Shown: positions 1 to 16,373 of the stretch, in pieces
How the letters are laid out: each line of letters opens with the position of its first letter
Numbering within the stretch: position 1 is the first letter of the stretch
NCBI GenBank assembly: GCA_944386305.1
Contig: CALXAN010000075.1
Location: 1-16,373, forward strand
Length of the DNA: 16,373 nt
Direction of reading: 5' to 3'
DNA from: an uncultured Clostridia bacterium
GTDB lineage: Bacteria; Bacillota; Clostridia; Oscillospirales; UBA644
Made by a program: the position numbers and the translations under genes
The notes under the pieces: model-generated
Seen by the model: the letters and a program-made list of their open reading frames with translations, nothing else
What the model was told of the DNA's origin: nothing
The model's database searches: none

Positions 1-1
1 C

Positions 2-31
2 AGCGGAGAGAAATCTCTCCGCTGTTTTTTT
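2..31 (+). terminator. Rho-independent terminator of an upstream (off-window) plus-strand gene
   Basis: Perfect 9-bp stem AGCGGAGAG / CTCTCCGCT (2-10 / 15-23), 4-nt loop AAAT, then G plus a T7 run (25-31). Confidence 0.55.
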
Positions 32-210
32 GTATCAAGAAAACCACGCGATAGTCGCGTGGATCTGTGAAGGTTAACCGATGAGAAAAAATCCTCCTTT
101 TGTGTTAGAATAAAAAGACCAGCCGTAGTGATCGCTGCAGCGATTTCTTTTGGGGGACTCCGTAATAAAATCTACGCCGTGAGAGAAAAAGGATCAAATA
201 AGAGCGGCGA

Positions 211-239
211 TTGCTCTTTGGAAGGATTTGTAGTATAAT
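211..239 (+). promoter_or_regulatory. Candidate sigma70-type promoter for the WYL-regulator operon
   Basis: TTGCTC (211-216), 17-bp spacer, TATAAT (234-239). This is about 50 nt upstream of the RBS GGGAGG (275-280) and the GTG start at 289. A small hairpin AGAGC-N7-GCTCT overlaps the -35 and could be an operator. Confidence 0.4.
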
Positions 240-288
240 ACAGATAAAGAATCAGAATGTATATGTTTTAATATGGGAGGTGAACGCT

Positions 289-1527
289 GTGTCGTCGTAT
301 AGCGAGTTAATTAAGAATTTTGAAAAGGTCCGCAGTTATATGCGTGAGTTTTATGTTTACGGTTTTAAGAGTCGTGAGGAATATGACAAAAAAAGCGCCC
401 GTTCTTACGATGATGAGCGCCGCCGGATGGAAAGCTGGCTCGGAGATCATATGAGCTTTGTCCGTACGCCCGAGGGCAAAAACGTGTTCATTTCAATCGA
501 CAGTCGTGTATCACAGCACAACCCCTTTTATAAAGCATTTAAGGCAAAGAGTTTTACCGACGGCGATATCACATTACATTTTATTTTGTTCGATATTTTG
601 CACTCACCCGAGACAGTCCTTTCCCTGCCGGAAATACTCGCAAAAATTGACGAGTATTTGTCGGGGTTTGAAAATCCGATGGTGTTCGATGAGTCTACAG
701 TCAGAAAGAAACTGAAGGAATACATACAGCAGGGCGTCATCAGCTCTGAAAAAGTGGGCAGAAAAATATTGTACCGCAGGGCAGATGACGTAGTTTTGAC
801 GAATATTGCCGATGTGCTGAATTTTTATTCTGAAGTTGCGCCCTGCGGTGTGATAGGCTCTTTCTTACTTGATAAAGAGGAAAATAAAGACGATGTTTTC
901 AGCTTTAAGCACCACTATATAACTTCCGCCATGGACAGCCATGTTCTGTCGGTGTTCTTTAAAGCTATGCGTGAAAAAAGCGTCGTAACGGTGTCTAACC
1001 TGAGCCGCCGCGCGGATGAGCCCCGAATGAACAGAATCATACCCTTGCGCATATTTGTCAGCGTTCAAAACGGCAGGCAGTATCTGCTTGCGTATCAGCC
1101 TGATTTTAACGTGATCAAATCATTTCGGATAGATTATTTATCCGATGTAAAAATTGAAGAACCTACGCCTCGTTTTGACGAACTGCGGGCCGAACTTGAT
1201 GAAATGCAGACAAAAATGTGGGGCGTTATCGCCAAACGAAACCGTTACGGCGAAGATAATATCGAGCATGTAAAGTTTACGGTTAAGGTAGCGGACGACG
1301 AAGAATATATTGTGCGCCGTCTTGAGCGCGAGAAAAGGATCGGACATATTGAAAAGATAGACAATAATACCTATTGTTTCACTGCAGACGTGTATGATAC
1401 AAACGAGCTTATTCCTTGGATCCGCACCTTTATCTGCAGGATAACCGAGCTGCAGTTCTCTGAACGCACGCTTGAAAATCAGTTTAGGCGCGATATTGAA
1501 AAGATGTATCGTATGTACGGAGTTTAG
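289..1527 (+). CDS. WYL-domain transcriptional regulator-like protein: N-terminal wHTH-like region, WYL domain, C-terminal WCX-like extension
   Basis: ORF-track frame 211..1527. I place the start at the in-frame GTG 289 because GGGAGG lies 8 nt upstream and the track's TTG at 211 sits inside the promoter. The central motif RQYLLAYQPDFNVIKSFRIDYLSDVKI matches the WYL signature (hydrophobic-Y-L...FR-hydrophobic-D-R/Y-I). The C-terminal ELIPWIRTFICRITELQ resembles the WCX 'wilsfG..veVleP' end. Confidence 0.75.
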   Translation: MSSYSELIKNFEKVRSYMREFYVYGFKSREEYDKKSARSYDDERRRMESWLGDHMSFVRTPEGKNVFISIDSRVSQHNPFYKAFKAKSFTDGDITLHFILFDILHSPETVLSLPEILAKIDEYLSGFENPMVFDESTVRKKLKEYIQQGVISSEKVGRKILYRRADDVVLTNIADVLNFYSEVAPCGVIGSFLLDKEENKDDVFSFKHHYITSAMDSHVLSVFFKAMREKSVVTVSNLSRRADEPRMNRIIPLRIFVSVQNGRQYLLAYQPDFNVIKSFRIDYLSDVKIEEPTPRFDELRAELDEMQTKMWGVIAKRNRYGEDNIEHVKFTVKVADDEEYIVRRLEREKRIGHIEKIDNNTYCFTADVYDTNELIPWIRTFICRITELQFSERTLENQFRRDIEKMYRMYGV

Positions 1528-1538
1528 GAGGCGCAGGC

Positions 1539-2444
1539 ATGATATTTAATGAAATATATTCCGCCTATTATAACGCCGTAGCAAAAATGATTACCGCTGT
1601 TCTTGACGGCAAGACAGACCAAAAAACTCTCAGCCAAATAGTTTGCGACAATGCCTTCGGTGAGAGTATGCTGACAGTGCTACCTTCTCTCAAAAGCGGA
1701 AAGTGGCAGCTTATAAAAGCGGATCTGACCACTCCGCTAAAGCATATCCCTACGCTGCCGCTGACTCTGATGCAAAAGCAATGGCTGAAAGCCATATCTC
1801 TTGATCCTCGTATAAAGTTATTCGGTGCGGAAATAAGCGGCCTTGAAGAAGTAGAGCCCCTGTTTACTGCAGATGATTATTTAATATATGATAAGTACAG
1901 TGACGGGGATCCGTATGACGATGAGGACTATATTAAAAGATTTCGGATCATTTTATCGGCCTTAAAGGAAAAGCAGCCGCTTAAAATACAGACGGTTACC
2001 CGAAAGGGTAATACCGTCTCGATGACGGTCATGCCGCAGCGCTTGGAATATTCCGAAAAGGATGATAAGTTCAGGCTTATCAGTACGGGGTGCCGATATG
2101 GAGAAATTGTAAACCTTACTCGAATTAAAACATGTGAAAAATGTTCTGCATTTAAGGCGCATTATCATGCTGCGCCGATAAGGGAATCGATGACGCTGCG
2201 CGTTGTCGACGAGCGTAACGCGCTTGAGAGATGCCTGCTCCATTTCGCGCATTTTGAAAAACGGGTGGAAAGGGCTGCTCAAAAGCAATACCTTGTCCAT
2301 ATCCGATATGATAAGAGCGATGAAACCGAAATGGTAATCCGCATTTTGAGCTTTGGACCTATGGTCGAGGTAACGGCGCCGAATGAATTCAGAAATTTAA
2401 TAATTGACCGCCTAAAAAGCCAAAAAAGCTGTGGACTTATTTGA
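1539..2444 (+). CDS. Second WYL/WCX-family regulator-like protein with a divergent N-terminus, probable partner of the upstream WYL protein
   Basis: ATG 1539 with RBS AGGAGG overlapping the stop of the previous gene, suggesting translational coupling. The C-terminus MVIRILSFGPMVEVTAPNEFRNLIIDRL is the canonical WCX ending of WYL regulators. The middle segment KFRLIS...IVNLTRIKTCE is a degenerate WYL-like motif. Confidence 0.7.
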   Translation: MIFNEIYSAYYNAVAKMITAVLDGKTDQKTLSQIVCDNAFGESMLTVLPSLKSGKWQLIKADLTTPLKHIPTLPLTLMQKQWLKAISLDPRIKLFGAEISGLEEVEPLFTADDYLIYDKYSDGDPYDDEDYIKRFRIILSALKEKQPLKIQTVTRKGNTVSMTVMPQRLEYSEKDDKFRLISTGCRYGEIVNLTRIKTCEKCSAFKAHYHAAPIRESMTLRVVDERNALERCLLHFAHFEKRVERAAQKQYLVHIRYDKSDETEMVIRILSFGPMVEVTAPNEFRNLIIDRLKSQKSCGLI

Positions 2445-2460
2445 GTTCGCAGCTTTTTTT
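2424..2460 (+). terminator. Weak candidate intrinsic terminator after the WYL pair
   Basis: AAAAGCTG (2424-2431) pairs with CAGCTTTT (2450-2457) around a large 18-nt loop that contains the stop codon. A T7 run follows (2454-2460). The large loop and AU-rich stem base limit confidence. Confidence 0.3.
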
Positions 2461-2482
2461 CCGTGTTTTGAAGGGGAAATAT

Positions 2483-2491
2483 TGGTAAAAT
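2483..2491 (+). promoter_or_regulatory. Candidate extended -10 promoter (TGgTAAAAT) for the SPFH–rtcB operon
   Basis: TG-N-TAAAAT at 2483-2491 with no good -35. It would give a leader of about 380 nt before ATG 2883. No sigma54 -24/-12 element was seen. Confidence 0.25.
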
Positions 2492-2610
2492 ATGCATGCA
2501 GGGTTTCTTTGAGCGAGTGTTTGAGATATCACTGCGGTGCGCAAGGCTATGCCGACGCGTATGCCCAAAAAAAAGAGTCCCTTGCATAATCTGTTGAGTC
2601 CTGCAGGCTT

Positions 2611-2650
2611 TGACAGATGCAGACGCGGGTTCGAATCCCGCCGTATGCGA
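2611..2650 (+). other. tRNA-like 3' fragment: canonical T-arm plus a 3' acceptor strand, with no matching 5' half
   Basis: GCGGG-TTCGAAT-CCCGC (2625-2641) is a textbook T-stem-loop (G53 T54 T55 C56 R57 A58 ... C61). It is followed by a 7-nt strand CGTATGC and a discriminator-like G. Only 41 nt lie between the best 5' partner (GCATAAT, 2584-2590, 5 of 7 pairs) and the T-stem, too few for D and anticodon arms. It closely resembles the tmRNA/tRNA 3' end (..GACGYGGGTTCGAnTCCCRCCGT..) but no full gene fits. Confidence 0.4.
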
Positions 2651-2882
2651 TTACAGCATATTCCATGGTTTGGTTACTGCCGCAAACGGCAAATTATTTC
2701 AGGTTCAGTGATTACTCTGTTCAGGCAATGCTCCCGCTGCCCTGTCCGGTAACGGATACCGTGTATCAAGCATATAGGCCAAAAGTTTCCTTTCCGCCCA
2801 TATGCGCGACCGCTCAAGTTTTCGGCCGCAACGGGAGCATGAGTAATTGCAATCGTATTTTGAAACCTCGGGGAGGCATATT

Positions 2883-3983
2883 ATGAAAAAGATTATCATC
2901 AATGAAAATCAAAGAGGATTTTTGTTTAAAAACGGAAAGTATGTTAAAATGCTTACGGCAGGCAGGTACCATGCCTGCGGCGGTAAAGAGATCGAAGTAG
3001 TAGATTTGGATAGTCCTATAGTTTCCGGCAAATGCGCATTGGACGTCATTCTGAACGATAAAGCTGTCGCAGGCGCCGTATCGGTCGTTGAAGTCGCCGA
3101 CCGGCAGTTAGCTCTGCATTTTGTAAACGGGAAATTTGCTTCAGTGCTTTGCCGCGGCAAATATGCCTTTTGGTCCCAAATAGATAAGCATGAATATAAA
3201 TTTGTGGATATCTCTACGCCTGAAGTGGCTGCCGATGTGCCGGAGTACATTTTTTCTGAGATTCCCGCCGCCTATTATACCAAGGTCGAGGTTTTGGAAT
3301 ATCAGAAGGCAAGACTTTATTTCAATCAGAAATTCGTAAGGATACTGGATGCCGGTACATATTATTTCTGGGAAAACGGCGTAAAAATTGATGCAAGCTT
3401 TGTTGACGTAAGGCTTACTCAAATGAACATTACCGGTCAGGAAATTTTAACTCAGGATAAAGTTTCTCTTCGCATCAATTTTGTCTGCAGCTACCGCGTT
3501 ACCGATTATGTGAAGATTTTGACCGAGATAGACGATTTTGCCGAGCAGATGCATGTGGCGGCGCAGCTGGCTCTGCGCGAGTATGTCGGCAGGTATAAAC
3601 TGGATGAAATTCTTGATAATAAGGCTCAGATGTCCGAGTTTGTGCTTGAAAAACTGAAAGCAAAGGAAAAGTCGCTGTATGTCGAAATCACGGACGCCGG
3701 CGTAAAGGATATTATTCTGCCCGGTGAAATCCGCGAGATTATGAACACTGTCTTGATAGCCGAAAAACGCGCTCAGGCCAATGTGATCACCCGCCGCGAG
3801 GAGGTCGCGTCTACCAGGTCCCTGCTCAATACCGCCAAACTGATGGACGAGAACCAAACCCTCTATAAGCTCAAAGAATTTGAGTATATCGAGCGTATCT
3901 GCGAAAATGTCGGCAATATCAATTTAAACGGCAACGGCGACGTGCTGACTCAGCTCAGGGGTATCTTGAGAGGCAATGTATAA
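2883..3983 (+). CDS. SPFH / band-7 (stomatin-prohibitin-flotillin-HflKC) family protein, apparently cytoplasmic, with a triplicated N-terminal hairpin motif
   Basis: ATG 2883 with RBS GGGGAGG (2870-2876). The track ORF starts earlier at 2847 without an RBS. The SPFH core is QEILTQDKVSLRINFVCSYRV ... VKDIILPGEIREIMNTVLIAEKRAQANVITRREEVASTR. Three N-terminal repeats resemble the start of the SPFH fold: NQRGFLFKNGKYVKMLTAGRYH, RQLALHFVNGKFASVLCRGKYAFW and QKARLYFNQKFVRILDAGTYYFW. No hydrophobic transmembrane segment is present. Confidence 0.85.
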   Translation: MKKIIINENQRGFLFKNGKYVKMLTAGRYHACGGKEIEVVDLDSPIVSGKCALDVILNDKAVAGAVSVVEVADRQLALHFVNGKFASVLCRGKYAFWSQIDKHEYKFVDISTPEVAADVPEYIFSEIPAAYYTKVEVLEYQKARLYFNQKFVRILDAGTYYFWENGVKIDASFVDVRLTQMNITGQEILTQDKVSLRINFVCSYRVTDYVKILTEIDDFAEQMHVAAQLALREYVGRYKLDEILDNKAQMSEFVLEKLKAKEKSLYVEITDAGVKDIILPGEIREIMNTVLIAEKRAQANVITRREEVASTRSLLNTAKLMDENQTLYKLKEFEYIERICENVGNINLNGNGDVLTQLRGILRGNV

Positions 3984-4011
3984 GCGTAAAAATATCAGAA
4001 AGGAATTTATT

Positions 4012-5220
4012 ATGATAGAGATTGCAGGCAAGTTTAATACTGCCGTATGTTATACAAACGAGCTTGAGCCTACCGCATACGCTCAAATCGAGTCCGTATG
4101 CAATGAGGAGGCCTTTAAGGATTCTAAAATCCGTATAATGCCCGATGTGCATGCCGGAAAAGGCTGCACTATCGGCACGACAATGACTGTGACGGATAAA
4201 GTCGTACCGAATATGGTGGGCGTGGATATCGGCTGCGGAATGTACACTGTATATTTGGGTAAAGTCGACATTGATTTGGAAAAGTTTGATGCTGCCGCGC
4301 ACTCTATTCCCTGCGGCAGAAATGTTTGGGAGAGCAGACAGGAGAGGTTTGATTTGACCGCGCTGTGCTGCTACCGCAGCCTAAAAGACACCAAAAGACT
4401 TAAGAGGAGCCTCGGTACTTTAGGCGGCGGCAATCACTTTATAGAAATCGACGCCGACGCCGACGGCAGTAAATATTTGATTATCCATTCTGGCAGCCGT
4501 AACCTCGGCACGCAGGTCGCTGAGTTCTATCAGGGCATTGCCGTCGATTTGAGCCTTGGCAAAGAAGATTATTTCAAAAAGCGCGACGAAATAATCCGTA
4601 CGTATAAAGAGACCGGCCGCAGAAGTGAAATACAGGCTACTCTCAAAAAAATGGCTGACGAGTGGGAGAATAAGGAGCCTGCAATGCCCCGTGAGCTCTG
4701 CTACCTGTACGGCGCTTTTATGGAGGACTATCTGCATGATATTAATATCTGCCAGCGGTTTGCACAGCGCAACCGTGAGATGATGGCGCAGATATTGCTG
4801 CATAAGACAGGCCTTGCAGCTCTTGAAGCATTTCAGACCGTTCATAACTATATAGATGTCGACGAAATGATTCTTCGCAAAGGCTCTGTATCCGCTAAGG
4901 CGGGAGAAAAACTCTTAATCCCCATAAATATGCGAGACGGAAGCCTTATCTGTGTGGGCAAAGGCAACGAGGATTGGAATAATTCCGCGCCTCACGGTGC
5001 AGGAAGGCTTATGTCCCGCTCCGCCGCTTTTGAAAGACTGACAATGGAAGAGTATCGGGCGCAGATGGCGGGCATCTATACCACCTGTGTGAATACTTCT
5101 ACTCTCGACGAGTCGCCAATGGCTTACAAAAATATGGATGAAATCATTGAGAATATTGAACCCACTGCAGAGATTATCGCGCATATCAAGCCCATATACA
5201 ATTTTAAGGCGGCAGAGTGA
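4012..5220 (+). CDS. rtcB: RtcB-family RNA 3'-phosphate/2',3'-cyclic-phosphate ligase
   Basis: ATG 4012 with RBS AAAGGAA, 28 nt after the SPFH stop. Hallmark RtcB motifs are present: MPDVHAGKGCTIG, PNMVGVDIGCGM, GTLGGGNHFIEI, SAPHGAGR. The N-terminus (KFNTAV...) aligns with E. coli RtcB. Length is 402 aa. Confidence 0.9.
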   Translation: MIEIAGKFNTAVCYTNELEPTAYAQIESVCNEEAFKDSKIRIMPDVHAGKGCTIGTTMTVTDKVVPNMVGVDIGCGMYTVYLGKVDIDLEKFDAAAHSIPCGRNVWESRQERFDLTALCCYRSLKDTKRLKRSLGTLGGGNHFIEIDADADGSKYLIIHSGSRNLGTQVAEFYQGIAVDLSLGKEDYFKKRDEIIRTYKETGRRSEIQATLKKMADEWENKEPAMPRELCYLYGAFMEDYLHDINICQRFAQRNREMMAQILLHKTGLAALEAFQTVHNYIDVDEMILRKGSVSAKAGEKLLIPINMRDGSLICVGKGNEDWNNSAPHGAGRLMSRSAAFERLTMEEYRAQMAGIYTTCVNTSTLDESPMAYKNMDEIIENIEPTAEIIAHIKPIYNFKAAE

Positions 5221-5475
5221 TTCTTTTGAGTTTTTCAGTTCGATTCGAACACGGGTATTATCGAGGCCGCCTTTGGTTATGTAATCAGCGATAACTGCAT
5301 TGAGCGGTGCCATGCAGACCGTGCGCGTTTCAATAGGTCAGATTCAAAATCGGATAACCCTGTGTGAAAACGCGGCGCAAATGCGAAAATAACCGTTTTC
5401 TTCGGTCGATTTTTAAAGATAATTCCGTACTTTTCCGCCCTGCTGTCCCGTATGCTTCAGCTGTATAAAAGCCAA

Positions 5476-5519
5476 GCCGTCTCCGGCCGCATCTGCGGCC
5501 GGGGACGGCTGTCTCTTTT
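5476..5519. terminator. Strong GC-rich hairpin between the convergent rtcB(+) and serA(-) ends; intrinsic terminator, probably used by both
   Basis: GCCGTCTCCGGCCGC (5476-5490), loop ATCT, GCGGCCGGGGACGGC (5495-5509), then TGTCTCTTTT on the plus strand. An A-rich stretch (TATAAAAG) precedes it, which would be the U-tract for the minus-strand reading. Confidence 0.6.
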
Positions 5520-5562
5520 AAGTAATAAATAAATTCGTTGGACGTTCTTGTCCGCGCGCGTA

Positions 5563-6735
5563 TTATTCTATAACGTTGAGGCGTATCATGTTCTCTATAG
5601 CGGCTATCTTGTCGGTTATCTCGCGGCTGAGCGTCTTTACGCTCAGGTCGACCACTGAGTATGCGATATCGCCCCTGAATTTGCTGACCATGTGGTCTAT
5701 GTTTATGCCCTCGCGGCTCAGGCAGCCCGTGATGGATTCCAGCACGCCGGGAACATTCTTGTGCGCGGCGCAGAGCCTTATGCCGGTGCTGCGCTCGCAG
5801 ACGACGCTGGGGAAGTTGACGCTGTTTACGATATTGCCGCAGGTAAGGTAGTCCTGCAGCTCCTTGCAGGCCATGACCGCGCAGGTATCTTCAGCTTCGG
5901 AAGTAGACGCGCCGAGATGGGGGAAAGCGATGACGTTTTTCATCTTCAGGACCTTTTCGTTCGGGAAATCCGTCACATACGCCGCGACCTTGCCCGATTC
6001 GAGCGCCGCAGCCATAGCGTCGTCGACCACCAGCTCACCTCTCGCGAAATTCAGCACTACTATGCCGTCATGCGCCAAAGCCAGGCGCTGCGCGTTTATC
6101 GTAGCTTTTGTGTCGGGGTTGTACGGCACATGAATGGTTATGACGTCGCAGTGTTTGAATATATCGTCCACGTCGGTCACTCTGATAATATGCCTGTTGA
6201 GCCTCAATGCGCCGTCGACGGTGAGGAAGGGGTCGTAGCCGTATACCTCCATGCCCAGGGATACCGCGGCGTTCGATACCTGCACGCCTATCGCGCCCAG
6301 GCCTATGACGCCTAACTTTTTGCCCTGTATCTCCCTGCCTGCAAAGGCCGATTTGCCTTTTTCGACGAGCTTGCCTATTTCGTCGCCCTTGTCGGCCAGG
6401 TTATCCTTTACCCATTCCACTGCGCCCGTAAGGTTGCGGAAAGCAGTGAGCATGCCCGCGATGACGAGCTCCTTTACCGCGTTGGAGTTTGCGCCGGGTG
6501 TGTTGAACACCACTACGCCCTTCTCCGTGCAGCGGGGTATGGGGATGTTGTTTGTCCCCGCTCCCGCGCGGGCTATGGCCTTAAGGCTGCTCTTTATCTC
6601 ATATTCGTGCAGGGACGCGGACCTTACGAGTATCGCGTCCGGATCGTCTGCGTCGTCCGTGCAGGCAAACAGCTTCGGGTCGAGCGTGTCTATGCCGACC
6701 TGGGCGATTTTATTCATTTTTTGTATCTTATACAT
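5563..6735 (-). CDS. serA: D-3-phosphoglycerate dehydrogenase with C-terminal ACT domain
   Basis: 390 aa. It has the 2-hydroxyacid dehydrogenase NAD-binding fold (GKKLGVIGLGAIGVQV), a catalytic region, and a C-terminal ACT-like regulatory domain. It lies 18 nt downstream of serC with the RBS in the gap. Confidence 0.9.
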   Translation of the reverse strand: MYKIQKMNKIAQVGIDTLDPKLFACTDDADDPDAILVRSASLHEYEIKSSLKAIARAGAGTNNIPIPRCTEKGVVVFNTPGANSNAVKELVIAGMLTAFRNLTGAVEWVKDNLADKGDEIGKLVEKGKSAFAGREIQGKKLGVIGLGAIGVQVSNAAVSLGMEVYGYDPFLTVDGALRLNRHIIRVTDVDDIFKHCDVITIHVPYNPDTKATINAQRLALAHDGIVVLNFARGELVVDDAMAAALESGKVAAYVTDFPNEKVLKMKNVIAFPHLGASTSEAEDTCAVMACKELQDYLTCGNIVNSVNFPSVVCERSTGIRLCAAHKNVPGVLESITGCLSREGINIDHMVSKFRGDIAYSVVDLSVKTLSREITDKIAAIENMIRLNVIE

Positions 6736-6753
6736 ATTTTCCCCGCCTTTGTC

Positions 6754-7839
6754 TTATTTTGCTGCATTGGCGGCTTCAAATGCTTTCATAAACCCTATCA
6801 GCTTCTCAACGCCCTCTATCGTCATGGCGTTGTACAGGCTCGCCCTCATGCCGCCTACGGTGCGATGCCCCTTCAGATTGACGAAACCGGCCGCGGCCGC
6901 TTCGCTGATAAATTTAGCGTCCAGCTCCTGGTCTCCGGTAACGAACGGGATGTTCATCATCGACCTGTCCTCGCCCTGTACGGTCGCACGGAACATATCC
7001 GAGGAGTCGAGATAGTCGTAGAACATGCCGCACTTGCGCATGTTTATCTGTTTCATGGCCTCGAGTCCGCCGATTTCGTCGCGGAGCCATTCGAGTATGA
7101 GCTTGCATATATATATGGAATAAGTAGGGGGAGTGTTGTACATGGAGCCGTTGTCCGCATGTATCTTGTACTGCAGCATTGTCGGAGTAAACGGCATGGG
7201 TTCGCTTATGAGATCCTGACGGATTATCACGATAGTCAGGCCCGCGGGGCCGAGGTTCTTCTGCGCGCCCGCAAATATAAGCCCGTACTTGGTCACGTCC
7301 ACAGGCTCGGAGCAGATGCATGAGGACAGGTCGGCCACCAGCGGCACCGACCCGGTCTGGGGCAGGCGGGAGTAGCGCGTGCCGTATATAGTGTTGTTCT
7401 GGCAGATATAGAAGTAGTCGGCCTGGCTGTCAAAGGTCGTCGGGTCAAGCTTGGGTATGTAGGAATATTTTTTGTCCGAAGAGTCTCCGACAATGTGTAC
7501 TTCACCGTATCTTTGGGCCTCCTGGCACGCCTTTTTGGCCCACTGGCCCGTTACGCAAATGTCTATCTTTTTCTTCTTCATAAGGTTGAGCGGGATCATG
7601 GCGAACTGCGTGGAACCGCCGCCCTGCAAAAAAAGCACCTTGTAGTTGTCGGGTATCCCCATAAGTTCGCGCAGCAGCGCTTCGGCGTCTTCGATAATCG
7701 CCGAAAAAGCCTTGGACCTGTGGCTCATCTCCAGCACCGACATACCCGAGCCGCTGCAGTCGAGCATCTCGTCGGCCGCTCTTTTGAGCACGGATTCGGG
7801 CATGGCGGACGGGCCCGCGGAAAAGTTGTACACTCTCAT
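6754..7839 (-). CDS. serC: 3-phosphoserine aminotransferase
   Basis: 361 aa. Class-V aminotransferase with the SerC signature (MRVYNFSAGPSAMPESVLKRA...FLQGGGSTQFAMIPLNL). RBS AAAGGAGCAG upstream of the ATG at 7839. Confidence 0.9.
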   Translation of the reverse strand: MRVYNFSAGPSAMPESVLKRAADEMLDCSGSGMSVLEMSHRSKAFSAIIEDAEALLRELMGIPDNYKVLFLQGGGSTQFAMIPLNLMKKKKIDICVTGQWAKKACQEAQRYGEVHIVGDSSDKKYSYIPKLDPTTFDSQADYFYICQNNTIYGTRYSRLPQTGSVPLVADLSSCICSEPVDVTKYGLIFAGAQKNLGPAGLTIVIIRQDLISEPMPFTPTMLQYKIHADNGSMYNTPPTYSIYICKLILEWLRDEIGGLEAMKQINMRKCGMFYDYLDSSDMFRATVQGEDRSMMNIPFVTGDQELDAKFISEAAAAGFVNLKGHRTVGGMRASLYNAMTIEGVEKLIGFMKAFEAANAAK

Positions 7840-7887
7840 TTTATCTGCTCCTTTACTGAACTGAATGCATATAATGTATCAGCAAAT

Positions 7888-7916
7888 ATTATACTACCGC
7901 AGCCGATATTTGTCAA
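7888..7916 (-). promoter_or_regulatory. Consensus sigma70 promoter for serC–serA
   Basis: On the minus strand: TTGACA (7916-7911), exact 17-bp spacer, TATAAT (7893-7888). The predicted TSS is about 40 nt upstream of the serC ATG. Confidence 0.5.
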
Positions 7917-7951
7917 TAGCCGTCCCCTGCCGAGGCGTTCGGCCGCTTTTT

Positions 7952-7980
7952 TTGTCAGGAGTAATTCGGCAGCATATACT
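7952..7980 (+). promoter_or_regulatory. Divergent sigma70-like promoter for the DUF3343/cysteine-desulfurase pair
   Basis: TTGTCA (7952-7957), 17-bp spacer, TATACT (7975-7980). The leader is about 145 nt and contains a CCCGC/GCGGG hairpin followed by TGTCTTTT (about 8071-8099). I could not fold it confidently; it may be an attenuator. Confidence 0.4.
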
Positions 7981-8130
7981 GTAAAAGAGGTATGTTCAAC
8001 AAGACGCAGTGCGCCGCCGTTCAGCGATTCGGCGCCCAACTGCGCCTCCGCTGAAAAAAGTCGACGGAACCCGCCTTCTCAGATGCGGGGGACGCCTGTC
8101 TTTTAGTTATATCTCGGAAAGGACAGTGAA

Positions 8131-8358
8131 ATGTCTAAGATGAACAAATGTATTCTCGTGCGTTCGGTGACTTATGCGCAGAAAGCGCGCAGGCTGCTGG
8201 AGCAGAATAATATAAAATCGACCGTCTGCAAGCAGCTGCGCGCCTCGCGCTACGGCTGCGCATGGTGCGTTATAGTAGACGAAAGCCTGCAGGGTCGGGC
8301 CCTGGATATACTCGGACGGGGCGGAGTGATGATGACGGGAGACGTGTATTATGTATGA
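8131..8358 (+). CDS. DUF3343-like small protein (putative Se/S carrier-like) that typically pairs with class-V desulfurases
   Basis: 75 aa with RBS GGAAAGGA. The pattern RSVTYAQKARRLLEQNNIKSTV...ASRYGCAWCV fits the DUF3343 S-x-T/S-hA...L...gI...P..l..sCG core. Its stop overlaps the next start (ATGTATGA). Confidence 0.6.
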   Translation: MSKMNKCILVRSVTYAQKARRLLEQNNIKSTVCKQLRASRYGCAWCVIVDESLQGRALDILGRGGVMMTGDVYYV

Positions 8359-9484
8359 CAGAAGGATTGTATATGCGGACAACGCGGCCTCGTCTTTCCC
8401 CAAGCCTCAATGCGTAATCAGGGCTGTGGTAAATTCTCTTAAGCGCAACGCCGCCAATCCCGGCCGGAGCGGACATGTCCTGTCCGTAGACGCGGCCCGA
8501 ACGGTGTACGAAGCCAGGTGCGCCGCGGGTGAGTTCTTTGACTGTGACGAAAACGGAATCATTTTTACTCAAAACGCGACGCATGCTCTCAATATCCTCA
8601 TAATGGGCGCATTGTGCCCGGGCGACCATGTGCTTATCTCCGACATGGAGCACAACAGCGTGCTGCGGCCCCTGACCGCCCTTAAGCAAAGGGGCACAGT
8701 TACCTTCGATGTAGTCAGCACGGACGGCGATTATGTGCTCGGATTTGAACGGGCAATAAGACCCAATACGCGCATGATAATATGCACCCACGCCTCCAAT
8801 GTGACCGGCCGCCTGTTCGACGTGGCCCGAATAGCCTCCGTTGCGAAAAGACGCGGCGTGCTTTTTGCGGTCGACGCTTCTCAGTCTGCCGGGTACGCGG
8901 ATCTGCGCATGAGGCGGGATCACATAGACTTCCTGTGTACGGCGGGACATAAGGGGCTGCTCGCTCCGCAGGGTTCGGGTATTTTGGCTATAAACTGCGA
9001 AGTCCCCGTCAGTCCGCTGACTTACGGCGGTACGGGCACGGAGTCGCTCAGCGCTCTGCAGCCGCCCACGCTGCCCGAAGCCCTCGAGGCGGGAACTCTG
9101 TGTACCCCGGCCATAGCGGGGCTTAAGGCGGCTTTGGGATACCTTATGCATTCGCACAGCGAGCTGCAGGCCAGGGAGCGCAGGCTTATCGGCGGCTTTA
9201 TAGACGGTCTGTCTCAGATAGACGGGGTCAGGATATACGAACCTGCCGCAGAGCGGGTGCCGACCGTGTCTTTTAACCTGAAAGGCTATGACTCCGAACA
9301 GGTCGCCTCAATGCTCGACCGCAGCGGAATATGCGTCCGCGGCGGCTGGCACTGCTCCGCGCTGGCCCACGGCGCGCTGGGAACGGCCGGTGTGGGCGCG
9401 GTGCGCGTGTCGTTCGGCCCGTTCAATACAGAGGCGGATGCGCGCAGGATATTGAAATGTATCAGAGATATTAAAAAAATATAG
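8351..9484 (+). CDS. Cysteine desulfurase-family aminotransferase class V (NifS/IscS/SufS-like or selenocysteine lyase-like)
   Basis: 377 aa. Class-V fold with a PLP-Lys region (FLCTAGHKGLLAPQGSGIL) and a substrate loop. It is translationally coupled to the DUF3343 ORF. Confidence 0.85.
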   Translation: MYDRRIVYADNAASSFPKPQCVIRAVVNSLKRNAANPGRSGHVLSVDAARTVYEARCAAGEFFDCDENGIIFTQNATHALNILIMGALCPGDHVLISDMEHNSVLRPLTALKQRGTVTFDVVSTDGDYVLGFERAIRPNTRMIICTHASNVTGRLFDVARIASVAKRRGVLFAVDASQSAGYADLRMRRDHIDFLCTAGHKGLLAPQGSGILAINCEVPVSPLTYGGTGTESLSALQPPTLPEALEAGTLCTPAIAGLKAALGYLMHSHSELQARERRLIGGFIDGLSQIDGVRIYEPAAERVPTVSFNLKGYDSEQVASMLDRSGICVRGGWHCSALAHGALGTAGVGAVRVSFGPFNTEADARRILKCIRDIKKI

Positions 9485-9501
9485 TTTTTTGCGAAAGGCT
9501 A

Positions 9502-9530
9502 TTGATTTTATATTAGATTGTTGTTAAAAT
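9502..9530 (+). promoter_or_regulatory. Candidate promoter for cdaA: TTGATT, 17 bp, TGtTAAAAT (extended -10)
   Basis: -35 TTGATT 9502-9507, spacer 17, TG at 9522-9523, -10 TAAAAT 9525-9530. It is about 65 nt upstream of ATG 9596. Confidence 0.45.
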
Positions 9531-9565
9531 AGTATATGTATCGGTAGGTACATATACTATTTTAA
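9524..9565. promoter_or_regulatory. Perfect 17-bp inverted repeat (8-bp spacer) overlapping the -10 and +1 of the cdaA promoter; putative operator
   Basis: TTAAAATAGTATATGTA (9524-9540), spacer tcggtagg, TACATATACTATTTTAA (9549-9565). The two arms are exact reverse complements. Confidence 0.4.
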
Positions 9566-9595
9566 TATATATACAGATTGGGGAGAGTTGAGGGG

Positions 9596-10459
9596 ATGAG
9601 AGCCTTTTTTGACGGCGTTGCGGAATATTTCAGAGAGATCTTCAGCTCGCCCCTGACTCTGCTGCAGGATGTGCTGGACATACTCCTGATCGCCGTGATG
9701 GTGTATGCCGTCATACGCTTTATGCGCGATACTCGCGCCGCCCAGCTCATAAAGGGCTTTGTCATCCTGCTGGTTGTGCAGCTGGTGACCAAGTATCTGC
9801 AGCTGACGGCCTCGTATTATATACTCAGCAAGATACTCGAGTTCGGTATTCTTGCGCTTATCATCATATTCCAGCCCGAGCTGCGCAGCGCGCTGGAGCG
9901 CATAGGCCGCAAGGGCATATCTTCGTTTGCCTCGCTGGGCGAGCATTCGGAGTCCGACGATACCAAGGCCATGATCCACAGCGTGTGCGACGCCGTGGCC
10001 AATCTGTCTGCCACCAAGACCGGCGCGCTGATAGTCATCGAGCATGAGACGAAGCTGGGAGAGATAATCAATACCGGCATCAGACTCGACGCCACCCCGT
10101 CGGCGGAGCTTATAGGCAACGTATTTTACCCCAAGGCCCCGCTGCACGACGGCGCGATGATAATACGCAACAACAAGATCTACGCTGCGGGCTGCTTCCT
10201 GCCGCTCTCCACGCGCGAAGTGGGCAGCGATTTGGGCACGCGCCACCGCGCGGCGCTCGGCGTCAGCGAGATATCTGACGCGATTGTTGTGGTCGTGTCT
10301 GAGGAAACGGGTATAATTTCTATCGCAAACGGCGGCAGGCTCAACCGCAGACTGACGCCCGACGCTCTCAGCTCGTATCTGACGCAGCGTCTCGTCGCCT
10401 CAGAGGAAAAGAAAAAGAAGGACATTTTTTCCGGTCTGTGGAAGGGGAGGAAAAAATGA
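9596..10459 (+). CDS. cdaA: Diadenylate cyclase (c-di-AMP synthase), membrane-anchored
   Basis: Three N-terminal TM helices plus a DAC domain (TGALIVIE, HDGAMIIR, LGTRHRAALG). ATG 9596 with RBS GAGGGG. Its stop overlaps the cdaR start (ATGA). Confidence 0.9.
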   Translation: MRAFFDGVAEYFREIFSSPLTLLQDVLDILLIAVMVYAVIRFMRDTRAAQLIKGFVILLVVQLVTKYLQLTASYYILSKILEFGILALIIIFQPELRSALERIGRKGISSFASLGEHSESDDTKAMIHSVCDAVANLSATKTGALIVIEHETKLGEIINTGIRLDATPSAELIGNVFYPKAPLHDGAMIIRNNKIYAAGCFLPLSTREVGSDLGTRHRAALGVSEISDAIVVVVSEETGIISIANGGRLNRRLTPDALSSYLTQRLVASEEKKKKDIFSGLWKGRKK

Positions 10460-11706
10460 AGAAGATAGCCGCATTATGGCATAAGCTGCTGTACAGCAAG
10501 ACGTTTATACGCATCGCGTCTGTGCTGATAGCCCTTGTCGTATGGATAATAGTGATGAACGTGGCCAGCCCCACCAATACGCGCACGATAGAGGGGATCC
10601 CCGTACAGATAAACTACGAGAACTCCACCCCGTACAGAAACGGCCTGATGATGCTGACACAGGATAACAGCTTTGCCGTGGACGTCGAGCTGGAGGGGCC
10701 GAGGACGACGCTGCTGACTTTGGGCGAAGATGATATACACGCGGAGTTTAGTCTCGACGCTATAACCGCTCCCGGCACCTACTCTATTCCGGTCAAAATC
10801 ACCGTGGACCGCGATAACGTGGACGTCAAGTCCATATCTCCCGACGAGGCGTTCATGATAAGATTCGCTTATTCTGCCACCAAGACCCTGCCCGTGACGA
10901 TATCGTACTCGGGTTCGGCGGAGAGCGGATTTGTGATAGATTCCGAGGTCGTGGAGCCGACCAATGTTACCGTTACCGGCCCCGCCGATACCGTGGAGCT
11001 TATCGATTCGGCCTACGTTTCCGTAAATCTGCAGGACAAACAGGCCCCGTTTTCCGATACCGATATTATACGTTTCCGCGATGCGGAAGGCAACGATGTA
11101 GACGGCAGATACCTTACTTTGAGCGCTGATTCGGCGGACGTGCAGGTCAATCTGCTGTATACCAAGGCCGTGCCCTTCCATTTGGAGCTGTACAACTCTA
11201 CCGGAGGCAATGAGAACGAGTATACCACGCTCCGCTGGTCCCAGGATACTATTACCGTCGCCGGAGACAGAGATACGGTATCGCAGATAGAGTATATTGA
11301 CCTCGGCCGTCTCGACTTGTCCGAACTGTCCGGCGCCACTACCTTGACATACGAGCTGCCTGTTCTTGAGGGCATAACATATCGGGACGCCAACGAGACC
11401 CAAACCGTGGACGTCACCGTAGACATGGGCAATACCCGCACCAAGACCCTCAGCGTCTCCGCATATAACCTAAACAGGTATGTCAGCTACATGAACGGTT
11501 CGGGTGTGGATATGAGCATCACCTCCTCCGTGCGCATTACCGTGCGCACTCAGTCGGAGGATTCCGACGAGGTGTCGATATCAAATCTTGTGTACAGGGT
11601 CGATACTTCGGTAACGGACGAAGAGGGGAGATATAAACTCAACGTGTCGCTCCCCGAGGGCGTGGCGGGCACCGTTTTGGGAGAATATTATGTTTCGGCA
11701 GAATGA
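10456..11706 (+). CDS. cdaR: CdaR / YbbR-repeat regulator of CdaA
   Basis: N-terminal TM segment (IRIASVLIALVVWIIVMNV) followed by YbbR-like beta-rich repeats. RBS GGGGAGG. It occupies the position immediately downstream of cdaA, as expected for cdaR. Confidence 0.8.
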   Translation: MKKIAALWHKLLYSKTFIRIASVLIALVVWIIVMNVASPTNTRTIEGIPVQINYENSTPYRNGLMMLTQDNSFAVDVELEGPRTTLLTLGEDDIHAEFSLDAITAPGTYSIPVKITVDRDNVDVKSISPDEAFMIRFAYSATKTLPVTISYSGSAESGFVIDSEVVEPTNVTVTGPADTVELIDSAYVSVNLQDKQAPFSDTDIIRFRDAEGNDVDGRYLTLSADSADVQVNLLYTKAVPFHLELYNSTGGNENEYTTLRWSQDTITVAGDRDTVSQIEYIDLGRLDLSELSGATTLTYELPVLEGITYRDANETQTVDVTVDMGNTRTKTLSVSAYNLNRYVSYMNGSGVDMSITSSVRITVRTQSEDSDEVSISNLVYRVDTSVTDEEGRYKLNVSLPEGVAGTVLGEYYVSAE

Positions 11707-13225
11707 GTTCAATAAGGTTATACACGGCATCTCGTTGCCTCTGAGCGCAGGACCTGAGCAGGCCTGCGCTCAGGCTTTGAAGAAGGCCGGTTTGCCGCAG
11801 GATACTCCCTGCGCGGTATACAGACGTTCCGTAGATGCCCGCCGCAGAGGCAATATCCGCCGCGTTTACAGCGTGGCCGTGCGTACCGACAGGCAGAGCG
11901 AGCTGCTCAAGCCTCTCGTCTTTTACCGCTTTGAGCCTCAGCGGATCAATCGTTCGGCCAGGCCGATAGTCGTCGGTTCGGGCCCTGCGGGACTTTTCTG
12001 CGCGTATACATTGGCAGAATACGGCCTTGGGCCTATTGTTGTCGAACGCGGCCGCGACGTCGATTCCAGGGCGGCGGACGTCGAGGCTTTCAGACACGGC
12101 GGCGCGCTCGACCCCGACAGCAACGTCCAGTTCGGAGAGGGCGGCGCGGGCACCTTTTCGGACGGTAAGCTCATGACCCGCATAAACGACCCCCGCTGCG
12201 GCCGCGTACTGCAGATATTCAATCAATGCGGCGCGCCCGACGATATACTGTCAGACGCCAGGCCGCATATCGGCACCGACGTGCTCAGGTCGGTCATTAA
12301 GGAGCTGCGCCGGAAGATAATCTCCATGGGCGGCGTTTTTTACTATAACGCCAAGCTTACCGATATCGAGGCTCAGGACGGCAGGCTGAGAGCGATATAT
12401 CTTAACGGCGACAGGTACGACTGCTCCGTTGCAGTCGCGGCCGTGGGCAACAGCGCCAGGGATACTTTCAGAATGTTCTCGGCTCGCGGAGTGCCCGTTC
12501 AGGCCAAGCCCTTTTCGGTAGGCTTCCGCATGGAATACCTGCAGCGCGACGTGGACGAGGCCATGTACGGCGCCGCGAGCGGACAGCTGCCTGCGGCTGA
12601 GTATAACTTTTCAAAAGTCTTTGCCCAGGGCCAGTGCGCATACAGCTTCTGCATGTGCCCCGGCGGCAGCGTGATAAACGCCGCCTCCGAACCTCTCAGC
12701 GTAGTTACAAACGGTATGAGCCTGCACGCCAGGGACGGCGTCAACGCAAACTCCGCCCTGCTGGCGTCCGTCAGCTTCGATACTCCGGAGCAGGGCATGC
12801 AGTTTCAGGAACATTTGGAGCGGGCCGCGTATAAGCTCGGCGGCGGGAACGCTCCCTGCACTTTGAAGAAGAACTTCCTCGACGGCACGGTTCCGTCGTC
12901 GTTCGGCCGCGTCAAGCCCACGGTTTTGCCCGGCGCGGCGTTCTGCGACCTTGAGTCTCTGTATCCGCCGCAGACGGCGGCTCTGCTGCGCAGAGGCCTG
13001 CACGAATTCGGCAAAGCGGTCATTGACCGCCCCGACGCCGTCCTCACAGGCCCCGAAACCCGCACCTCCTCTCCTCTCAGAATACTGCGAAACCGCGATT
13101 CCTTTGAATCGATCGGTATATCGGGCCTTTACCCGTGCGGCGAGGGCGCAGGCTATGCGGGCGGAATAATGAGCTCCGCCGTCGACGGCATAAGGACGGC
13201 CGAGGCCATAATACAAAGAATATAA
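11690..13225 (+). CDS. NAD(P)/FAD-dependent oxidoreductase (COG2509-like)
   Basis: 511 aa. Rossmann dinucleotide motif IVVGSGPAGLFCAYTLAEYG and a C-terminal FAD-fold motif GLYPCGEGAGYAGGIMSSAVDG. It overlaps the cdaR end by 17 nt. Confidence 0.85.
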   Translation: MFRQNEFNKVIHGISLPLSAGPEQACAQALKKAGLPQDTPCAVYRRSVDARRRGNIRRVYSVAVRTDRQSELLKPLVFYRFEPQRINRSARPIVVGSGPAGLFCAYTLAEYGLGPIVVERGRDVDSRAADVEAFRHGGALDPDSNVQFGEGGAGTFSDGKLMTRINDPRCGRVLQIFNQCGAPDDILSDARPHIGTDVLRSVIKELRRKIISMGGVFYYNAKLTDIEAQDGRLRAIYLNGDRYDCSVAVAAVGNSARDTFRMFSARGVPVQAKPFSVGFRMEYLQRDVDEAMYGAASGQLPAAEYNFSKVFAQGQCAYSFCMCPGGSVINAASEPLSVVTNGMSLHARDGVNANSALLASVSFDTPEQGMQFQEHLERAAYKLGGGNAPCTLKKNFLDGTVPSSFGRVKPTVLPGAAFCDLESLYPPQTAALLRRGLHEFGKAVIDRPDAVLTGPETRTSSPLRILRNRDSFESIGISGLYPCGEGAGYAGGIMSSAVDGIRTAEAIIQRI

Positions 13226-13260
13226 AGAAGCGGAACCATTGCGAGGAAGTCAATCGAACA

Positions 13261-13355
13261 GGTAAAGCGTATTTTCAAAAAAGCGGCGGTAAAGCGTGAC
13301 TTTTTTCAAAAAAAGGAGCGGCGGTAAAGCGTGAATTTTTTCAAAAAGGGAGCGG
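13261..13355. repeat. Three tandem direct repeats of about 27-35 bp: GGTAAAGCGT-(N2-3)-TTTT(TT)CAAAAA(AA)-G(GA)GCGGC
   Basis: Copies at 13261-13287, 13288-13322 and 13323-13355. Each contains the near-palindrome TTTTTTCAAAAAA. They are followed by the palindrome CCCGCGGG (13366-13373). Confidence 0.7.
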
Positions 13356-13430
13356 TACCGAGCGCCCCGCGGGCGAACTGCAGCGATAACCTGCCGGCGA
13401 AGCAGAGAGAATACATAAAATAGGGGATTT

Positions 13431-13610
13431 GAAAAATTTAGAGAATAAAAGAATTTGGAAAATAAAGAAAATAAGAAAAATTTAGAGAACAATAGAATTT
13501 AGAGAATAAAGAAAATAAGAAAATTTAGTGAACAAGAGAATTTAGAAAATAAAGAAAATAAGAAAAATCTAGAGAACAAGAAAATTTAGAGAATAATAGA
13601 ACATAGACAT
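13431..13610. repeat. A-rich minisatellite of about 4 copies with a 43-bp period, built from alternating 17-bp and 26-bp sub-units
   Basis: TTTAGAGAA-type starts recur at 13438, 13481, 13498, 13524, 13541, 13568 and 13585 (spacing 43, 17, 26, 17, 27, 17). The units are [TTTAGAGAAyAAnAGAA][TTTrGArAATAAAGAAAATAAGAAAAA]. No unique spacers separate them and all plus-strand frames have stops. Confidence 0.7.
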
Positions 13611-14111
13611 AGGATACAGAAAAATACGGAGAATGCAGCTATCGGCCGTCGAGCTGTTTGCTGCATGTTTGCGAATATTTCGACAATATTCTCAATCGTA
13701 TGTCTTCGCCGAGAGAAGTTTCTGAAGTCAAAAGCATGAGTCATAAAAGCAAATCATGTCGAAAAACATTAAAATAATCGAGCGTATTTCTCCCGCAATC
13801 AATGAGCGAATAAGCGAGGCGGAAAAGTCAGAAAAGTACGGATTTAATGGATAATAAAAATATTGTCGAAATCGCGTATAAGAATTCGCCTAAGTTTGAG
13901 CCCTATATTTTAAACGAAGGGAAATACGAAAAGCTTAAAGTCAACGAAGGGGATAAAACATTGTCTAAAGCAAAATTTCGACTTAGATTGAGTGTTTAGG
14001 GGTCGATGTTTTGCTCAGAATTTGCAATAAGGAGAGTTTGAGCAAAAAATGTTGACATCGAAAAAGTCTATGTATCGGCAGCATATTTGCGCAAACTTAT
14101 TTTTCGCAGAT

Positions 14112-14156
14112 ACGGCAGAGCCGCAGGATTTTCCTGCGGCTCTGCCGTTTTTTTAT
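14112..14156 (+). terminator. Strong rho-independent terminator in plus-strand orientation with no annotated plus-strand gene upstream
   Basis: ACGGCAGAGCCGCAGG (14112-14127), loop ATTTT, CCTGCGGCTCTGCCGT (14133-14148), then a T7 run (14148-14155). In the minus orientation no U-tract follows the stem. Confidence 0.65.
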
Positions 14157-14304
14157 CCATTATAACTGAGAAATAATCCTTTGTCTGAGTCCGCGGGTTT
14201 CGTCGATTTTCTTTCAACGACCGCCTCTTTCTTTATTGCATAGCGAGGCTCCGCGCTCTGAGGATTTTGCCGCGTCAGTCTTGCTCTGTTTGAACGTTGA
14301 TATC

Positions 14305-14955
14305 CTATTCTTCAGACATAGCCGTCTCAGGCATGGGCGTCACAGGTATGACCGTCTCAGGAACAAACGGCTCGGTTGTCTCGGGCCAGCCGGGCTCGCC
14401 GCCGGAGCCTGTATAGGGCGGTTGATTTTCGTAGATAGCATCTTGTACATCTGCCAAGAGTAAGGTAAGCTCTTCTATTCTGTAAGCCAGCCAGCTTTTT
14501 ACCTCGGCGTTATCTTTGTATTCATTCATATACAACTCGCAGAGATAATATCTGTATTGCAAAGCGATGGCTCGCTTTATATGCAGCGCCATAAGAGTGC
14601 TTTCGTCAAAACCGTTCGTTTCCCAGTCTGCGAACAGGTGTCCGCCATATAGTTTTTTACCTGCTATACTTTCTTCGGTTATGCTGAGGTCATATATTAC
14701 ACCGAGGTAATGGTTTATCTCTCCTATGCCTGCATAAATCCCCGAAATATAGTAGTCAGGCATTTCGGCCTTAATTCCCTCAAGCACGTCTTTATACTTA
14801 TCTTCTACGGTGAACTTATCTACATCTGCGGGATTAAATTCTTCTCCGTCGTCTGCAGTAGTCCTGTTCGGCATAAGCAATATTACCGCCGCCGTGATGC
14901 AGCCCGCCAAAAGCACGCAGCATACGGCGATTATGGCCTTGTATTTCGTTTTCAT
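14305..14955 (-). CDS. Membrane-anchored or lipoprotein hypothetical protein with a Pro/Glu/Thr-rich C-terminal tail
   Basis: 216 aa. N-terminus MKTKYKAIIAVCCVLLAGCITAAVILLM is a signal anchor or possible lipobox LAGC. RBS AAAGGAG 9 nt upstream. It is separated from the upstream CHAP gene by 33 nt, so probably the same operon. The tail is ...PPYTGSGGEPGWPETTEPFVPETVIPVTPMPETAMSEE. Confidence 0.7.
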   Translation of the reverse strand: MKTKYKAIIAVCCVLLAGCITAAVILLMPNRTTADDGEEFNPADVDKFTVEDKYKDVLEGIKAEMPDYYISGIYAGIGEINHYLGVIYDLSITEESIAGKKLYGGHLFADWETNGFDESTLMALHIKRAIALQYRYYLCELYMNEYKDNAEVKSWLAYRIEELTLLLADVQDAIYENQPPYTGSGGEPGWPETTEPFVPETVIPVTPMPETAMSEE

Positions 14956-14988
14956 ATTTAAAAACTCCTTTCATTATTACCCATAGGT

Positions 14989-15930
14989 TTACGGCGTTAC
15001 CCCGTTAAGATTTATATAGCCTTTAAGTGTATTGTAGGGGCTGCGGTTTTCGAATTGAGCTATTGTCTGCCGTTTAAGCACACCGTCTTCTCCGATATCG
15101 AAGCGGCCGTTATTCGACGCGCCGTAGTTGGCTTCGCTATAGTAAACGTAGCCGTCCTCTACGTATTCTATAAATACAACGTGTCCGAGCGTTGTCGGAC
15201 TGGTGAATACAGCGATAGAATTTGGGCTAGGCGAGTTACTCTTGATTATGCCGGGATTATCTATTCTGTCATACCAGGTTTTTGCATTGTTTCCGCTTGT
15301 TTCTGAAAAGGATAGAGTTATACCGAGCTTTTCCTGTACGCGGCCCGCGACGTACCACGTGCATTGCCCTTCAGGAAATTTTGTTTTAAAAGCATCGTCT
15401 GCTATATAGTCGGTACCGAAGTTAGTGGTAGGATGATCCAGCGAATATGCGGGCATAAAGTACCATATGGTAGCTTTATCTTTTGAGGTAAAGCCCAGTC
15501 TGAGCGTAGACTTGTCGTAAGTCAGGTATCTATATGAGGTTGAATACAGAGTTACGCCGTCTGTACCTACTCCTGCCTTAGGCACTTCATAAAACGATCC
15601 GCTGTCGTATGTTTTGAGAACGCACGAGCTGTCCATGTATTTGTGTGCGCCCTGAGATTTTATTGCCCACATCCCGGTTGGGTAGTCTACATACCACAGC
15701 TGCTTGGGGTCATAACCCACTCGATAGTTGCCGGCTTTGGTCTTGTCTACATATACTGCAGATCCTACGGAAGTTGCCCCTCTTGTACTTACGTAGTAGT
15801 TTGTTGTATCAGATTTAATGAGATAAACTTTACCCGGCACGAAGTCTGTATCCGCAGCCGATGAGGATATGGGCACGGCCAAAACGACGGCCGCAAGCAG
15901 AACAATACATAGGATTTTCTTTACATTCAT
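14989..15930 (-). CDS. Secreted CHAP-domain peptidoglycan hydrolase with an N-terminal beta-trefoil/lectin-like (QxW-containing) domain
   Basis: 313 aa. Signal peptide MNVKKILCIVLLAAVVLAVPISSSAA. The C-terminal CHAP has Cys...His (GQCTWYVAGRV ... GHVVFIEYVEDG). The N-terminal half contains KQLWY and TIWYF motifs. RBS AAAGGACG. Confidence 0.8.
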   Translation of the reverse strand: MNVKKILCIVLLAAVVLAVPISSSAADTDFVPGKVYLIKSDTTNYYVSTRGATSVGSAVYVDKTKAGNYRVGYDPKQLWYVDYPTGMWAIKSQGAHKYMDSSCVLKTYDSGSFYEVPKAGVGTDGVTLYSTSYRYLTYDKSTLRLGFTSKDKATIWYFMPAYSLDHPTTNFGTDYIADDAFKTKFPEGQCTWYVAGRVQEKLGITLSFSETSGNNAKTWYDRIDNPGIIKSNSPSPNSIAVFTSPTTLGHVVFIEYVEDGYVYYSEANYGASNNGRFDIGEDGVLKRQTIAQFENRSPYNTLKGYINLNGVTP

Positions 15931-16112
15931 TTTTTGAATCGTCCTTTCTATCTTTATTTTATTTCTGCTGCGGTCTTACATCACCATCGTACCCATCTCC
16001 TGTTTTGTAATCAGGTTTGGTGCTCCTCTTGCTGAACCATTGGTATCATCCCCTTTTATTATACGCTCGGACTCACACTGCGGCCTGAGCTTTTGTGAGG
16101 CGTTTATCACAT

Positions 16113-16141
16113 ATATTATTGCATATATTTCCTAATGTAAA
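16113..16141 (-). promoter_or_regulatory. Low-confidence candidate promoter for the CHAP operon (TTTACA, 17 bp, TAATAT on the minus strand)
   Basis: The reverse complement of 16136-16141 is TTTACA and of 16113-16118 is TAATAT, with a 17-bp spacer. The region is AT-rich, so chance matches are likely. Confidence 0.2.
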
Positions 16142-16333
16142 TATATTTTGTAAATATTGTAAGAAATTTAAGAATTGTTAAGGTCTCTGTCATTTTATTC
16201 TTTAAGGACGCTTTCGGCCGCCTAGGTTTGTAGATATTGTATAAAGCGGCCGCGGGCAGGGTATTAACATTGTCGAATAATGTAGGTTAAATGGCTTGTG
16301 CTGAGTAGAGCTTAACTATATCCTAAAGTCAGC

Positions 16334-16373
16334 TTATTCTTCAGACATAGCCGTTTCAGGCATGGGCGTCACA
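16334..16373 (-). CDS. 3' end (last 12 codons plus TAA) of a paralog of the 14305..14955 membrane protein, truncated by the window edge
   Basis: 16335-16373 matches 14306-14344 at 38 of 39 nt. The single difference is synonymous (GAG to GAA). It encodes the same ...VTPMPETAMSEE* tail, and similarity continues a few nt past the stop. Confidence 0.45.
   Translation of the reverse strand, partial: VTPMPETAMSEE

Follow-up and report, generated by a model that had tools for sequence, protein, structure and literature searches.

What do two adjacent WYL-family proteins, an SPFH/Band-7 protein and an RtcB RNA ligase do side by side in a Clostridial genome? The question is raised by a locus of an uncultured Clostridia bacterium (assembly GCA_944386305.1; the window, that is the whole stretch of DNA analysed, comprises 16,373 nt of contig CALXAN010000075.1), which a preliminary description had presented as a four-gene block. 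We found that WYL-A, WYL-B, SPFH/Band-7 and RtcB do form a module, which is shared by many gut Clostridia. They are no unbroken block, however: a non-coding gap of 438 nt (2445-2882), overlooked before, separates WYL-B from Band-7, and nothing in the locus is as informative as the RNA and the promoter box that this gap contains (Table 1).

Gene content and conservation of the module

Synteny was observed directly in a sample of 80 loci, all from distinct species (species-level genomes). The WYL-A/WYL-B pair was found directly upstream of Band-7 in 47 of the 53 loci with at least 3 kb of upstream sequence, and RtcB within 1 kb downstream of Band-7 in 52 of 63, an adjacency of the four genes that is far beyond chance and that bears out their proposed linkage. 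An adjacent RtcB was absent in about 11 of the 63 loci, and what the WYL/RNA/Band-7 set does at its core may therefore be something other than ligation. Variant loci carried extra genes after Band-7, for RlaP (PF10127, 304 bits) and for a CCA-adding-type nucleotidyltransferase; these accessory genes encode RNA-repair enzymes, not nucleases or toxins. Such additions fit the RNA-repair 'syntax' that was reportedly described by Burroughs and Aravind in 2016.

Table 1. Features of the module and its surroundings in the window
Feature	Position	Strand	Basis
Putative sigma-70 promoter of the WYL-A/WYL-B unit, TTGCTC-17 nt-TATAAT	211..238	+	read from sequence
WYL-A, 412 aa	289..1527	+	Pfam, PADLOC, AF2, Foldseek
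WYL-B, 301 aa	1539..2444	+	Pfam, PADLOC, AF2, Foldseek
Intrinsic terminator-like hairpin closing the WYL unit	2422..2459	+	terminator scan and sequence
Conserved 21-nt box GTTCGCAGCTTTTTTTCCGTG	2445..2465	+	aligned intergenic regions
Extended -10 element TGGTAAAAT of the RNA-band7-rtcB unit	2483..2491	+	highly conserved column block
RNA domain A, tRNA-like region	2498..2700	+	alignment A2 and pair counts
Canonical tRNA T-arm GCGGG-UUCGAAU-CCCGC	2625..2641	+	conservation, compensatory changes
RNA domain B, nested multi-helix	2709..2849	+	RNAalifold, covariation, covariance model R1
Soluble SPFH/Band-7 ('slipin') protein, 366 aa	2883..3983	+	Pfam, PDB matches
RtcB 3'-phosphate/5'-OH RNA ligase, 402 aa	4012..5220	+	Pfam, motif alignment
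Strong GC-rich hairpin, T-runs on both sides	5475..5510	.	terminator scan and sequence

All four gene identities, as first proposed, held directly in Pfam and PADLOC profile searches, Foldseek searches and motif alignment. WYL-A begins with a region of unknown type; its wHTH spans about residues 91-164, and its WYL and WCX domains residues 219-289 and 328-410, respectively. It scored 29.7 bits against Pfam WYL (gathering score (GA) 21.8) and 47.9 bits on the PADLOC WYL profile, with WCX below GA, and Foldseek matched it to DriD (1.9e-10) and PafBC (3.4e-10); its AF2 model was of low confidence overall (pLDDT 55), with 68-90 for the wHTH and WYL segments. Its start is most likely GTG 289, after a GGGAGG ribosome-binding site, and not 211, where the module had been taken to begin; a database protein (P0241) that is 100% identical to the query is likewise 412 aa long. 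In WYL-B a helical N-terminal region, with no detectable HTH, precedes a WYL-like beta-barrel (about 148-201), and the WCX domain occupies residues 216-297. Here WCX exceeded GA (24.3 versus 23.9 bits) and WYL did not (16.5 bits), the PADLOC WYL profile gave 31.7 bits, and Foldseek returned PafBC (8.5e-9), DriD, CapW and BrxR for an AF2 model with pLDDT 69.6. The predicted structures thus support a grouping of both proteins with the WYL transcription factors PafBC, BrxR and CapW, as had been suggested, and also with DriD. The nearest solved structures are the PafBC-RNAP and DriD-RNAP complexes, ligand-activated transcription activators that work on promoters with a non-standard -35. Since WYL-B has no detectable HTH and a profile comparison of WYL-A with WYL-B gave no significant similarity, a PafBC-like heterodimer would be an analogy only.

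The SPFH protein (Pfam Band_7, 94.1 bits) has its core at about residues 148-346. It matched PH stomatin (6e-15), the PDB stomatin matches being confined to residues 161-346, and its N-terminal ~145 residues, as read from the sequence, repeat the SPFH N-terminal beta-hairpin motif twice more. A hydrophobic transmembrane segment was not seen in this protein. It has more than 7,600 homologues, some of which are named 'slipin family protein', and its gene follows a ribosome-binding site GGGGAGG at 2870-2876. RtcB (Pfam RtcB, 199.4 bits) kept all catalytic motifs (MPDVHAGKG, DIGCGM, GGGNHFIE, HSGSRNLG and APHGAGR) when aligned to P. horikoshii RtcB and is predicted to be catalytically intact. For its start, ATG 4012 with an AAGGA ribosome-binding site ahead of it is more probable than ATG 3976, which overlaps the Band-7 stop; the homologue alignments begin at residues 5-13 of the long form.

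The module has a GC content of 45.4%, against 56.1% for the neighbours from serA to the FAD protein. The contrast noted earlier is thus real, although smaller than claimed, and is consistent with a fairly recent acquisition here; in other genomes the GC content of the module is near that of the flanks. The flanking genes in the window are housekeeping genes (serA, serC, cdaA and ybbR), and the flanking context differs between genomes. The hairpin downstream of RtcB is probably a bidirectional terminator shared with the convergent serA.

The structured RNA and the promoters of the two units

The terminator-like hairpin behind the WYL genes has a core inverted repeat at 2428-2455, a T tail to 2469 and a 5' arm within the C-terminal codons of WYL-B. 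Upstream of WYL-A, no conserved operator was seen in 51 loci, the region being unconserved beyond a generic -10 and a ribosome-binding site. Within the gap are the 21-nt box, the extended -10, which is not accompanied by a consensus -35, and a ~385-nt structured RNA whose 5' end was placed from the -10 alone. Relative to the transcription start so derived, the box lies at about -53 to -33. Its conservation was observed directly: the bases of the window are common to about 80-100% of 46 aligned intergenic regions, and 53 of 82 loci have a single copy of the composite motif of box and -10, on the + strand in every case. This conservation does not depend on the terminator hairpin, as the box was retained in four loci (L015, L025, L048 and L043) that have neither WYL-B nor the 5' hairpin arm upstream. 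Together with the unconserved region upstream of WYL-A, this points to the second unit as the regulated one, and the box is a candidate WYL operator or non-canonical -35 region.

The gap RNA is large, conserved and structured, has a tRNA-like arm and matched none of the Rfam 15 families. At the 5' side of domain A we found the helices 2513-2515/2533-2535 plus 2517-2519/2530-2532, 2537-2542/2557-2562 and 2545-2547/2551-2553, followed by a hairpin at 2588-2617, the T-arm, a 3' hairpin (2643-2648/2656-2661) and a hairpin at 2678-2691. Helix 2537-2542/2557-2562 was 99.6% paired (at one pair AU 28, GC 10) and the 3' hairpin 92.7%, with both sides changed in 5 of 6 pairs, as compared with 25-56% for slid controls. 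The T-arm, whose core GGTTCGAATCC was found in about 65 of the 80 loci, was 99.5% paired, showed compensatory changes (CG>UA, GC>AU) and gave a partial match to the Rfam tmRNA 3'-end (22 bits). In 7 relatives ARAGORN placed a tRNA here; the RNA of the window was recognised as a tRNA neither by ARAGORN nor by the Rfam tRNA model. A tRNA-like acceptor pairing had no double compensatory changes and was about 5.8 kcal/mol less favourable than a competing fold.

Domain B is formed by the helices 2709-2717/2841-2849, 2728-2732/2836-2840, 2746-2750/2821-2825 and 2761-2763/2811-2813 and an apical hairpin (2782-2785/2790-2793), with invariant loops that include GGAUACCG, CCAAAAG, UUUCCGC, CUCAAG and GCCGC. 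RNAalifold gave 32 pairs with compensatory changes in 29; with the outer helix there were 42 pairs, 91.8% paired versus 34-42% when slid, of which 39 had changed on both sides. The covariation score was 0.570 versus about 0.10, and none of 500 shuffles scored as high. Covariance model R1 scored 137.4 bits (E 5e-25) at 2674-2882 of the window and matched 77 of 80 loci, once in each and directly upstream of Band-7; these include loci without RtcB or the WYL pair nearby. For domain B no family match was obtained in Rfam 15.

A proposed RNA-repair operon, its alternatives and its relatives

We consider it reasonably probable, and the best reading of the locus, that the two units together form an RNA-damage response module, in which the WYL proteins activate a ribonucleoprotein operon for RNA repair. 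The first unit (WYL-A and WYL-B) would be transcribed from an ordinary promoter up to its terminator, and the second, from the extended -10 promoter without a -35 that follows the invariant box, would yield the RNA and then the SPFH protein and RtcB. Beyond the genes and the RNA themselves, we infer DNA binding, ligand, heterodimer formation, RNA-protein binding and repair substrates. WYL-A, which bears the winged helix, may form a PafBC-like hetero-oligomer with WYL-B and bind the box, and a nucleic-acid ligand at the WYL domains would switch the second unit on; damaged RNA or RNA fragments are a likely ligand, by analogy with the sensing of tRNA fragments by RtcR. The RNA, with its T-arm-bearing tRNA-like domain and the new 42-bp domain, could form a scaffold with the soluble SPFH protein, much like Y RNA and Ro60, that offers broken tRNA-like substrates to RtcB, which would seal the 2',3'-cyclic-phosphate/5'-OH breaks.

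It is conceivable, if unlikely, that the RNA is a cis-acting regulatory leader and not a trans-acting cofactor, its fold or an acceptor/hairpin switch controlling translation of, or read-through into, band7-rtcB. This control could operate through the sensing of a tRNA-binding factor or through a cut in the RNA, and the WYL proteins might bind this RNA instead of DNA, some WYL proteins being RNA-binding (e.g. the Cas13d accessory protein WYL1). Band-7 indeed comes straight after the RNA: from the closing helix to the ribosome-binding site there are about 20 nt, and no terminator is generally present between the two. The Shine-Dalgarno sequence has its complement in the conserved CUUUCC (2790-2795), an unbiased scan gave apparent covariation of a CUUU/GGAG pairing, and 2557-2563 can enter two mutually exclusive pairings, each about 93-99% compatible in 41 sequences; yet the alternative pairing was without double compensatory support and energetically disfavoured. 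In eight loci the RNA is separated from Band-7 by a gene of ~205 aa, so that it does not always adjoin the Band-7 ribosome-binding site. A simple device for sequestering a ribosome-binding site would be much less elaborate than domain B, which has 42 pairs and numerous invariant bases in its loops. Among analogues, the closest are the Y RNAs of rsr-rtcB operons, which are operon-encoded yet trans-acting.

Two other roles seem less probable still. As a decoy or sensor for anticodon nucleases, which we regard as distinctly improbable, the tRNA-like arm of the RNA would pass for a tRNA with a GUN anticodon (Asp, Tyr, Asn or His); once cut by a ribotoxin of the colicin E5 type or by a nuclease that phage triggers, it would give a cyclic-phosphate fragment that activates the WYL pair, and the breaks in the decoy as well as in genuine tRNAs would then be resealed by RtcB. 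Relatives have a hairpin beside the T-arm with a 7-nt loop YU-GUN-RA in 25 of 29 cases (GUC 12, GUA 6, GUU 6, GUG 1), the UGU motif is what colicin E5 and tRNA-guanine transglycosylase recognise, and 6 of the 7 ARAGORN calls carry Asp or His anticodons. The sensing of cyclic-ended RNA proposed for WYL factors, as cited in PMC9503650, and the RtcR response elicited by such tRNA fragments (PMC7790460) would agree with this. Nevertheless, the window RNA has GAGUC-CUGCA-GGCUU at 2596-2610 instead of an anticodon-like hairpin, many loci have a second T-loop-like hairpin or none at that position, and no nuclease gene is linked to the module. Very improbable, in our view, is a function in anti-phage defence or abortive infection, with SPFH and WYL as in BREX/CBASS-type islands and RtcB as effector or immunity protein. 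WYL regulators that gate BREX (BrxR) and CBASS (CapW) are structural neighbours here, and the lower GC content and variable flanks would suit such a function. However, a check for a defence-island location found no support in the housekeeping flanks, in PADLOC (no Band-7 match, a marginal and irrelevant one for RtcB (RT_UG31, E 0.002) and only generic WYL matches) or among 50,697 phage records, where no homologues were found. The accessory genes of variant loci argue the same way, and RNA repair counteracts ribotoxins, so that a defence label fits only broadly, as damage reversal.

The repair reading connects the module to earlier work, and the view that it is undescribed was overstated. According to bioRxiv 10.1101/312249, a combination of RtcB, Band-7/SPFH and a tRNA-like ncRNA ('b7a-tRNA', band-7-associated) was predicted by Burroughs & Aravind 2016, of which our module is a Clostridial variant; the same work is cited in PMC9503650 for the proposal that WYL transcription factors sense cyclic-ended RNA and regulate RNA-repair pathways. 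The rtc locus of P. aeruginosa contains a slipin gene (PMC13086221), and in Anabaena a slipin gene and rtcB were both strongly derepressed upon deletion of trcR, encoding a repressor whose action is lifted under antibiotic-induced translational stress (PMC10272220). RtcR is activated by tRNA fragments with cyclic-phosphate ends (PMC7790460). In Citrobacter freundii a full-length slipin homologue (32% identical) is divergent from and adjoins rtcR; the WYL pair therefore plausibly stands in the place of RtcR, which fits the sensor role first proposed for it, the sensing itself being presumed by analogy.

The four genes and their conservation

ORF listing and translation of the window gave four genes on the same strand within 211-5220, and the four-gene module (WYL, WYL, SPFH, RtcB) proposed in the preliminary description proved genuine, with profile searches (Pfam) supporting WYL, WCX, Band_7 and RtcB across the four proteins. 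WYL-A scored 29.7 bits with Pfam WYL (above the gathering score) and 19.1 bits with WCX (below the gathering score), and its AlphaFold model aligns over the full length of both DriD and PafBC. For WYL-B the scores were 24.3 bits with WCX, against a gathering score of 23.9, and 16.5 bits with Pfam WYL (below the gathering score). The generic WYL profile of PADLOC gave 47.9 bits for WYL-A and 31.7 bits for WYL-B. The SPFH protein scored 94.1 bits with Pfam Band_7 and the ligase 199.4 bits with Pfam RtcB; all catalytic motifs of the latter are kept (MPDVHAGKG, DIGCGM, GGGNHFIE, HSGSRNLG and APHGAGR align to RtcB of P. horikoshii).

The predicted structures of both WYL proteins match PafBC, DriD, CapW and BrxR in the PDB (Foldseek, E = 1e-8 to 1e-10), with a Foldseek probability of 1.0 for WYL-B to PafBC and DriD. 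The AlphaFold model of WYL-B has a mean pLDDT of 69.6; that of WYL-A averages only 55, with higher confidence in its winged-helix and WYL segments. The predicted winged helix of WYL-A covers residues ~91-164 (AF2, pLDDT 68-90); weak ArsR, PaaX and Penicillinase_R matches were found at residues 115-197, and LmrR and SmtB appear among the tail hits of Foldseek. No HTH was found in WYL-B by sequence, and its N-terminal model is of low confidence. The two WYL genes are separated by 11 nt and the pair is co-conserved.

Stomatin matches to the SPFH protein are confined to residues 161-346, and no hydrophobic transmembrane segment was found in it. The beta-hairpin motif typical of the SPFH N-terminus recurs two more times in the N-terminal part of the protein, as read from the translation. 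Two homologous database proteins (P0002 and P0004; 637-638 aa, 61% identity across the whole query) have their SPFH domain at 407-578 and therefore carry an extra N-terminal extension of ~270 aa, which possibly consists of more beta-hairpin repeats. The RtcB gene abuts or overlaps the Band-7 gene in the window.

A scan of one genome per species yielded 80 loci, all in Clostridia-class MAGs (including Oscillospiraceae, Acutalibacteraceae, Lachnospiraceae and Christensenellaceae), with a Band-7 identity of 61-87%. The survey of gene neighbourhoods in these genomes (tblastn with the four window proteins) showed that the combination recurs: WYL-A followed by WYL-B lies directly upstream of Band-7 in 47 of the 53 loci for which 3 kb or more of upstream sequence was available, and RtcB lies at most 1 kb downstream of Band-7 in 52/63 loci. 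For WYL-A, WYL-B and Band-7 alike, over 7,000 of at most 8,000 candidates were significant (E ≤ 0.001). Together, the synteny and the match numbers indicate a genuine, conserved module that occurs very frequently in metagenomes of gut and rumen.

In loci lacking RtcB, the genes after Band-7 are either unrelated or encode an RlaP nucleotidyltransferase (PF10127, 304 bits). RlaP (PF10127, ~300 bits) follows Band-7 at L063:8155-8904 and L072:8123-8887 (L-numbers denote related loci), and at L078 (3830-7149) the order is Band-7, RlaP, a CCA-adding-type PolyA_pol+HD enzyme and RtcB. The RlaP and CCA-adding-type additions in these variant loci are RNA-repair parts. At one locus (L007:13250-15096) the WYL-A/WYL-B pair is found ~5 kb downstream of Band-7-RtcB and not upstream; the promoter box, hairpin and RNA are still ahead of Band-7 there. 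In several other loci (L040:6363-6980, L021, L041, L042, L047, L051, L060 and L067) a conserved gene of ~205 aa without Pfam match, with motifs including IPYRIY...IYHCIFSRSYDGYVRQKHIEALL...ISYWNEYYRYDCYRYKDY, is inserted between the structured RNA and Band-7, and at L015:8261-8812 a related gene of 183 aa is situated between Band-7 and RtcB. This gene may encode an unrecognised accessory component of the module.

The putative promoter and structured RNA between WYL-B and Band-7

The most novel content of the locus is not the four proteins but the promoter box and the RNA in the gap between WYL-B and Band-7, both of which the preliminary description had missed. The gap spans 438 nt here; in most loci it is ~500 nt long, and it is conserved block-wise over its full length.

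Mapped features of the module in the window
Feature	Position	Strand	Basis or remark
WYL-A	probable start GTG 289	+	GGGAGG ribosome-binding site upstream; a 100%-identical database protein has 412 aa
WYL-B	1539-2444	+	ORF listing
Terminator hairpin	end of WYL unit, first element of gap region	+	terminator scan
Invariant box GTTCGCAGCTTTTTTTCCGTG	2445-2465	+	candidate operator; conserved across loci
Extended -10 TGGTAAAAT	2483-2491	+	~17-20 variable bases past the box
Domain A (tRNA-like part)	2498-2700	+	holds T-arm, 3' hairpin and 5' helix
5' helix	2537-2542/2557-2562	+	99.6% paired
Canonical T-arm GCGGG-UUCGAAU-CCCGC	2625-2641	+	99.5% paired, two covarying pairs
3' hairpin	2643-2648/2656-2661	+	5/6 pairs changed on both sides
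Domain B (42-bp domain)	2709-2849
SPFH/Band-7 protein	2883-3983	+	ORF listing
RtcB	start ATG 4012 more likely, else 3976	+	AAGGA ribosome-binding site before 4012

The promoter in the window has an extended sigma-70-type -10 and not a sigma-54 element. The composite motif of box plus -10 occurs exactly once per locus in 53/82 loci, on the + strand only and before Band-7. The box is more than the 3' arm of the terminator, because it is intact in four loci (L015, L025, L048 and L043) in which neither the WYL-B gene nor the 5' hairpin arm precedes it; L015, L025 and L048 have no WYL pair nearby at all. It constitutes a single, sharply defined candidate operator. No conserved operator was found upstream of WYL-A, a region that is not conserved among the loci, and this difference suggests that the WYL unit is constitutive and the second unit regulated.

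The sequence from ~2498 to the ribosome-binding site of Band-7 (~385 nt) behaves as a structured RNA. Within domain B, RNAalifold predicted 32 pairs, 29 of which show compensatory changes. Extended with the outer helix the domain has 42 pairs and is 91.8% paired, against 34-42% when the partners are slid by 1-3 columns; 39 pairs are changed on both sides and the covariation score is 0.570 versus ~0.10, with none of 500 shuffles as high. A covariance model of domain B matched exactly once per locus in 77 of the 80 loci, either directly upstream of Band-7 or of the inserted small gene, with a score of 137 bits for the window sequence and 110 bits for that of Subdoligranulum variabile. In the named strain S. 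variabile TSDC17.2-1.1 the domain lies directly upstream of a 71%-identical Band-7 gene.

Domain A resembles a tRNA in part. In relatives a hairpin with a 7-nt loop is found between the 5' part and the T-arm, and in 25 of 29 cases its loop can be read as a GUN anticodon loop (GUC 12, GUA 6, GUU 6, GUG 1); ARAGORN calls tRNA-Asp, His or Leu in the gap RNA of seven related loci. In the gap RNA of the window no tRNA was called by ARAGORN or the Rfam tRNA model, and a D-arm was not seen in the gap RNA. The window RNA is a shortened variant, in which ~40 nt are absent between the hairpin at 2588-2617 and the T-arm in comparison to the related locus L001. A second T-loop-like hairpin (GGGGUUCAACUCCCC), absent from the window, lies 20-40 nt upstream of the canonical T-arm in many relatives (L001, L003-L006, L009, L010, L012, L019, L022, L028, L040, L043, L058, L059, L061, L063, L065, L072 and L076), which suggests a partly duplicated tRNA-like unit.

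A tRNA-style acceptor stem of 7 bp (2557-2563/2642-2648), stacked on the T-arm, is compatible with 93% of 41 sequences. It was rejected as established fold: its positions vary on one side only, via G.U wobble and never by a double compensatory change, two helices that do covary could not form alongside it, and nearest-neighbour energies disfavour it by 5.8 +/- 3.3 kcal/mol. On these three grounds a tRNA-like cloverleaf is only possible as an alternative or protein-stabilised conformer. Two other pairings were discarded, namely a long-range helix suggested by RNAalifold (GCAAG, 2498-2502, with CUUGC, 2581-2585), which is only 45.8% paired in the alignment of domain A, and a closing helix CACUG/CAGUG around the tRNA-like region, for which inspection of the alignment, without a formal count, revealed no covariation.

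Rfam 15 gave no gathering-level match over the gap RNA region in the window and 10 related loci. Permissive scans returned partial T-arm matches to tmRNA (22 and 14 bits), and the weak matches to Plastid-psbl-rps4, Thermales-rpoB and Xoo2 were dismissed as chance or T-arm-only. Elsewhere in the related loci (L024:1352-1586, L052:1534-1617 and L034:7011-7235, all on the - strand) a T-box leader, a Gut-1 RNA and a group II intron domain were matched, which are unrelated to the module. A coding function of the gap was likewise rejected, as the open frame changes from locus to locus: open stretches are distributed over the three frames (22/20/11), and depending on the locus the T-arm falls into any one of them. 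In 53 loci the + strand of the gap RNA shows a strong depletion of stop codons (median longest open stretch 103 codons in ~520 nt), which may be compositional.

Relation to known RNA-repair systems and possible mechanism

The preliminary description had not recognised the architecture as a named system, yet a system of RtcB, Band-7 and b7a-tRNA had been predicted already. As summarised in a passage of a later preprint, Burroughs and Aravind (2016) found RtcB encoded beside a Band-7 protein and a predicted tRNA-like ncRNA ('b7a-tRNA'), the latter two being proposed as a functional parallel of Ro60/Y RNA and as a scaffold with a cofactor RNA for ligation; the same passage presents b7a-tRNA as a prediction without experimental validation as of 2018 (bioRxiv 10.1101/312249). 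In a passage by the same authors the 2016 work is cited for WYL transcription factors that sense cyclic-ended RNA and regulate RNA repair (PMC9503650). A slipin gene is contained in the rtc locus of P. aeruginosa (PMC13086221), and in Anabaena rtcB is controlled by the repressor TrcR, the repression being relieved under translational stress; in a trcR deletion mutant the slipin gene alr0740 and rtcB (all3526) were both strongly derepressed (PMC10272220). We also found a full-length, 32%-identical Band-7 homologue in Citrobacter freundii (L081, NZ_CP151862.1), divergent from rtcR and followed by a nucleotidyltransferase. Within the rtcR-slipin intergenic region (L081 4546-4995) there are a TGGCAC...TGGCA element resembling a sigma-54 site and a T-arm-like GTGGGTTCGATTCCCA, and the region is probably the proteobacterial counterpart of b7a-tRNA; ARAGORN calls no tRNA at this locus, and a search for domain B there with the covariance model found nothing, also with filters off. 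Given the 2016 prediction and the slipin/rtc links in P. aeruginosa, Anabaena and Citrobacter, a partnership of SPFH protein and RtcB with a tRNA-like RNA is already known as a predicted system.

The module shares with the b7a-tRNA system the adjacency of RtcB and a Band-7 protein, as well as RlaP-type nucleotidyltransferases in variant loci, and its partly tRNA-like RNA next to Band-7 may correspond to b7a-tRNA. It differs, as far as the 2016 system is described in the papers citing it, in the conserved WYL pair as putative regulator and in its ~385-nt RNA, which is tRNA-like only in the T-arm (and in some relatives in an anticodon-like arm) and includes an additional 42-bp covarying domain, for which the proteobacterial locus examined gave no match. 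With the Rtc system of E. coli and Salmonella it has in common that RtcB would be under a dedicated ligand-sensing activator, and with that of Salmonella (Rsr, YrlA/YrlB Y RNAs) also an operon-encoded RNA with a tRNA-like domain and a scaffold (Ro60 there, putatively SPFH here). In contrast, no ORFs for RtcR (the CARF-AAA+ sigma-54 activator), RtcA or Rsr were found in the window, the promoter is not of the sigma-54 type, and the gap RNA matches no Rfam Y RNA family such as YrlA. The Anabaena regulon differs in that TrcR is a non-WYL repressor, that the genes are dispersed instead of forming one operon and that no structured RNA is reported. Apart from Y RNAs and b7a-tRNA, we found no large structured RNA described in the literature in association with rtcB or Band-7.

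PafBC is a heterodimer encoded by two adjacent paralogous WYL genes, and both PafBC and DriD activate promoters with a non-standard -35 upon binding single-stranded nucleic acid (ssDNA). Both WYL-A and WYL-B find their best structural matches in these activators, at a sequence identity of 12-17%. However, the N-terminus of WYL-A is ~90 residues longer, WYL-B shows no HTH and the adjoining genes relate to RNA repair and not to the DNA-damage response. A paralogous relation between WYL-A and WYL-B, as in PafBC, was not supported by profile comparison (hhalign), which gives no significant similarity between the two.

The preliminary description had placed the WYL pair in the sensor role of RtcR. 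By analogy with Citrobacter, where the slipin gene lies beside rtcR, the pair would occupy the position of RtcR, and this part of the proposal stands; the part that called the system unrecognised has to be dropped. The WYL pair seems to be a lineage-specific substitute for RtcR. The locus suggests that the same repair module can be fronted interchangeably by a CARF (RtcR) or a WYL sensor.

In the most likely mechanism, which we infer, WYL-A (carrying the winged helix) and WYL-B would bind the 21-nt box, and binding of damaged RNA or its fragments by the WYL domains would activate the -35-less promoter, much as ssDNA does with PafBC and DriD. RtcR, which senses tRNA fragments with cyclic-phosphate ends (PMC7790460), offers a second parallel. 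Structured RNA, soluble SPFH scaffold and RtcB would then all come from this transcript, and the RNA-SPFH particle would help RtcB to find or hold broken tRNA-like substrates. A further reading, which we consider rather improbable, makes the gap RNA an uncatalogued class of large structured RNA, in which a module mimicking GUN/queuosine-family tRNAs (with the loop seen in most relatives) is fused to the new 42-bp domain, and places it at the centre of a WYL/SPFH/RtcB ribonucleoprotein as sensor and cofactor; the WYL heteromer would respond at the box when this RNA or the mimicked tRNAs are cleaved or damaged, and the SPFH-RNA scaffold would guide RtcB. If this sensor and cofactor role were true, gut Clostridia would have an RtcR-independent, self-reporting RNA-damage response.

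Rival readings concern either the RNA or the module as a whole. The gap RNA, lying ahead of Band-7, could be a cis-acting leader or switch of the second unit, or, with its GUN loop in relatives, a mimic of GUN tRNAs that serves as decoy or sensor for anticodon nucleases of the E5 type; the WYL-activated repair mechanism has the RNA act together with the SPFH protein instead. The least likely reading is that of an anti-phage system. The two WYL proteins do match PADLOC-DB 2.0, but only in its generic CRISPR-associated WYL profiles; Band-7 has no match there and RtcB only a marginal and irrelevant one (RT_UG31, E 0.002). No phage homologue of the module was found, and carriage on plasmids was rejected as well, the matches in plasmid collections being mostly to chromids or large replicons. 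Nor is the defence-island setting raised in the preliminary description borne out, as the flanks are housekeeping genes (serA, serC, a class-V aminotransferase, cdaA, ybbR and an FAD protein).

The locus bears on the substrates of RtcB and on the roles of its non-enzymatic partners (Ro60/Y RNA and Band-7/tRNA-like RNA). It represents a compact and very widespread version of the Band-7 branch with all parts mapped (the WYL pair, taken as constitutive, the candidate operator, the large RNA with a predicted secondary structure, the SPFH protein and the ligase), and adds a sizeable structured RNA without Rfam 15 family match. As the RNA-plus-Band-7 core is present in S. variabile TSDC17.2-1.1, the predictions for this poorly understood branch of RNA repair are directly testable.

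Base composition and flanking sequence

The low GC content that had been put forward as a sign of horizontal acquisition is real, although the contrast is smaller than was estimated (45.4% in the module versus 56.1% in the adjacent core genes of the window). In 19 other genomes the GC contents of module and flank track each other (means 47.4% and 46.5%, r = 0.75), and in the closest relatives, L001 and L004 (82-87% protein identity), they are 41-42% for the module and 44-45% for the flanks. Together with the non-conserved flanks, these values fit a module acquired here fairly recently from a Clostridial donor of lower GC.

Two terminator-like hairpins (1-24 on the + strand and 62-44 on the - strand) are found at 1-62, ahead of the WYL-A promoter, which suggests that the module is insulated from the upstream gene. 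Further downstream, between the FAD-protein gene and a 216-aa ORF without Pfam hit, there is a purine-skewed stretch of ~1 kb (13250-14250) of low GC (34-39%) without sizeable ORF, containing a 44-nt tandem repeat in four copies (13431-13605, 88% matches) and a 35-nt repeat in two copies (13282-13355).

Follow-up and report, generated by a model that had tools for sequence, protein, structure and literature searches.

[quoted passage not shown] A preprint (bioRxiv 10.1101/312249) speaks, in its passage on this class, of a predicted and unvalidated noncoding tRNA-like RNA beside Band-7 and RtcB, which strongly resembles authentic tRNA and was proposed to be functionally redundant with YrlA. No experimental test of the class since 2016 was found in the searchable literature. 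[quoted passage not shown] (2014, PMC4201824). YrlA has been proposed to be a competitive inhibitor of an anticodon nuclease, Salmonella YrlA is not cleaved by a damage-induced nuclease, and tRNA fragments activate RtcR (PMC7790460).

The window, i.e., the whole stretch of 16,373 nt from an uncultured Clostridia bacterium that was analyzed here, contains an intergenic leader of 438 nt (2445–2882; approximately 440 nt in the initial annotation) between a WYL/WCX gene and genes for a slipin (SPFH/Band-7) protein and RtcB (Table 1). Among 80 related loci, WYL1 is found upstream of the leader RNA in 58, WYL2 is present in 65, and RtcB lies downstream of the slipin in 64; the order of RNA, slipin, and RtcB found in the window is the same in 64–80 loci. 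In Clostridia loci of different families, the cassette WYL1-WYL2-RNA-slipin-RtcB recurs amid differing flanking genes. We estimate a probability of about 0.5 that a T arm in this leader is the center of a conserved tRNA-derived module within a leader RNA of approximately 385 nt, and that this RNA is the cognate partner of a vault-like slipin in RtcB repair.

Like b7a-tRNA, the window RNA adjoins a Band-7/SPFH gene in an RtcB repair neighborhood. The differences are that neither ARAGORN nor Rfam calls a tRNA in the window copy, that covariation supports a permuted layout with a closed acceptor, and that the module is embedded in a leader of approximately 385–490 nt having a 3′ domain and a 5′ P1/P2 domain. 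The window RNA fits a Clostridial form of the Band-7-associated tRNA-like RNA, as judged from a secondary citation and the gene context.

Table 1. Positions of genes and leader elements in the window, with the evidence for each.
Feature	Position	Strand	Evidence or remark
WYL-domain protein 1 (WYL1), putative regulator	211–1527 (putative start)	+	Pfam WYL PF13280 6.7e-07; PADLOC WYL 4e-13
WYL/WCX-domain protein 2 (WYL2), putative regulator	1539–2444	+	Pfam WCX PF25583; PADLOC WYL 4e-08
Terminator-like inverted repeat 3′ of WYL2	2422–2465	+	17-pair stem
Near-invariant box GAGTTCGCAGCTTTTTTTCCGTG (right arm of the inverted repeat plus T-run)	2443–2465	+	Candidate operator of the WYL pair
Extended −10 (TGgTAAAAT)	2483–2491	+	Near-invariant in alignment A2
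Whole structured leader RNA, ~385 nt, predicted start to slipin start codon	2497–2882	+	Conserved end to end, alignments A1 and A2
P1 5′ strand UGCAGGG, pairs with 2580–2586	2497–2503	+	RNAalifold on full alignment
P2 hairpin GUGCGC/GCGUAU around GGC-UAU-GCC, includes strand A (2557–2563)	2537–2562	+	Covariation
P1 3′ strand CCCUUGCA	2579–2586	+	RNAalifold and alignment-free pairing test
Long variable (V) hairpin AUCUG...CAGAU, apical loop CCUGCAG	2589–2618	+	Alignment
T arm GCGGG-UUCGAAU-CCCGC	2625–2641	+	Sequence and covariation
Closed acceptor-like stem-loop (AS) GUAUGC-GAUUACA-GCAUAU	2643–2661	+	Covariation
D-arm-like stem-loop CCA-UGGUU-UGG, conserved GG	2663–2673	+	Covariation
Hairpin H4 UGCCG-CAAA-CGGCA	2678–2691	+	Covariation
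3′ domain, closing helices 2708–2717/2841–2850 and 2728–2736/2832–2840	2708–2850	+	Covariation
3′-domain hairpin GCAUAUAGGCC-AAAAG-UUUC-CUUU-CCGCCCAUAUGC	2770–2805	+	Covariation
Translation-initiation region: CCUC (anti-SD-like), GGGGAGG (SD), ATG 2883	2866–2885	+	Conserved throughout
Cytosolic slipin (SPFH/Band-7) protein	2883–3983	+	Pfam Band_7 1.3e-26
RtcB RNA ligase	3976–5220	+	Pfam RtcB 1.6e-58

The tRNA-like core and its relatives

The T arm and the seven bases directly 3′ of it (CGTATGC, 2642–2648) are present at 2625–2648 exactly as first described. The exact 17-mer of the T arm occurs once in the window, where 0.10 chance matches are expected at three or fewer mismatches. In 57 sequences its stem is 100% paired, with CG↔UA exchanges in nine and GC↔AU exchanges in six. 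Changes on both sides are found at five of the six pairs of AS (in 25, 17, 7, 4, and 3 sequences), and H4 shows UA↔CG in 19 sequences and CG↔GC in 14. The D-arm-like stem-loop, which in the window is one base shorter than the consensus, is 90.6% paired with double changes at two pairs, and in one relative (L017) it aligns to the D arm of YrlA. For the tRNA-like core alone, 93.9% of cells are paired and 113 double-change cells were counted vs 35.6 in shuffles, none of 500 shuffles being as high.

A covariance model of the T arm, AS, D-arm-like stem-loop, and H4 (model R1) gives 63.3 bits in the window and, at E ≤ 1e-6, matches at the same position upstream of the slipin in 67 of the 80 related loci, each of its helices being backed by compensatory changes; real tRNAs in these loci match R1 at the T arm only, with less than 20 bits. 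The initial annotation had stated that no D arm, anticodon arm, or 5′ acceptor strand fits within tRNA spacing and had taken the bases following it as a 3′ acceptor strand. D-like and acceptor-like partners do exist, permuted with respect to tRNA and located downstream of the T arm, and the presumed acceptor strand is the 5′ half of the closed covarying hairpin at 2643–2661.

The resulting order of V hairpin, T arm, closed AS, and D arm is that of YrlA (Rfam RF02553), whose T arm is nearly identical (GCGGGuUCGAnnCCCGCC) and which is likewise encoded in an RtcB RNA-repair operon. In L017, the T, AS, and D elements align in register with RF02553 (14.2 bits vs a threshold of 69), and there is no YrlA match in the window in an Rfam search even at E ≤ 10. 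Differences from YrlA are that no Ro60/Rsr gene was found among the 10 large window ORFs scanned and a Ro-binding stem is lacking, the partner gene being the slipin, and that the outgoing 5′ and 3′ strands of the module are not paired with each other and lead into the P1/P2 and 3′ domains. Searches for a tRNA or tmRNA gene gave no ARAGORN call, no Rfam hit at gathering thresholds, and at E ≤ 10 a partial T-arm match only. This one weak Rfam signal in the window leader, which spans the T arm and the D-loop-like GCAGGCUUUGA, is a partial tmRNA match (RF00023; 22 bits vs a threshold of 47). The T arm and the bases preceding it are almost identical to those of tmRNA, while an acceptor/CCA end, a tag reading frame, and pseudoknots are lacking in the window.

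Two other foldings were tried. An acceptor pairing of UUGCAUA (approximately 2582–2588) with UAUGCGA was abandoned, as CUUGC is part of P1 and AS takes up the bases 3′ of the T arm. A canonical cloverleaf with strand A as the 5′ acceptor is compatible with the sequences, but double changes are absent and strand A is held in the covarying P2, which in Photobacterium stands apart from the tRNA units.

The window copy is a reduced variant, without an anticodon-like loop and with a shortened D loop. Close relatives have a second T arm and an anticodon-like hairpin 3′ of the V hairpin, both of which are deleted in the window; in alignment A2 the window is gapped where L001–L006 carry GGGGUUCAACUCCCC plus GGAC-CUGUCGA-GUCC. 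Across the family, a hairpin with the 7-nt loop NUGUNNN was found in 33 of 66 distinct leaders, in either the V or the AS position. Its types (CUGUCAA in 11 leaders, CUGUUAA in 7, CUGUAAA in 6, and UUGUGAA in 2) cover all four queuosine-family anticodons. In six Clostridial loci, the homologous element is called as a tRNA by ARAGORN, which reads several of those with a UGU loop as tRNA-Asp or tRNA-His. Four to five loci (L016, L029, L070, and partly L007 and L015) without the tRNA-like core keep slipin, RtcB, and the rest of the leader, so that the slipin can do without the core. A hammerhead-like CUGAUGAG in the V hairpin of relatives was rejected by eye, the motif being variable (CGAAUGAG, CUGUUGAG) and its GAAA core missing.

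T-arm-bearing tRNA-like elements also lie upstream of slipin genes in Citrobacter, E. coli, Burkholderia, and Photobacterium. The Citrobacter element adjoins rtcR. That of E. coli, which is unannotated and belongs to a yjbD-slipin-RlaP-lysC locus, has a sigma-54-type promoter and RlaP downstream and occurs in 1632 of 5426 complete genomes (approximately 30%); CUGUUUU loops are found in the leaders of E. coli and Citrobacter. The Burkholderia slipin is preceded by a T arm identical to that of the window, within an odd tRNA called by ARAGORN directly upstream of the slipin, and has a GAAA tetraloop in place of the anticodon loop. In Photobacterium, ARAGORN calls odd tRNAs upstream of the slipin, where a P2-like element is also found. 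These data show the conservation of the element, its plus strand, its covarying helices, its linkage to slipin genes across phyla, and its absence from Rfam and RefSeq annotation. The initial suggestion that the leader of the RNA-repair operon carries a tRNA mimic is supported as far as identity is concerned.

The 5′ and 3′ domains and the control region

The 5′ domain and the tRNA-like core together have 98.4% of cells paired, with 89 double-change cells vs 23.6 in shuffles (0/500 as high). Every cell of P2 is paired (100%), with AU↔GC in 12 sequences and AU↔CG in 18. In the alignment-free test of P1, re-pairings matched or beat its own pairing in 5 of 5000 trials; for variant sequences, the figure was 0 of 5000. 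A 5′ hairpin in alignment A2 overlaps P1, the two pairings being mutually exclusive. Strand A can pair with strand B in 94.5% of cells with zero double changes, and the alternative hairpin B:A′ covaries.

The 3′ domain is the most conserved part of the leader in Clostridia, and it persists in loci lacking the tRNA-like core. Compensatory changes were found in 26 of its 29 pairs, and model R2 scores 101.6 bits at 2732–2842. Its invariant motifs include GGAUACCG (2754–2761), the core of which was found in 76 sources, mostly 126–144 nt 5′ of the first start codon; in loci where the slipin gene comes first, this is the distance to its start. The inverted repeat that had been proposed as a regulator site is real, although located at 2770–2779/2796–2805, and each stem pair has 15–40 sequences with double changes, as for an RNA hairpin with compensatory changes and not for a DNA operator. 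This domain was not detected in the E. coli or Citrobacter leaders, which keep the tRNA-like module; homology was hinted at by GAUGCCG...GGCAAAAG and received no support from R2 even with filters off. An ACCU/CCUU motif immediately 5′ of the SD was found in 41 of 52 leaders and may sequester the SD, the predicted hairpin being weak (3–4 bp).

The box at 2443–2465 occurs once in the window, and its core motif is found in 67 of 69 loci at a constant distance from the T arm. It is a better operator candidate than the 2770–2805 inverted repeat. The extended −10 was missed by a sigma-70 consensus scan, and a good −35 is lacking, in keeping with a promoter that depends on an activator. The transcript is predicted to start at approximately 2497–2499. 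Leader lengths in relatives are 389–490 nt, and no Rfam family matches the leader.

Possible roles of the leader RNA

The N-terminus of the window slipin is not hydrophobic. Its AF2 model shows an SPFH domain together with two beta repeats and a long helix; the predicted fold matches stomatin/HflKC, and the longest alignments, of approximately 400 columns, are with the major vault protein (MVP). On this model, the slipin is a soluble protein of MVP-like layout. The vault is composed of MVP, which has an SPFH-like shoulder domain, TEP1, which has a TROVE domain, and vault RNA. The likeness, which is an analogy only, is that of a small structured RNA accompanied by a protein, cage-forming in the vault, that combines beta repeats and a long helix with an SPFH shoulder. 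The difference is that vault RNAs are not tRNA-like in the way of the window RNA, and a slipin cage and its RNA binding are predictions. No TROVE domain was found in the 10 large ORFs scanned in the window, including every ORF of at least 400 aa. PADLOC, searched for known defence systems, yields generic WYL matches only, no slipin homologues were found in the phage collection searched for phage carriage, and no solved structures were found by sequence for the WYL proteins.

We infer that the leader RNA most likely acts in RtcB repair as the partner of the soluble, vault-like slipin; it may also have a cis-regulatory or sensor role. It would form the 5′ part of the slipin-rtcB transcript, probably initiated at an activator-dependent promoter under the two upstream WYL proteins. 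By analogy with YrlA-Ro60, the “elbow” formed by the T loop and D loop would serve as a handle tethering the RNA to the slipin-RtcB repair machinery, where the RNA may be a scaffold, a cofactor, or a competitive decoy. This binding could also feed back on translation, given that the RNA is produced in cis and that its end keeps a constant distance to the start codon.

The 3′ domain, the most conserved part in Clostridia and constant in its distance to the start codon, is at least as suggestive of cis-regulation as of an RNP. A tentative alternative, to which we give less weight than to the partner RNA, is that the leader is mainly a cis-acting regulator whose folded state controls translation of slipin and rtcB. 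The fold may be set by the operon's own proteins binding to the tRNA mimic, or by a ligand of the 3′ domain such as a damaged or uncharged tRNA, and the regulator would resemble the mimicry autoregulation of the thrS operator or the T-box. In the E. coli thrS operator and the T-box, too, a tRNA-related structure lies in the 5′ leader of a gene whose product handles tRNA; the window leader has no sequence or covariance-model similarity to them, and no T-box or known riboswitch was matched in Rfam at gathering thresholds (window and four relatives) or at E ≤ 10 in the leader. No terminator separating the RNA from the slipin gene is conserved, H4 being flagged as terminator-like in the window only because of its AU-rich tail and lacking the U-run in relatives. 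The placement of the 3′ domain, its persistence without the core, and the conserved initiation region are consistent with translational control, while the lack of a detected 3′ domain in the E. coli and Citrobacter leaders and the weakness of the anti-SD hairpin argue against it. The mutually exclusive pairings (B:A vs B:A′, and the 5′ hairpin vs P1) would suit a switch, but the A:B alternative, without double changes, is explicable by internal duplication.

We consider it rather unlikely, though worth stating, that the leader is a self-contained RNA-damage sensor composed of remodelled tandem tRNA units. The mimic, with its GUN loop in many members, would be recognized by the nucleases or repair proteins acting on cellular tRNAs, and cleavage, religation, or protein capture would switch B:A vs B:A′ and the 5′ hairpin vs P1, setting slipin-RtcB translation via the 3′ domain.

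Toxins of the colicin E5 type cut GUN anticodon loops, and the specificity of TGT is likewise for these loops. It is unlikely that the tRNA mimic serves the leader as a decoy for anticodon nucleases or as a sensor of their damage. In that case, a GUN-cutting toxin would also cut the mimic, and the resulting 2′,3′-cyclic-phosphate fragment would either act as a signal for the WYL regulators or be a substrate for religation by RtcB. The NUGUNNN loops of half of the leaders, the CUGUUUU loops of E. coli and Citrobacter, and the tRNA-Asp and tRNA-His readings by ARAGORN agree with such a role, as do the activation of RtcR by tRNA fragments and the proposed inhibitory function of YrlA. The UGU loop is, however, missing in the window and in half of the family, Burkholderia has its tetraloop instead, Salmonella YrlA remains uncut by the damage-induced nuclease, and the window genes examined include no identified toxin. 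The window copy also lacks the anticodon-like loop, the feature with which a sensor or substrate role would be most plausible.

A functionless, decaying tRNA pseudogene or a chance T-arm-like hairpin would explain the missing ARAGORN and Rfam tRNA calls and the reduced state of the window copy, and is very improbable in view of the deep conservation and covariation across Clostridia families and the recurrence upstream of slipin genes in Proteobacteria. Hardly credible is the initial reading as an attL/attB-type remnant of a tRNA or tmRNA 3′ end marking horizontally acquired DNA: the T arm with its preceding bases (GACGCGGGUUCGAAUCCCGCC) resembles the tmRNA 3′ region, as in the partial Rfam match, and L008 has a genuine tmRNA-3′-end-like sequence downstream of rtcB, but the element keeps its operon-relative position in 67 loci whose flanks differ, the T arm and the helices next to it carry compensatory changes, the bases after the T arm form a covarying hairpin and not an acceptor/CCA end, the window has no integrase or repeat partner, and the GC drop cited in its favor does not exist (0.51 at 2551–2850 vs approximately 0.44 in the flanks).

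Implications for RtcB repair systems

Bacterial RtcB repair systems are widespread, and their substrates and cofactors are poorly understood. The present analysis adds a covariation-supported, permuted YrlA-like architecture for a tRNA-like RNA partnered with Band-7, which in Clostridia is one domain of a far larger leader with a highly conserved 3′ domain. Further contributions are a candidate operator for the WYL-type regulators that replace RtcR and the recurrent mimic of a GUN anticodon loop. If the damage-sensor reading is true, the leader would represent a new class of cis-acting “substrate-mimic” riboregulator, present also in approximately 30% of E. coli strains. Since the homologous element is found in this portion of complete E. 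coli genomes, a role of the tRNA mimic in RNA repair is directly testable in a model organism.

The tRNA-like module and its fold

The 438-nt gap between the WYL/WCX gene and the SPFH/Band-7 (slipin) gene contains a tRNA T arm, whose 17-mer occurs only once in the window. The initial annotation had located this arm and the 7-nt strand following it correctly. Its argument from a drop in GC and its statement that no other tRNA-like parts are nearby did not hold, since composition along the window shows GC to rise across the leader, and a closed hairpin and a D-like stem-loop lie 3' of the T arm. No tRNA or tmRNA gene was called: ARAGORN gave zero calls on the window, no Rfam family matched the window or four relatives at gathering thresholds, and the single related signal in the window at E<=10 was a partial tmRNA match (22 bits; threshold 47), which covered no more than the T arm plus a D-loop-like stretch.

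Features of the operon head in the window
Feature	Position	Strand	Remarks
First WYL protein gene (WYL1)	211-1527
WYL/WCX protein gene (WYL2)	1539-2444
Extended -10	2483-2491	+	about 20 nt 3' of the GAGTTCGCAGCTTTTTTTCCGTG box
Predicted RNA 5' end, UGCAGGG	2497-2503	+	pairs with CCCUUGCA (2579-2586) by RNAalifold
T arm, GCGGG-TTCGAAT-CCCGC	2625-2641	+	followed by CGTATGC (2642-2648)
D-like 3-bp stem with GG-containing loop, CCA-UGGUU-UGG	2663-2673	+	3' of the closed hairpin
Tetraloop hairpin	2678-2691	+	3' of the D-like stem-loop
3' domain	2708-2850	+	29 core pairs, compensatory changes in 26
SPFH/Band-7 (slipin) gene	2883-3983
rtcB	3976-5220		overlaps the slipin gene end

Slipin relatives numbered 7628 at E<=1e-10, the best 120 of which show 61-99% identity. 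The locus set consists of 80 loci from MAGs of Oscillospiraceae, Acutalibacteraceae, Lachnospiraceae, Christensenellaceae and others, and all comparison loci are MAG or database sequences. Most of the 80 loci have a T-loop motif about 300-350 nt 5' of the slipin start, often in two copies.

In MAFFT alignments, from which all pairing and change counts were obtained, the T arm is paired in every sequence, with exchanges between CG and UA and between GC and AU. Strand B, the 7 bases 3' of it, and a strand A' farther downstream form a closed acceptor-like hairpin (AS, 2643-2661), five of whose six pairs have changes on both sides. Within the core, 93.9% of cells are paired, double-change cells number 113 versus 35.6 in shuffles that ignore phylogeny (0/500), and pairing collapses in all slid registers. 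Because the hairpins contain G.U pairs, the + strand is the RNA strand. A covariance model (R1) of the T arm, the next hairpin, the D-like stem-loop and the further hairpin, built from 57 sequences, scores 63.3 bits on the window (2619-2702), and its match to genuine tRNAs of the same loci is restricted to T-arm positions at less than 20 bits. Variable hairpin, T arm, AS and D-like stem-loop follow one another as they do in YrlA, a bacterial Y RNA with a tRNA-like domain. The Rfam model of YrlA aligns the T arm, AS and D-like parts in register in one locus (L017), though its 14 bits are well below the threshold of 69.

ARAGORN called tRNAs at the element in six loci (Asp-GUC, His-GUG and others), using as acceptor stem strand B and a strand A that lies 5' of it (window 2557-2563). 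Of the cells, 94.5% allow this pairing, but double changes number zero, and strand A itself lies within a covarying hairpin, P2 (2537-2562). Since P2 with GCCAG (2537-2566) and AS with CGCCAG (2643-2668) are near-duplicate sequences, strand B is compatible with both A and A'. The near-duplication may have been left by tandem tRNA units, or may act as a switch.

The surrounding leader RNA

In alignments of the stretch from -200 to +300 relative to the T arm, the leader is conserved from its predicted start to the slipin ribosome-binding site; the RNA is 389-490 nt long in relatives, and that of the window is near the small end. A 23-bp box, GAGTTCGCAGCTTTTTTTCCGTG (2443-2465), which is the right arm of a terminator-like inverted repeat 3' of WYL2 (2422-2459), is near-invariant across families, its core motif being present in 67 of 69 loci, and is a candidate operator of the WYL pair. 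No good -35 for the extended -10 was found in the promoter region, and the promoter is presumably activator-dependent. In an alignment-free test of the 5' helix, the two strands of each sequence outpaired re-paired ones (bettered in 5/5000 trials overall and in 0/5000 for variant sequences).

The 3' domain has the invariant motifs GGAUACCG, GCCAAAAG...CUUUCCGC and CUCAAG...GCCGC, and its covariance model (R2) gives 101.6 bits on the window. The imperfect inverted repeat once suggested as a regulator site is present, but it is a hairpin of this domain (2770-2805). In L018, whose leader is longer by about 100 nt, unrelated sequence (about 3790-3900), probably an insertion, breaks the 3' domain after GGAUACCGUGUUAUAG.

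The GGAUACCG core, found in 76 sources, lies mostly 126-144 nt 5' of the first start codon, and the initiation region (U)ACCUUUAAGGAGGAUUACAUAUUAUG (window 2860-2885) is conserved across genera, the SD-ATG spacer included. The core of T arm, AS and D-like stem-loop is lost in L016, L029 and L070 and partly in L007 and L015, with the 5'-domain P1/P2, the 3' domain, slipin and RtcB kept. This persistence of the 3' domain, its distance from the start codon, the conservation of the initiation region and the alternative pairings all favor a leader acting chiefly as a cis-regulator of slipin/rtcB translation, which we consider possible but less likely than a role as RNA partner of slipin.

Variation and distribution

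The closest relatives of the window (L001-L006) have two further elements 3' of a long variable hairpin (V), namely another T arm, GGGGUUCAACUCCCC, and a small hairpin whose loop resembles an anticodon loop; exactly this stretch is missing from the window, as though deleted between two T arms. A 7-nt loop NUGUNNN (CUGUCAA, CUGUUAA, CUGUAAA or UUGUGAA) occurs in 33 of 66 distinct leaders, usually in V and four times in AS. GUN anticodons are those of the queuosine family, substrates of Tgt and targets of colicin E5. A mimic serving as decoy or sensor for GUN-specific anticodon nucleases is an attractive idea for members with the UGU loop, but a weak one for the window, whose copy has no such loop, and we regard it as unlikely.

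The cassette WYL1-WYL2-RNA-slipin-RtcB is recurrent (WYL1 in 58, WYL2 in 65 and RtcB in 64 of 80 loci); its members are absent mostly at contig ends, and flanking genes vary between loci. Because R1 matches 67 of the 80 loci at the T-arm position upstream of slipin (E<=1e-6, E-values being rough for models calibrated short) and the cassette recurs with differing flanks, both a dead pseudogene and an integration scar (att remnant), the latter proposed in the initial annotation, are excluded. The other proposal, a tRNA mimic in the leader of an RNA-repair operon, is borne out as to identity by a conserved, covarying module on the + strand.

Individual loci differ in gene content. A calcineurin-like phosphoesterase gene (L037, 5338-6471) or a 300-aa ORF without assignment (L062, 5158-6060) lies 3' of slipin, with no RtcB there. 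An extra ORF of about 221 aa, matching no Pfam or NCBIfam family, separates the RNA from the slipin gene in L042 (3318-3983), where it starts within about 85-135 nt of the GGAUACCG core, and, judging only from longer RNA-to-slipin spacing, in L021, L040, L041, L047, L048, L051, L056, L060 and L067. Gut-1 RNA (Rfam RF01706, 50.6 bits) is found between the two WYL genes of L052 (1534-1617, - strand). Directly 3' of rtcB in L008 (5050-5127, - strand) is a tmRNA-3'-end-like GGCACGUGGGUUCGAAUCCCACCAUCUCCGCCA with a terminator, at which ARAGORN called no gene; a truncated ssrA is conceivable there, as is an att site of that locus.

Proteobacteria have homologous full-length slipins with 32-33% identity. 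In Citrobacter freundii (L081) the order is rtcR, a 448-nt gap (4547-4994), slipin and the nucleotidyltransferase RlaP. Within the gap is an unannotated tRNA-like leader: besides a sigma-54-type promoter (TGGCACGCTTCTCGCA) it has a hairpin with a CUGUUUU loop, a T arm and a closed hairpin, as well as a D-like stretch. Of 5426 complete E. coli genomes, 1632 have the slipin-RlaP locus, which lies between yjbD and lysC. The leader of O145 RM9872 (L083, 4280-4807), for which RefSeq annotates no RNA, has the same promoter sequence and the same four elements; there R1 with filters off finds the T-AS-D core at 4615-4688 (20 bits), and R2 gives no match. About 260 nt 5' of the Burkholderia cenocepacia slipin (L084, 3138-3238), ARAGORN calls a near-canonical 73-nt unit, 'tRNA-???', which has an acceptor stem and a canonical D arm; its 'anticodon' arm is capped by GAAA, its T arm is identical with the one in the window, and 5' of the unit is an extra T-arm hairpin. 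In Photobacterium (L085, 3120-3306), a P2-like element and, 3' of it, two near-canonical tandem tRNA-like units, among which is an ARAGORN tRNA-Met call, lie directly 5' of slipin. These modules tie the element to this slipin family across phyla, independently of the regulator (RtcR or the WYL pair) and of the downstream enzyme (RtcB or RlaP). The Clostridia 3' domain is lineage-specific, and derivation of the Clostridial arrangement from tandem tRNAs is a reasonable inference.

The slipin protein and the proposed role of the module

The slipin N-terminus has no hydrophobic stretch, and the AlphaFold model (mean pLDDT 80) consists of two N-terminal beta repeats, an SPFH domain and a 60-residue helix. 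Its best Foldseek matches are stomatin, HflK/C and prohibitin, and the longest alignments are with major vault protein (about 400 columns versus at most 260 for the other listed families). The model would fit a soluble assembly, shaped like a cage and partnered by an RNA. Two relatives (P0002 and P0004) have 637-638 aa at 61% identity to the 366-aa slipin, possibly through fusion or duplication.

The finding is not categorically new, as a tRNA mimic with a link to Band-7 and RtcB had been predicted earlier. In Wang et al. (bioRxiv 10.1101/312249), b7a-tRNA, a Band-7-associated tRNA-like RNA, is described as strongly tRNA-like, unvalidated and apparently interchangeable with YrlA; no further mention of it was found in the searchable literature. 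In Salmonella, tRNA fragments trigger the RtcR response, and YrlA is uncleaved and has been suggested as a competitive inhibitor of anticodon nuclease (PMC7790460). An SPFH gene within the rtc locus has likewise been noted in P. aeruginosa. To our knowledge, five points are new: covariation supports a permuted architecture; the module is embedded in a large leader whose 3' domain is strongly conserved; the control region is of WYL type; GUN loops show the pattern given above; and E. coli has a widespread homologue without annotation.

At the head of this operon, on the + strand, stands a structured module that is conserved, derived from tRNA and linked to slipin across phyla. Most likely, with a probability of roughly 0.5, the module would be the RNA partner of the slipin/RtcB system, the T-loop/D-loop elbow providing a recognition handle, and by analogy with YrlA for Ro60 it may act as a scaffold, cofactor or decoy.
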